Origin: an uncultured Planctomycetaceae bacterium
Lineage (GTDB): Bacteria; Planctomycetota; Planctomycetia; Planctomycetales; Planctomycetaceae
Assembly (NCBI GenBank): GCA_963815195.1
Contig: CAWFGE010000012.1
Location: forward strand, 192,001-256,000
DNA: 64,000 nucleotides
Reading direction: 5' to 3'
Numbering within the stretch: the stretch's first letter is position 1; each line of letters begins with the position of its first letter. A program made the position numbers and the translations under genes. Below the pieces are notes generated by a model that made no database searches, was not told where the DNA came from, and saw only the letters and a program-made list of their open reading frames with translations. Below are positions 1 to 64,000 of the stretch, piece after piece.

Positions 1-215
1 CCCGAAACCCTTTGTACCTTGGCAAATGAAAGAACCTCAACTGGCGTTAACAGTTGAGGCCGAGCACCACCGATCTTTAGCCTGGAGGTGATGCCGTGGG
101 CAATCCTAACAAAACGCCCGCTCAAAGCCAAGACACGGCAAAAGCCCAAGCCCATTGCTCCAGGACACAATCTTGCCCGGAAACCCGTGCCGAAACTTTT
201 TCTTTGGGTGGTTCC

Positions 216-2902
216 ATGTCTGACTTGATTCAGAGCGCTGCTTCTCGAAGTGGGGCCCTTCTCTTGGCGACGGCCTGTTGGTTGTTGGTTCTGGGAAATG
301 CGGTGGCCGAGGACGCGGATTTGCTCATCGTGGCCGGCCAGTCGAACGCGGTCGGTTACAATGGCGTGCCCGGTGAGTTGCCGCGGGATGAGGCTGACCA
401 GAGGATACTGTTTTGGTGGCGGTGCGGGGATCCGCCGCCGGACGAGCACGATTCCACCAGCGGCGGGCGTTGGACGGTTTTGCAGGCGCAACCGTTGGGG
501 AATCCCAAGCGGCCCAAACAGGGCCGGCAGTACGGCAATTTCGCCCAACCCGAAGGCGGCTTTGGACCGGAGATCGGCCTGGCCCGCACGCTTTATGCCC
601 AGGAGCAAAAACCGCTCGCGGTTGTAAAGGCCGCGTTCAGCGGGACCGGCCTCGAGCGGGATTGGAATCCGGCCGATCCCGGCGAGGGCGGCTCGTGTTA
701 CCGAGCCCTGGTGGCGGAGGTTCGCTCGGCCATCGCCGCGGCCAAGGCGCAAAAGGGCATCACGCTTCGCCCGCGGGCCTTGGCCTGGGTGCAGGGCGAA
801 AGCGATGCCAACGCCGACGATGCGAGGCGGTATGCTCAAAACCTGGGAAACATGCTCAGCGCCTTGCGCCGGGATTTAGAGGCCCCGGAACTCCTGGCGC
901 TCCTCGCCGTCAACACGCGGTTCGGCGGAGGCGGCAACGCCTTCATGCCGATGATCGTCGCGCAGCAAGAACGGCTGGCCGCGAGCGATCCGCGCTCTGA
1001 ATATGTCGATACATCCTCAGCCACCATTGCGAATGCCGCTCACTTCGACACCAAGGGCACGCTGGAAGTCGGCCGGCTGTTTGCGGTGTCGCTGAAACAT
1101 CTCGAAGCCAAACTCCAGCCCGCGCGCGGCATTTTACGATCGTCACGTTGGGGGATTCGATCACCAAAGGCGTTCGCAACGGCGTGACGGCGGAACAGAC
1201 TTTTGCGTCCCTCTTGGAAAGCCGGTTGAAGCAGAAAGGGATGTCCGTCCGCGTGATCAACGTAGGCATCGGCGGCGAGCGGACCGATCAGGCTTTGAAA
1301 CGGTTGGACCAAATCATCGACATCCAACCGGACCTCGTTACGGTGATGTACGGCACCAACGACAGCTATGTCGATCCGGGCAAGACCGCCAGCCGCATTA
1401 CGGTCGAGGCGTATCGCGAGAACCTCGCGAAGATCGTCGCCGAACTGCTTCGGCGGGGAATCCGGCCGGTGTTGATGACCGAGCCCCGCTGGGCCGACGA
1501 TGCCCGGCCGAACGGGTTGGGCGAAAACCCCAATGGGCGTTTGGAACCTTATCTCAAAGCGTGCCGCGAAACGGCCGAGACGTGGCGGGTGCCGCTGGTC
1601 GATCTCTATGCGATATGGACGGACTCCCGCAAGAACGGCGTCAACCTCCGCGAGTGGACCACCGACGGCTGTCATCCCAACCCCGCCGGGCATCGCGAAG
1701 TCGCGGCGGCCCTGTTGCCGATGGTTGAGCGGTTGACGGGACCGGAACTCACGACCCGGGGCAAACTGTTGGCGGGCGAAGCGGTCCGCATCGTCTGTTT
1801 TGGGGACAGCGTGACCGGAGTTTATTATCACACGGGCAGCCGGCGGGCTTATACTGATCTGTTGGGAATCGCCCTTCGCCGCGTGACCCCGACCGCGAAG
1901 GTGGAGACGATCAATGCGGGCATCAGCGGGCATACGACGGGGAATGCCTTGGCCCGCATCGACCGCGATGTGCTCAGCCATCATCCCGATCTGGTCACGG
2001 TCATGTTCGGCCTCAACGATATGACGCGCGTGCCGTTGGAGGAATACAAAGCCAATCTGAAAAAGATTGTCGCCCAATGCCGGGCCGCCGGGAGCGAAGT
2101 CATCCTGGCGACGCCCAACAATGTGATCAGCACAAGCGGCCGGCCCACGGAGAAGCTCATCGCCTACTGCGATGCGGTGCGGGAGGTCGGTCGGGAATTG
2201 AACGTGCCGGTCTCTGATTGCTACCGCGAACTCGATGCGGTGCGGGCCGAGGAGCCCTTTGCCTGGCGGTTGATGATGAGCGATGCGATCCATCCCAACA
2301 TGGCGGGCCACAAACGGGTGGCCACCCAACTCGCTCAGACCATCACAGGACTGCGGATCTCCCTCGATGATGTGCCGCCGCCCGAACCGGCCCTCGCGAA
2401 AACACAAGCCGTGTTGCGGAACGACCAGCCCCTGCATGTCCTGGCGATGCCGCCTTTCGACAAGCTGATCGAACCCGCTCTCCGCGAGCATTTTCCCGAG
2501 GCCAAACTCAAAGTCGAAGCATGGCCGGTGGCGGGGTTGTCCCTCGCGCAGATCGAGCAGGATGCCAAGGCCCGCGTTCGCCAAACGAAACCCGATCTGG
2601 TGTTGATCGCCGTTCCCCGCTCCGCAAAGGCGGACACGGACGAAGCCTTCATCAATTCCTACGGCTGGATTCTGAACTGGTCGCTGAACTTCGGCCCGCC
2701 GACCTGGGATTGCCTCGTGGTGCATCCCTCCGTCACGGAACCCAACGCGAAATCCGGCAACAACGACGATCTTATCCGCCGGCTGGCGCGTGCCCAGGAT
2801 TTGCATTGGATCGACCGACCGCCGGGAAGCAAAGCCGAGGGATCCACTTTGCTCCGCGAGTGGCTCAGGCAACAATTAAAGCCGGCGGGCGGAGGGCGGT
2901 AG
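216..2902 (+). CDS. Multi-domain SGNH esterase: sialate O-acetylesterase-like (SASA) domain plus two GDSL domains, split by one frameshift near 1120-1130
   Basis: ORF 96..1187 has a signal-like segment and the AGQSNA, FGPE and WVQGESD motifs. ORF 1148..2902 has LGDSIT/GTND/DGCHPN and FGDSVT/GLND/DAIHPN. The alternative frame at the cgcgcgcg run reads ...ARHFTIVTLGDSIT, which joins the two. Confidence 0.8.
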
Positions 2903-2955
2903 GTAAAAGGCTAATAACATCAGTAACATTCGTTCGCTTGGATCCGGGAGGTAAG

Positions 2956-3261
2956 ATGCTGGGTTTGATTATCGGCGCGGGGATTTTGGGGCTGATCGTG
3001 GCCGTGATGGAAGAAGGAGAGTTTCCGGGCTGGTTCCCCATGATCGGGTGCGTGCTCGCCGCTGCGATACCGGCGGCGATCGTGAACTCGTTCCTTCCGC
3101 CCTCGTTGTTTATCGTCGGGTTAGCTGTGGGGGCGCTTTGTGCGGGCTGCGCCATCTCGGCCTTGTGCGGCATGACGGTGAAACGCGCCAGCATCGCCGC
3201 CGGCATTTATCTGGCCATCCAAGGCGGAATCGAGTTCGCACTCTTTGCCACGATGAGCTAG
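2956..3261 (+). CDS. Small hydrophobic membrane protein
   Basis: ATG at 2956 after a GGAGG RBS-like sequence; 101 aa, almost entirely hydrophobic helices. Confidence 0.7.
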   Translation: MLGLIIGAGILGLIVAVMEEGEFPGWFPMIGCVLAAAIPAAIVNSFLPPSLFIVGLAVGALCAGCAISALCGMTVKRASIAAGIYLAIQGGIEFALFATMS

Positions 3262-3263
3262 AC

Positions 3264-3286
3264 ACTCCAGCGATTGGGGCTTTTTT
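3264..3286 (+). terminator. Possible intrinsic terminator
   Basis: Short ctcca/tgggg stem followed by a T6 run just after the stop codon. Confidence 0.35.
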
Positions 3287-3409
3287 GTTCGAACGGGCAA
3301 CGGCCACAAAGTGTGGCAGATGGAAAAATCGCGAATTCCCCTGAAGCGAAGGCACGCGGCGAACCGATGAATTGTGTTTGAGCGGTGTGCACATCGCGTG
3401 GGGGAATGT

Positions 3410-3694
3410 ATGGAAACACAAAAGCCCGGTCCCGAACGGCTCCGAAAACCCGACGCCCGCCGGTTGCTGAAGCTCCCGGTGACGGTCGCGGTGCATCTCG
3501 CCGAACGCAAAATCAATTTGAGCCAGCTCTTGACGATGGCCCCGGGAACGCTGCTCACGTTCGACAAATCCTGCGAAGATTTGCTCGATCTTTACGTCAA
3601 CAACCGCTACTACGCCCGCGGCGAAGCCGTCAAGATCGGCGAGAAGTTCGGCCTCAAGATCAACGAAATCGGCGACCTCTCCGCCGAGGAATAG
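3410..3694 (+). CDS. FliM/FliN C-terminal (SpoA) domain protein
   Basis: LPVTVAVHLAE...LDLYVNN...ARGEAVKIGEKFGLKI is typical of the FliN/SpoA domain. Confidence 0.85.
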   Translation: METQKPGPERLRKPDARRLLKLPVTVAVHLAERKINLSQLLTMAPGTLLTFDKSCEDLLDLYVNNRYYARGEAVKIGEKFGLKINEIGDLSAEE

Positions 3695-3798
3695 CGGCCC
3701 GGACAGCCTAGCCGGCGCCGGACGGGGTTGCGTATGATGTTAGAAACGTCTTCACCCTCACATCACCCCGTCCTCGACTTCCCCGCCGGGCCGCGTCC

Positions 3799-4398
3799 AT
3801 GATCTTCGTCCTCGACAATTACGATTCCTTCACCTACAACCTCGTGCAGCGGTTGGGCGAAATCGACGACCGGCTCGAAATCCGCGTGGCCCGGAACGAT
3901 CAGATCACGATCGGCGAAATCGAAGACCTCGCCCCGGAGCGGATTCTGATTTCCCCCGGTCCCGGCACGCCGAGCGAAGCGGGTCTGTCCAAAGAGGTGA
4001 TAAAACACTTCGGGCCGAAGGTGCCGGTGCTGGGCGTGTGCCTGGGGCATCAGAGCATCGCCGAGGTGTATGCCGGCCGGGTGATCCGGGCCGACCGTTT
4101 GATGCACGGCAAGGTCTCGCCGATCTATCACGACGCCCAGGGGGTCTTTGCCGGACTGCGGTCCCCCTTCATCGCCACGCGGTATCACAGCCTGATCGTC
4201 CCGGAAGACAGCCTAAGCGAAGAACTCGAAATCTGCGCCTGGACCGACGATCCCGGCCGGCCCCGCGAAATCATGGGCTTCCGCCACCGGAAGCACCCGG
4301 TGCACGGCGTGCAGTTTCATCCCGAAAGTTTTCTGACCGAAGAAGGCATCGGCCTTTTGAAAAACTTTCTGGACCTCCCCGCCCCCGCCCCGGTTTAG
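3799..4398 (+). CDS. trpG: Anthranilate/aminodeoxychorismate synthase component II (glutamine amidotransferase; TrpG/PabA type)
   Basis: DNYDSFTYNL, SPGPG, GVCLGHQ, RYHSL and GVQFHPES motifs. Confidence 0.92.
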   Translation: MIFVLDNYDSFTYNLVQRLGEIDDRLEIRVARNDQITIGEIEDLAPERILISPGPGTPSEAGLSKEVIKHFGPKVPVLGVCLGHQSIAEVYAGRVIRADRLMHGKVSPIYHDAQGVFAGLRSPFIATRYHSLIVPEDSLSEELEICAWTDDPGRPREIMGFRHRKHPVHGVQFHPESFLTEEGIGLLKNFLDLPAPAPV

Positions 4399-5123
4399 AA
4401 ATCCGATTCCTCGCGCTGGGGCTCGCCGACGATTTTTGCGGAGGTGATGTAATCCAGCTTGGGAAACGCCGCTTCGAGATACGCGTTGCCTTGGAGTTCG
4501 ATCTGTTGTTGCTTCGGGTCCTCTCCGTATTCGGGATTGATCTTTCGCACGTTCTCCATGCCTTCGACCACTTCGCCGAACGGCGAAAAACCCTGTGCGT
4601 CCAGGCGGCCGTTGTTGCCCAGGTTGATGAAAATTTGCGTGGTGCGAGTGTTGGGGCCGGAGATGGCGAACGTGACCGTCCCAAGGGTGTTGGAGTGCCC
4701 GGGGGGATCGTCCGCGATCGGCTGTTTCCACTGCGCGTGCTCGGCGGGATCGCCGTTGATCCCGAACTGCACGACGAAGCCCGGCACGACGCGGAAGAAG
4801 CGGCAGCCGTCATAAAATCCCGACTCCACCACCTCACGAAACTGCGTGGCCCCCCGCGGCGCCCATTCGGGATGCACCGCGACCACAAACGGCCCGGCCG
4901 TCGTTTCAAAGCGGACGCGAAAGTCGTCGCCCGGCCCCAACAGATCGGGCTGCTCCCTCAAGTTCGACTCGGCCTGCGGCTTGGCCTGGGATTGTTCGCC
5001 CGTGTCCCGCATCAGCACCGCCCCGATCAGCCCCACAAAAAACAGGCCGACAATCCCCGCAACGGCATACACCACCAGCGGGATCGTGCCCGCTTCCACT
5101 TCCGGCAATTCGTTCTGGGACAT
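4395..5123 (-). CDS. Cyclophilin-type peptidyl-prolyl isomerase with N-terminal membrane anchor
   Basis: FYDGCRFFRVVPGFVVQFG, RTTQIFIN and FSPFGEVVEGM motifs; hydrophobic N-terminal helix. Confidence 0.9.
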   Translation of the reverse strand: MSQNELPEVEAGTIPLVVYAVAGIVGLFFVGLIGAVLMRDTGEQSQAKPQAESNLREQPDLLGPGDDFRVRFETTAGPFVVAVHPEWAPRGATQFREVVESGFYDGCRFFRVVPGFVVQFGINGDPAEHAQWKQPIADDPPGHSNTLGTVTFAISGPNTRTTQIFINLGNNGRLDAQGFSPFGEVVEGMENVRKINPEYGEDPKQQQIELQGNAYLEAAFPKLDYITSAKIVGEPQREESDF

Positions 5124-5296
5124 TTTGTTTTCACTCGTCGCAATGGTCAATGGGGAGGAGGATCGAGAATCGAGGTTGGAGGTTAGCGACCGGCGAAAAT
5201 CGCCGAGCTCCATCTTCTATCCTCTCTGGAAACTGCTCCGACGACAACCGTTCGAGAAATCTGAAACCTGGCCCGAAACCTCGGCGCGGCCGAACA

Positions 5297-6091
5297 CTAC
5301 AGCGGGATCCGCAGGCCGTCGTAGGCGAGCTCAACGTGCGGCGGCAGTTTGGCGTTCGTTTCCTCGTATTCGAGCGAGCACGACAAGTGCGTGAAGTAGG
5401 CTCGGCGGGGTTTCAGGCGGCGGACGACCTCCAGGCTCTCGCCCAGGCTGAAATGCGTGGGGTGCGGCTTCTCGCGGAGCGCATCCAGAATCAACACGTC
5501 CAAGCCTTCCAACAGCGGCCAACTGGAATCCGGGATGAAACTGACATCCGTGCAAAACGCGACATCGTTGATGCGAAACCCGAGCACCGGCAGCTTGCCG
5601 TGCATCAAACGGATCGGCCGCACGGTGAGGCCCAACAACCGAAACGGCTCCTCGTCGATCCGCTCGAACCGCAACCGCGGCAGCGCGTATTTGTGCGTGT
5701 TGAGCGATTCCTCATCTTCAAAGGCATAATAAAACGACCGCCGGATCGCCTTTTCGACCGGTTCCTCGCAATACAGCGGAATCGGCCGGTCCAGCCGATG
5801 CCCGCAGATTCGCAAGTCGTCCAGCCCGAAAATGTGGTCGGCGTGGTTGTGGGTGAAGACCGCTGCCTCTACGACGGGGATGTGCTCGCGGACCAGTTGC
5901 AGCCGCAGTTCCGGCCCGGTGTCGATCACAAAGTTCCCCTCCGGAGCCTTGACGACCACGCCGGTCCGCATGCGGTGGTTTTTGGGGTTCGTGGACCGGC
6001 AGGTTTCACAATCACAGCCGATGACCGGCACGCCCACGCTGGTCGCGCAGCCGGTGATGATGAGTTCGCTCGCAGAGTTTTCAGAGTTCAT
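5297..6091 (-). CDS. MBL-fold metallo-hydrolase, PhnP/YycJ-like
   Basis: GVPVIGCDC..C, IDTGPE, THNHADHIFGLDDLR, HPTHF and THLS motifs. Confidence 0.9.
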   Translation of the reverse strand: MNSENSASELIITGCATSVGVPVIGCDCETCRSTNPKNHRMRTGVVVKAPEGNFVIDTGPELRLQLVREHIPVVEAAVFTHNHADHIFGLDDLRICGHRLDRPIPLYCEEPVEKAIRRSFYYAFEDEESLNTHKYALPRLRFERIDEEPFRLLGLTVRPIRLMHGKLPVLGFRINDVAFCTDVSFIPDSSWPLLEGLDVLILDALREKPHPTHFSLGESLEVVRRLKPRRAYFTHLSCSLEYEETNAKLPPHVELAYDGLRIPL

Positions 6092-6483
6092 GGAAGAAGA
6101 ATAACGAATGCCGGGGCGGATGAGGAGAAGCGCCTCTTCTCATAACCATAGCATCCCCGCAAACGCGGGCAACCCAGGCCGGACGGATCTTTCGCCCTCT
6201 TTTCGAGTGGCTTGGGTGGCACATCCCTGAGCGCAGCGAAGGGCGTGATCAATGCCACCCACCGCTTGACTCCTAACTTTTGACCCGGCACGCTTTTTGC
6301 GCAAAACGTGCCCAAGCCTTTGGCATGCGGACGGCGTTTTCTGGAGCGACCGCTTCGGGAAAAATGCATATCTTCTTTCCCAGAAACGATTTGAGAAAGC
6401 CGGCTCGCGAAGGACCGGCCGGCGGCACAGCGTTTGCCTAACGGGGGAATCGAAACCTGCCTGACGGGGTTTTTGAGGTCTTC

Positions 6484-6678
6484 TCCTCCAACACCGCCGT
6501 CAACAGCCTCACGAATCACCCTGTCCATTGGGGGATCGGCCGGGAGTGTAGCCGGATCGGACCTTGTGTGGGTTCATCTCCGGGCGAGCGCCTATGCTTC
6601 CGGTCGTCTCCCAACCCTTCTTTTGCTCCTTCGATGCCTCAAAAGGGGGATCGGGCACAATGCGCTAACGTCAGAGAA
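6484..6678 (-). ncRNA. ssrS: Probable 6S RNA
   Basis: About 195 nt, intergenic. The 5' ttctctgacgtt pairs fully (with G-U) with the 3' ggtgttggagga. There is an A-rich central bulge and an apical stem (ggttggga/tcccggcc, ccgga/tccgg). The ends resemble known 6S RNAs (TTCTCTGA...CCCC and ...CGGCGG..GGAG). Confidence 0.65.
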
Positions 6679-6801
6679 CTCGACCTAGATCCGGTTTAGT
6701 TTTCACAGGTGGGCAACGCGACGCCAACGCGTGCCGAATAACCACTCTTCATTAGCCGAAGGGGGCACCGCCCGCAGGGTGGCCCGCCCCGGTTCACGAA
6801 A

Positions 6802-6913
6802 GGGTGGCACTGGCAGCTTGCTGCCAGTGTTTTCCAATCCCAAATCGACATCTGAAAAATCGTCCGTCAGCCAACTCCTCGAAGGCACTGGCAACAAGTT
6901 GCCAGTGGCACCC
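6802..6913. repeat. REPIN-like doublet: two inverted ~28-bp hairpin units
   Basis: gggtggcactggcagcttgctgccagtg (6802-6829) and its near reverse complement cactggcaacaagttgccagtggcaccc (6886-6913). Confidence 0.75.
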
Positions 6914-6985
6914 GCGCTAGCCCCGGTTCTTGGAGACGCCGTCGTCTGGTTTCGGCGGGTGGAAGCCGCCGCTACGACTCCGCAC

Positions 6986-8248
6986 TTACCGCTGGCCTTG
7001 CGGGACGAAGGTGCGTTCGTTTTCGCCGGTGTAGATTTGGCGGGGCCGCATGATCCGGCCTTTGGGATCGTCGCGGAGTTCCTTCCAGTGGGCCAGCCAA
7101 CCGGGGAGCCGGCCGAGCGCGAACATCACCGTGAACATGTTCGTGGGGATGCCCATCGCGCGGTACAGAATCCCGCTGTAAAAATCCACGTTGGGATAGA
7201 GTTTGCGTTCGACGAAATACTCGTCGTTGAGCGCGACTTCCTCCAGATGCCGGGCGATTTCCAGAAGCGGATCGTCCACACCCATCTCTTGGAGCAAGAC
7301 GCCGGCCTGTTTTCGCAAGATCGTGGCGCGGGGGTCGAAGTTTTTGTAAACGCGATGCCCGAAGCCCATCAGCCGGAAGTCGGAGTTCTTGTCCTTCGCC
7401 ATGTTGACGTATTTCTTATAGTCGCCCCCGTCCCTGCGGATCATCTCCAGCATTTCGAGCACGGCCTGGTTCGCCCCGCCGTGCAGCGGCCCCGACAACG
7501 CGCAAATCCCCGCCGAGATCGACGCGAACAAGTCCGCCTGGCTGCTGCCCACGCCGCGGACCGTGGAGGTGCTGCAGTTCTGCTCGTGGTCGGCATGCAG
7601 AATTAAGAGGGCATTCAGGGCCTCCACCATCAACGGGGGGACTTCATAATCCTCCGCCGGCACCGCGAACATCATGTGCAGAAAGTTCGCGCAGTAGGAC
7701 AACTCGTTCTTCGGATACATAAACGGCTGCCCGATGGATTTTTTGTAGGCATAAGCCGCGATGGTTTTGACCTTCGCCAAGAGCCTTATCATGTTGTGCT
7801 CGTCGTCCACGTCGGGATAATAGCTCGACAGCGAAGCGACCATCGACGAGAGAATCGCCATCGGGTGCGCGCCGGGCGGATAGCCCTCGAAGAATTTCTT
7901 CATGTCTTCGTGGATCATGCTGTGATAGGTGAGCTTCTTGCGGAAGTCGGCCAGTTCGTTCGCGTCGGGCAGCTTGCCGTAAAGCAACAGGTAGCTGACT
8001 TCAACGAACGTGGCGTTCTCGGCCAGTTGGTCGATGGGATAGCCGCGGTACAGCAGAATGCCGTTCTCGCCGTCGATATAGGTGATGGAGCTTTGGCAGG
8101 AGCCGGTGTTGCCGAAGCCGGGATCGAGGGTGACCACGCCGGTTTTGGCGCGGAGGGATGTGATGTCGATGCCTCGCTCGCCTTCCGAACCTTCCACGAG
8201 GGGAAATTCGTATTCCTGTCCGTCCAGGAGGAGTTTCGCGGTGCTCAT
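6986..8248 (-). CDS. gltA: Citrate synthase (type II)
   Basis: LLYRGYPI, HADHEQNCSTST, GPLHGGAN, LMGFGHRVYK and YPNVDFYSG motifs. Confidence 0.97.
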   Translation of the reverse strand: MSTAKLLLDGQEYEFPLVEGSEGERGIDITSLRAKTGVVTLDPGFGNTGSCQSSITYIDGENGILLYRGYPIDQLAENATFVEVSYLLLYGKLPDANELADFRKKLTYHSMIHEDMKKFFEGYPPGAHPMAILSSMVASLSSYYPDVDDEHNMIRLLAKVKTIAAYAYKKSIGQPFMYPKNELSYCANFLHMMFAVPAEDYEVPPLMVEALNALLILHADHEQNCSTSTVRGVGSSQADLFASISAGICALSGPLHGGANQAVLEMLEMIRRDGGDYKKYVNMAKDKNSDFRLMGFGHRVYKNFDPRATILRKQAGVLLQEMGVDDPLLEIARHLEEVALNDEYFVERKLYPNVDFYSGILYRAMGIPTNMFTVMFALGRLPGWLAHWKELRDDPKGRIMRPRQIYTGENERTFVPQGQR

Positions 8249-8502
8249 GGGCTGTCCTTTTCGCTGGAAAATGCTTCGGTGGGGTCGATCAACAATACCT
8301 CGAAGGGGAGGCGCATCCCGCATCACGACTTTATTGTGATCGCTTCAAAAAAATTCGCCAGTCCGAAACCGGGAGAATCTGGTTTTACGGCGAAGACCGC
8401 CGGGGCAAACCGGTTTTCATGCCAAGAGAAGACGCCGAGGGTGCAAACCGTAGCGGCCGCTTCCAGCCGCCGAGATCCATCTTCGTCAGCAAGATGCCCC
8501 CG

Positions 8503-10149
8503 CTACGGTTTGCCAGGTCGGCGGAGGTAGTCCACGCCGTAGTCTTCGGGAAGCGGGGTGACGAGATTTTCCTTGGCCCATTTGTTCCATTGGTCCGCGA
8601 GGGTTTGCACCAGGTCGGGCTTTTGGCTGGCGAGGTTGTGAAGCTCCGTGCGGTCTTCCGAGATGTGGTAAAGTTCCCAGGGCGCATCGCGGAGGGCGAC
8701 CAACTTCCAATCGCCCGCATACACCGCCCGGTTGCCTTCGTGCTCGAAGAACAACGTCCGCAGCTCGCGGATTCCCTTTTGCGCGAGGGGAATCAAACTC
8801 TGGCCCGGCAGCGGCAGCTTGCCTTGATATTTCGCCCCGCCCGCGTCGGCGATCGTGGGCAGGAGGTCGATGATGTGGGCCGGTTGGTCGTCGATGGCCC
8901 CCGCGCGAACCCCGCCCGCCGGCCAGTGAATGATGCAAGGCGACGAGATCCCGCCTTCGTGTGTGAAGTGCTTGTACAACCGCCAGGGCGTGTTCGACGC
9001 GTTCGCCCAGCCCGAACCCGCGCTGTGATAATGGCCCGCGCTCCCCATTGCTTCGAGTTCGTTCCCGCGATGCAGGATGTTGTTGTTGCTGGATTTGACA
9101 TCGAACCCGAACGGATCCCACTCCGCACAGGCTCCGTTGTCGGACAGAAACACGATCAGCGTGTTCGCGAACTCGTTCGCTTCTTTCAAGTCGGCAAGTA
9201 CGCGGCCGATGTTCTGATCCATCCGGTCCACCATCGCCGCATAAATCGCCATCCGCCGGGCAAGATCTTTTTGGCGGTCTTCGGGCAACGTGGACCATGC
9301 GGGGTTGACGCCGGTCTGCGTTTCACCGTAATTCCAATACCGCGAACGCGGCGAGAGCGGCGTGTCCGCGGGCACGAGGCCCAGTTCTTTCATCCGCTTC
9401 AGCCGGCGATCGCGAATCACATCCCAGCCGACCTGATAGGTCGCGGCATACTTGGCGATGTCGGCGGGCGGAGCCTGGAGCGGAAAATGCGGGGCGTTAT
9501 AAGCGAGATACAAGAACCAGGGCTTCTCGGGCGTGCTGCGGGCCAGCTTCAGAAAGTCGAGGGCGTAATCGGTGAGGGCATCGGTTCCGTAGAATTGATC
9601 TTTCGCATCGCTCCGCCGTTCGCGGCTGGCGGGCAGGCGCAGGTAATGGTCGGGATCCCAAAACGTCTGGGCACTGATCAACGTGCCGAAGTATTCCTCG
9701 AATCCGTGCCGAGTGGGATCGGGCGTCCCCAAATGCCATTTGCCGGATAGAAACGAGCGATAGCCCGCTTCTTTGAGAACCTCGGCGATCGTGAGGGCGT
9801 CCTCAGAAACCTTCCCGCGATAGCCGGGCCGATGCAGATCTTCGACCTTGTGCCCCACGCCCACGCGGTGCGGATATTGGCCGGTCAGAATGCTCGTCCG
9901 CGACGGGCAGCAGCGGGCCATGTTATAGAGCCGCGTGAGCCTCAGACCGTGTTTCGCCAGGCCGTCCAGGTTCGGCGTCGCGATCTCGCCGCCGTAGCAT
10001 CCCAAATCGCTGAACCCCAAATCGTCCGCGACGATCAGCAACACATTCGGCCGATCCTCGGCGGGGGCGGAAGTCGCCGCTGCTGCGAGAATCCAAATCC
10101 CGATCCCCATCCATAGGGCGCTACGAAACGACATCGGCTGCTGTCTCAT
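8503..10149 (-). CDS. Arylsulfatase (Cys-type, formylglycine-dependent)
   Basis: Signal peptide, RPNVLLIVADDLG, CCPSR..ILTG, GKWHLG, APHFP and SDNG motifs. Confidence 0.95.
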   Translation of the reverse strand: MRQQPMSFRSALWMGIGIWILAAAATSAPAEDRPNVLLIVADDLGFSDLGCYGGEIATPNLDGLAKHGLRLTRLYNMARCCPSRTSILTGQYPHRVGVGHKVEDLHRPGYRGKVSEDALTIAEVLKEAGYRSFLSGKWHLGTPDPTRHGFEEYFGTLISAQTFWDPDHYLRLPASRERRSDAKDQFYGTDALTDYALDFLKLARSTPEKPWFLYLAYNAPHFPLQAPPADIAKYAATYQVGWDVIRDRRLKRMKELGLVPADTPLSPRSRYWNYGETQTGVNPAWSTLPEDRQKDLARRMAIYAAMVDRMDQNIGRVLADLKEANEFANTLIVFLSDNGACAEWDPFGFDVKSSNNNILHRGNELEAMGSAGHYHSAGSGWANASNTPWRLYKHFTHEGGISSPCIIHWPAGGVRAGAIDDQPAHIIDLLPTIADAGGAKYQGKLPLPGQSLIPLAQKGIRELRTLFFEHEGNRAVYAGDWKLVALRDAPWELYHISEDRTELHNLASQKPDLVQTLADQWNKWAKENLVTPLPEDYGVDYLRRPGKP

Positions 10150-10222
10150 GCGGTTGTCTCCCCCCTTTGCTCCTCGGCGGCCTGTGTGGCCTTGGCGGCC
10201 TCAAAGTCGAAGATTCATTATT

Positions 10223-11224
10223 TCAGAATCTCACTTCCGCGGCGAGGCCGGCGGCCGGCTGCAGGGGATGCGAATAAGGCATGAACCGCATTTGCGAATC
10301 CTGCTGACGATGCTGCCGGCCCACGGTTTTGCCGATGACATAGCCGAGCGTGGCCCCGAAGAACACATCCGACAGATCGTGGTCCTGCTCGTCGATGCGG
10401 CTCCAGCCGATCATGCCGCCCAGCACGTAAATCGGCAACGCGGTCCGAAAGCCTTCGTATTCGTCCACGACCGCGGCCACGGCGAACGCGCTCGACGTGT
10501 GAAACGAGGGGAAGCCGTAATGCCCGTTGTTCCACTGCCGGCTCGGGCGCTCGGTGTCGGCGATGGCTTTGATGCCCACCGTGGTCAGCCCGCTGACCGA
10601 GTAAGCGCTGATGATCGCCTTCATCAGCGAATGCAATTCCTCATCCTCGGTCCATAGGCTATATCCATACACGCCCAGGATAGCGGGAATCTGATATTGC
10701 GGCTCGCCGAAGTGCCCCAGCGCATGCGTGGCATGGCCCCAGCGGATCGGCGACTCGCGAACGTAGTCCCGCGTGTCCTCGTCCCAATCCTGATGAATCC
10801 CGATCGCCCCCCCCAACGCCGCGCCCAACACCGCCGCGTCCCGCCAGTTCAAAAGCCCTTTGGCATCCCGGACCAGCATCGGAAAATAATCGCACGCCTC
10901 CTGCTTAAACAACTCCCCCGGCGACAACCTCGGCGACGTTTCAAAATAAGCCGTCGCACACTCCGGCCCTTCGCTTTTGCCCGCGGCTTCCGGCCACTCG
11001 ACCCGGTTCGCCGCCTCATCCGTCCCCTCGGACGGAGAACTCGTTGGGTGCGGCGAGTCTAAGGCGGCAGGCGAGCCAAGATTCGTGGGCGAGTCCGAGG
11101 CGACAGGCGAGCCGAGTCCCGTGACCGGCGGGGCCAAAACGGATCGCCCCGGCAATTGGCAACCGGACAACGCCAACGCCAACGCCGACATTAAGCCGAA
11201 ACACATCTTCCAGGAAGCATTCAT
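10223..11224 (-). CDS. PAP2-family phosphatase, probable lipoprotein
   Basis: Lipobox LSGC; K...RP, FPSFH and SRI...HDLSDV motifs. Confidence 0.85.
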   Translation of the reverse strand: MNASWKMCFGLMSALALALSGCQLPGRSVLAPPVTGLGSPVASDSPTNLGSPAALDSPHPTSSPSEGTDEAANRVEWPEAAGKSEGPECATAYFETSPRLSPGELFKQEACDYFPMLVRDAKGLLNWRDAAVLGAALGGAIGIHQDWDEDTRDYVRESPIRWGHATHALGHFGEPQYQIPAILGVYGYSLWTEDEELHSLMKAIISAYSVSGLTTVGIKAIADTERPSRQWNNGHYGFPSFHTSSAFAVAAVVDEYEGFRTALPIYVLGGMIGWSRIDEQDHDLSDVFFGATLGYVIGKTVGRQHRQQDSQMRFMPYSHPLQPAAGLAAEVRF

Positions 11225-11563
11225 GCGCGAAATCCGATTCCATTAGTAGTTGGGCACAATTGATGTCGGCCGTCCCAAGTCCTTCAATCGAGCTTTTCGG
11301 CGGAATCGGCAAAACTCTGCCCACGCCGTTCACTCGCCATAAACTTCGCACTTTCGCCAGCATCCCCAACCGGGAAATGAACAAATCCTGAACCCAAACG
11401 CCTTTCCAAGGATGACGGCGGAGATTGTTCCCGTATAATCGGAAAACCAAAGCAGGCTGAGCGGTCGGCGCTAACGTCCGGTTTCGATGAAACGACTTCC
11501 TAAATCCAAAACCGGCGGCGAGCGCCGTGCCGCTCACAATCTAACCCCCATTGGGAGCCGATT

Positions 11564-12502
11564 GTGACGACCGAAACGCAGCAGCAGATTGCCGAGTTGG
11601 AACAAAATATCGCCCAGGTGCTGTTGGGCAAGCCGGAGCCGATTCAGCTCACGCTGGTCGCACTGTTGGGCGGCGGGCATGTGCTGATCGAAGATTCCCC
11701 CGGCGTCGGCAAAACCTCGCTCGCCAAGGCCGTCGCCAAAAGCCTCGACTGCGAGTTCACCCGGCTGCAATTCACGCCGGACATGCTGCCCAGCGACATT
11801 CTGGGATCGAGCCTGTTTTTGCCGAACTTGGGGGAATTTGAATTTCGCAAAGGCCCGATCTTCACCAACGTGCTCCTGGCCGATGAGATCAACCGCACCA
11901 CGCCCCGCACCCAAAGCGCCCTTTTGGAAGCGATGAGCGAAGGCCAGGTCTCGGTGGAAGGCAAAACCTATCCCGTGGGCCGGCCGTTTTTCGTCATCGC
12001 CACGCAAAACCCGTTCGAGTTCGAAGGCACGTACCCGCTGCCGGAGAATCAGCTCGACCGCTTCATGCTCTGCACGGGCATCGGCTACCCGGAGCGCGCC
12101 ACGGAAATCCAGGTCCTCACCAGCCACCGCCAAGGCGAAGCCGTGGACACCTTAAACGCCGTGATGACCGGCGACGACCTGCACCAGTTGCAGCTCCAGG
12201 TCCGCGAAGTCGCGGTGGAAAACTCGATCAGCGAGTATCTGATCGACATCGTGACCGCGACCCGCAACCACGACATGCTCGAGCTCGGCGTGAGCACCCG
12301 CGGAGCCTTGACGCTGTACCGGGCGGTGCAAAGCCTGGCGTTCATTAAAGGCCGCGATTACGCCGTCCCCGATGATGTCAAAGACCTCGCCGTCCCCGTC
12401 CTGGCCCACCGCGTGATCTGCGGCGGCTTAGTCCACGAAGGCCAACGCGCCAAAGCCCAACAGATCATCCGCCAGATTTTGCAGGAAGCGCCGGTTCCTT
12501 GA
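11564..12502 (+). CDS. MoxR-family AAA+ ATPase
   Basis: PGVGKT, RLQFTPDMLPSDILG, LLADEINR, ATQNP and QLDRF motifs. Confidence 0.95.
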   Translation: MTTETQQQIAELEQNIAQVLLGKPEPIQLTLVALLGGGHVLIEDSPGVGKTSLAKAVAKSLDCEFTRLQFTPDMLPSDILGSSLFLPNLGEFEFRKGPIFTNVLLADEINRTTPRTQSALLEAMSEGQVSVEGKTYPVGRPFFVIATQNPFEFEGTYPLPENQLDRFMLCTGIGYPERATEIQVLTSHRQGEAVDTLNAVMTGDDLHQLQLQVREVAVENSISEYLIDIVTATRNHDMLELGVSTRGALTLYRAVQSLAFIKGRDYAVPDDVKDLAVPVLAHRVICGGLVHEGQRAKAQQIIRQILQEAPVP

Positions 12503-12507
12503 ACAGT

Positions 12508-12587
12508 TTTCAAGAGCCGCGCACGAAGTAAGCGGTTTTCAGGGACTCAGACGACGCAAGACCGCTTACTTCGTGCGCGGCTCAGGC
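12508..12587. repeat. ~80-bp palindromic element (REPIN/MITE-like), copy 1
   Basis: Perfect 23-bp inverted arms gagccgcgcacgaagtaagcggt (12514-12536) and 12561-12583; near-identical inverted copy at 47840-47919. Confidence 0.9.
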
Positions 12588-12798
12588 ATTTTTGGAAGTA
12601 CGGAATTTGGTAACATCTCCCCGAACCCGAAACACGTCGTTCCCGAGTCCGCACAAGCGCTCGTAACGAATCAGCCGGCTTACGCCGGCCGCTCGCCAGG
12701 GGGCAAATTGGTCATTCGGGCTTGGTCATTGGGATTTTATCAATCCAGCACTTCCTGATACAATTCGCGGAACAAATGCAACTCGTTTCGGAGCCTTG

Positions 12799-15391
12799 AT
12801 GATGAGTCGAAGATTGTCCCGCCTGTTGGTCGTCGTGGTTTGTGGTTGCGTTTGCCTGGGCTGTGAAGCCGGGTGGACGGGGTTGATGGCCTCTGCGCTG
12901 GGCGAAGGGGAAAAAGCTTCCCCAGTCGGCGAGGCGAAATCGAAATCCGAAGCCCCGCCCAAAAAACACCCGGCGAACCGGTTGGCCCGCGAGACGAGTC
13001 CTTATCTGTTGCTCCACGCCCACAATCCCGTGGACTGGTACGCCTGGGGGCCGGAGGCTTTCGAGAAAGCCAAGAAGGAAAACAAGCCTATCTTTCTGTC
13101 CATAGGCTACAGCAGTTGCTATTGGTGCCACGTCATGGAGCGCAAAGTCTTCATGAACGAGGACCTCGCCAAGTACATGAACGAGCATTTTGTGTGCATT
13201 AAGGTCGATCGCGAAGAACGGCCCGAAATCGACGACATCTACATGACCGCGTTGATGATCTACCTGCAAGCCGCGGGTTCATCGCAAGGCGGCGGCTGGC
13301 CGTTGTCGATATTTCTGACGCCGGCGGGCAAACCGATCGCCGGCGGCACGTACTTTCCGCCCCAGGCCGAGAAGGGCCTGCCCGGGTTCGGCGACGTGAT
13401 GAAAGTCATCGACAAAGCCTGGAAGGACAATCAGAAAGCCGTCGAGGAAAACGCCGAGGTCTTCGCCCGCGAAGTCCAGCGAAACATGAAGCCCCGCTTC
13501 GGGCTGGAAAACGTGCCGCTGGATCGCAGCCTGGTCGCAGCCGCGGCCCAAGCCGTTCGGGACTCGGCGGACCCGGAATACGGCGGCGTGGATTTCGATG
13601 CGGAATCTCCGAACCGACCCAAGTTCCCGGTGCCGGTGAAGCTGGCCCTGCTGCAATACAATGTCCTTCGCACTGGCGATCAACAAGCCGCGAAGGTGCT
13701 CGATCAGACGCTCGAACACATCGCCAAGGGCGGGATTCGCGATCACCTGGGCGGCGGGTTTCATCGTTACAGCACAGATCGGCGTTGGCTCGTGCCTCAT
13801 TTTGAAAAGATGCTCTACGACCAGGCCCAGCTTGCCGCCGTTTATGCCGAGGCCTTCCGCCGCACACACAACCCCGAATACCGCGCCGCCGCCGAGGACA
13901 CGCTCGACTTCGTGCTCCGTGATCTCAAGGATTCCGCCGGCGGGTTTCACTCGGCCCTCGATGCCGAGACCGAAGGCGTCGAAGGCCGGTATTATGTGTG
14001 GGACAAATCCGAGATCGAAAAGATCCTAGGCCCCGAGAATGCTAAGCTCTTTAACGCGGTTTACGGTCTCGATGAACCCAAGCACTTCGAAGAGGGCTAC
14101 GTGCTCTATCGCCCCGCGGCGTGGGACAAACTCGCGGAGGCTCAGAATCTCACGGTCTCGGAACTCCAATCCAAGCTCGCCCCGCTCCGGCAGAAACTGC
14201 TCGCCGCCCGCAAAAAACGTTCGCCGCTTTTGAAAGATGATAAAATCCTCGCGAGTTGGAACGGTTTGATGATCCGGGCCCTCGCCGAGGCTGGGGACGA
14301 CCTCGGCCGGCCGGAATATATCAAAGCCGCGGAAGCCGCGGCCGTGTTTGTGCTCGCGCACATGCGGGACAAACAGGGCCGATTGCAGCGCACCTACGGC
14401 AAGGGTCAGGCCAAGTTGAATGCCTATCTCGACGACTATGCGTTTCTGATCGAAGGCCTGTTGGCGATTTATGAAGCCACCCACGATCAAAAATGGCTCA
14501 ATGCGTCCGAGCGGTTGATGGACGACCAAATCCGGCTGTTCTGGGACGAGAAAGGCGACGGGTTTTTCTTCACGGCCCATCATCACGAGGAACTCATCGC
14601 CCGCATCAAGCAGGCCGACGACACGGTGCTGCCTTCGGGCAACAGCGTGAGCGTGCGGAACCTCGTCCGCCTCGCCTCGCTCACCGGGCAGGACAAATAC
14701 AAAGGTTACGCCGAGAAGACCCTCAAGCTGTTCGCGCCGCGCTCAAGTCCCGCCCGCGGGGCATGGCGAACATGGCCCTTGCGCTCGGGGAGTTTTTGGA
14801 CGATGCGAACGCCGCCCCCCGCAAAGAAACGTCCGATGCGAAAGAACAAAGCGAAACCAAAAACGCGATCCTCTTGGTCGCCGCCCAGTCCCCGCGCCCG
14901 AAGAAGGCAAAAAGCGGGAGATCGTCACCGCCAAGGCGTATCTCAACGTGGACAAACTCCCGCCCGGGGGCAGTTGCGAGATCGTGGTGTTTCTGGACGT
15001 CCAGGAAGGTTGGCACATCAATGCCAATCCCGCCCAGCCGAAAAACCTGATCCCCACCGAGTTCACGATCACCTCAAAAGCCGGTGTGAAGCTCTCCGAT
15101 GTGACCTATCCGGAAGGCCAGCCGGTGCTGATCGAAGGCTTCGATGAAGCTGCGCTCGTTTACGAGAAAAAAGCCGTCCTACGCGGCAAGCTCACGATCC
15201 CCGCCGATGTGAAGAACGCCGCGTTTGATCCCCTGGAGATCAAAATCCGTTACCAACCCTGCAACGACAACCAATGCCTCGCCCCGAAGACGGCCAAACT
15301 CACCGGCAAAGTCCCCATCGCCCCGCCGGGGCAGCCGGTGAAGTCGATCAACGAGAAACTGTTCCCCAAACCGGATTCAAAAAGACAATAG
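12799..15391 (+). CDS. YyaL/SSP411 (DUF255 thioredoxin + alpha/alpha toroid) protein with C-terminal DsbD-N-like domain; two frameshifts (~14735, ~14910)
   Basis: [32 protein letters not shown] and [10 protein letters not shown] motifs. Alternative frames continue ...[17 protein letters not shown]... and ...[16 protein letters not shown]...GWHINAN...[12 protein letters not shown]. Confidence 0.85.
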
Positions 15392-15447
15392 TAATTGACT
15401 TCGCCTGTGCTGGGCGCAACACTTGGAACCATCTCAATACGTGAATG

Positions 15448-15900
15448 AATGCGACTTTTGAAATCAACCTGGAATATATCGGTTGCGACCATCACCGTCA
15501 CACTTTTCGGATCGCGTTCGCAGGAAGTACCGATAGACTCCTTCTGCCATATCCGGACGTAATCAGTCTGCAATTCAAGACAACAACAGGCGACCCGGTT
15601 AGCGAATGGAAAACGCGAGTATTGGCTTCAGTACCGTTGGATGAATTTGTGCTAAACCAGGAAGCCCGAATCGCGTTTGACTTAACGGCATGGATAAACA
15701 TCGAACCAGACCTGAAGCATCGATGGACCATTCAAATTCCGTCTGGGGCAGTCGAAGCCCAAATCGTCTATACCGTCGATCCTGACATAGAACGCTACGA
15801 CTACCTCGCAAGACGCTCAAGATTCGCAGCGATCACAAAGCCTTGGAGTGGTTCGATTAAATCAAATCTGGTCCAATTCGCAGTAGTCGGTTGCCGGTAA
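15448..15900 (+). CDS. Hypothetical protein (visibly lower GC)
   Basis: 150-aa ORF filling the gap between genes; no motif recognised. Confidence 0.6.
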   Translation, partial: NATFEINLEYIGCDHHRHTFRIAFAGSTDRLLLPYPDVISLQFKTTTGDPVSEWKTRVLASVPLDEFVLNQEARIAFDLTAWINIEPDLKHRWTIQIPSGAVEAQIVYTVDPDIERYDYLARRSRFAAITKPWSGSIKSNLVQFAVVGCR

Positions 15901-16122
15901 TCAGGAATTCGGAATTGCCTATTGCAAAACCGACGGTTGGGTGGCTGGGCGCAGATTCCTCTACGAATAAAGTTAAGCCAGCGAATACTGGGGCAATGGA
16001 CGCGACAGAAATGACTCCCATGGCCCCAGCTTTCGGAACGCGTTTTTCGCTTGATCCGTTCCTTTGCGCCCCAGCCACCCTCCGGCGCTCAATAAACAAC
16101 CATAGAATAGGACACGCCTCCC

Positions 16123-17592
16123 ATGGATCTAAGGCATCGGCGGTACACGGAAAAGCCGCTCGTTAAAACCAAAATCATCGCCACGGTGGGGCCGGCGTGT
16201 TGGGAGCGGGAACGGCTGAAGGATTTGATCATCGCCGGGGCCGACTTATTTCGGCTCAACTTCGCCCACGGGCAGTACGACATTTTGGACCGCGTGCTGG
16301 CGGATATCCGGGCGGTGTCCAAAGAACTCAAGCGGCCCATCGGCGTCTTGGGGGATTTGTCGGGGCCGAAAATTCGCCTGGGGCAACTGCCGGACGAGGG
16401 CATCTATTGCGAGATGGGGCAGCAGTTCCATTTTGTGCGCGGCGACGTGTCCTCGGAACCGAACCAGCTCACCTGCACTTACGACAGGCTGATCGACGAC
16501 CTGCGGGCGGGCGACCGGATTCTGCTCGCCGACGGCACCGTGGCGATGCGGGTCATCGGCACCAACGCCCAGGAAGGCCGAATCGTCTGCACCGTGGAAG
16601 TGCCGGGCCTCCTTCGCAGCCGGCAGGGGATCAACCTGCCCGGCGTCACGCTTTCGACGCCGAGCCTCACCGACAAAGACAAAGCCGACCTCGATTGGGC
16701 CATTCAGAACGAACTGGATTTCATCGGCTTGAGCTTCGTCCGCCGGGCGGACGATGTCCGGCTTTTAAGGCAGGAGATCAACGCCCGAAAGCCCGCCCAT
16801 CCGCCGCACATCGTCGCCAAAATCGAGAAGATGGAAGCCGTCACCGAACTCGACGAGATTCTCGAACTGACCGATGCGGTGATGGTCGCCCGCGGCGATT
16901 TGGGCGTCGAAGTCGATATCGAGCGCGTGCCCACGCTGCAAAAGCGGATTGTGAAGCTCTGCAATCGGCATCGCATTCCGGTCATCACCGCCACGCAGAT
17001 GCTCGACAGCATGCAGGAGCACGAACGCCCCACGCGGGCCGAGGCCAGCGACGTCGCCAACGCGGTTCTGGACGGCAGCGACGCGGTGATGCTCTCCGGC
17101 GAGACGGCCATCGGCAAATTCCCGACCGAAGCGGTGTCGATGATGAGCCGCATCGCCTGGGAAGCCGAGCGGCTGGTCACTCCCAACCGCTTCGGCGATC
17201 CCGATAGCAACCCCAATACGCGGGCCACGCTGGTCACCGAAGCCGTCACGCTGGGAGCCGGCGCCGCCGCCGAGCGGCTGGAAGCGGATCTCATCGTAAT
17301 CGCCACGCACTCCGGCCGGACGGCGATGGCCCTCTCCAAGCAGCGGGGCAAGGTTCCAATCCTGGCGATCACCGACCGCCCCGCCTCCGCCCGCCGGATG
17401 TGCCTCTACTGGGGCATCACCCCCTTGGAGACCGAAGCCGTCCACAAGCTCCCGCACGAACTGTTGGAGTACGTCGTCGAGTGGGGCCAGCGGGAAGAAG
17501 TCCTCGAACGCGGCGGCCGCTTAGTCCTCGTCACCAGCACCGACTGGTCCGCCGAGGGCAAGAACCTCATGCTGGTCCACGCGCTGCCCTGA
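16123..17592 (+). CDS. pyk: Pyruvate kinase
   Basis: KTKIIATVGPA, RLNFAHG, DLSGPKIR, MVARGDLGVE, ATQMLDSM and DAVMLSGETA motifs. Confidence 0.97.
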   Translation: MDLRHRRYTEKPLVKTKIIATVGPACWERERLKDLIIAGADLFRLNFAHGQYDILDRVLADIRAVSKELKRPIGVLGDLSGPKIRLGQLPDEGIYCEMGQQFHFVRGDVSSEPNQLTCTYDRLIDDLRAGDRILLADGTVAMRVIGTNAQEGRIVCTVEVPGLLRSRQGINLPGVTLSTPSLTDKDKADLDWAIQNELDFIGLSFVRRADDVRLLRQEINARKPAHPPHIVAKIEKMEAVTELDEILELTDAVMVARGDLGVEVDIERVPTLQKRIVKLCNRHRIPVITATQMLDSMQEHERPTRAEASDVANAVLDGSDAVMLSGETAIGKFPTEAVSMMSRIAWEAERLVTPNRFGDPDSNPNTRATLVTEAVTLGAGAAAERLEADLIVIATHSGRTAMALSKQRGKVPILAITDRPASARRMCLYWGITPLETEAVHKLPHELLEYVVEWGQREEVLERGGRLVLVTSTDWSAEGKNLMLVHALP

Positions 17593-17613
17593 GCGGGTCA
17601 CGAGCAAAGAGCA

Positions 17614-20578
17614 TTAGTCGCCAAGTCCATCGAAAAATGGGCCGTATTTCTGAAGGCGTGCAAAGCGATCCTTGGCTTTCTCTGGCGTATAGTTTTTTCG
17701 GAAGCTCGCATCGATTTCATAATGTTTGCGAATGATGAGCCAAGGAGTCAGATTCTCCTCCAACTTCATTTCTTCAATTCGGCCGTCGCGAAGATCGAGA
17801 AGGAAAACTTCCGACATCAACGCCATAGCGATTTCCACCGGGCCGAACTTATTATTGCTTTCGATCCATCCAGAAAGCTGATCCAAAGATCGGGTTTTGT
17901 AAAAGGCGTCGTCATTAAACGGAGAATTCGGGTTCCTCTTTCTCATTCGCTCGCTACGAACAATATGAAAGGCCCAGACAAACTGCCGAGCCGTGTCGTA
18001 ATCCAAATTCCGGTTGGCTCCAATTTCACAAAGCTGTGCCATGAGACGATCCGCATCTTGGGGGCTGAACTCTTTTCGTTCCAAGTCCGAGATAACCGAC
18101 GTTAGCCATTCGGATGTTTCGCGGCACTCTCGCTTCAATAGGTCAGTATCGCCCTCCAAAGCCTTGTTCATGGACCGTTCGACCTTGGTCATCCTATCGT
18201 CAAACCCCGCTCCACGGTGCCTCGTCGTGAAATCGCAGGCCAGCCTGGCCATTTCCACTGACCATTGGGAAGGGGGGCGCTTTGAGATGTTTCGTTTGTC
18301 GAAGCACTTCTTTAGCTCCGCATATCGCGATTCGGGGAGCACATTTGGTGCATATTCAATCCAGCTAGGACTCTCTATGGGAATTGTCAGCTCGTGATCG
18401 CACAAATCCGCGATCAACTTCAACTGCTCGTTGAGATAAACGAGCGAGTTGAGCAACACGCGCTGAGCGCGCATGTGGTCGTTAATGTCGAACTTCTGTT
18501 TGCATTTCTTCAGCCATTCTTCGCGAATCCCGACTGCCTTTTCATCCAGATCCCGCCAATGCCGAGGCATTTGGGACAAAAACGTCTCCACTTCAAACCG
18601 GGGTAATGGTGGGTGTCCGGCGCGATACATTTCCGGCGTGATAAACCGTCCCGCGCGGAGATTCCCTTGATGACACGACAAGCACAACTGAGACTTTGAA
18701 ACCGGCGAAAAAAGGTTGTACATCCCAAACTGTTCTTGTTTCTGTTCCGCCGTGAGAAACCGCCATTCCTGTTTGGAAATATGTTTCGCTTCCCAACCCT
18801 TTGCTTCTTTCGTTCCTCCCGCCGCGCCATGGCAGCCTTCACAATCGACGCCGTGAATAAGACTATTTAACTTCAGCATCTCAGCGGAAATAAGACCGTC
18901 TTGATCTCGCTGCAATTCCTTAAGAGGAATGCCGGAATGGCACGCCACGCAGCGGGCATCGCGATGCACGACCGATTTGCCTTTCGCATCGACGATTCCC
19001 AATTCTTTGCCAATGGCTATTGCACGGTCGGTTATCAGGATCAAGAAGGCGCCGTGGTGCATGTCATTACTCGCCCAAGTCGAGGCTTCATTGAGGAGCA
19101 CCCAATTGTCATCCCGAGAATGTAACGGTAAAAAACCCATGGCTTGATCCGCACTTCGTTTTGCCGCATGACAGCGGATACAGTGGACCACGTCGGTTGG
19201 TTCACGGTGCTGCGAATGAGGCAGCACGACGTAAGGCGCGTCGCCGGAAAAAGCTGGAGCGGGCTTTAGTACCGCGTCAATGGAAATGGGGCACTCCGAA
19301 GGAGGACCCGTTTCAGGAATTGGTGGCAACGGAACCGATTTCTTTCGGTATGGTGTGGCAGACCCAGACGAGGCGGCCGGTGGAAATTGATCGGACGTTG
19401 ACGAGCCAGCGGCTTTAAGTGGGCCGGCGCCGGTGCTTCGGTCCGGTTCCGATTTCGACGAAGATGATTCAGCCTGCCCGTCGTCTTCCTGGGTCACTCC
19501 CGCGCGAAACAAGATCCCAGCGAGAATCAGCATCGCCAAACCGGCCGTGGTGAACCACCCGATCTTGCGAATCTTTGCGTGCGCGGCGTTCGCGCTTTAA
19601 GCGTTTGACGCGATCGGGGATCACGGGATCCTGGCCGATCGCCTTTTGCAGGTCCAATGCCAACTCTTCCGTCGTCTGATACCGGTCCTCCGGATTCTTT
19701 CGCAGGCACCGCAAACAGATCCGCTCGAGGTTTTTGGGGCATTTCGGAGCGAGCTTCCGAGGCTTGGGCGGCTCGGTGTGCACCGAGTCATAAATCAAGC
19801 TGGAGAGGCTTCCCTGGAATGGCGGCCGGCCCGTAAATAGCTCGAACAGAATCACCCCCAGGGAATAGATATCCGCTCTGCGATCGGCTTCATGGCCCTT
19901 GCCGCGGGCTTGCTCGGGCGGCATGTAGGCCGCCGTGCCCATGACTTTGCCATCCTCCGTCAGGGTGGCTTCCCCGCGTTCCCGTTTGGCCAGACCGAAA
20001 TCCGCAATATGCGGTTCTCCGTGGGGATCAATCAGCAGGTTGGAAGGTTTCAAGTCGCGATGTACGACACCATTTTCGTGAGCGTGATGCAATGCCAAGG
20101 CAACCCGCGCGATCAAATCGGCGGCGCTGATCGCGTCGAGATCGCGATCCCCCGACAGCCAATCCTTGAGATTGATGCCGTCGATATATTCGCTGACGAT
20201 GTAGGGCCGATTCTCGTGGAGACCCACTTCCAGGATCTTCACGATATGCGGATGCTGCAGGTGCGCCGCGGCCCGGGCTTCGCGGAGAAACGCCTCGGCT
20301 TCTTCCTGAGTCAGGCAGTCGCGATGCGGAATCTTGACGGCCACCACCCGATCGAGGTTATTGTCGTGCGCCTTCCAAACAACGCCGAACGCCCCTTGGC
20401 CCAAACAAGTCAAACAATCGAACCGGCCAATCGAAAGGGCGGCCTGCGTATGATAAGTGATGGTATCCGACGGCACGAAGTTCAAATGCCGGCCACAACT
20501 GGAGCAATCGATCCCTGTGGCCTGCACATCTTCGACCAGTGTTGAGGCGTTTTGACAAAACGGGCAACGGATAATCAT
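17614..20578 (-). CDS. Ser/Thr protein kinase fused via a TM helix to a tetraheme cytochrome c (c554-like) domain; split by a 1-bp indel at ~19574
   Basis: Kinase ORF: GQGAFG, VAVK, HRDLKPSN, DFGL, GTAAYMPPE, DIYSLG. Downstream ORF: CIRCH, CVACH, CEGCH, CLSCH and GHPPL. Removing one A gives ...RERRARKIRKIGWFTTAGLAMLILAGILFR. Confidence 0.8.
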
Positions 20579-20699
20579 CTGCTTCCGTCCAGGAAATCGT
20601 TTGAAAAGCCGGCTCAAACAAACGCGTCACCAGATAATCCAGTTTACTCGTTGCGCGGTCGCTCGGCAAACATTTTGTTTCGGCGTTTGTATCGCTCTT

Positions 20700-23148
20700 T
20701 CACTCCACCGATTCCGCGGCGAGGCGTTCGTAGGTTTTGATGGCTCTTTGATACGCCTGATGCGCGGCTTCGCGTTCGGGCGGGGCGATTTTCGTGTGGC
20801 GGTTTTTCCAGAGGAGTTTGATCGTCTCCGCGCACCAGCAGGCGCTGTTTTTGGAAACGCGGATCGGTTTGTCCGCCACGATCACGTTGACCGGGTTGGT
20901 GTGCAGCTCGGGGAATTGGCGGAGGGCGATCCAGGTGCTTTGGTCCACGTCGATTTGGAATTTTAGGTCGTGGAGTTTGCCGTCGGCGGGGACGGTTTGT
21001 TTCGCCACGACTTTTCCGCCCGCGACGATTTCCACCAGCCGCGGGCCGCCTTGGACCATCTCCGTGGAGCGCGGGGCGTGGAGTTCTCGCGTGTCGCCCA
21101 CGTCCCGCCGGCCGGTTGCGGGCATGAGTTGGCCGTACGCGACCGCTTTGGGAACTTCCGGGGCGAAGGCGACTTTGGCTTTGATCGTGACTTGCCCCGG
21201 TGCTTTCAGGCGAACATCCTCGCGGCCCGGTGTTTGGCCGCCCACTTCAAATTCCACCGCGTGGGCATAGCCGTCGGAAACATAAGACCGGCCCTTGCCC
21301 AAGCCTTCGCACCAGGCATGGAAGTCCACGTGATCGACTTGCCCCAAGAGCACATACACCCGCCCCTGTCCGACCCGTCGGCTGCTCATGCAGGGGAAAT
21401 CCGTTTCGCCGCTGAGCTTCAAAGGGAAGCCGCAGTTCATCAGGTGATACCACGTGTTCCACTCGCCGATGCGCTCGGTGTCCATCGCGGAGACAAAATC
21501 GCACACGCCCTCGGCCGTGCTCACGCAAATCTCCATCGCCCCGCCGCCGTTCATCTCGGGGACCGCCAGGTTCGGCAATTGATCGGCCGCGCGGTCGAGG
21601 CTCAACGTCAACTCGCGTTCGGTGAGAAACCGGTCGCCGTCGGCGTCAATCTTTATAAACGGTTCCGGCATCAAACCCGCGGCGGCTTCGACCTGGTTAA
21701 GTTTCCCGTCTTTATCTTCATCAAGCGAGATCAACAACCGCTTGGCGGCGGCGGGCGGGTTGACCTGCATCGCCGAGTGCGGATAGCCGGTGACGCCGCC
21801 TTGCTGTTTGCACCAGCGGAGCACGGGCACCGTCCACGTCGGCCAGCCCTCGGTCTTCGTACCTTTCGATCCCGGGTAGGTCTGGTCCTTGAGATTGAGC
21901 AAACACACATGCCCCATCGCCGCGGAGCCGAACCCGCTGATTTCCAGATCGTACTTTAAGAGCGTGAAGGGCTCGCTGATGTCGGCCGCCTGCGGGGAAA
22001 AGTATTGCCGCTGAAATTCAAAGCAAGGCCCCCACGTCAAGACGCAGCCCACGTTGAGGCCTTCGCCTTTGACCTGGGCGAACATGTCCCGCGGCGTCAC
22101 GCCTTGGGTGGGGCTTTCGTAATGGGCGCAGCCGGCTCCGTGGATGTGATGATCGCCGCCATAAAACCCGAACGCCTCCGGATCGATCCAGCGTTCAAGC
22201 TTGACGTTGATAGTTGCCGGCCCTTTCGCGGGAACTAGGACCTCGTGCTGTTTTGACTTTGTATTCCGGCCCGCGGCAGGATTCCAACGTAAACTTCCCC
22301 GGCGGCAAGAGCACCGTCTGGCCGTCGTGCCGATAGATTTGCGGCTGGAAGAAAAAGTCGGGAGCCAGGCGCTTGGCCTGCGGCGGATAGACCCGGCCCT
22401 TTGCATCGCGAAAGATCAAGCGGGCCGCGGTGGGCCGGCCATTGTCATCGCGAATGTTCATCCGCACGGGAACGGCGGGGCGAACCTCGAACAGCACCGG
22501 CACCTCGCCTCGAAAACCGAGGTCCTGCGTCCCGGCCCCGACATCGAAGCCGATCGTCGCCTCGCGCTTGCCGGCTTCGCTGCTGTAGATCAGGGCGATC
22601 GCGTATTCCACTTCCAAGCCGCTGAGGTTCCGCGTCATCGGCGGCGACCCGAACATCTCGACATCCAAGAACCGATCGGCCTCGCCCTGGGTGTTTTCGT
22701 TTTCCTTGAGTTCCGTCTGCGCCTGGCGGGTGAGACTGTTCAGGCTCGCGCCGGAATACACCGCCCCGGACTGGGGGCTGGTGATCTTCAGCTTGCGCGT
22801 GACGGTGCTATGATTGTGCACCTTGACCAACACCGGCGTGTAACCCCCCTGCTGCAAGACCGCATTCGCCGGTCCGCGCCCGACCTTCACCCGCACTTCC
22901 GGGTTGAGGGCAACGGCAAACAACACGTGCGGATCCAACTGTTCCTGAAGCCGCTTCGCATCCCGCTTCTTCGCCGCGTCCAAAACCGCCCGCGAAGTTT
23001 TCTCTGGCAATGGCGCTCCCAAAAACTCGAGCGCCTCGACCACCCGCTTCGCATTCGCCCCCAGCGGCTGGCCTTCGACAGCCTCGATCGGCAACGAAGA
23101 TTCCGCCGCCGCGGTGCCCGCGCTGAGCAAGACAATCCACAAGCCCAT
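20700..23148 (-). CDS. CehA/McbA-family (PHP-like) metallohydrolase with EF-hand pair; frameshift at ~22252
   Basis: GDHHIHGAGC, GHVCLL, GYPHS and SGETDFPC motifs; DEDKDGKLNQVE and DADGDRFLTERE EF-hand-like loops; frames join at an A4 run (EYKVK-QHEVLV). Confidence 0.8.
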
Positions 23149-23302
23149 CGGTTGCCATTTGATTAATCATAAACCTGGCATTATTGTTCCCCATCGTGAA
23201 TTGCAGAAGTTTTTTGGAACAGTCATCTTCGCGATCATCCGCTTGATTCGGCCGTCTGAAAATCTGAAACTTAAATTTGCATCGTTTCCTATCGAGAAAA
23301 AA

Positions 23303-23532
23303 AGGACCGAAGGTCGCAGCAGCATGTCAGCCCTGGGAATTGGATTGACGAATGAACCCGAAGCCCCAACGGGGCGGCTCTACTTTAGCACCTGTGTGGA
23401 GAATACGATGTGCATAAGGTGCTCCACCTTCGCGTCTTGAATTTAGGACCGCCCCGTCGGGGCTTTTTCAACGAATTGGTTTCGCTTCCCAGGGCTGCAC
23501 CCTGGGCTGGCATATGCACGGGCCTTTGGCCC
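23303..23532. repeat. ~230-bp nested palindromic REP-like element, copy A
   Basis: aggaccgaaggtc...agccctggg...aagccccaacggggcgg and the inverted ccgccccgtcggggctt...cccagggct...ggcctttggccc; same layout at 56506-56737. Confidence 0.75.
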
Positions 23533-23591
23533 GTGACCATGGCATCACACAACGCGCATGCCGTTTTTTCGTTGCTCCATGACTTAATCCG

Positions 23592-25130
23592 TCACTTTTT
23601 CAACAGGTACTTGATATAGAACTCGTTCTGAAAGATTTCTTCGGGATCGTATTTGCGCTTGAGCTTCAAAAACTCTTTCGCCTGCGGATAGGCGCGATCG
23701 AACTGCTCCACGGTCGCGTGCAGACGGTAGGGCAAATAGTACCGGCCGCCCGCCCTGAGCGCGGCTTCGATGAGATCCTCCGTCATCTCCTGCATCGCGG
23801 TGTCGCCGGCGTTGGTTCGCGGTTGATTGAACAACATTACAAACGCGAACATCGGCTGATCGGCGTAGCGCAAAAACGTGTCCTGGTCCTCAGCCACAAA
23901 CCGCACGGTCACGTTGAGCAAATCCCCGTTGTGGGCCGGGATGATCCGCTTGAGGTCCTCCACGAACCGCACCACGCCGGTTTTCGGGACGAAGTATTCG
24001 TGCAGAATGTCCGTCGAGTTTTTGGTGCGGTTTTGAAAGGTCTCCACGCCTTCGTTCAAGAGCTGGTTTCGCGAAAAATGTTTTTGACGCAGATGCGGCT
24101 GAAGCCGGGTCTCGGCTTCCCAGCGGAGCCTCTTGCCGTAGTCGCTGCCGACGGACCCGCGGAACAAACTCCGCCGGAGCGCGGCCATGCCTTTTTCGGT
24201 CAGTTCAGGCAGCTTGCCGTCGTCCGGCGGGTCGCGATAGAGCGCGGTGATGATGACTTCGTTCAGAAAATCGCCGGGCACGATGCCCATGCGGGCGTAG
24301 ACCATCGCCACGTCGGTTTTTTCGAAGACCGTGTCTTCAAAGGTGGTCAGGGCTTCCTCGGCGGGAACGAGAAACTGCTCGATGCGGTAACGCTCGTTGG
24401 GCACCACGCGGAGATCCACATCGAGAATCACGCCGAACAGCCCATAGCCGCCTAAGACGAGCGAGAACAGTTCTATATTCTCGGACCGGCTGCAGCGGAC
24501 GATCTCGCCGCCCGCTTTCATCAAACGAAAACTTTCGACGGTCGAAGCGATCGGCGGCATGCCGAACTGCCAGCCGTGGCAGTTCACGCTGATCGAGCCG
24601 CCCACGCTGAAGGAGTTGTTCGATTGCATCACCGCGACGGACAGGCCGTGGGCGTCGAGTTTCCGAATCACATCCGCCCAAATCGCCCCGGCCCCGACCT
24701 TCAGGATCTTTTGCTCCTCGTCCAGTTCCATGCGGTCAAAGGGCAGCATATCGACGGCGATCCCGCCGGGATAAATCGTATGCCCGCCCATGCTATGCCT
24801 GGCGCCCGCGATCGAGATCTTCCGCTTCTCGGCCCGCGCTCGCCTGAGCAATTCGGCGAGCTGCGCCTCGGCCGCTGTTTGGTCCTCTGGGATCTTCCAG
24901 ACTTCCGTGACCTCGGTGCGGTTCATCCGGCTCGCATCATCGACAAACCCCACCGGCAGCGGCTCGAGTTCATTGACATCCTTCGTCGCCGTGGCAATCA
25001 CATGCCAAACCGGCCGCACGGCTAAGAGCGCCAAAATCCCCAAAAGGGCCGCCGCCATCCGGAGAATCCTCCGCCGGTTTTTCCGCGGGGGAGGATCGGG
25101 AGCAGCTTGGGAATCTTGCGACTCGGTCAT
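23592..25130 (-). CDS. FAD-binding oxidoreductase (PCMH/FAD_binding_4, ALO/DprE1-like)
   Basis: GARHSMGG, SVGGSISVNCHG and GGYGLFGVI motifs, C-terminal KRKYDPEEIF; N-terminal TM helix. Confidence 0.85.
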   Translation of the reverse strand: MTESQDSQAAPDPPPRKNRRRILRMAAALLGILALLAVRPVWHVIATATKDVNELEPLPVGFVDDASRMNRTEVTEVWKIPEDQTAAEAQLAELLRRARAEKRKISIAGARHSMGGHTIYPGGIAVDMLPFDRMELDEEQKILKVGAGAIWADVIRKLDAHGLSVAVMQSNNSFSVGGSISVNCHGWQFGMPPIASTVESFRLMKAGGEIVRCSRSENIELFSLVLGGYGLFGVILDVDLRVVPNERYRIEQFLVPAEEALTTFEDTVFEKTDVAMVYARMGIVPGDFLNEVIITALYRDPPDDGKLPELTEKGMAALRRSLFRGSVGSDYGKRLRWEAETRLQPHLRQKHFSRNQLLNEGVETFQNRTKNSTDILHEYFVPKTGVVRFVEDLKRIIPAHNGDLLNVTVRFVAEDQDTFLRYADQPMFAFVMLFNQPRTNAGDTAMQEMTEDLIEAALRAGGRYYLPYRLHATVEQFDRAYPQAKEFLKLKRKYDPEEIFQNEFYIKYLLKK

Positions 25131-25201
25131 TGGAAACGATTCCTCATTTGCCAAACCTTCTCGATCCCGCCAATGACGGCGATTTGGTCATTCGTGCCTG
25201 G

Positions 25202-27877
25202 TCATTGGGATTTCTCCGCAAGAGACTCTCGCTCCCAGACCGCCGGCAGGTCCTTCGATGCGGGGCCGTAGGTTTGGGAGACGACGAAGCCGGAGGCTTG
25301 GGACGCGTAGAAGATGCGGCCGTTGGAGACGACCGCGCCTAAGCATTCGCGGGAGTCGATTGCGGGGCCGGTGGAGACGAGCTTGCCGTCTTGCGAGAGG
25401 TCGATCATGTCCATGTTCGCGCCGAGGACGTAAGGCTCGGACAGCGTGAATCGGCAGCAGGCGTAGTTGTGGCCGATGCTGCTCACGATCTTGCCGGACT
25501 GGCGGTCGAACACGTTGCCTTTGCCGCGGAGGGCGTTGGAGAAGATAAACCGCTCGCCCACCGTAACCACATTGAGGGCGGAGGTGACCGGATCGGACCG
25601 CCAGACGAGCGAGCCGTCTTTGGCGTCCAGGCACCAGACATAGCGGTCGTTGGTGTCTTCGTTGGGCCGGTTGTTGCCGCCAATATAGATCCGCCCGCCC
25701 TTGGCGCTCAAGGTGCATTTGGCGGTGACATAATACTCGGTCGTCAGCCAAACGATCTCGCCGGTTTTAGGATCGAGGCAAGCGGTGACGCCGTTGTTCT
25801 CGACGGGCAAACCCCGACGCCGGCGTACGCTCGCCGCATAGCCGAAGAACGTCGAGTAATACAGCTTCCCATCGAGCAAACAAATCCCGCAGTCATTGCC
25901 GCCGCGGCCGTACTTGGAGAAATCCTTTTCCCACAGCACCTTGCCGGTGTTTAGATCCCAGGCCCAGAGCCGGGGGCGGTTGTCTTTGGGGTAATAGGGG
26001 TTGTCGTTCGAGTAGATCCAGCTCATCACTTCGCGGCCGCCGAAATCCTCGGGCGTGCCGCCGAAGGTCCAAGGTTTCTCGCTGCCTTGCGGAGCGTATT
26101 CGCCGTCGCCGGAGGCATAGATCGCGATGTTCCCTTCCACGACGGGCGGGAACTGCCGGCTCCAGTTGGGCGTGCCCGTGAAAGGCTTTTCCCAAAGCAG
26201 TTTGCCGGTCGCGGCATCCAGGCAGCGCATGCGGGATTTTTTCAGGCCCGCCTGCGGCACGAGTAGTTTGCCATTAATATAAAGGGGCGAGGTGAACGAC
26301 AAATACACATCCGGCCAATACCGCCGCCAGAGAATGCGGCCGGTGTCCTCTTCGCAGGCGATGACCTGGCCTTCCGCCGTATGCGTATAAAGCCGCCCGC
26401 CGCCGCAGACTGGCAAATGCTTGATCGTGCCTTCCAATCTTTTGGCCCAGCGCATTCGGAGCGGCGGCTTCAAACCTTGATCGTTCGCATTGCTGCCTTG
26501 AAAATCGCCGTAGTTGGTGTACCAGTCGTACTTCGCCTTCGCAAACGGCCCGGTGAGTGGACTGCGGATTTTCCAAAGCTCGAGATCCTTCGCCGGCAAT
26601 GCCGCTTTACCGTCTGGACCTAGTATATATAAATGCCCATCTTCGCAGGGGATATAGATCTTTCCATCCTGCACCGCGACCGGAGCCGTAATCGGTGCCG
26701 CAAATGCCGTTGTGAAACGAGTGATCTCCCCGCCATCCAAAGGCACGATATAGAGTTTGCCGTCGAGCCCCCCATAGATCGCATGATCCCGCGTGAGCAC
26801 CGGCGGGCAAATCGCCGCGGCTTCGGAGAGCACCTCTGGCTTGTCGGAGCCTTTCGTATAGCGGCAGAGTCCGTAACCCTGTTCGGGCCGGACGCGGTAC
26901 ACTTCATCGCCGCGAATGCTGACCTGGGAAAAACTCAACAGCCCCGGAAGCCGGATCGACGTTTCCGTGCCTTTCACGTAATCGTATTCGAGCTTCTCGC
27001 CATTCAGGTGCATGACCTCCACTCGGCCTGCATTATCGCGGCGGTGCCATTGGACATAGACGTTGCCCTTGTCATCCGCGGATTGCCCGAACGTCGCGGG
27101 ATATTCGGAGCCGGCATAGTTGGGAATCACGCCGACCGCCCGAAGCTTCGGACCATCGCCTGCATCTTCGAGAAACACCGTGCGGCCGCCGGCGGGCATG
27201 ACCACGGTTTTCCCGACGAGGCATATATCCCGCGAGCAGACGAAATGGTCCCGCCAGGTCACGCGGTCGCCGCGGGCTTTGAGCCAGTCTTCGCCCTTCC
27301 AGCGGTCGCCGTCGAACTTGACGACTTCCTTCACAAAGTCCCAGGTCCAAGCGACTTCACCTTCTGGAGAAACCGCATAAACTCTCGCCCCCAAGGTGGC
27401 AAAATAAACCCGATCGTCCCCCACCGCCGGGGCGGAGAAAATCGGCTCCCGGCAGTCGATCGTCTTTAACACCTTTCCCGTGTCTTTATCGAGCACATAG
27501 TAATAGCCCGCCGTGGTGCCGACGTGGAGATAGTTCCCCACCACCGCAGGGGCTGCGACGTTGTTGCAGTTGCCGGCTCCGCCTTCGGTGGCGAATCTCC
27601 ATAGAACCTTCTGGGTCTCGGCATCGATCGCAAACACGACGCCGGAACCGTCCATCACGAACACTTTGCCGCCGCTAATTACAGGCGACGCATAGAGGCC
27701 GTCCGTCAAGGGAATCACTGCCACTAATCCTAATCGAGAATCTATAACCTCGCCCGGCCTGTTCCCGGACCTTAGCGCATTGCCCTGAAGCTGCCGCCAC
27801 TCCGCGGCGTCCGCCGATCGCAGCAAGACACACATCAAGATGACAGAAAGCAAAACACTATTTCGCGCGCGCGTCAT
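25202..27877 (-). CDS. Secreted PQQ-binding-like beta-propeller repeat protein (tandem propellers)
   Basis: Signal peptide, WRQLQGN and repeated (L/C)DxxTGxxxW motifs. Confidence 0.85.
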   Translation of the reverse strand: MTRARNSVLLSVILMCVLLRSADAAEWRQLQGNALRSGNRPGEVIDSRLGLVAVIPLTDGLYASPVISGGKVFVMDGSGVVFAIDAETQKVLWRFATEGGAGNCNNVAAPAVVGNYLHVGTTAGYYYVLDKDTGKVLKTIDCREPIFSAPAVGDDRVYFATLGARVYAVSPEGEVAWTWDFVKEVVKFDGDRWKGEDWLKARGDRVTWRDHFVCSRDICLVGKTVVMPAGGRTVFLEDAGDGPKLRAVGVIPNYAGSEYPATFGQSADDKGNVYVQWHRRDNAGRVEVMHLNGEKLEYDYVKGTETSIRLPGLLSFSQVSIRGDEVYRVRPEQGYGLCRYTKGSDKPEVLSEAAAICPPVLTRDHAIYGGLDGKLYIVPLDGGEITRFTTAFAAPITAPVAVQDGKIYIPCEDGHLYILGPDGKAALPAKDLELWKIRSPLTGPFAKAKYDWYTNYGDFQGSNANDQGLKPPLRMRWAKRLEGTIKHLPVCGGGRLYTHTAEGQVIACEEDTGRILWRRYWPDVYLSFTSPLYINGKLLVPQAGLKKSRMRCLDAATGKLLWEKPFTGTPNWSRQFPPVVEGNIAIYASGDGEYAPQGSEKPWTFGGTPEDFGGREVMSWIYSNDNPYYPKDNRPRLWAWDLNTGKVLWEKDFSKYGRGGNDCGICLLDGKLYYSTFFGYAASVRRRRGLPVENNGVTACLDPKTGEIVWLTTEYYVTAKCTLSAKGGRIYIGGNNRPNEDTNDRYVWCLDAKDGSLVWRSDPVTSALNVVTVGERFIFSNALRGKGNVFDRQSGKIVSSIGHNYACCRFTLSEPYVLGANMDMIDLSQDGKLVSTGPAIDSRECLGAVVSNGRIFYASQASGFVVSQTYGPASKDLPAVWERESLAEKSQ

Positions 27878-27933
27878 GATTCACCTCAATGTTGTTGATA
27901 GATCCCTTTTCGTGTGTTTCGTGGTCCGCGGCT

Positions 27934-29355
27934 TTACTTTTTCAATTGCTGCATGAGGCCTAAGATCGCCTGGGTGATTTTTTGCGAGGCGTCTTTTTCC
28001 ACGCGATTGGTGCCCATCCAGGTTTCGTAGCCGCCGAGCTCGTGTTGCCGGGGCGTGGGCAGGTAGCCGTGCGAACTGTTGGCGAGTTCGATCGTAAACG
28101 CATCCGCGAACGGGGCTTCGTCTTTGATCTCAAGCCCCGTTTCGGTAAACACCTCAAACGGAATCGCCGCGATCGCCAAATCGCCGATCCGCAGGACCTG
28201 CAAGGGCACATCGATCTCGGCCGGGCCGTCGTCGAGCGCCTGCACGCGCTCGGCATAAATCTTCTCATAGCGGTGAAACGTCGGAGCATCGTCCGGCTTG
28301 GCCGTGACTTCTTTCAAGTACTTCCGCATCTCGGCATCGGGTTTTCGCACCTTGAGCGTAAGCTCCCGCCGGGCGGAACCTAGCTTGACCCAATCGCGAT
28401 AGGCGATTTTCCCCTCGGCTTCTTTCACCCGCTGGGCGACCTTCTCGGCGACTTCTTGCATCTTCTCGTAAGGCTCGTACCGCTTGCCGTTTTTCTCGCG
28501 GAAGTTGATGTTGTTGACATCGCCGCTGGTCCCGTTGGTGAGGATGCCCACGAATGAAGGCTCGGACTTCTCGGCATTCAAGAGTTCGCCGATGCGGTTC
28601 GCGAAGATCGCAAAATAGTCGGCCGACACCTCCCCGCCTTTGACGCCGCCCACGTAGTGCAGCGAATAGCTGGCTAGCAGCGCCATCGGCCGCCCGGCTT
28701 TCGATCGCACGCTGAGAAAAGAAATCTCCGGATCGGTCGGCCCCGCGGGTTTGACTAAAGTGGCATTGCCCCGCGGCGGGTTCATGCGGACTTTGTCCAT
28801 CTTGCCGAACGGGTTTTTGAGGAGTTCCGGATCGGTCACGTACCAGCGACGGTTGAAAAGCTCCGAAGGCTCATCCACGCCGCCCCAACCGATCTTCGCG
28901 GGCTCGAGATTCTTAAGCGCCTGCTTCAAAGCCTGGACGATGCCCCGCACTACGATCGGCCGATACTTGGGCAGCCGGGCGCGGGTCGCCGAGTGCGAAT
29001 GCGTCGCGGCCATCAGGATATTCTCGGCGGGAAAGCTGGTTTCCTTGGCGATCTGTTCGCGGGCCTCGTCGTAAACCTCCCGCACGATGCCCACGTTGTC
29101 GCAGATGACGAAGGCGATCCGCGCCTCGCCGTTGTCGAGCACCAGACAGCGGGCGTGCAGCTTGTCGTGAATCGTCTTCGCGGGCGGCGACGTAAAATTG
29201 CCCACGATCAATTCCCCCAAAGGCGGCGTAATGTCGGCGATTGCCGCCCCGGCCTTGAGCCCGCGCTCCGCTTGTTTCTCCGCCGCTCGCGCCTCGCTGA
29301 AGAGGGCCGCCGCCGTCAATCCCCACACCATTCCCAAAACCAAAACTCGCCGCAT
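27934..29355 (-). CDS. Neutral/alkaline ceramidase-like hydrolase
   Basis: AGAAIADITP, HDKLHARCLVL, ATHSHS, GDVN and GYLPT...GGYE motifs. Confidence 0.85.
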   Translation of the reverse strand: MRRVLVLGMVWGLTAAALFSEARAAEKQAERGLKAGAAIADITPPLGELIVGNFTSPPAKTIHDKLHARCLVLDNGEARIAFVICDNVGIVREVYDEAREQIAKETSFPAENILMAATHSHSATRARLPKYRPIVVRGIVQALKQALKNLEPAKIGWGGVDEPSELFNRRWYVTDPELLKNPFGKMDKVRMNPPRGNATLVKPAGPTDPEISFLSVRSKAGRPMALLASYSLHYVGGVKGGEVSADYFAIFANRIGELLNAEKSEPSFVGILTNGTSGDVNNINFREKNGKRYEPYEKMQEVAEKVAQRVKEAEGKIAYRDWVKLGSARRELTLKVRKPDAEMRKYLKEVTAKPDDAPTFHRYEKIYAERVQALDDGPAEIDVPLQVLRIGDLAIAAIPFEVFTETGLEIKDEAPFADAFTIELANSSHGYLPTPRQHELGGYETWMGTNRVEKDASQKITQAILGLMQQLKK

Positions 29356-29503
29356 GGCTGTTCTCCCAATGGTCGCGCAACACGGTCACCGCCACAAACA
29401 TCGATGACTGCCCATGTGTTATCATCGTACCGGGATCTCGTGGAATTTGCCAAGCACGTCACGCGTCGGCGGGATCGGACGACAAACGGGCTGTTTCGCG
29501 GAG

Positions 29504-31390
29504 TTATTGGCGGAGCAGCTTGCGAACGCGTTCCGCCTTCTCGAGCGTTCGTTCGGCTGCCTGGTGATTTCCGGCTTTGGCCTGGGCTTCGGCAAGCAGG
29601 CGGTAGACCTCGAATTGGTCGGGCTTTAATGCGAGAGCTTTCTCAAACACCGCCGCGGCTCCGTCGGCATCCTGTTCGTCAAGCCGGCAAACGCCGAGCA
29701 TTTGCCAATCCACGGCTCTCAGGCGGATCGCCGTGAGCTGCTCGAAGGCGCGTTTTGCTTTAGAGAGTTTGCCGTTCCGCAGATTCATGTCGCCCACAAT
29801 AATCAACGCATTGACCTTGCTGTCCGGTTCGCAATCGGGAGCTTGGAGTGCGTGTTCCGCGAATTTCAGAGCGCTCGGATCGTCTTCGTTCCATAACAAA
29901 TACGCCAGGCCCGCGGTGACGGCCGGATCTTGAAGCCCGCCTTCATAAGCCTGATTTAAGTGAAGGAATGCTTGCTTTAGCAGTTGGTCTCGTTCCTCGC
30001 CGGTCTGCTTTTCCCCGAAATGGAGCGAAGCCAAACCCAGGCAACGCTCGCGGTCCAATATTGGAAGATGGGAAACGTCCTCCACAGGAACGAGCCTCGC
30101 CGAGGCGGTCCGTTTCTGATAGCTCGTGACATGATCTCGTCCGATGCGATGATGCGTAAACGCGAAATGCGGGATGTTCGTGTCGGATTTCGGCATATGG
30201 CAGGCGGTGCAATCGTTCGCCGGGTTTTGCGCGAGCCGTTTTGGTTCCGGAATTCGGCAGCCCTTGCCCGGTTCCGCATGGCAGGAGAGACACTTTTGGC
30301 GATAGTAGCCGACTTTCGCGGCCGGTTCGGGAGGATCATGCGGATGATGGCAGGTCGTGCAGGTCAACGTCTCGGATTGGCGATAACAGGCGCTTTGGCG
30401 CATTTGCTCAAAGTGCCCCACAACGGTCATCGACTGCGAACTCTGCTCGGTTGTGTAATCGATGCGGTAATCCGTCAGCGGCAGACCGGGGCGGAAATCG
30501 CTCAAGTGCCGGCCGCGCACGCTCGCCGAGCCCGCCGCCGACAGATGGCAACGGGCGCAAATTGCTTCGTTTAACTTTCGGGGTAACTTGCCGGGATGGA
30601 TGATCGTCAAATCCCGCTCGCCTTGAATTACGGCTCCACCGCTTCGAACATCGGCGTGGAGCGAACCGGGGCCGTGGCAACTCTCGCAGCCGATTTGCAT
30701 CTCGTGAAACCGCAAACGGTGGGTGCTTCCTCCTTCGGCGTCCACTCGGCCCGCGTGGCATCGCACGCAGCCTTCGTGCGCTTGCCGGAGAAACCCTTCA
30801 TGCATCGGGAAATCGTAGCCGGGCGAAACCGCCCAGCGCTTTGTGGATGCGTACCATGTGATGGGAGATTCCAAGAGATAGCCGTCGATGTCAATCAAAT
30901 AGCTCCGCGAGTGATGCCCCGAACCGATGCGATAGGCCACGGGATAATCGCCCAGAACCAGTTCGTCCTTCGAGCCGCCCTTGATCACTTCCCGGTGACG
31001 AACTTCGCCCGCCTTGCGGTACACCTGATACGACCGCCCGGACGGTTTGTGATCGAACTCTCCGTCGGGTGGCTCCTCTTGCAGCGGAGCTCTTTCCAAA
31101 GCATGGTAATGCGACGTCGCCTGGAACGCCCGATACTGCTCCTGATGACAGTCGCGGCAAGCCTGGCTGCCAAGGTAGTCAGCGGCGGACTTCGTATTGA
31201 GATACGGCGAAACCGCCAGTTTGGGAAGCGGCGGAGCCGAGGGACGGCTCTTGTGAAGCGCCGCGTCGCTGAATGTGTGGGGGGACTCGGTCGTGCGACT
31301 GGAAACCCACAGCCACGCGCCGCCGCCCAATGCCAAGAGGAGCGAACCGAAAACCAATCGGCGTTTCGGATCATTCATGGGAGAACTCAT
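29504..31390 (-). CDS. Multiheme cytochrome c (7 CxxCH) with C-terminal TPR repeats
   Basis: CRDCH, CVRCH, CESCHGPG, CARCH, CTTCH, CLSCH and CTACHMP motifs; N-terminal TM helix; helical TPR tail. Confidence 0.88.
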   Translation of the reverse strand: MSSPMNDPKRRLVFGSLLLALGGGAWLWVSSRTTESPHTFSDAALHKSRPSAPPLPKLAVSPYLNTKSAADYLGSQACRDCHQEQYRAFQATSHYHALERAPLQEEPPDGEFDHKPSGRSYQVYRKAGEVRHREVIKGGSKDELVLGDYPVAYRIGSGHHSRSYLIDIDGYLLESPITWYASTKRWAVSPGYDFPMHEGFLRQAHEGCVRCHAGRVDAEGGSTHRLRFHEMQIGCESCHGPGSLHADVRSGGAVIQGERDLTIIHPGKLPRKLNEAICARCHLSAAGSASVRGRHLSDFRPGLPLTDYRIDYTTEQSSQSMTVVGHFEQMRQSACYRQSETLTCTTCHHPHDPPEPAAKVGYYRQKCLSCHAEPGKGCRIPEPKRLAQNPANDCTACHMPKSDTNIPHFAFTHHRIGRDHVTSYQKRTASARLVPVEDVSHLPILDRERCLGLASLHFGEKQTGEERDQLLKQAFLHLNQAYEGGLQDPAVTAGLAYLLWNEDDPSALKFAEHALQAPDCEPDSKVNALIIVGDMNLRNGKLSKAKRAFEQLTAIRLRAVDWQMLGVCRLDEQDADGAAAVFEKALALKPDQFEVYRLLAEAQAKAGNHQAAERTLEKAERVRKLLRQ

Positions 31391-31483
31391 GGCGGTTTCG
31401 GTGCGGCCGATTTATGCAATCTGCCGCCAGTTCCGAGGCCTAAGCCTGAAACTCGCGGCAGAGAATGCGGTGAGGTCAACCCG

Positions 31484-31942
31484 TCAAAGTTTGAAGTCGG
31501 CTTTGTCGGTGCCGCCTGCGGGAACGTTGAAGCTCAGCTTCGTCTGTAAGGGATCGCTGAACTCCGGCGGAAGCAAGGGTTTATCTTTTTTGAAATTTGG
31601 ATCGCCTCCTTGGCCCTCCTGCATGGCCCGGATTTGCTCTTCATCCATGCCCTCCATAGTCAAGTCAATTCCCCCCGAGCTTTTGTTGACCTCGGTCTTT
31701 TTGATATAGACTTTGCAGTCGCCGACCGGGGCCCCTCGGACGAGGGAATAATGACCTTGGGCATCCGTGCGACCATAACCCTCAACATTCCCCGAGACGA
31801 AGTAGACATCCGCATCGGCCAAGGGTTTACCCTTTAATGTGATCACTCCGGAAACATCGGCCATATCGACGGAATCTCCGCCGCCGCAGCCGCTGAATCC
31901 GCAGAGGGCCACAACAAAGAGATAAAGACAAAATCTTCGCAT
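31484..31942 (-). CDS. Carboxypeptidase-regulatory-like domain lipoprotein (typical DUF1559 partner)
   Basis: Lipobox FSGC, VSGVITLKGKPL, GRTDAQGHYSL and GAPVG. Confidence 0.85.
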   Translation of the reverse strand: MRRFCLYLFVVALCGFSGCGGGDSVDMADVSGVITLKGKPLADADVYFVSGNVEGYGRTDAQGHYSLVRGAPVGDCKVYIKKTEVNKSSGGIDLTMEGMDEEQIRAMQEGQGGDPNFKKDKPLLPPEFSDPLQTKLSFNVPAGGTDKADFKL

Positions 31943-31978
31943 AGTGGTCTGTCACCTCGAATAAATATTAGCCTTCCA

Positions 31979-32916
31979 TCAAAAGACGCCGCTGATCGTT
32001 TCGTTGCCTGCAATCGATTCCATGGCCCGCAACAAGTTGCGATTGATGTTTTCGCTGATAAAGATGACCCGTGCATCCCCCATCAGCGCGTGACAACCTC
32101 CGACGTGGCGCTGCCCGCTCCCCAGGCATAGGGCCAAGGATTTCCGCCGTACCGTTCGTTAAGGCCGCGACTGTACGGCGTGATGAAATGCGTATGCGTG
32201 TAGGCCTGGAGGAAAGGACCATAGGCCGAATTGTGCTTCTTTTGAGGCGTCTCGATCATCAAGAACGTGTTTGAGGAACCGTCCGTAATGTCCCGGATCG
32301 AAGCCGACTGATTGATTCCAAAGGCCGAGCGGGCGCTCGAAGTGTTATTTCTCCAATGCCGGCCGGCCGACGTGGAGTATTCGGTCGTCTCATGCACAAA
32401 GCCGTAATTCACCCGCGTGTAGTTTCTCGCGGTGTACATATTTTGCGATCCATAGGTATGCGGGTTGTTATAGAGTGGATCGCTGGGGCAATATTGAATT
32501 GGAATGGAAACGTTATCCAACACGCTCTGATAGTTCCCCCCGCCCCGGTTTTGCCAGTCGGCCTTGCCCGTGGCCACGTTAAAGTTGATTTGCTTGTAGA
32601 GCGGCGCCTGATCGACATAAGGGAGCAGAAATAAATACCCTGTGAAATTCCGGATCCCGCCCGTTGGCACAAAATTGGCGGATTGATTGGCGCCGGGATT
32701 CAGGCAGGACGCGGGAAACTGATTGTAGGTGTCATGGTAGTTGAATAGGGCAACCCCCCATTGCTTGAGGTTGTTCTTACAAGAGGACCGCCGGGCCGCT
32801 TCGCGGGCTTGCTGCACCGCCGGGAGCAACAGGGCAATTAAAATGGCGATAATCGCGATCACCACCAACAACTCGATCAACGTAAATCCGCGCTTGAACC
32901 GTTGCTGCCTGTACAT
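31979..32916 (-). CDS. DUF1559 prepilin-type protein (frameshift ~32110)
   Basis: [43 protein letters not shown] and DGSSNT; the alternative frame gives the H-X9-D motif [11 protein letters not shown]...NETISGVF. Confidence 0.9.
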
Positions 32917-33236
32917 AACATCCTCCCAAAAAAGTGCCGAATGACGGGGAATCCCGTCACAGGAAATGAAAATCAATTGGGCATTTGCTGAGGAATTGAA
33001 GGGATCAACTCGGTGAAGATTTCAATGGGCCTCAAGAAGATGATGCAACAAGTATTCCAACGAAGTCTATCGGAAATGGAAATGAGCACTTGAAATGTGA
33101 AAGACTGACCAGAACGGGGAAGAAAAATCCCTGGAAGACAATCTGCTCCGGTCCATTGGAAACTTTTTCAGGTCAAAATGTCAAGGATGAACTGAAGATT
33201 TTTGAATTCCTTCCGTGCGCATGCCTAAACGTTCAT

Positions 33237-33284
33237 CAGCCTTGATGAGCAAATAGGCGGCAGCCTTGGTGAGCAAATAGGCGG
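33237..33284. repeat. 24-bp tandem direct repeat (2 copies)
   Basis: cagccttgatgagcaaataggcgg followed by cagccttggtgagcaaataggcgg. Confidence 0.85.
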
Positions 33285-33339
33285 CGTTTGAGCGGTTGGA
33301 ATCGCGACGCGGGTGGTTCGCAGCACGAGAGTGCGGACT

Positions 33340-33670
33340 CCGTCGAAAATCGGCTTCGCCGGTGCCGCCGGGCGGAACGGTGAACGTCAGACTCGTTGTT
33401 TGGGGATCGCTGATTTCTGGCGGAAGAAGCGGTGCCTCTTCCAGATCTCCTTAGTCAGCGAGCCGCATCGAGCGAATCTGCTCTTCATCCATGCCTTCGA
33501 AGCCGAGATCGATTTCGTGGTCCTGTTCGTTCGGTCTAGGTTTTGTGATATAAACTCTGCAATCTCCCACGGGAGCGCCGCGCACCAGAGTGTAGCGGCC
33601 TTGGTCGTCCGTGCGGCCGTAGCCCTCAAACATCCCGGAGGTGAAGAACAAATGCGGCCCAAACCACCGC
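33340..33670 (-). pseudogene. Truncated/frameshifted paralog of the 31484-31942 lipoprotein
   Basis: EGYGRTDDQGRYTLVRGAPVGDC...EGMDEEQIR, then in another frame PLLPPEISDPQTTSLTFTVPPGGT. The signal peptide/lipobox is missing. Confidence 0.75.
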
Positions 33671-33681
33671 GACTTCTTCGT

Positions 33682-34633
33682 TTAGTATTGCCCCAGCGTT
33701 TCGTTGCCGGCAATCGAGGACAAGTAGCGGAGCATGTTGCGGTTGATATTCTCGCTGATAAAGATCACCCGCGCATCGCCCATCAGGGCATGACAGCCGC
33801 CCACATGATGACTTCCGGCTCCCCAGGCATAGGGCCAAGGATTTCCTTTATACATCTCATTGATCCGGCGGGCGTAGGGGACGATGAAATGCGTATGGGT
33901 GTAGGCCTGCAGGAAGGGACCGTAGAGCCGGCTGGCCTTTTTTTCAGGCGTTTCAATCATCAAAAACGTGTTCGACGGGCCGTCCGTGATGTCTCTGAGA
34001 GACGCCGACTTATTGAATCCGAAAGCCGACCGGTAGCTACGGAGGTTCTTGCTCCAAATCTGGCCCGCATAGTAATCGTACTCGGTGTTTTCATGGACGA
34101 AGCCATAATTCACTCGCGTGAAATACTTGCCCCGATACATTTTGGAACCGCCTGAGTAGCTATTCGGATTCGAGTATTGAGTGTCGCTCGGACAATATTG
34201 AATGGGAATGGAGATATTGTACAACACAGATTGATATCCGCCGCCGCCAAGCCCGCCGCCAGTCAGCGTTTCCCGTTGCGCGATTGAAGTTGATTTTCTT
34301 GTAAAGTGGGGCCTGATCCACATAGGGTAACAGATAAAGATAACCCGTGTGGTTCCGGATTTTCCCGCGAGGAACGAACGAGTTGGAACGATAGGATCCC
34401 GGATTGACTGCCGACGGTGGAAATTGCTTATAGGTGTCGTGATAGTTGTGAAGGGCCAGGCCCCATTGTTTGAGGTTGTTCTTGCAAGACGACCGCCGGG
34501 CGGCTTCCCGGGCTTGTTGGACCGCGGGGAGCAAGAGGGCGATTAAGATGGCGATAATGGCGATGACCACCAACAATTCGATCAACGTAAATCCGCGATA
34601 GCTGCGATGTTTGTGAAACATCTGTGCCTCCAC
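33682..34633 (-). CDS. DUF1559 prepilin-type protein, close paralog of 31979-32916 (frameshift ~34258)
   Basis: [14 protein letters not shown] motif; [14 protein letters not shown] and [10 protein letters not shown] identical to the neighbouring paralog; [12 protein letters not shown]. Confidence 0.9.
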
Positions 34634-34923
34634 AATGGTTATAGAAAGGGCAGTGATATGCGGAGAAGTGGGTTATAAAGGGAGAAAAAACGGATCACCA
34701 TTTTTCCTGCACCTGAATCCAACATGCCTGGCGAGACGTCCAACACCGTCGGAGCAACCAAGCACATCGATAGTGAGCGCGAGGTTTTGGTACGAACCTA
34801 CCAAAACCAGAAATCGAATTGGAGAAAACGAATGAGATCGAATGATCGCTGAGATTCCTTCCAATGGATAAACATATTTTGGCAGGAATCCAATACCCGA
34901 TCGTACAACCGCTCCGCAAATCT

Positions 34924-35595
34924 TCAACCCTCTTTTTTTGCTTTTTTTAAAAATCCGCGAAACTTGGGATTTTCTCGGGGGTTGCAGATTTTCAGGTCTT
35001 TTGGGTCCGCATTGGAGAGAATTTGCGAAACACAGGTGTTCGCTGCGGGTTGCGGTTTCCGGGGCTTTCCCTCGGCCACCGTTTGAATCGAGCTCGATTG
35101 GACCCGCTCCACATACCACGCAAACAGCGTGCAAAAGGCGGGGGAGAACTCTTGGGGGCTTTGGTTTAGCATCGCGGCGATTTCGGCGAGCGGATAATAA
35201 TCGCCGCTTTCGATTTCTTCGGGATCGAAGGTTGGGGGGTCGTCGGTGACGGCATGATAGAGGACGGTGTGCTCGTAAGCCGTTTCGGGGCCGGCGGGGA
35301 ATTTGTGGAGGAAGGTCAGCGGGGCGGACAGGCCGATTTCTTCCCGCATCTCGCGCGGGGCACACTCGTCGTAGGTTTCGCCCGCGCTCAAATGGCCCGA
35401 GGCCGACGAGGTGTAGCATCGCGGGTATTCATCCTTCGCCGCGCTTCGGCGGTGGATCAAGAGTTCGCCCTTCGAGTTGAACACGAAGATGTGCACCGCG
35501 CGGTGCAGCAGCTTTTTCGCGTGGACTTCCGACCGCGGCGCCTGGCCGATGACTTGATCGTGCTCGTCGACGACATCGAAGATTTCTTGTGGCAT
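34924..35595 (-). CDS. NUDIX hydrolase (Idi/YfcD-like); C-terminal boundary uncertain
   Basis: FDVVDEHDQVIG, LHRAVHIFVFN and Nudix box GHLSAGETYDECAPREMREEIG. Confidence 0.85.
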   Translation of the reverse strand: MPQEIFDVVDEHDQVIGQAPRSEVHAKKLLHRAVHIFVFNSKGELLIHRRSAAKDEYPRCYTSSASGHLSAGETYDECAPREMREEIGLSAPLTFLHKFPAGPETAYEHTVLYHAVTDDPPTFDPEEIESGDYYPLAEIAAMLNQSPQEFSPAFCTLFAWYVERVQSSSIQTVAEGKPRKPQPAANTCVSQILSNADPKDLKICNPRENPKFRGFLKKAKKEG

Positions 35596-35669
35596 CACAT
35601 TCACAAATTCGGAAAGGAAACGGTTTGGCCTTCGTCGAAGATCATGGGACTTACGCCCCACGCTCGCCT

Positions 35670-36386
35670 TTAGCCGCTGATGAGGGCTTTCATTTCGCTG
35701 ACGGCTTGCTCCATGCCGACCATCACGGCGCGGGCGACGATGCTGTGGCCGATGTTGAGTTCCATCACGTCGGGGATGTCGGCGATGGGCTGGACGTTTC
35801 TGTAAGTCAATCCGTGGCCCATGTGCAGGAGCAGGCCCTGCTCGAAGGCGATGCTGCCGGCTTCGGTGAGCCGTTCGTGTTCGTGTTCCTGCTCATCGTG
35901 GGACGAGGCGTCGGCGTAGTTGCCGGTGTGCAGTTCGACGGCGTCGGCTCCCAGGCGGGCGGCGGCTTCGATCTGGGCGCGGTCCGGGTCGATGAACAGG
36001 CTGACCTCGATGCCCGCCTCGCTCAAGCGGGCGATGCACTCGCGGACGCGGTCTTCGTGGGCCAGGAGATCGAGGCCGCCTTCGGTGGTCAGTTCCTCGC
36101 GTTTTTCGGGAACCAGGGTCGCCTGGTCGGGCCGGACGTCGAGGGCGATCTTGAGGATTTCTTCGGACGTGGCCATTTCCAGGTTGAGTTTGACGTGCAC
36201 GGTTTGCTTGAGGAGATACACATCGCGGTCCTGGATGTGCCGGCGGTCTTCGCGGAGGTGGATCGTGATGCCGTCCGCCCCGCCGAGCTCGGCCTGGACG
36301 GCGGCCCACACGGGGTCCGGCTCGTAAGTCCGCCGGGCTTGGCGGACGGTGGCCACGTGATCGATATTCACACCCAAGAGCGGCAT
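35670..36386 (-). CDS. pdxJ: Pyridoxine 5'-phosphate synthase
   Basis: [38 protein letters not shown] and ELNIGH motifs. Confidence 0.97.
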
Positions 36387-36482
36387 CGCGGGTTCTCCCT
36401 CAAAAATGTGCAGGATCTTTCGCCTGAGATTGCTTATAATTCTCCCAGAACCAGTGGGCAACGTGGCAGGGCAAAGTTCATT

Positions 36483-36557
36483 GAGCGGCCCGGCGCTAGC
36501 CGCCGGTCTTTGTTGTCGCGTTTCCATTGAAAAGACCGGGGGCTAGCGCCGTTCCGC
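36483..36557. repeat. REP doublet of the GCGCTAGCC family
   Basis: ggcgctagccgccggtcttt ... aaagaccgggggctagcgcc; related units near 6913, 39543, 51223 and 53109-53193. Confidence 0.75.
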
Positions 36558-36571
36558 ACACAAGAGGCATC

Positions 36572-36796
36572 ATGCCACCTAAGGATCAGATTTTCATCGG
36601 GGCCGCGACGGCGGGATTGTGCCTGATTGGACTGGCCAAGAGCCGCTGGGTTCTCGACAATACCAAAAAAGGGGCCCGCCTGATCGGTTGGTTCGGGGCG
36701 AAGCGGGCGATTTGGGTGCTGCGGGGGTTGTTTTTGTTGGGGGCCGCGTTCGGGATTTTGTTGGCGGCGAACGTCATAAAACCGTTACAATGGTAG
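36572..36796 (+). CDS. Small two-TM membrane protein
   Basis: ATG after GAGG; two hydrophobic segments. Confidence 0.7.
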   Translation: MPPKDQIFIGAATAGLCLIGLAKSRWVLDNTKKGARLIGWFGAKRAIWVLRGLFLLGAAFGILLAANVIKPLQW

Positions 36797-37117
36797 CGAT
36801 TGGCGGGACAGGCCGCCGCGACGGACCGATCCATATCGGAAATTCCGCCGGGGAGGACAGGCGAATTTCCGAAAAAACCGATTTTTTGCGAACGAGCCGG
36901 GCGAAAAAGTGATCTCAGAGAGGAACCACTCCATTTTGACGGGGGGAGTTTTCCGACTTTCCCCCCCGAAACCTTTCAGAGATCGTTTTGGGAACGTACG
37001 CTTTCCATGGGTACCCGCTCGGTTTTATTGAAACGTACGGTGGACTTCCCTTCCTCCGAAGGGGAAGGAGTCGAGCGTATCCCGTCGGTTCTCACTCCCA
37101 TCGATTGCCAAATCATT

Positions 37118-39461
37118 ATGAGCACGGTTCCCGATTCGCTGAGCCAACTTGTGGAAATGGGCCTCCTGACGGAAGACGACCTCAGCATCTGCGGCGAAGT
37201 CTCGAAGCCCGAAGACGCCTCGGTCGATCACCTGATCGATTTGCTTGTGGAGCGGCGGCGGCTGACGAAATACCAGGCCGACGTGATCTCGGGCCGGCGG
37301 CCGGGCATGCTGGTGATGGGCGAATACATCATCCTCGAACGCCTGGGGGCGGGGGGGATGGGCGTGGTGTATAAAGCCTACCACCGCCGGATGCACCGGG
37401 AAGTCGCGATCAAGGTGCTGTTGGAATCGGGGATTCAATCGGAAGACAAGATCGAGCGGTTCCGCCGGGAGGCGATCGCGGCCGCCCGGATGAATCACCC
37501 GAACATCGTCACGGCCTACGATGCCAACGAGCACGAAGGCATCCCGTACCTGGTGATGGAATATGTCAAGGGCCGCGACTTGGGGTCGCTGGTCAAAAAG
37601 GGCGACAAGCTGTCGGTGCCCGAAGCGGTGAACTACATGCTGCAAACCGCGCGGGGCATGGAGTATGCCCACAGCCGGCACATCATCCACCGCGACCTCA
37701 AGCCTTCGAACCTGCTATTGGCATCGCCGGACGATTCGGACATCCGGCCGGGACAATATTCCCGCGTGAAGATCCTGGACATGGGCCTCGCGAGGCTCAC
37801 ACAGCCGCAGGGCGACCTGGTTTCGCCCGCCTTGGAAGGCAGCGATCTGTCGGCGACGGGGATGCTCATGGGCACCGTGGACTACATGGCCCCCGAGCAG
37901 GCGATGGACACCAAGCGGGCGGACCACCGCTCGGACATCTACAGCCTGGGCTGCACGCTGTATTACCTGCTGACCAAAAAGCCCGTCTATACCGGGGCGA
38001 ACCTGCTCGAGCGGATCTCCGCCCATCTGAAAGCGCCGATCCCTTCACTCAAGGAAGCCCGCCCGGACGCCCCGGACGAACTCGACGAAGTCTTCCAGAA
38101 GATGGTCGCCAAGAAGCCCCGCGAGCGCTATCAATCGATGACGGAAGTCGCCGACGCCCTCCAAAAAGTCGACCGCCAACTCAGCGGACCCAACGCCAAC
38201 CAAGGCCTCTGGGACAGCGGCAGCTTTTCTGGGAGCGGCCAGATTCAACTGCCCGGCTCCTCTTACGGCGGATCGCAGCCCGGTTCGGATTCCCACGGCT
38301 CCGCTCCCACGATCGCTTCCGGTTCCGGCCCGTTCGCCGGGGCGCCGGGTTCCTCCTTCGGCAGCACCGCGTATGACGACGGGTTTTCCACCGGCACGGC
38401 GACGGGCAGCGTCCCCGCCACGGGCATGCCGCTCGTGCAGAAGCTGATCATGGTCGTGCTTATGGGGTTGATGGCCGGTGCCCTGGTGGCGATCGTCGCC
38501 AAACTCAAAAACCGCACCACCGAAGTGGTGGAGATGCCGCCCGCTAAGCCGCCGGCCCCCTATCTGCCGGCGAACTTTGTCACGTTGCCCGATTCCCAGA
38601 TCATCCAGGTGAAAGACCAGGGCAGTGTGCACCGGTATTACAGCGTGATCGCCTTGGACCTAAGGAAGTTATTGCAGGTCAAGGCCCTTCCGCCCCGCGC
38701 CGCGATCGCCCAGAACGCCAGCGGACCCGCGATCGCCGAGAAACTGTTGGCCGCCGATCCGTACGTGCGGTTCCGGCTGGTCGTTCCGGGCGAGGGGCAG
38801 CAACTCCGGCCGTTTTACATGATGGAAACCAAGGTCTGGAACGACCTGTTCCGCGTGTTCGCCCAGGCGCACCCCGAACGGCTTGATCCGGAAACCAGGT
38901 GGACGCAAACAGCCGACGGCCGGCTGCCGGTGTATTTTGTGAGCGTCAAAGAAGCGGACCGCTTCGCCCGCTGGATCGGCGGCCGTTTGCCTTCGGGCGA
39001 TCAATGGGACACCGCGGCGGGGTTCTATCTCGCCGAGGAAGACCGCGGCGAGGGACCGTTCGTCTCCCGGCAAAACGGCATGCCCAACGTCGCGGTTCAC
39101 GGCGGCCCCGTGCGCGGTGGATTTCCCCAGCGACGATGTCAGCCCGCTCGGGATCAAACACATGGCAGGCAACGGCCGCGAGTTCACGCGCAGCATGATC
39201 AAGGGCAGTGAACTTCAAGAGGACACGGAGTTCACGGCCATCGCCGACGGCGTCTTTTTACGAGGCTGGAGCTTTGAGGACCTTAATGAGCTCCCCTTGT
39301 CGTACGACGACATGCAAAGAAATGGCAAAAACGTCCATCCGGACGCGTGGGGGATCGATTTCAAATCCACGTCCGACACGTCGTTCCGCGTCGTGGTGGA
39401 GATCCCCCAAGCTTCCAAAACCAAAACCCAGACCAAAAAACCTCCGCAAGAGAAAAAGTGA
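37118..39461 (+). CDS. Ser/Thr kinase - TM - FGE-sulfatase (SUMF1-like) domain protein; frameshift ~39107
   Basis: GAGGMG, HRDLKPSN, DMGLA, GTVDYMAPE; TM LIMVVLMGLMAGALVAIV; FYMMETKVWN and GRLPS..W. The alternative frame gives SPLGIKHMAGNGREF...LRG...SFRVV. Confidence 0.85.
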
Positions 39462-39663
39462 TTCGGCTCGGCCGGTCGTTCGGCTGTTTGAGCCCCTCAC
39501 TTCTGCACTCTTCGATTTGACTTAGACATAAGCCTGAAAAATGAGCGGCTGGGCGCTAGCCGCCGGCCCGCGTAAGTGTGCGTGCTCTATCCTCGGCCGG
39601 CGGCTACGCGCCGTGCCGCTCACATCAATCCCACTTATGGGACAGTCTCTCAGGACCGTGACG

Positions 39664-42600
39664 ATGACCGCTCGACTCAGAATCACCATTGCCGCTTGGG
39701 TTGTTCTCACCGCTTCCGCCTTGCCCGCCCAGCCCAAACCGCCCGCGCAAGACAATAACCCGCAGCCCATTTTGCGGCTCGACGCCAAGGGGCCGGTGTC
39801 CGACGTGACGGCGCTCGCGTTCTCGCCCGACGGCAACACGCTCTACGGCGGGGGCTGGGACAAGGTGGTCTATGTCTGGAACAAGAACAAGGATGGCGGC
39901 TGGGACTTCGTCCGCGAACGGGCCCTGCGAATCCCGATCGGTCCCGGCACGTCGGGGGTCGTCAATGCGATGGCGGTGTCTTCGGACGGCCAGTACCTCG
40001 CGGTCGCCGGGAATGCCGTGGGTTCGCACATCGCCGGCTTTCGCGAAGGCGGCCTGGTCTGGCCGTCTTCGGCGCAATCGGTCGAGCAGCGGAAGCAACT
40101 CGGCACGATTTACGTGTTCCACCTCGAGAACGCCCAACAACCCAAAGTCATCCAGCTCAGCGGGCACATCGGCCCGGTTCTGGCGTTGTCGTTTGCCGAG
40201 TCCAAACCGGGCGTCGATCCGATGCTCGTCTCCGCCGGCGAGGATTACGACGACCAGACCACGAAACAGCGCGGGGCCGTGCGGGTGTGGAATCTCAATC
40301 AGCCTGCGGGCCCCATCGCGGAACGGCTGGACCTGCCCGCCCCCACGGAGATGAAAAATGTTCCCCGCACACTGGCGGCGATTCGCACGGGAAACGCTCC
40401 CCATTCGCTGCTGGTGGGCATCGCCTGGGGAGATGATGTGCTCCGCGTGTGGGACGTGGCTCAAAACGAATTGGCCAATCCCCCCAACGGCGGCTCGATG
40501 GCCTGCGCGACCGTCAACAATCAATTCCTGCTGGCCGGCGGCTGGCGCGCGGGCAACAACGGCCAGGGTGTTTGGCAGCTTGGCCTGTGGAGACCGCCCT
40601 TCACAAAAACCAGCACGCCCTTCAAAGCCCAAAGCCCCTTCACGGGCAACAACATGCCCTTCGGCCTCGCCGTCGCCGCGAAAGATCAAAGCAAAGCTCT
40701 CGCCATTTATATCGAACCCAACGGCGATGCGAAGCTTCAAAAAATCGGTTTCTTTCTTGCCGATGGCAATACCTTGAACCGCACCTCGCAGGATGTCCTC
40801 TTCGGCGGCGGCGGAAAATGGCCCGCGTATGCCATCAGCCCGCAGGCCGACTTTGTCGCGGTCGCGGGCAATCATCAGACCACCGGCATTCAGATCTACA
40901 AAACCAATCAGCTTCAACAAGCCAACCCCCCGGTCGCCCAACTCCTCAAAGGCTTCGGCGAAGAGCTTCCGCGGGTCCGGTTTTATCGCAAAGGCGAAGC
41001 CTTGGGTTTGGCCCTCAATCGCGATCTCGCGACCCCGAAAGATGGAAAACCCGATCTGATGTTCGACCTCGACAAAGCCGAAACCCTCGCCGATGTCACC
41101 GGCTGGCAGCCCGCGCCGGGTTCCGACAAGTCAAACTTCACGATCACTCCAGGCGAGGCGGGCGACCGGAAGACGGTGCAGATCAAATTCAACGACGGCA
41201 AAACCGCCCAGATCACCCTGCCCGAAAATCAAACGCCGAAGCGGTTTGCCCGCGGCCCGAAAACCGACAATCACCCGCCGCTGGTCGCGCTGATTATCGA
41301 AAGCAGCGCGTTCGCGGATCCGATGCTCAACATTTATAACGCCGAGACGGGCGACCGCCTCCGCTGGCTCGTCGGGCACACCGGTCAGATCACCGACATC
41401 GCGTTTTCCGACGACGGCAAACTGCTCGCCTCCGCCAGCCGGGACCGCACCGTGCGGGTGTGGTGGATGGAGGACCTGGGCAAAATCCTCGGCAAGCGCG
41501 GGCTTTTGAAGGAACTCAATCTTTCCGACAAAGGCGACAGGGCGGTCGTTCAGAAAATCGGCGGCCAGGCCCAAGCCGCGCTGAAGGCGAACCTCCAAGT
41601 CGGCGACGTGGTCCAAGGCGTCCTCAAGCAGAATGGCGAACTCGCCCCCACGCCCAAGGCCAAAGACTTTTACGCCTTCGTCTCCACCAAAAAACCGGAC
41701 AATAACATCACCCTGCAAATTCAGCGCGGGAACCAGACCCTCAAACCCGAGGTCAAGGTCGAGCAAGCCGTCGACGAGCGAAAGCCGCTGTTCACGCTGT
41801 TCTTCAATGAAGACAAACCGGCTCAAAAATGGTCGTGGCTCAGTTGGACGCCCACGGGACCTTTTGATTCCAGCGATCAAGAGGTCGAGCAATACGTGGG
41901 CTGGCACTTTAACACGAAGCAGGAAAACCAGCCGGCGACGTTCGCGGAGATCGGCCAATATCGCCAGCAAAACTGGGGCAAAGGGCTCCTGAAAACCCTG
42001 ATCGGAACCGGCGCGGTGCCGCTGGTCTGGCCCCCGATGCCGGAACCGCAAATGTCCTTGAAGTTCCGCGAAGGCGACGATCCGTTGCTGCGAGTCGACA
42101 CCGAACGCAACGTCCGCGTGCGGACCAAGGATGTCAAAGCCTATCTGGATCTGTCCAGCTTTCCATTGGATAAAATCGACCGCGAGAACCTGGTTTGGCA
42201 GGTGGACGGCGGCGAGGCGAAGCCTTTGGTTCCGCACGAATCGCTCCGGGGCACCTACGAGGCCCCCTTGTCGGACTTTGATTGGAAGCCCAAACCGCAA
42301 TTGACTCCCCACCGCATTACGGTGTCGCTGAAGACCAAGACCCCGGACGCGGAGCAGTTCGTCGTCGAGCAGAACGTCGTGTACGATCCGCAAGCGCCGC
42401 CTCCCCCACCACCGGGCGGCGCCTACGAAGAGCCGCTGCCCAAGAGCGAGCTGCCCGCCCCGGCGATCACGAGCCCCGCTTCGCGGACCGTGCTCTTTCA
42501 GGGCCCCCATCCCAAAGAAACCTCCATCGCGGTCGAACTCACGCCGAGCCAGGCCCGGACCCTCGCGGGGAAAATGACCTTCCAACTCAACGGCAATACG

Positions 42601-44460
42601 GTGCAAAAAGACGGAAAACCGTTGACCAAAACCTTCCAAGGCACGGCCCAACGCCTCGCAGAGACGCTGCCCTTGGAAAACGGCGAAAACCGGATCCGCG
42701 TGCGGCTGGAATCGGAAACCGGCAAAGAGGTGCTGTTCTCCGAGGCGATCGTCGTGTATTACCGCCGGCCGCCCGAAGTCAGCGAGCTGAAAGTCGAGGC
42801 CGACAAGAAAAACCCGACGGCCACGGTGTCCTGCATCGTCAAGACCCCGGAGGATTTGCCGCTGGGCGATTTGCGGTTCGCCGTCAACACCCGCGAGTAT
42901 TCGATCGATAAACTCCACCTCCAAGCGAAACGCCGGCCCGGGGACAAGACGCTCTGGGACGTGAGCGCGAATGGTGTGCTGCTGGACCAGGGCGAAAACC
43001 GGGTCCGCGTGATCGCCAAAAACGCCGATGCGGCCGCCATCAATCCGCCGGCAGTTACCGTCGATTGGCAGCCGCCGCCCATGCCGATCCCGCCCCGGCC
43101 CACGGTGGATTTTCTCAATGTCTCCAGCCAGGAGCCGATCACCACCTACCGCGAAGGGCAGGAGTTTCCCATCCGCTTCAAAGTGCAGGCCGAGGCCAAA
43201 CTGGCGCGGGTCGATGTCTACGTCAACGGCGACCGGCTGGACGCCCCCAAGATTCCCGAAGCCAAAAACGGGGTGACGTATCAATTCGATTTGCCGGCGA
43301 AGCTGACTTATTCGCGGAATGTACTGCGCGTGATCGCCATCGACGAGAACTTCCGCTTTGACGCCGCCGACGTGACGCTGAACGTGATCCAGCCGCCGGT
43401 GACGTTGGTCATCGACCGGCTCGAAGTGGTCAACCCCAAAGCGGGTTTTGCGAAATCGCTCCAACCCGTGTTGACGCGGAATCATACGGTGGAATTCGAC
43501 GCAGCCGCCGGCGGTGCCGACGTGATCCTTCGCGGCCGCATCGTGCTCTCGAACCCCGCCGTGACGGAGCCGCCTTACGTCAAATGCTGGGTCAACGGTT
43601 TCCTCCAGACCCAACGGCCGCGGCCGGTCAATGGCAATCCCCGCGAATGGAAATTCGCCACCCGGTTGGTGCTAAACCAAGAGAAGCACAACCGTCTGCT
43701 CCTGGAACTCGACGGCGCGGCCGAAAGCCAGATCAGCCAGACTCGCTGCCTCGTGGACTGCGACAATCCCGATCCCCAGCAAACCCTGCATTTGGTCGTC
43801 GTGGGCTACGATCCCAATAACCGCCGCGGCATCGACACGGATGTGCTCGCAAAACAGGCTGCCAAGGCCTTCGGCATCCAGAACAACAAGGCCCCGGCCT
43901 TCACCGCGGTCCGCATCTATCCAGTGGGCAATTCGGTGCGATTGGCGCAAATCAATCAATCGCTGGCGACTGTCAAACTGGCGAACGCCCGCCCGGAAAA
44001 AGGCGACCACCAGGTCGTCGCGTTCTATTACCAAGGCCAGGAAGTCCTCGACTCCAAGAACCAGGCCGGCCTGGCGACAAAGGACGACCCCATTGCGGGG
44101 AGGGACCTCTGCGACGTGCTGAGCAATATTCCCGGTGCGCATGTGATGTTTTTGGACGTGGCCCAGCCCCAACCGATCGACGAACATTGGGACGCCGGCC
44201 CCTATTTGGGCATGCTGAAAGCCACCCATCCCGGTTCCCTGCCTTCGGACCAATCCTTCCCACTGATGTCCGCCCTGGAAACCGCGTTCCCCAAAGTGCA
44301 GGCCCTGGACGAACTTCCGGGCGAAGTGCAAAAATCGCTCGCCACGCCCACGGTGGAACAATCTGTCCCCGAAGATTTGAAGCAGCTCATCATCGGCACC
44401 GCCACAAAAACCCGGCAAAGTCGCCGCCGCGCCGTGACGGTGAATCGAGATTTCGGATGA
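39664..44460 (+). CDS. Large secreted WD40-repeat protein with PDZ-like, Ig-like and C-terminal caspase-like (inactive) domains
   Basis: Signal peptide; VTALAFSPDG and GHTGQITDIAFSDDG...ASASRDRTVRVW; ANLQVGDVV; repeated GENRIRV/GENRVRV; C-terminal LHLVVVG...FYYQGQ...FLDVA. Confidence 0.8.
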   Translation: MTARLRITIAAWVVLTASALPAQPKPPAQDNNPQPILRLDAKGPVSDVTALAFSPDGNTLYGGGWDKVVYVWNKNKDGGWDFVRERALRIPIGPGTSGVVNAMAVSSDGQYLAVAGNAVGSHIAGFREGGLVWPSSAQSVEQRKQLGTIYVFHLENAQQPKVIQLSGHIGPVLALSFAESKPGVDPMLVSAGEDYDDQTTKQRGAVRVWNLNQPAGPIAERLDLPAPTEMKNVPRTLAAIRTGNAPHSLLVGIAWGDDVLRVWDVAQNELANPPNGGSMACATVNNQFLLAGGWRAGNNGQGVWQLGLWRPPFTKTSTPFKAQSPFTGNNMPFGLAVAAKDQSKALAIYIEPNGDAKLQKIGFFLADGNTLNRTSQDVLFGGGGKWPAYAISPQADFVAVAGNHQTTGIQIYKTNQLQQANPPVAQLLKGFGEELPRVRFYRKGEALGLALNRDLATPKDGKPDLMFDLDKAETLADVTGWQPAPGSDKSNFTITPGEAGDRKTVQIKFNDGKTAQITLPENQTPKRFARGPKTDNHPPLVALIIESSAFADPMLNIYNAETGDRLRWLVGHTGQITDIAFSDDGKLLASASRDRTVRVWWMEDLGKILGKRGLLKELNLSDKGDRAVVQKIGGQAQAALKANLQVGDVVQGVLKQNGELAPTPKAKDFYAFVSTKKPDNNITLQIQRGNQTLKPEVKVEQAVDERKPLFTLFFNEDKPAQKWSWLSWTPTGPFDSSDQEVEQYVGWHFNTKQENQPATFAEIGQYRQQNWGKGLLKTLIGTGAVPLVWPPMPEPQMSLKFREGDDPLLRVDTERNVRVRTKDVKAYLDLSSFPLDKIDRENLVWQVDGGEAKPLVPHESLRGTYEAPLSDFDWKPKPQLTPHRITVSLKTKTPDAEQFVVEQNVVYDPQAPPPPPPGGAYEEPLPKSELPAPAITSPASRTVLFQGPHPKETSIAVELTPSQARTLAGKMTFQLNGNTVQKDGKPLTKTFQGTAQRLAETLPLENGENRIRVRLESETGKEVLFSEAIVVYYRRPPEVSELKVEADKKNPTATVSCIVKTPEDLPLGDLRFAVNTREYSIDKLHLQAKRRPGDKTLWDVSANGVLLDQGENRVRVIAKNADAAAINPPAVTVDWQPPPMPIPPRPTVDFLNVSSQEPITTYREGQEFPIRFKVQAEAKLARVDVYVNGDRLDAPKIPEAKNGVTYQFDLPAKLTYSRNVLRVIAIDENFRFDAADVTLNVIQPPVTLVIDRLEVVNPKAGFAKSLQPVLTRNHTVEFDAAAGGADVILRGRIVLSNPAVTEPPYVKCWVNGFLQTQRPRPVNGNPREWKFATRLVLNQEKHNRLLLELDGAAESQISQTRCLVDCDNPDPQQTLHLVVVGYDPNNRRGIDTDVLAKQAAKAFGIQNNKAPAFTAVRIYPVGNSVRLAQINQSLATVKLANARPEKGDHQVVAFYYQGQEVLDSKNQAGLATKDDPIAGRDLCDVLSNIPGAHVMFLDVAQPQPIDEHWDAGPYLGMLKATHPGSLPSDQSFPLMSALETAFPKVQALDELPGEVQKSLATPTVEQSVPEDLKQLIIGTATKTRQSRRRAVTVNRDFG

Positions 44461-44777
44461 GTTTCACGAGCCGGAATCGCCCGTATTGAATCCGGTACTT
44501 CATCTTGCCCCAACGGGGCAAAACAAGTCAGCCTGGGGCGGAGCAATGCTGTGTGATTCGCCGGGCAACGTGCTTGGTCGACTTTCGGTTGTTGTCGCAC
44601 AAACTTCGCCGATTTTTCCCACACGCGCGATATTTTTTGGGTCTGGGGATTTGATCTTTCCCCAAGCCCCTCAGTACCTTAGAATAAACCGGACTCTTCG
44701 AGCGAGGGTCGAACAACGAATTATTCCGAGATTTTCTGGTTCGCTGTGGCTCGCGATTTGTTCCGCGAGGTCCCGCC

Positions 44778-45824
44778 ATGCCTCCGCAATCCCCGCCGAT
44801 GTTTTCCGTCAAGGAGACCTTTCTCCCCCTGCCGGAGAACCGTCTCGCTCAGACGGCGGTGTTGGAAATGGCCCAACCGGCCCCGCATCGCCAGGGTCGG
44901 CTCGTGTTTTTGAGCGGGCCGTCAGGCGTCGGTAAATCCCTGCTGGTGCTCGAGTTAACCCGCCTGCTCCACGGCAAACTCCGCAAAAACAAATCCGCCA
45001 GCCTCACCGCGAGCGCTTGGGCCGCGGAACTGGCCGAGCACTCCCAAAACCAGACGATCGCCGACTTCCAGGACAGATACCGCGAGCTGGAACTTCTGAT
45101 CTGCGAAGATATTACGGCTCTTTCCGGCCGCAAGGAATCCCAGCAGCAATTGTCCGTGGTGATCGATGAAATCCTCGCATCCGGCGGGAGAGTGCTCATC
45201 ACTTCGACGGTTCCCGCCGGCAGCCTCCGGCGGTTTTCCCGGCGGTTGACGAACCGTTTCCACGGCGGCGTGACGGCGAGCATTCCGCTCCCCGATTTTG
45301 ACAGCCGGGTCTTGCTCCTCAACCATTTCGCCGCGGCCCGGCAGATTGCCTTGCCTGTTTCGGCCGCCGACACGCTCGCCAACGGCCTCGCCGTTTCGCC
45401 CCGCGAACTGTTGGCGGCCCTCATCCAATTGGAAACCGTCGCCCGCCGGCAGAATCTGCCCCTGAGCTCCACCCTGGCCGAGCATTATTTGAACACCGAA
45501 TCCCCGCTGCAAACCGCGACCCTGTCGGAGGTTGCGAAAGCCGTCGCCCGGCAGTTCGGGGTGCCGTTGTCGGGGCTCCGCGGAAAAAAACGCGCCCACG
45601 GCGTCGTCTTGCCCAGGCAGTGCGCCATGTTTTTGGCCCGGGAACTCACCGACCATTCCCTGGCGTCGATCGCCCAGTTCTTTGGACGCCGGCATCACAG
45701 CACCGTCGTCCACGCGTGCAAACGATTGGAATCGGAGCTGGACTGCGAACCCGCCCTCCGGCAGCATCTGGCCCAAATCCGCGCGGTGTTGGGCGCTCAT
45801 CCCTCCGCCAGCTCTTGCGGATGA
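44778..45824 (+). CDS. dnaA: Chromosomal replication initiator DnaA-family protein lacking N-terminal domains I/II
   Basis: ENRLA, GPSGVGKS, RLTNRF.GG, PRELL, PRQCAMFL and FGRRHHSTVVHA; 348 aa; upstream of dnaN. Confidence 0.88.
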   Translation: MPPQSPPMFSVKETFLPLPENRLAQTAVLEMAQPAPHRQGRLVFLSGPSGVGKSLLVLELTRLLHGKLRKNKSASLTASAWAAELAEHSQNQTIADFQDRYRELELLICEDITALSGRKESQQQLSVVIDEILASGGRVLITSTVPAGSLRRFSRRLTNRFHGGVTASIPLPDFDSRVLLLNHFAAARQIALPVSAADTLANGLAVSPRELLAALIQLETVARRQNLPLSSTLAEHYLNTESPLQTATLSEVAKAVARQFGVPLSGLRGKKRAHGVVLPRQCAMFLARELTDHSLASIAQFFGRRHHSTVVHACKRLESELDCEPALRQHLAQIRAVLGAHPSASSCG

Positions 45825-46331
45825 ATGCGGAAAAATTGTGGCGCCGCCGGGCAGTTTCCGCGGGCAATTTTTCGTCAAATGGGGCCCGCCGGGCCGGGCC
45901 GGTGAATAACCCCCGCCCTGTTCTCAGCATCCCCACAGGCGCTCCACGTGTTTCCCACAATTTTTTCACACCGCGCCGCCCGGAAGCAGGAGTCATAAAT
46001 CACGTTCTATCTGCACGTTATGCATGGATCATTGATAACAATCCACAGCCAGGCCGCCCGCCAGATACTACTGCTGCTACATAATTCTTAGAAAAGAAAT
46101 CCATAGGCATCGCCGCCGGTGTTTTCGCGGAGATCGCTTCCGATCCCGGCCTCTTTTTCTTTGGAAAGATCCCAAAGTTTCCCGGGTTTGAAGCGGGAAG
46201 AATTCACTTGAATTTCGTATAATGACGAGGGATTTCCGCCCTCGATTCCGCGCGATGTTTTCGTTCCTTTTTTCCCGCTTTGCCGGCGCGATTCTCCGGC
46301 CCGGCAAACAGAGACTTACGGTCGTTTTCTC
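45825..46331. promoter_or_regulatory. oriC: Probable replication origin oriC (DnaA boxes, GC spacer, DnaA-trios, AT-rich tract)
   Basis: dnaA-dnaN spacer. Box-like 9-mers: ggtgaataa (45901), tttcccaca (45951), tttttcaca (45962), caatccaca (46039). Then GC-rich 46048-46062, tactactgctgctac 46066-46080 and AT-rich 46081-46100. Confidence 0.75.
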
Positions 46332-47441
46332 ATGAAATTACACTGTCATCGGGCCTCCCTGCAAACGGCTTTCCAGATTGTCTCCGGCGTTGTGCCCGCG
46401 CGGACTCCGAAGGAAATCCTCAAAAACGTGAAGCTGGAAGTCGCCGGCGGCGCGGCCACGTTGATCGGCACCGATCAGGAAGTCGGCATTCGTTACCAGA
46501 TCCCGGGCGTCGAGACCGATTCCGCCGGCGAGACGCTCCTGCCGACGAACCGCGTGATGTCGATCCTCCGCGAACTCACCGATGAGAGCGTGGATTTCGA
46601 AATCAGCGAAGACCGCGTCGACATCCGCTCGGGCCACAGCGAGTTCCAGCTCTCGGCCGAAGACCCCGCGGAGTTCCCCCCCGTCGCCGAATTCAACGAG
46701 AGCAATTACCACGTGGTCCCCGGCCATGTGTTTCGCGAAGCCATTCGCCGCACGATTTTCGCCACGGACCTGGAAAGCACCCGCTACGCGCTCGGCGGGA
46801 TTTTGTTGGAACTGGGCGAGGGCGGCGTCGCGCTCGTCGCCACCGACAGCCGCCGGCTCGCCCTCCAAAAAGCCCCCTGCAAGTCGGAAGGCACGCCCGA
46901 AGACGAGAACAGCACGCCCGTCGTCCCGCGCACCGCCATGAGCCTCATCGAAAAAAGCATCGATGACGACGGCGACGTTCTGGTCGCGGTGCATCAAAAC
47001 GATGTCGTCGTCAAAAGCGGGAACTCGACCATCTACAGCCGGCTTGTCGAAGGCCGCTTCCCCCGCTACGGCGATGTGATTCCCAGCGACTCCAACCATG
47101 TGATCGACCTGGTCGTGGGGCCGTTTTACTCGGCGGTCCGGCAGGCCCAGATTTTGACGAACGAAGACAGCCGCGGCGTCGATTTCCAGTTCGCCGACGG
47201 CACGCTCACCCTGAAAAGCGAAGCGTCGGATGTGGGCTCCTCCAAGATCGAACTGCCCATCGCCTACGACGGCGAGGCGATGACCATCAAGTTCGACCCC
47301 CGCTACATCGCCGAGTTTTTGAAAAACTTCGAGTCGGAAAAACAAGTCTCGCTGCACCTGATCGACTCCGAAAGCGCCGCCGTCTTCCGCACCGACGACA
47401 ACTACACCTACGTCATCATGCCCCTGTCCCGCGAACCCTAG
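46332..47441 (+). CDS. dnaN: DNA polymerase III beta clamp
   Basis: GTDQEVGI, RYALGG, VATDSRRL, SRLVEGRFP and YVIMPL motifs. Confidence 0.97.
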   Translation: MKLHCHRASLQTAFQIVSGVVPARTPKEILKNVKLEVAGGAATLIGTDQEVGIRYQIPGVETDSAGETLLPTNRVMSILRELTDESVDFEISEDRVDIRSGHSEFQLSAEDPAEFPPVAEFNESNYHVVPGHVFREAIRRTIFATDLESTRYALGGILLELGEGGVALVATDSRRLALQKAPCKSEGTPEDENSTPVVPRTAMSLIEKSIDDDGDVLVAVHQNDVVVKSGNSTIYSRLVEGRFPRYGDVIPSDSNHVIDLVVGPFYSAVRQAQILTNEDSRGVDFQFADGTLTLKSEASDVGSSKIELPIAYDGEAMTIKFDPRYIAEFLKNFESEKQVSLHLIDSESAAVFRTDDNYTYVIMPLSREP

Positions 47442-47490
47442 TTCAAATTGCTTGGTCATTGGTGCTTGGTCATTGGGATTTCCCTCCTTT

Positions 47491-47835
47491 ATGTCTGGTC
47501 CCGAACATCTCTCGCAGGCCTTGTCCCGCTTGATCGCTCTCCGCGGACTCGCGCGGGTGCGGGGGGAATCGCAACTCCAGGACACGTGGAACAAAATCGC
47601 CGGCGAACGCATCGCAAATCACACCCGCGCCCTGGAAATCCGCCGCGGCGTCCTCTGCATCGGCGTGGGTAACGCCCCCATGCTTGGCGAACTGGCGGCC
47701 TTCCACAAACAAAACCTGTTAAAGAAACTCCAAGCCGACCACCCGGACTTAAAGATTCGCGACCTGAAGTTCAAACTCAGAACCGACATCAAGTCCAAAA
47801 AATCCCAAGCCCCCAATCCGAATGACCAAGAGTAA
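47491..47835 (+). CDS. DUF721 / DciA-family protein
   Basis: W..IAG..IA.HT......GVL.I.V...pattern; located between dnaN and gyrB. Confidence 0.85.
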   Translation: MSGPEHLSQALSRLIALRGLARVRGESQLQDTWNKIAGERIANHTRALEIRRGVLCIGVGNAPMLGELAAFHKQNLLKKLQADHPDLKIRDLKFKLRTDIKSKKSQAPNPNDQE

Positions 47836-47839
47836 AAAG

Positions 47840-47919
47840 GCCTGAGCCGCGCACGAAGTAAGCGGTTTTGTGTTGTCTGAATCCCTGAAAACCGCTTACT
47901 TCGTGCGCGGCTCTTGAAA
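47840..47919. repeat. ~80-bp palindromic element, copy 2 (inverted relative to 12508-12587)
   Basis: Same 23-bp arms at 47844-47866 and 47891-47913; spacer differs from copy 1 at four positions. Confidence 0.9.
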
Positions 47920-48078
47920 GGGACGTTTCTGCGGGCTTATGCCCGCAGCTATATGCTGTCGCCGCTTCGCGGCTGTTCAATAACGGCAGGCCAATTCTTA
48001 GCAATACGTAGTTCAATAGGTTCGCCTACAATACGGAACCAATCAATTCGTCAAACGAATCTACACTTAAGGGAGTAA

Positions 48079-50673
<2,595 letters not shown>

Positions 50674-50683
50674 CTGATCTCGT

Positions 50684-51070
50684 TTAAGCGTCGGTGACGG
50701 AGTGGAGCGCCACGCGGTTGCCTTCGCTGTCGAGGAGCATCGCGCGGTATCCGTGCGGTCCGATGGAGTGCACATCCTCGACAACCTGGCCGCCCTTGTC
50801 TTTGGCCTTGGCGACGGCATCGCGGATGCGGCCGTTGACGTTGAGGTACAACAATATCCCGCGGTCTGCGGCGATTTCGTCCGGTTTGGGAACCAGGCAG
50901 CCGCCGTTGCCGTCCTGATGATCGAGCACCGAGAACTGAAACTCCCCGAAGCTCTGCTGGTCCACTTTGATCGCGAGAACCTCGGCATAAAACGCCGTCG
51001 CCCTCGTCAGGTCGGTGACGGGAATATCAAACCACACGGCCCGGTTGTGTTGAGAATTGAAGTCGCTCAT
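50684..51070 (-). CDS. VOC/glyoxalase family protein
   Basis: VWFDIPVTDLTRATAFY...DSEGNRVALH. Confidence 0.9.
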   Translation of the reverse strand: MSDFNSQHNRAVWFDIPVTDLTRATAFYAEVLAIKVDQQSFGEFQFSVLDHQDGNGGCLVPKPDEIAADRGILLYLNVNGRIRDAVAKAKDKGGQVVEDVHSIGPHGYRAMLLDSEGNRVALHSVTDA

Positions 51071-51267
51071 CGTGGTGGCTTTCTGGGAAATGGAAAGAAT
51101 CGATAGGAGAAAAAAACTATACCCCGGCTTCCAGTGGTTGTCTATACATTTGCTGCAAACTCGGGTTGTCCCGCCCGACCAAACGGCTAAAATCCGCCGC
51201 TTCGATAAAAGCATTCGCCAGAGGGCGCTAGCCCCGGTTTCTGGCATTGACAGGTGCAGGAGGCAAC

Positions 51268-51984
51268 GTGCGGATTCGCAGTCGATGGCTCACAATCGCG
51301 GCGGCCCGGGTGATTATTGTTTTCATGCGGCTCGTGTTTTGGACCTGCCGCATAAAAGTCTACGCGGCGCTGCCCGGCACCAATGCTTATGAGGACGTCG
51401 GCGACGATCGGCATTTCTACAGCGTTTGGCACGATCAGATTGTGATGATCCTCTTCAGCGGCAAGCCGAAACGGGTTGCGGGTTTGGTCAGCAAGCATCA
51501 GGACGGATCCTACGTGGCCGACGTGATGCGGATGCTCGATGTCAAACCCGTCCGCGGCTCGACCAAGCGCGGCGGAGCGGAGGCCCTCAAGCAGTTGCTC
51601 GACGCGGCCGAGGATTATCACATCACGATCACGCCGGACGGGCCGCGCGGGCCGCGGCATCAGATCAAGCCGGGGATCGTGTTTCTCGCCTCGCACACCG
51701 GCCGCAAAATCGTGCCCACCGCGTTTGCCTGCCGGAGCGATTGGTCCATCCAAGGCAACTGGACCGACATGATGATCCCGAGGCCCTTCACCACGATCGT
51801 CGCGTTCGGCGGCCATCCGCTCGAAGTGCCGCCGAACTTGACCCGCGAAGGCATCGACGAATACGCGGCCAAGCTGGAAATCCTGATGAGTCAATGCGAA
51901 CAAAAAGCCCAGCGGCTGCTCAACGGCGAAACCTTGGAGCGAGTGCTCGCCGAGAAAGAAGCCCCGAACCGCATCGCCGCTTGA
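51268..51984 (+). CDS. DUF374 / lysophospholipid acyltransferase-like protein
   Basis: WHDQ, SKHQDG, VRGST.RGG and ITPDGPRGP motifs. Confidence 0.9.
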   Translation: MRIRSRWLTIAAARVIIVFMRLVFWTCRIKVYAALPGTNAYEDVGDDRHFYSVWHDQIVMILFSGKPKRVAGLVSKHQDGSYVADVMRMLDVKPVRGSTKRGGAEALKQLLDAAEDYHITITPDGPRGPRHQIKPGIVFLASHTGRKIVPTAFACRSDWSIQGNWTDMMIPRPFTTIVAFGGHPLEVPPNLTREGIDEYAAKLEILMSQCEQKAQRLLNGETLERVLAEKEAPNRIAA

Positions 51985-52037
51985 TGTTGTAGGGTCCGCT
52001 GTGCGGACCGTTGAAGAAGTGACGCGGCCGGGGCGTG

Positions 52038-53027
52038 CTACTCTTCCTTTGCTTTTTGCCGTGGGGCGGGCTTGCCGCTTTGGCCGTATTGCGTGCCGTC
52101 GGAGGTCATCAGCCGGGCGTAGGCGAGGGGATCGATTTTCGCCGAGAGCGGGCCGCCGTGGCCGTCAGCGTACATGACATTCACGAAGTCGCCGTGCAGG
52201 GAACTCGGTCCCGGACACCGGCCCGGCAGCGAACCATGATTGCCGTTGACCGCAAACGGTCCCAAGTCCGCCCCGCCTAAGTGCAAAGGGCCCCGGCGAT
52301 CGGGTCCGTCGGCAAACGATAGCCGATCGCGGCCGATGACAAACGCCAGGTCCATCGTCTCTCGCGACAGCCAGTTCCCCGCGTTGAGGTTTTCCGTCAA
52401 GAGCAGCGTGTACTCCAACCCGTCGTGTTTGCCGATGAACGGCAGCGACATGCGAAACCCTTCGCCCGCCGGCCGCGGGTCCGGCCGCCAGATCACGCCG
52501 GTGGCATAATTGACGGCATATTCGCGTTCCGAGATTTCCCCGTCGCCGTCGAGGTCGATCGCCGCGGTGTGCGTGCCGGCTTCGCGGACCGCGTGGGTTT
52601 CCGCATCCACGGGAAACAGCCCGTAACCGCCATTGGTCACATAGGACAAAGCCCCCGTTTCTCCGCCCGCGCGGGGATCGTCCGGGCAGACAAACTGCGG
52701 CACGGCAAGAGTCTTGAGCTTTTCTTCCGGCACCAACCCTTTGCCCTCGACCGCTCCAGGAATATCCAGATAAGGGGCCAGTTCCACGGGCCAACCGTGC
52801 TCGTCCACCAGGTAGGGCAGATTGCCTTTGCGGTCGTCGGCATAGAGAATGACGGTTTCCGCGAGCTTCCGGCTGCGGGCCACGCACAACGTATCCCGCG
52901 AAACGCCCCGCACGGACAAAAGCCACGGAATCGCAATCAGCAGCAGCAGCAGCAAACACCCCACAGAGATCGTGACCTCCAAGGCACTCAGTCCCCGCCG
53001 GGGCGACGCGTGCGGATGGCGATTCAT
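52038..53027 (-). CDS. Divergent DUF1559-like prepilin protein
   Basis: RRGLSALE N-terminus plus hydrophobic helix, CPDD, DGLEYTLLLTEN and PSSLHGDFVNVMYADG. Confidence 0.8.
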   Translation of the reverse strand: MNRHPHASPRRGLSALEVTISVGCLLLLLLIAIPWLLSVRGVSRDTLCVARSRKLAETVILYADDRKGNLPYLVDEHGWPVELAPYLDIPGAVEGKGLVPEEKLKTLAVPQFVCPDDPRAGGETGALSYVTNGGYGLFPVDAETHAVREAGTHTAAIDLDGDGEISEREYAVNYATGVIWRPDPRPAGEGFRMSLPFIGKHDGLEYTLLLTENLNAGNWLSRETMDLAFVIGRDRLSFADGPDRRGPLHLGGADLGPFAVNGNHGSLPGRCPGPSSLHGDFVNVMYADGHGGPLSAKIDPLAYARLMTSDGTQYGQSGKPAPRQKAKEE

Positions 53028-53108
53028 CGGCTGGCCTCCTCGTTCAGTCTCAACGAGTGCTGGAGTCGGTTTTGTTCCTTCGCTTCACACTCGTCATTCT
53101 ATCAAATC

Positions 53109-53193
53109 TTTGAGCGGCTGGGCCGTAGCCGCCGGTGTTTTTTGAGTTGTCTTGCGATTCCAACAACCGGCGGCTAGCGCCCAGCCGCTCAAA
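53109..53193. repeat. REP doublet of the GCGCTAGCC family
   Basis: tttgagcggctgggccgtagccgccggt ... accggcggctagcgcccagccgctcaaa inverted arms. Confidence 0.8.
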
Positions 53194-53286
53194 AACCCTT
53201 CTTCGCGATCCGGACTCCCGCAGCGCGCACCGATCGCATAGAATGGCACGTGCGGGCGCTGGCGTTCGGATTGCCATTCTTGGGAG

Positions 53287-54229
53287 ATGCTTCCATGTCC
53301 TCACGGACCGCGCGGCGACAGCCGGGGCTTTACGCTGATCGAGTTGCTGGTGGTGATCGCGATCATTGCGATCCTCGTGGCGCTGTTGTTGCCTGCCGTG
53401 CAGCAAGCCCGGGGCAGCGCTCAACGGGTGCAATGCCGGAACAACCTCAAGCAGATCGGCCTCGCGCTTCACAACTATGCCGAGCAGCACGGCGTCCTGC
53501 CGCCCGGCAGCACCAGCGAAGTCGAGCGGGGCGTGTGGAAGGATCGGCCCTGGCGGTATCACCTGCATAGCTGGGCGAGTTTGATCCTCCCGCAGTTGGA
53601 TCAGGCCAACATCCAAAAGCGGATCGACTATAATGTCTCCGCCTTGGACCCGGCGAATCGGCAGGCGGCGAGTTTGATTGTTTCGACGTATCGCTGCGCA
53701 AGTTATTCCGGACCGGATTACAGCATCGATCCGCTCTACACCGCGATCTCGCCCACGCTGGCTCTCCGCAACTATGTGGCGATCGGGGCGACGGACATCG
53801 GCCGATTGTGGCAAAAGCCCGACGGCGTGTTTTATGCCCGCTCGAATACCCGCTTCCAAGACATCACCGACGGCGTGTCGAATACGCTGTTCATCGTCGA
53901 GACGCGCGATCAAGGGGCCGCGGTCTGGATCGACGGCGGAGCGGCGGCGGTCGCGGGCCGGCGGTACGACGCCTCCAATCCCCCCAGCTACGCCGGCCCC
54001 GAAAACTCCTTAAACTACACCCCCTACTACCAGGTCGAACGCGATCCCGATGGCAACAAACTCTACCCCTCGCTCGATTGCCTGTACGGCCCCTCGAGCT
54101 TCCACACCGGCGGCGCGCTTCCACCTGTTAGGCGACGGCAGCGTGCGATTGATCTCCGAATACACCAACGTCACCATCTATGATGCCCTCTGCTCCCGAG
54201 CCGGCGGCGAAGTGGCTACATTGGAGTAG
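53287..54229 (+). CDS. DUF1559 prepilin-type protein (frameshift ~54117)
   Basis: [42 protein letters not shown]; the alternative frame gives [10 protein letters not shown]...AGGEV. Confidence 0.9.
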
Positions 54230-54297
54230 ATGTGTTAGGGTCAGCTTGAGCTTGACCTACCTGCCAAAGGTTTGATCGCGAACGTGGAGAGTTGATT

Positions 54298-55407
54298 ATG
54301 CAGATTCTTGCCACCAGAGTGGAGAAAGTTTTACTGGGCTTCGCATTCCTCTTCATCAATAACCTCGTCCTGGCCCAAGAATGGAGCATCGGGCTTCATG
54401 ATATCGCATTTGATGATCCTGTGCTGGATGCAATTCAAGCGGAAGCCGATGGAGTTTATGCCTGACGGAAAGACAGTAATCACGGCGGGATATTTCCATG
54501 ATGGCATGAAAAACACCGCCGTCGGCGAAGTTCGGCTGTGGAACGCGAAGGATGGTTCGCTTCGGAAGATTCTGCATGGCAAGGCCCGCACTTACGCCTA
54601 CCGCGCGGGCACTTTGGCGATTTCCCCGGACGGCAAGCGAATCGCCGCCGCTGGTCAAGATAAAAGTTCGTCAATATTTCATCGACGTTTTCGACGCCGC
54701 GACTGGAAAACTGCTGCACACGCTGAGTGGTGTTTGGTAAAGTGAATAGGTTCTCATCGGTTGCGTCGCATTCTCGCCCGATGGGAAGACATTAGCCGCC
54801 GCCCATCTCAAATGCCGACAGATTGAACTGTGGGATCCCGCGACCGGCAAACTGATAAAGCGTTTTAAAGCTCCGGCCATTTGGCCGATCGCTTACACTC
54901 CCGACGGCAAGATTTCTTGCGGTTGGAAACGGTGCGGGGTCCGTAGCGTTTCATCATGCGACGACCGGCGAGCCAATGGGAGAGATTGTCATAAAGCCCG
55001 ACCTCGGCTTGTCGGTGCGATCGCATTTTCTCCGGACGGAAAATGGATGGCGGTGGGCGGGTCTTCCGATTTCAATGGCAGTAGTCCCGTCTGCGTGTGT
55101 GAATGGAACCTTCAGCAAGGTGATTCCCCAAAGGTGACGGGCAAGGTCACGAAGCGATTTCACGGACATTCTGAGCATACCTATTCTGTGGCTTTCTCTC
55201 CTGATGGCAAATTCTTGGCGTCCGCAAATCAGGATCAGACCGCCCGTCATCTGGGATCTTCAGACGAACAATCATTTCCCGCCGATCACGACCGCCCAGG
55301 ATTTCGTTTATGACGTGGCCTTTTCGCCGGACGGCGATTCGTTGGCCGTCCTCAGCCGCGATCTGCTGATGCTTTGGAAAGTCAAGGCAGTTCGGAAAGC
55401 GAAGTAA
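54298..55407 (+). pseudogene. WD40-repeat protein broken by several frameshifts
   Basis: Fragments in different frames: FMPDGKT, AISPDGKR, VAFSPDGKT, GHSEHTYSVAFSPDGK and DVAFSPDG. Confidence 0.75.
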
Positions 55408-55434
55408 TCAACCCGAACGGGTGTGGGTCTGGTG

Positions 55435-56316
55435 ATGACGCATGAGAAGGGAGCCGAACCTGCGAAGTTTCAGCCATGGCATTTGCTGATTGCTGTCGCG
55501 GTTGTGTCCCTGGGGCTCGGTTTTTGGATCGGCCGCAGCACGGCTCCGCAGGGTGTTCCGAAAACTCCGCCCGCGGCCGGTCCGCCCGCCCGCGAGATTC
55601 CGGGAATGGCCGGGCCCTTTGCGTATGCCGGGCTGCCCCAGAGCAAGCCGGCGGTCCAGGTGGATCTGCTCGACAACCTGGCTTATATCGAGGCATATTC
55701 CGACGAGAAGCGTTGCCCGCTGTGGGCGGCGTATCGGCTCTTCCGGATCAAAAAACCTTTTCGGACGCGGGTCCACGACCATATGCGGATCGATCCGCGG
55801 ACCAAGGCCCAGGTCAATTATGACGATTACACGGGCAGCGGTTACGATCGCGGCCACATGGCTCCGAACCACGCCCTTGCGATTCGCTTCGGCGAGAAGG
55901 CGGCTTATGAAACCTACGTCATGTCGAACATCTGCCCTCAAGTCCCGCACTTGAACCGCGTGATTTGGAAAAAGCTCGAACTGAAAATCAGCGACGAGTG
56001 GGCCAACCGCTTCGAACAGGTTTGGGTCGTCACCGGCCCGGTGTTTGTTGCGCCTGACAAAACCCTTCCCAGCGGGGTCCACATCCCGGCCGCGTTTTAC
56101 AAAATCGTCGTCGATGAAGACGCCCAAACCGGCCGGCCGCGGATGATCGCCTTCGTGGTCCCGCAATACGCAGAGTCCGAAGATTTTCGCAGCTACCTCT
56201 CGACTGTGGACCAGATCGAAGCGCAGACGGGCCTCGATTTTTTTACCCAGCTTGATGACCCGTTGGAAGAATCCCTCGAATCCGCCGGCCCGGATGAGGA
56301 TTGGGATCTGGATTGA
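55435..56316 (+). CDS. DNA/RNA non-specific endonuclease (NucA/EndA-type), membrane-anchored
   Basis: YTGSGYDRGHMAP, MSNICPQ...LNR..W..LE, VVTGP and FYKI motifs. Confidence 0.92.
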   Translation: MTHEKGAEPAKFQPWHLLIAVAVVSLGLGFWIGRSTAPQGVPKTPPAAGPPAREIPGMAGPFAYAGLPQSKPAVQVDLLDNLAYIEAYSDEKRCPLWAAYRLFRIKKPFRTRVHDHMRIDPRTKAQVNYDDYTGSGYDRGHMAPNHALAIRFGEKAAYETYVMSNICPQVPHLNRVIWKKLELKISDEWANRFEQVWVVTGPVFVAPDKTLPSGVHIPAAFYKIVVDEDAQTGRPRMIAFVVPQYAESEDFRSYLSTVDQIEAQTGLDFFTQLDDPLEESLESAGPDEDWDLD

Positions 56317-56505
56317 GGGAAGAAAGCGCTGGCGACTGGTTCGCTCAGAAAAACCGGGGCTAAATCACTGTGCGCAATTTTCCGCGTTTTCTGATGCAGA
56401 TTCGAAGCACGAAGTCCGCGTTTCAGCCGTTCCAGCTTTCGTGTAACAGTCGTGCTACCGTCGCCGGCTGCACGAGCAAACGAGAGGTCAAAAGCAGAAG
56501 GTTTT

Positions 56506-56737
56506 AGGGCCGAAGGCCCGGCCCGATGTCAGCCCAGGACAAGCGCAGCGCCGTCCTGGGTTACGGATGATAAATGAAACAAAAGCCCCACCGGGGCGGC
56601 CCTATTTGACACTTCAATCTCACGCAGCGACCTGCGCCTCTCCGCTTTAGGGCCGCCCCGGTGGGGCTTTTGAAATTTGTTATTTCAGTTTCCCAGGACT
56701 TCGTCCTGGGCTGACATAGGGCCGAACCTTCGGTCCT
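56506..56737. repeat. ~230-bp nested palindromic REP-like element, copy B
   Basis: aaaagccccaccggggcggcccta / tagggccgccccggtggggctttt perfect arms, flanked by atgtcagcccagga / tcctgggctgacat and agggccgaagg / ccttcggtcct. Confidence 0.8.
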
Positions 56738-56921
56738 TTTTCCGTCATTCGTTTGGAATCGCGCACACGGATTTCAGCCCTGCGGCTAATTTTTTCATTT
56801 GGGTTTGACGCAGCGCACCGAAGGCCGGATCTGTCGGCCGTTTTCCGTCTTCGATATAATAGGGATCCATCGAAAGCCGGAACGTCCGGCTGGAATTTGA
56901 CTTCCTCGGGAGACAACGGCG

Positions 56922-57437
56922 ATGAAACCGAATGGGAAACGTTGGGCGGGCGGTTTGGGTGCGGTCGTGTTGGCGGCGGTTCTGTTGGCGCTGCCCGCGG
57001 CGGGGGCCCAGGACAAGGGCGGCCCCGAGGATGTGAAAAAGATTCCCGCCAAGGTGATGAAGGCCCTGATGAAAAAATTCCCCAAGGCCAAGATCACGAA
57101 ATGGACCAAGGAGAAGGAAGACGGCAAGGTGTTTTACGACATCGAATTTCAGCAGGAGAACAAGGATTTCGAAGCCGACATCCAGGAAAACGGCTCGATC
57201 CACAACTGGGAGAAAGAAATCCCGGAGAAGAGCCTGCCCGCCGCGGTCAAGAAAACGCTGCAGAGGAAATATCCCAAAGCCGAAGTCAAGGAAGTCATGC
57301 AGGTGACGGCGGTCTTTGAGGGCAAAGATCTGCTCGTCGGCTACGAAATCTTCTTGAGCACCGCCGATAAGAAGTCCGTCGAAATCACCGTCGGTTCCGA
57401 CGGCAAGGTGATTGAGGAATCGGGAGCCAGCGAGTGA
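56922..57437 (+). CDS. Secreted PepSY-like (BLIP-fold) repeat protein
   Basis: Signal peptide; two repeats IPAKVMKAL..KFPKAKI and LPAAVKKTL..KYPKAEV. Confidence 0.8.
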   Translation: MKPNGKRWAGGLGAVVLAAVLLALPAAGAQDKGGPEDVKKIPAKVMKALMKKFPKAKITKWTKEKEDGKVFYDIEFQQENKDFEADIQENGSIHNWEKEIPEKSLPAAVKKTLQRKYPKAEVKEVMQVTAVFEGKDLLVGYEIFLSTADKKSVEITVGSDGKVIEESGASE

Positions 57438-58646
57438 TCATTCCGCCGGCAGACCCAAAGCGAACACCGCCAGGCACGCCAGCGATAACACCGCGAACTT
57501 GGCGAGACGAAACGTGCGGCGGGGAAGCTCATGTGACTCCCACGCCACAAGAAACGCGACCAGGCATTGCAGGGTGTAATACAGGGCAAACGCCCGCGAG
57601 GCGTAGGCGATGATTTGAGTCACGTCGGTCTCCCACGTCAAGACGATGCTGACGATCAGAATCAGCCAATACGCATGCTGGGGCGAGACCTTGCGGTGCG
57701 TGATGTCTTCGATCAAGCCGCCCGCGCCTTCGTTGTCGGCGACGGCCGCGCTGAACTGGCTGCCGATGGCCGTGATCGAGAGCAGCACCGGCAGCACCAG
57801 CGCGACCGGCTGGGTCATGGTGATAATCCCGGTGACATCCGCCCCGAGGTTTCCCGTAAACAGCACTGTGGACAAACACAGGAAGATCAAATAGATCACG
57901 CCGGAGACGATTTGGGCCAACCGCATGGTGGCGATCCGCACGTCGGCGGGATGCTCATCGCCCAGGTAGCGGGACGTTTCAAAACCTTGGACCACGATCA
58001 ATAAGCCCAACAGCACCCGCAGCGATTTGAAATCGACCCCGGTGGGAATTGCGGGGAGTTGCCACGATCCTTCCGTTCCCAAGCGGACGTTATAAATCAA
58101 CAGGGCCAGAAGCAGCGAGCCGATCATGCCCAGGTTCAAGGCGACGGTGTACTTTTCGAGGTTTTCGAGCGTTCCCAGGCCGCGCCAAATGCCGATGCCA
58201 TTGATGAGCAAGAGCAGCGCCGTAGTCACGGCATGGGCGGCGATGGGGTTTTGGTAATCGATCGCGTTCAAAACGAACGCCGCGAGCAGTTGCAGGTAAT
58301 AGGTCACCGAAATGAAGTAGGCCCCGGAGAGGACGATCTGCGAGAGAAAGGCGATCGATTGAGCGGCTCCCGGACCGGAGTGTTCGATCGGCTCGAAGTG
58401 GCGAATGTTAAACCGAATCGCATCGCCCACGCCATAAGCCAGCACCAACAAAATGCCCATGCAAACCGCGGCGAGGTTGCCGACCGTGCTGCCGAGCAAA
58501 GGGGCGCAGACCAGAAACCCGCTGCCCATGATGGACGCGAGGGGCGTGACCATCGCTTTCCAAGTGGAGGAATCCTCCAGCCGCCGCGAGAAAGCCAGGT
58601 AAGACGCGAACACAAGCGTGGCCAGGACGATGAACGCATTGAGCAT
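57438..58646 (-). CDS. Multi-pass membrane protein, APC-superfamily-like
   Basis: About 11-12 hydrophobic segments; TPLASIMGSGFL and VQGFETSRYLG. Confidence 0.75.
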   Translation of the reverse strand: MLNAFIVLATLVFASYLAFSRRLEDSSTWKAMVTPLASIMGSGFLVCAPLLGSTVGNLAAVCMGILLVLAYGVGDAIRFNIRHFEPIEHSGPGAAQSIAFLSQIVLSGAYFISVTYYLQLLAAFVLNAIDYQNPIAAHAVTTALLLLINGIGIWRGLGTLENLEKYTVALNLGMIGSLLLALLIYNVRLGTEGSWQLPAIPTGVDFKSLRVLLGLLIVVQGFETSRYLGDEHPADVRIATMRLAQIVSGVIYLIFLCLSTVLFTGNLGADVTGIITMTQPVALVLPVLLSITAIGSQFSAAVADNEGAGGLIEDITHRKVSPQHAYWLILIVSIVLTWETDVTQIIAYASRAFALYYTLQCLVAFLVAWESHELPRRTFRLAKFAVLSLACLAVFALGLPAE

Positions 58647-58663
58647 GCCGCGGATCGTTCTCC

Positions 58664-59644
58664 CTACGAAACGTCTTGGATGAGTTTTTCCCGCTCGGCG
58701 AGTTTCAGGTCGTGGTCGGTCATTAAGCGGGCGAGTTCGCGGAAGCTGACTTTGGGGGTCCAGCCGAGTTTTGTTTGGGCTTTGCTCGCATCGCCTCGCA
58801 GGAGATCGACTTCCGTGGGGCGGAGCAAATTCTCATCGGTTTTGACGTAGTCTTCCCAATCCAGGTCGAGATAGCCGAAGACCTCTTCGAGAAACTCGCG
58901 GACCGAATGCGTCTCGCCGGTGGCGATCACGAAATCGTCCGGCTCGTCCTGTTGGAGCATCAGCCACATGGCTTCCACGTAATCGCCCGCGAAGCCCCAA
59001 TCGCGGCGGGCATCGAGGTTGCCCAGGTGCAGATCCGCTTGGAGGCCGAGCTTGATCCGCGCGGCGGCCCGCGTGATTTTGCGGGTGACGAAGGCTTCGC
59101 CCCGGCGGGGGGATTCGTGGTTGAACAGAATCCCGTTGGTCGCGAACATCCCGTAGGCTTCGCGGTAGTTCACCGTCTGCCAATAGGCATAGACCTTGGC
59201 GCACGCGTAGGGGCTGCGGGGATGGAAGGGGGTCTCTTCGGTTTGCGGGGTTTCCTTGACGCGGCCGAACATTTCGCTGGACGACGCTTGATAGAACTTC
59301 ACCTGCTGGCCGCTTCGGTCTTGGAATTCGCGGATCGCTTCGAGCACGCGGGTCGTGCCCACGCCGGTGACGTTCCCGGTGTGGACGGGCAAATCGAACG
59401 ACAGCCGCACGTGGCTTTGGGCGGCGAGGTGATACACCTCCGTGGGGCGAACGGCGGAAAGCACCCGGCCGAGGTTCGTGCCCTCGGCGAGATCGACGTA
59501 ATGCAGATTCGTGTCGGGATGGATAAACCCGTGCGAAGTCACGGCGGAAATCCCGTGGACTTCGTATCCCTTTTCGAGCAGCATCTCCGTGAGGTACGAC
59601 CCATCCTGCCCGGTAATGCCCGTAATGAGCGCCACTTCGGCCAC
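58664..59644 (-). CDS. gmd: GDP-mannose 4,6-dehydratase
   Basis: [46 protein letters not shown] and RDWG motifs. Confidence 0.95.
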
Positions 59645-59789
59645 GCTAACACCTCGTTTCGCGAGCGAGATTCAAAGTCATCATGTTTCAAGAAGAACGT
59701 CTTCGCTTTGCGATTTTGCGTTAAAAACCAAGTCCAGGGAAAGAATCGTAGCAGGTCAAGGTTGAGGCTGACATCCCCGCGGGCGGGGG

Positions 59790-60029
59790 CTATTTGAGAA
59801 ACCGCAGCAGAACCAGAAGCAGCACGGCTCCCACCGTCGCGGTGATCAGATCGGCAATCAGGCCGACGGACGCAAACCCCAGCATGCGGAACACGAAGCC
59901 CCCGATCAAAGCCCCGATAACGCCGACAATGAGATTGCCCAAAAGTCCGAAGCCGTGGCCTTTCAGGAACTTGCCCGCAAGCCAGCCCGCCGCCAAACCA
60001 ATCAGCAAAACGTAAAGCAGGTGCAGCAT
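59790..60029 (-). CDS. GlsB/YeaQ/YmgE family stress-response membrane protein
   Basis: IGLAAGWLAG...GLLGNLIVGVIGALIGG...ATVGAVLLL. Confidence 0.9.
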   Translation of the reverse strand: MLHLLYVLLIGLAAGWLAGKFLKGHGFGLLGNLIVGVIGALIGGFVFRMLGFASVGLIADLITATVGAVLLLVLLRFLK

Positions 60030-60365
60030 GTCGTTTCTTTCCGATTCGGAACCGCCGGTCACAGGAATTGAGCTTGTGTTCCCCTGGATTATTCCATCAA
60101 AGTCCGCATCTGCCAAGGGGTTGTTTCAATTCGCCGCCCGCGAGTTTCCCAAGCGGGGAAGGTTTGCGGAGGGCGTCGGTTGCCGGGAACAGAGCGAGAA
60201 CCCGGCGGGACTTGGGCGAATTTGCCCCCGGAGATTGCTCTTGTGGGATTGCACTTGAGCCGGGTATTTTGCGCGGACGATTTCAGATGATGACCCGTTC
60301 CCTTCTTTTCATGTCGGCCTTCCGGGTCGGGCCGATGCGCGATCTCTTTCGGATGGGCAGGTCCC

Positions 60366-63300
60366 ATGACCGTACTTCCCCCTCATAAACCCGATCCCAA
60401 CGCGGATCCCGCTTCCACTTCCGAAACGTCCCGCAAACGCTTTCGCCGGCGGTTGGGAATGTTTTTGGGGCTGTTGTCACTCGGGGCCATTGTGTTTGCT
60501 CCGGTGTTCGTCGCGAAAACTTCGCTCAGACAGCGCATCTTGCCCATGTTGCTGCCGGAGTATCCCGCCCAAATCACCACGGGCCGGGCGTCGTTGTTAT
60601 GGTGGTCTTCCGTTGAGTTGGGCGATGTGCAGTTTCACGACACCGAAGGCAAGCCGTTTTTGCACATTGAGAAAATCACCAGCGAGAAATCCCTGATGGC
60701 CTTGTTGCTCGATCAGGTCCGCGTCGGCGGTTTTTATGTGGAACGGCCGGATTTAAAGATCCTCGTGCGGGATGATGGCAGCAACCTGGAAGATGCCATC
60801 GCCCCGCTGCTCGTGCCGACGGAAGATTCCCAGGGGCTCGATTGTGCGTTCCACGTCCGCGACGGAAAGATGGAAATCGTCGATGCCAAGACCCGGCGGA
60901 AGACCGAACTCGAAAACGTGCGGGCCGACGTGCGGCTGCCGCTCGATGCGGCGGAAGCGATCACCGTCCGCGGAGCGAGCGAGATTCTGAAAGCCGGCGC
61001 GGGCGGAAAAGCCGGCACGGTCGATTTCGATGTCTCCTATCGCCAATTCCCCCAAACCAGCACATCTCCCGCGGGCGAAGCGGGAACGCTGCGGCTGAAG
61101 ACCAGCGACCTCCGGCTCGCGGCTCTGTCGGCCTTGTTCGGCCGGCTGGGTCAGAACGTCGAAGTCACCGGCGTCGTCGTGTCGGATCTCTCGGCGGAGT
61201 TCAGCACCGGCGAAACGACCGCCTTCAAAATGAAAGGCGGCCTGAACGCCACGGGCTTCAGCCTCGCCGCTCCCCTTTGGTTGGGCGAGGACAAACTCAA
61301 GCTCGAATACCTCACCCATCAAGGCGAAATCGATTACCAGAACGGCGATGTCGATTTCAAAGACGCCAAAATCAAATCCGACGTGCTCACCTGTGAAGCC
61401 CACGGCATCTTGAAAGCCTCAGAGCTCATCCAGAAATGGCGGCAGGCGGCGGCGAAGATTCCGCTCGAGGAATTTCACCTCACCGGCGAAGTCAACGTCG
61501 CCCGCATCGCCAAAATGCTGCCCGAAACGCTTCGCCTGCGAAACGGCCTGGAACTGCAAACCGGCAAGCTGCTCATCGTCCTCGATGCGACGACCCAAAA
61601 CGCCGAGCACCAGCTCGCCGGTAAAATCAGCACCTCGCAAATCGCGGCGGTCGCGAACGGCCGGCCCATCGTCTGGGACCGCCCGCTGGAAGTCGATCTC
61701 AAACTCCGAAACACAAACACCGGTCCGGTGCTGGATGAACTCGCTTGCCGGTCGGACTTTCTTTCCCTCTGGGCGCAAGGGACGCCGGACAATGCGACCA
61801 TCAAGGCGGCGTGCAAACTCGATGTTTTGATGACCGAGCTCAACCGCTTCGCCGACCTGGAAGGCGTTCGCCTCGCCGGGCGGATTGATGCGGGGCTTAC
61901 GCTGCGCAGGCTCGGCCCGGAACTGGTTCGCGGAGCCGCGAGCGCGATCGTCAAAGATTTCCGCTTCAGCGTCGGCAGCGAACAACCTTGGGAAGAACCG
62001 CAGCTCATCCTGGCGGGCGGCGGCGATGTAATCTCTCCGCCGGATCAACCGCGAAGATTGCAAAACCTTTCCGTTCGCATCACCGCCGGCGATGATGAAT
62101 TAAAACTCACAGGGGCCGCACCCATTTCGTGGACCAAAGATTGGTCCGACCTGGCGGTCTCGGCGGAACTTCGCGGGAGCCTCGCCAACTGGCAAAATCG
62201 GCTCCGGCCTTTCGTTTCCACCTCCGGTTGGCGGGCGGGCGGAAACGTAATCGCGACCGCGAAGGCCAACATCTCCAAGCAGCAAATGACGCTCGACCAG
62301 TTCGCGGCGGATTTTCAAAACCTCGACGTGCAATCGTCGGCGGTGAATCTCAGCGAGTCGCGGGTGCATGTCGAAACCCAAGGCCAGTGGACCGCGGCGT
62401 CGCATACGCTCCGCCTGCCCAAAACGACCTGGGCCAGTCCATCGCTGTCGCTGCGGGCGGATGATCTGCAATTCATCGCCGCCCCCGAAGCCCCCGCGCG
62501 GACGACGGGCCGCGTCGTGTTTCGCGGCGGTGCGGGAGAGCTTTCGCGCTGGTTCGGTTTGGAAAAAGCGCTGCCGGCGGGCACGAATTTGAAAGGGATC
62601 GCTTCCGGGCAGATCGATTTGATCCTCGCCAACCAGGCCGCGGATGCCAACTGGAATTTACTGATCGAGAACGCAGCGCTCACGAAAGCGAACGCACCCG
62701 AGCCGCCGCCGGGCCTCGGTTTTCCGCCGGTCGGAAATCGCGGCATCCTTCAGCCGGAAATCGTGTGGGCCGAGGACCGTCTGGCGTTTCGCGGCGGCGG
62801 GATTTATGACTTCGCCAAGGGCCGCTTGGAACTCAGGCAATCGCAACTCGAAGCCCCGTGGCTGCGGATCGTGGCCGCGGGTAACATTGACGAACTCGCG
62901 ACAGAGGGCAACGCGAACCTCACCGGCAACTTGACGTGCAATCTCCCGCTGTTGGCGGAGCGGTTTCCCGATGCCCTCGGACCGAACGTGCAAATCGCGG
63001 GCAGCGACAGCCGGCCGTTTTCCCTTCGCGGGCCGCTGTGGAGCACCGCGGCCGATCAGCGAGTGCCGAACGACCTCGCCGCTTATGCCAGCCTGCCCTG
63101 GCAGCGGATTTCCTATTACGGACTCCAAATCGGCGCCTCGGAACTGCGGGCCGACTTGAACCTGGGCAGCGTGCAGTTGGGGCCTTTAGATGTTCCCGTC
63201 GGCAGCGGCCGATTGAAGCTCAAATCGCATCTGCCGCTGAACGCCCCGGCCCTGGCTTTGCAAATTGAAAAAGGGCCGCTTCTGGAAAACATCCATCTCT

Positions 63301-63935
63301 CGCCGGAACTCTGCCGGGGTTGGATCAAATACGCCGTCCCGGTCCTGGGCGACAGCACCCAAACCGAAGGCCGGTTCTCGGCGTCGCTCACCAACGAAGG
63401 TTTTATACCGCTGGCCAATCCCGCGGCCATGACCGCCGCCGGCCAGTTGGCGATTGAATCCGTCCAGATGAAGCCCGGCCGACTGGCGAATGCCTTCCTC
63501 GACGTGGTCAAGCAAATCAAAAGCCTTGTCCGGGGCGCTCCGGCGGGCGGCGTGCTGCCGGCCGAACAAACCCTGATCCGCTTGGACCGCCAGACGGTCA
63601 ACGTGCAATGCGCGAACGGCCGGGTCTATCACCAGAATCTGAAGATGGTCGTCACCGACATTCCGATCACCACGACGGGTTCGGTGGGCTTCGACGAGAC
63701 GCTGTCCCTCACCGCAGAGATCCCCATCGCCGACGATTGGGTCACACAAAATCGCATGCTCGCGGGACTCAAAGGGCAGACGCTCAAAATCCCCGTCAGC
63801 GGCACCCTAAGCCAACCGGTGTTAGACACAAGAGCGATCTTCGCCGCCCTCCGCCAAGCCGCCCAAAACGCCACCGGCCGGTTCATCGAAGATGAGCTAC
63901 AAAACCAATTCGAGCGGTTGTTCAAGAAGAAGTGA
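60366..63935 (+). CDS. Large AsmA-like envelope protein
   Basis: N-terminal TM anchor, long beta-rich body and C-terminal GSVGFDETL...IPVSGTLSQP typical of AsmA-like proteins. Confidence 0.7.
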   Translation: MTVLPPHKPDPNADPASTSETSRKRFRRRLGMFLGLLSLGAIVFAPVFVAKTSLRQRILPMLLPEYPAQITTGRASLLWWSSVELGDVQFHDTEGKPFLHIEKITSEKSLMALLLDQVRVGGFYVERPDLKILVRDDGSNLEDAIAPLLVPTEDSQGLDCAFHVRDGKMEIVDAKTRRKTELENVRADVRLPLDAAEAITVRGASEILKAGAGGKAGTVDFDVSYRQFPQTSTSPAGEAGTLRLKTSDLRLAALSALFGRLGQNVEVTGVVVSDLSAEFSTGETTAFKMKGGLNATGFSLAAPLWLGEDKLKLEYLTHQGEIDYQNGDVDFKDAKIKSDVLTCEAHGILKASELIQKWRQAAAKIPLEEFHLTGEVNVARIAKMLPETLRLRNGLELQTGKLLIVLDATTQNAEHQLAGKISTSQIAAVANGRPIVWDRPLEVDLKLRNTNTGPVLDELACRSDFLSLWAQGTPDNATIKAACKLDVLMTELNRFADLEGVRLAGRIDAGLTLRRLGPELVRGAASAIVKDFRFSVGSEQPWEEPQLILAGGGDVISPPDQPRRLQNLSVRITAGDDELKLTGAAPISWTKDWSDLAVSAELRGSLANWQNRLRPFVSTSGWRAGGNVIATAKANISKQQMTLDQFAADFQNLDVQSSAVNLSESRVHVETQGQWTAASHTLRLPKTTWASPSLSLRADDLQFIAAPEAPARTTGRVVFRGGAGELSRWFGLEKALPAGTNLKGIASGQIDLILANQAADANWNLLIENAALTKANAPEPPPGLGFPPVGNRGILQPEIVWAEDRLAFRGGGIYDFAKGRLELRQSQLEAPWLRIVAAGNIDELATEGNANLTGNLTCNLPLLAERFPDALGPNVQIAGSDSRPFSLRGPLWSTAADQRVPNDLAAYASLPWQRISYYGLQIGASELRADLNLGSVQLGPLDVPVGSGRLKLKSHLPLNAPALALQIEKGPLLENIHLSPELCRGWIKYAVPVLGDSTQTEGRFSASLTNEGFIPLANPAAMTAAGQLAIESVQMKPGRLANAFLDVVKQIKSLVRGAPAGGVLPAEQTLIRLDRQTVNVQCANGRVYHQNLKMVVTDIPITTTGSVGFDETLSLTAEIPIADDWVTQNRMLAGLKGQTLKIPVSGTLSQPVLDTRAIFAALRQAAQNATGRFIEDELQNQFERLFKKK

Positions 63936-64000
63936 GGCCAAAAGAACGATTGCCAAAGAACGGAAAAAGGCAGGCGGGAGCTACAAAAACTTGGACAAGG

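What the first reader, a model, noticed from the sequence alone, without database searches (positions are those of the whole stretch)
17614..20578. Hidden fusion: Hanks Ser/Thr kinase - TM - tetraheme cytochrome c, a candidate redox/gas-sensing receptor kinase
Seen: the ORF track shows two overlapping ORFs. Deleting one A from the A3 run at ~19574 gives one ~990-aa protein. It has an N-terminal CPFC...CSSC zinc-ribbon-like motif, an intact kinase (HRDLKPSN, DFG), a basic stretch KRLKRERRARKIRK, a single TM helix, a Ser/Pro linker, four CxxCH motifs and a helical tail. Known: CxxCH hemes are attached outside the cytoplasm, and the positive-inside rule puts the kinase inside. Inference: this is a one-component receptor coupling the state of periplasmic hemes (redox or ligand) to protein phosphorylation. 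I do not know of a characterised example of this architecture.
Basis: partly seen in the sequence, partly recalled or inferred. Interest (0 to 1): 0.85.

Follow-up and report, generated by a model that had tools for sequence, protein, structure and literature searches.

The report
Four-heme receptor Ser/Thr kinase
This gene, split here by one extra base that is likely an assembly error, joins a Ser/Thr protein kinase through a single predicted membrane helix to a cytochrome c554-like domain with four heme-attachment motifs, a pairing found unbroken in relatives and likely to turn the redox state of hemes outside the cell membrane into protein phosphorylation inside.

Summary
One surplus base in the T3 run at 19574-19576 (minus-strand gene) separates a zinc-ribbon/Hanks kinase frame from a TM-linker-4xCxxCH-helical frame; read through, the product has 987 codons. 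Two natural proteins (P0003, 941 aa; P0004, 859 aa) carry the architecture unbroken, and a same-genus genome has kinase, TM and heme 1 in one frame. This assembly breaks 17 of 99 genes tested against a closed genome, so the split is probably an error; no reads covered the junction. The heme domain is a cytochrome c554 homologue (HMM E 1.2e-12; fold Z 9.2). It derives from a widespread, apparently exported pentaheme planctomycete protein; this clade lost heme 5 together with an otherwise invariant His. The same module is joined to two unrelated kinases and to an iSTAND-MoxR-vWA protein, so it was likely recruited more than once. The fusion is rare. Four conserved spare histidines for four hemes favour redox over gas sensing, but neither is shown. 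Closest precedent: a 2026 preprint on an NO-binding single-heme receptor that acts on a separate Ser/Thr kinase. New variant of a known kind.

The parts
17614..20578 (-). Whole gene, 987 codons when read through the one-base break
   Evidence: intact homologues P0003 and P0004 match both frames in order
20495..20566 (-). N-terminal CPFC...CSSC zinc-ribbon-like motif
   Evidence: Pfam zinc-ribbon hits below cut-off; kept in P0003, P0004 and G002; similar motifs precede related kinases with other C-termini
19667..20410 (-). Hanks-type Ser/Thr kinase domain (residues 57-304), RD type, all catalytic motifs present, three Thr in the activation loop
   Evidence: Pfam Pkinase E 1.4e-53; motifs located
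19564..19606 (-). Basic juxtamembrane stretch spanning the break
   Evidence: same stretch in one frame in P0003, P0004, G002
19574..19576 (-). A3 run (T3 on the + strand) holding the surplus base; likely assembly error
   Evidence: genome-wide break rate
19507..19563 (-). Single predicted transmembrane helix
   Evidence: mean hydropathy 2.01; none in the C-terminal part of frame A (0.15)
19183..19506 (-). Ser/Pro-rich linker, about 108 residues
18538..19200 (-). Cytochrome c554-like tetraheme domain: CxxCH at 19168-19182, 18937-18951, 18829-18843, 18670-18684; invariant spare His at 19057-19059, 18781-18783, 18613-18615, 18559-18561; Pro at 18634-18636 where standalone relatives have His
18334..18363 (-). 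Place where standalone relatives have a fifth heme motif (CxxCHH); replaced in this clade
   Evidence: alignment; counts
17617..18537 (-). Helical C-terminal domain, predicted as two helical bundles
   Evidence: AlphaFold2 model, mean pLDDT 85.1; best fold matches EfeM/EfeO/imelysin-like Z 10.3-10.5, below the level that is telling for helical bundles

Best explanation
The two overlapping frames are one gene, likely split by an assembly error, for a predicted single-pass receptor kinase whose four-heme c554-like outer domain likely reports its redox state to the cytoplasmic Ser/Thr kinase. Shown: the domain order, intact natural homologues, the c554 relationship, the loss of heme 5 and of one otherwise invariant His, and purifying selection on both halves. 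Inferred: the genome's cytochrome c maturation system attaches four hemes in the periplasm; the four invariant spare histidines make them six-coordinate electron carriers; the hemes take or give electrons with periplasmic partners, perhaps the multiheme operon from which the domain derives; a redox-linked change in shape or pairing of the outer domain brings kinase domains together, which then phosphorylate each other's activation-loop threonines (recalled behaviour of PknB-type RD kinases) and downstream targets. I put about 0.9 on one real gene, about 0.75 on the hemes being the input, and about 60:40 on redox versus bound gas.
For: Intact fusions P0003 (72% identity over the kinase frame, 44% over the heme frame) and P0004 (67%, 42%). 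G002:C17 has kinase, TM and heme 1 in one 445-aa frame and breaks at two other places. This assembly breaks 17 of 99 genes against closed genome G022 (0.18 per kb), including four breaks in the long gene after rpoB; the reverse control gave 4 events in 106 pieces, all in genes that one search shows broken in G000. At 0.18 per kb a 2.96-kb gene has about a 40% chance of at least one break (my arithmetic). Window against G002: dN 0.23 (kinase), 0.43 (hemes 2-4), 0.65 (helical part) with dS saturated or 2.5. Heme domain: best solved match is Nitrosomonas c554 by profile (1BVB, E 1.2e-12) and by fold (Z 9.2, rmsd 4.7, 167 aligned, next row 4.8). Spare His at alignment positions 58, 150, 206, 224 are present in 106 of 106 rows. 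Position 199 is His in 103 of 106 rows and Pro in the three fusions in that alignment, which are also the only rows with fewer than five CxxCH, so one heme and one likely ligand were lost together, leaving four and four. The module also sits behind a TM helix on two other kinases (G157, 1126-codon frame; P0262, 926 aa) and on the vWA-like protein of a TIR-iSTAND/MoxR system, whose C-terminal slot is described as variable (PMC7159879, section 20). One clade for the window-type kinases plus P0262 is rejected (p-AU 0.015).
Against: No reads cover the break. Both genomes of the genus that hold this gene have it broken, though at different places; the intact copies are two unnamed assembled proteins, each seen on one contig. 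No experiment shows heme binding, kinase activity or coupling. Heme ligation is counted from sequence only; no coordinates were available. Heme 2 aligns with the active-site heme of NrfA and with c554 heme 2, which I recall as five-coordinate, so it may bind a ligand instead. In the one tested heme-c/Ser-Thr-kinase system, oxidation or reduction alone changed kinase activity less than NO did (bioRxiv 10.64898/2026.05.25.727664, Discussion). The 108-residue Ser/Pro linker makes direct mechanical coupling to the TM helix unlikely. On the heme domain alone a single origin of all six kinase-fused modules is not rejected (p-AU 0.055), and the G157 kinase was left out of both kinase trees because my pattern missed it; its separate origin rests on 29% identity and a different N-terminus. 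Gene neighbours are not conserved between the two genomes, so context gives no target.
Confidence: 0.48

Rival explanations
1. Same receptor, but the input is a small ligand such as NO, CO, nitrite or hydroxylamine bound at a five-coordinate heme 2, with the His of the GHP motif lining the pocket instead of binding iron.
For: [quoted passage not shown] NO stimulates phosphorylation in the Cache_heme-HAMP/kinase system (abstract, Introduction and Discussion read). The GHP motif resembles the HP motif around NrfA's distal His (recalled, not tested).
Against: Four invariant spare His for four hemes. The profile alignments with c554 and NrfA stop just after heme 4 and do not place the GHP His. The standalone parent sits in an operon of multiheme and iron-sulfur proteins that looks like an electron path.
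Confidence: 0.22
2. The outer domain is a binding module for a protein, surface or metal, through the helical bundles or the pocket left by heme 5; the hemes are mainly structural, and the kinase is one more product of planctomycete domain shuffling.
For: Sister kinases carry interchangeable C-termini such as WD40-like repeats, short helical tails or a Tll0287 heme domain; G000 alone gave 42 matches to the kinase query at E<=1e-40. The module also fills the variable slot of an iSTAND system, where FGS and peptidoglycan-binding domains are usual. The helical domain resembles EfeM/EfeO metal binders in fold. The clade rewrote the heme-5 region in a conserved way.
Against: All four heme motifs and four His stay invariant while the rest drifts to 40-53% identity. 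The EfeO match is below the telling level for helical bundles, and I saw no HxxE metal motif (motif recalled) in the tail.
Confidence: 0.18
3. The extra base is real and the gene is a recent pseudogene in this strain, leaving a soluble kinase and perhaps a separately made cytochrome.
For: No reads to exclude it. The G002 copy is broken too. The gene is dispensable at genus level: G001 and G003 gave no fused match.
Against: Breaks of this kind hit about a sixth of the genes tested, essential ones included; G002 and G003 have breaks even in rpoB. There is no in-frame stop in 987 codons and every catalytic motif is intact. Even if true, the architecture stands on P0003 and P0004.
Confidence: 0.07
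4. Programmed ribosomal frameshifting yields both a free kinase and the full receptor.
For: The break falls exactly between kinase and membrane helix.
Against: Three of three relatives are in frame at this junction; the site lacks a classical slippery heptamer (sequence; criterion recalled).
Confidence: 0.02

Closest known systems
Cache_heme-HAMP (CHH) receptor with its Ser/Thr kinase, Pseudomonas azotoformans (bioRxiv 10.64898/2026.05.25.727664; abstract, Introduction, Discussion read)
   Same: Periplasmic covalently bound heme c coupled across the membrane to a PknB-like Ser/Thr kinase.
   Different: There one heme in a Cache fold, a HAMP domain and a separate kinase acting in trans; here four hemes in a c554 fold, one TM helix, no HAMP, kinase in the same chain.
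Single-pass receptor Ser/Thr kinases of the PknB/StkP/PknE type
   Same: N-terminal Hanks kinase, one TM helix, outer sensor; top solved matches of the kinase part are StkP, PknB, PknA, PknE.
   Different: Outer domain is a multiheme cytochrome, not PASTA or other known repeats; N-terminal zinc-ribbon-like motif; no substrate or operon known.
Cytochrome c554 (CycA) of Nitrosomonas europaea, PDB 1BVB
   Same: Four heme motifs; hemes 2-4 and two spare His align by profile; fold Z 9.2 over residues 2-204.
   Different: About 20% identity; followed by a 300-residue helical domain; membrane-tethered to a kinase; an extra invariant His (GHP); no hydroxylamine oxidoreductase context seen.
Uncharacterised planctomycete pentaheme pair (Pfam PF13435 proteins in an operon with a cNMP-binding/4Fe-4S protein, a further multiheme cytochrome and an LVIVD multiheme protein)
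   Same: Direct source of the outer domain: 39-42% identity to the genus's own copies, sister to them in the tree (SH-aLRT 89).
   Different: Standalone, with an N-terminal hydrophobic stretch instead of a kinase, five hemes and His199; found in 133 of 401 genomes of the class.
iSTAND-MoxR-vWA ternary systems (PMC7159879; passages and section 20 read)
   Same: One such system in G002 carries the same heme module after a TM helix.
   Different: The window gene is not part of such a system; section 20 lists no cytochrome among the C-terminal domains (its source-data supplement was not opened).

Membership tests
Hanks-type Ser/Thr kinase (Pkinase) | Pfam PF00069 above cut-off | tested here: met
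   182.4 bits against 31.7
Hanks-type Ser/Thr kinase (Pkinase) | Gly loop, VAxK Lys, alphaC Glu, HRDxKPxN, DFG, APE-like motif | tested here: met
   GQGAFGVV, VAVK, FLREA, HRDLKPSN, DFG, PPEQ
Hanks-type Ser/Thr kinase (Pkinase) | Phosphotransferase activity | not testable with these tools
   needs an assay
Single-pass receptor kinase (PknB-like layout) | Kinase, one TM helix and outer domain in one chain | tested here: met
   P0003, P0004; in the window only across the one-base break
Single-pass receptor kinase (PknB-like layout) | PASTA repeats of PknB proper | tested here: not met
   no PASTA hit in frame B, P0003 or P0004
Cytochrome c554 family (PF13435 / 1BVB) | Four heme motifs in c554 spacing and c554 fold | tested here: met
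Cytochrome c554 family (PF13435 / 1BVB) | Distal His for hemes 1 and 4 (c554 His102, His27; numbering recalled) | tested here: met
   both align with invariant His of the profile
Cytochrome c554 family (PF13435 / 1BVB) | Five-coordinate heme 2 able to bind NO | tested here: inconclusive
   position matches but an extra invariant His could fill the site; no coordinates available
Cytochrome c554 family (PF13435 / 1BVB) | Covalent heme attachment | not testable with these tools
   motifs and maturation genes present; needs heme stain or mass spectrometry
NrfA pentaheme nitrite reductase | CxxCK active-site heme | tested here: not met
   the aligned motif is CxxCH
Cache_heme-HAMP / STPK system | Tll0287/DUF3365 (PF11845) single-heme Cache domain | tested here: not met
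   no PF11845 hit in frame B; the same library detects it in L084
Cache_heme-HAMP / STPK system | Cytoplasmic HAMP domain and separate kinase | tested here: not met
   no HAMP hit; kinase is in cis
Planctomycete pentaheme module (parent) | Fifth CxxCH in the helical domain and His199 | tested here: not met
   both absent in the four members of this clade
Imelysin/EfeO-like | Two-bundle helical fold | tested here: inconclusive
   Z 10.3-10.5, rmsd about 5, 6-11% identity; under the level that is telling for helical bundles

The most novel reading that the evidence does not exclude
Planctomycetes have repeatedly turned one module of a periplasmic electron-transfer operon into a receptor: a multiheme wire fused to Ser/Thr kinases at least three times and to an immune-type MoxR system once, giving a eukaryote-style receptor kinase that reads periplasmic electron flow directly, with the loss of heme 5 turning a through-conductor into a dead-end redox gauge.
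Probability: 0.3. Interest if true: 0.85.

Novelty: new variant of a known kind. Interest (0 to 1): 0.63.

Why it matters
Planctomycetes hold dozens of receptor-like Ser/Thr kinases with almost no known inputs. Here the outer domain is coloured and can be titrated, so input and output can be measured in one purified protein, and natural four-heme and five-heme versions give a built-in comparison. If redox controls the kinase, it would be a multiheme sensor wired straight to Ser/Thr phosphorylation, which my ten literature searches did not find described, and it would give a first handle on the widespread but unstudied parent operon. The case also shows that real architectures are hidden by single-base errors in this assembly, where about one gene in six is broken.

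Tried and rejected
Reads: three runs listed, none on record as RNA; one holds short near-identical pieces of the window but nothing over the junction. Complex prediction of the outer domain with the partner cytochrome of the parent operon gave no answer (score 0.00); it is not evidence either way. Foldseek found no match at E<=0.001 for either model; a single-sequence search of solved structures found only a weak MccA hit; the profile search with alignment A2 was swamped by its kinase columns. The protein atlas gave generic kinase clusters and c554 clusters under 0.9. Promoter scan: 0 sites against 1.4 expected. The G001-based break rate (46 of 187 genes) is probably inflated by G001's own errors and was not used. 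Cluster sizes and source names of the fused proteins could not be looked up. Literature searches that found no description of this fusion: 0 papers; listings only, none on the topic; most subscription journals are outside the library, and the planctomycete kinase surveys I recall were not seen. Earlier scan notes by sequence and by words held nothing on this architecture.

Full report
Observation. The locus lies on the minus strand between a convergent pyruvate kinase gene (16123-17592) and an upstream gene ending at 20700. Frame A (20578..19469) encodes a zinc-ribbon-like start and a complete Hanks kinase (Pkinase E 1.4e-53; motifs). Frame B is open from 19596 to 17617 and holds a basic tetrapeptide, one 19-residue hydrophobic helix (hydropathy 2.01), a 108-residue Ser/Pro linker, four CxxCH motifs and a helical tail. 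Four such motifs arose in 0 of 20,000 shuffles. The frames meet at the T3 run 19574-19576; read through, the gene has 987 codons.

One gene, not two. A search for longer relatives of the heme part returned one protein among 5,400 candidates, P0003 (941 aa), with kinase, TM helix and four CxxCH in one chain. A second search listed 120 of 132 hits, two of them kinase fusions, P0003 and P0004 (859 aa; its first heme motif is CxxxCH and it ends earlier). Both match frame A and then frame B in order (72% and 44%; 67% and 42%). The same-genus genome G002 has kinase, helix, linker and heme 1 in one frame and breaks twice further on. Aligned to it, the window has ten surplus bases at the junction, three codons plus one, in a 9-base near-tandem pair whose first copy has one A more than the second.

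Why it is broken here. Proteins from 400 kb of the closed genome G022 found 99 genes in this assembly; 17 of them change frame (21 events, 0.18 per kb), four times in the long gene after rpoB, which I take to be rpoC from its place and length. The reverse test gave 4 events in 106 pieces, all in genes already seen broken in G000. G002 and G003 have breaks in rpoB itself. At this rate a 3-kb gene is hit about 40% of the time. The gene has no in-frame stop, and non-synonymous distance to G002 is far below synonymous distance in all three parts tested. Reads could not decide: none of three runs covers the junction.

The outer domain. An AlphaFold2 model (pLDDT 85.1) has two parts. The first, folded alone (pLDDT 87.5), matches Nitrosomonas cytochrome c554 best (Z 9.2, rmsd 4.7, 167 residues; next row 4.8; NrfA, OcwA and HAO lower), and a profile of 78 such domains finds c554 first among solved structures (E 1.2e-12), aligning hemes 2-4 and two spare histidines. 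The second is helical and resembles EfeM/EfeO/imelysin only at a level that may be generic. Close relatives are standalone proteins of about 500-700 residues with an N-terminal hydrophobic stretch and five CxxCH, present in 67 of 301 genomes of the family and 133 of 401 of the class; named hits are Planctomycetota. In the loci read, they lie beside a paralogue, a further multiheme cytochrome, a cNMP-binding/4Fe-4S protein and an LVIVD multiheme protein. G000 keeps its own copy of that operon elsewhere. In the tree the window clade's module is sister to the genus's own standalone copies (SH-aLRT 89), and both have low GC at third positions (0.54-0.60, about the fifth percentile of long ORFs).

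What changed on fusion. All four members of this clade lack the fifth heme motif and have Pro where 103 of 106 aligned rows have His. Four other histidines are invariant in 106 of 106 rows. The simplest reading is that heme 5 and its ligand were lost together, leaving four hemes and four candidate sixth ligands. That favours six-coordinate electron-carrier hemes. Against this, heme 2 occupies the position of NrfA's five-coordinate active-site heme and of the c554 heme recalled as five-coordinate, so one His may line a ligand pocket instead.

Repeated recruitment. A genome of another genus, G157, has a 1,126-codon frame with a different kinase (29% identity, other N-terminus), a TM helix and the five-heme module. 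P0262 (926 aa, three members) is a third kinase type with the five-heme module. Holding P0262 with the window clade is rejected on the kinase tree (p-AU 0.015, 32 rows; G157 not included), but not quite on the module tree (p-AU 0.055, 50 rows). In G002 the module also ends a vWA-like protein downstream of TIR-iSTAND and AAA genes, a slot that Kaur et al. describe as highly variable (PMC7159879 section 20). The fusions are rare: the junction motif of this clade was found once in the species collection, and no kinase motif lay in 80 metagenome loci.

Mechanism. Shown are the architecture, the homologies and the conservation. Inferred are heme attachment (maturation genes present), the topology (basic residues before the only hydrophobic helix), and the signal. 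I favour redox: the hemes equilibrate with periplasmic carriers and the resulting change in pairing of outer domains drives trans-autophosphorylation, as recalled for PknB-type kinases, which are the nearest solved kinases; the long flexible linker fits control by pairing better than by a rigid push. Gas binding at heme 2 and a non-heme ligand remain serious rivals. Neighbouring genes differ between G000 and G002, so no substrate can be named.

Comparison and novelty. The layout is that of known single-pass receptor kinases; the sensor is new for them as far as my searches reach (listings only). The nearest functional precedent is the Cache_heme-HAMP receptor of Pseudomonas azotoformans, where NO bound to one periplasmic heme c raises phosphorylation by a separate kinase and redox alone does less (bioRxiv 10.64898/2026.05.25.727664; abstract, Introduction, Discussion). 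The companion preprint on the Cache_heme family has no occurrence of c554, multiheme or Planctomyc- in its main text (10.64898/2026.02.01.703092, passages); the supplements of both are closed and might list further architectures. The protein is not a member of that system, nor of NrfA. Verdict: a real, rare, repeatedly evolved multiheme receptor kinase; new variant of a known kind; interest 0.63.

Noticed in passing
L084:4756-6658 (-), G002:C5: A Ser/Thr kinase frame overlaps a frame with TM, Tll0287/Cache_heme domain (Pfam E 1.5e-16) and a second TM; probably one frameshifted gene, i.e. an in-cis version of the Cache_heme/kinase pairing.
   Followed up: partly
L022:2718-8702 (+), G002:C30: TIR-iSTAND, MoxR-like AAA and a 1,200-aa vWA-like protein ending in TM plus the five-heme module; a cytochrome in the variable slot of an iSTAND ternary system.
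   Followed up: partly
L031:2117-16876, G000:C13: Parent operon: cNMP-binding/4Fe-4S protein, a membrane protein, a multiheme cytochrome, two paralogous c554-type pentahemes, and an opposite-strand LVIVD multiheme protein; looks like an unstudied trans-envelope electron path with a nucleotide-binding input; several of its genes are frameshifted in this assembly.
   Followed up: partly
P0097, P0104, P0186, P0230: Natural tandem fusions of the two paralogous modules (9 CxxCH each), hinting that the pair works together.
   Followed up: partly
L168:3429-6806 (+), G157; P0262: Two further kinase fusions of the same module that keep the fifth heme.
   Followed up: yes
window 12796-15391 (+): Overlapping ORFs 12796..15147 and 14948..15391 read like one thioredoxin-domain protein split by a frameshift (label from the sequence, no family scan).
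   Followed up: no
window 20700-23148 (-): Overlapping ORFs 20700..22406 and 22195..23148 directly upstream look like one gene split by a frameshift; only weak EF-hand hits for the first.
   Followed up: no
window 29504-31390 (-): Another multiheme protein with c554/c7 hits and C-terminal TPR repeats.
   Followed up: no
window 36800-39211 (+): A second Ser/Thr kinase, with an FGE-sulfatase domain, followed by a 1,639-aa WD40 protein.
   Followed up: no
G000:C19:20340-22872: Four frame changes in the long gene after rpoB; a quick gauge of this assembly's error rate.
   Followed up: yes
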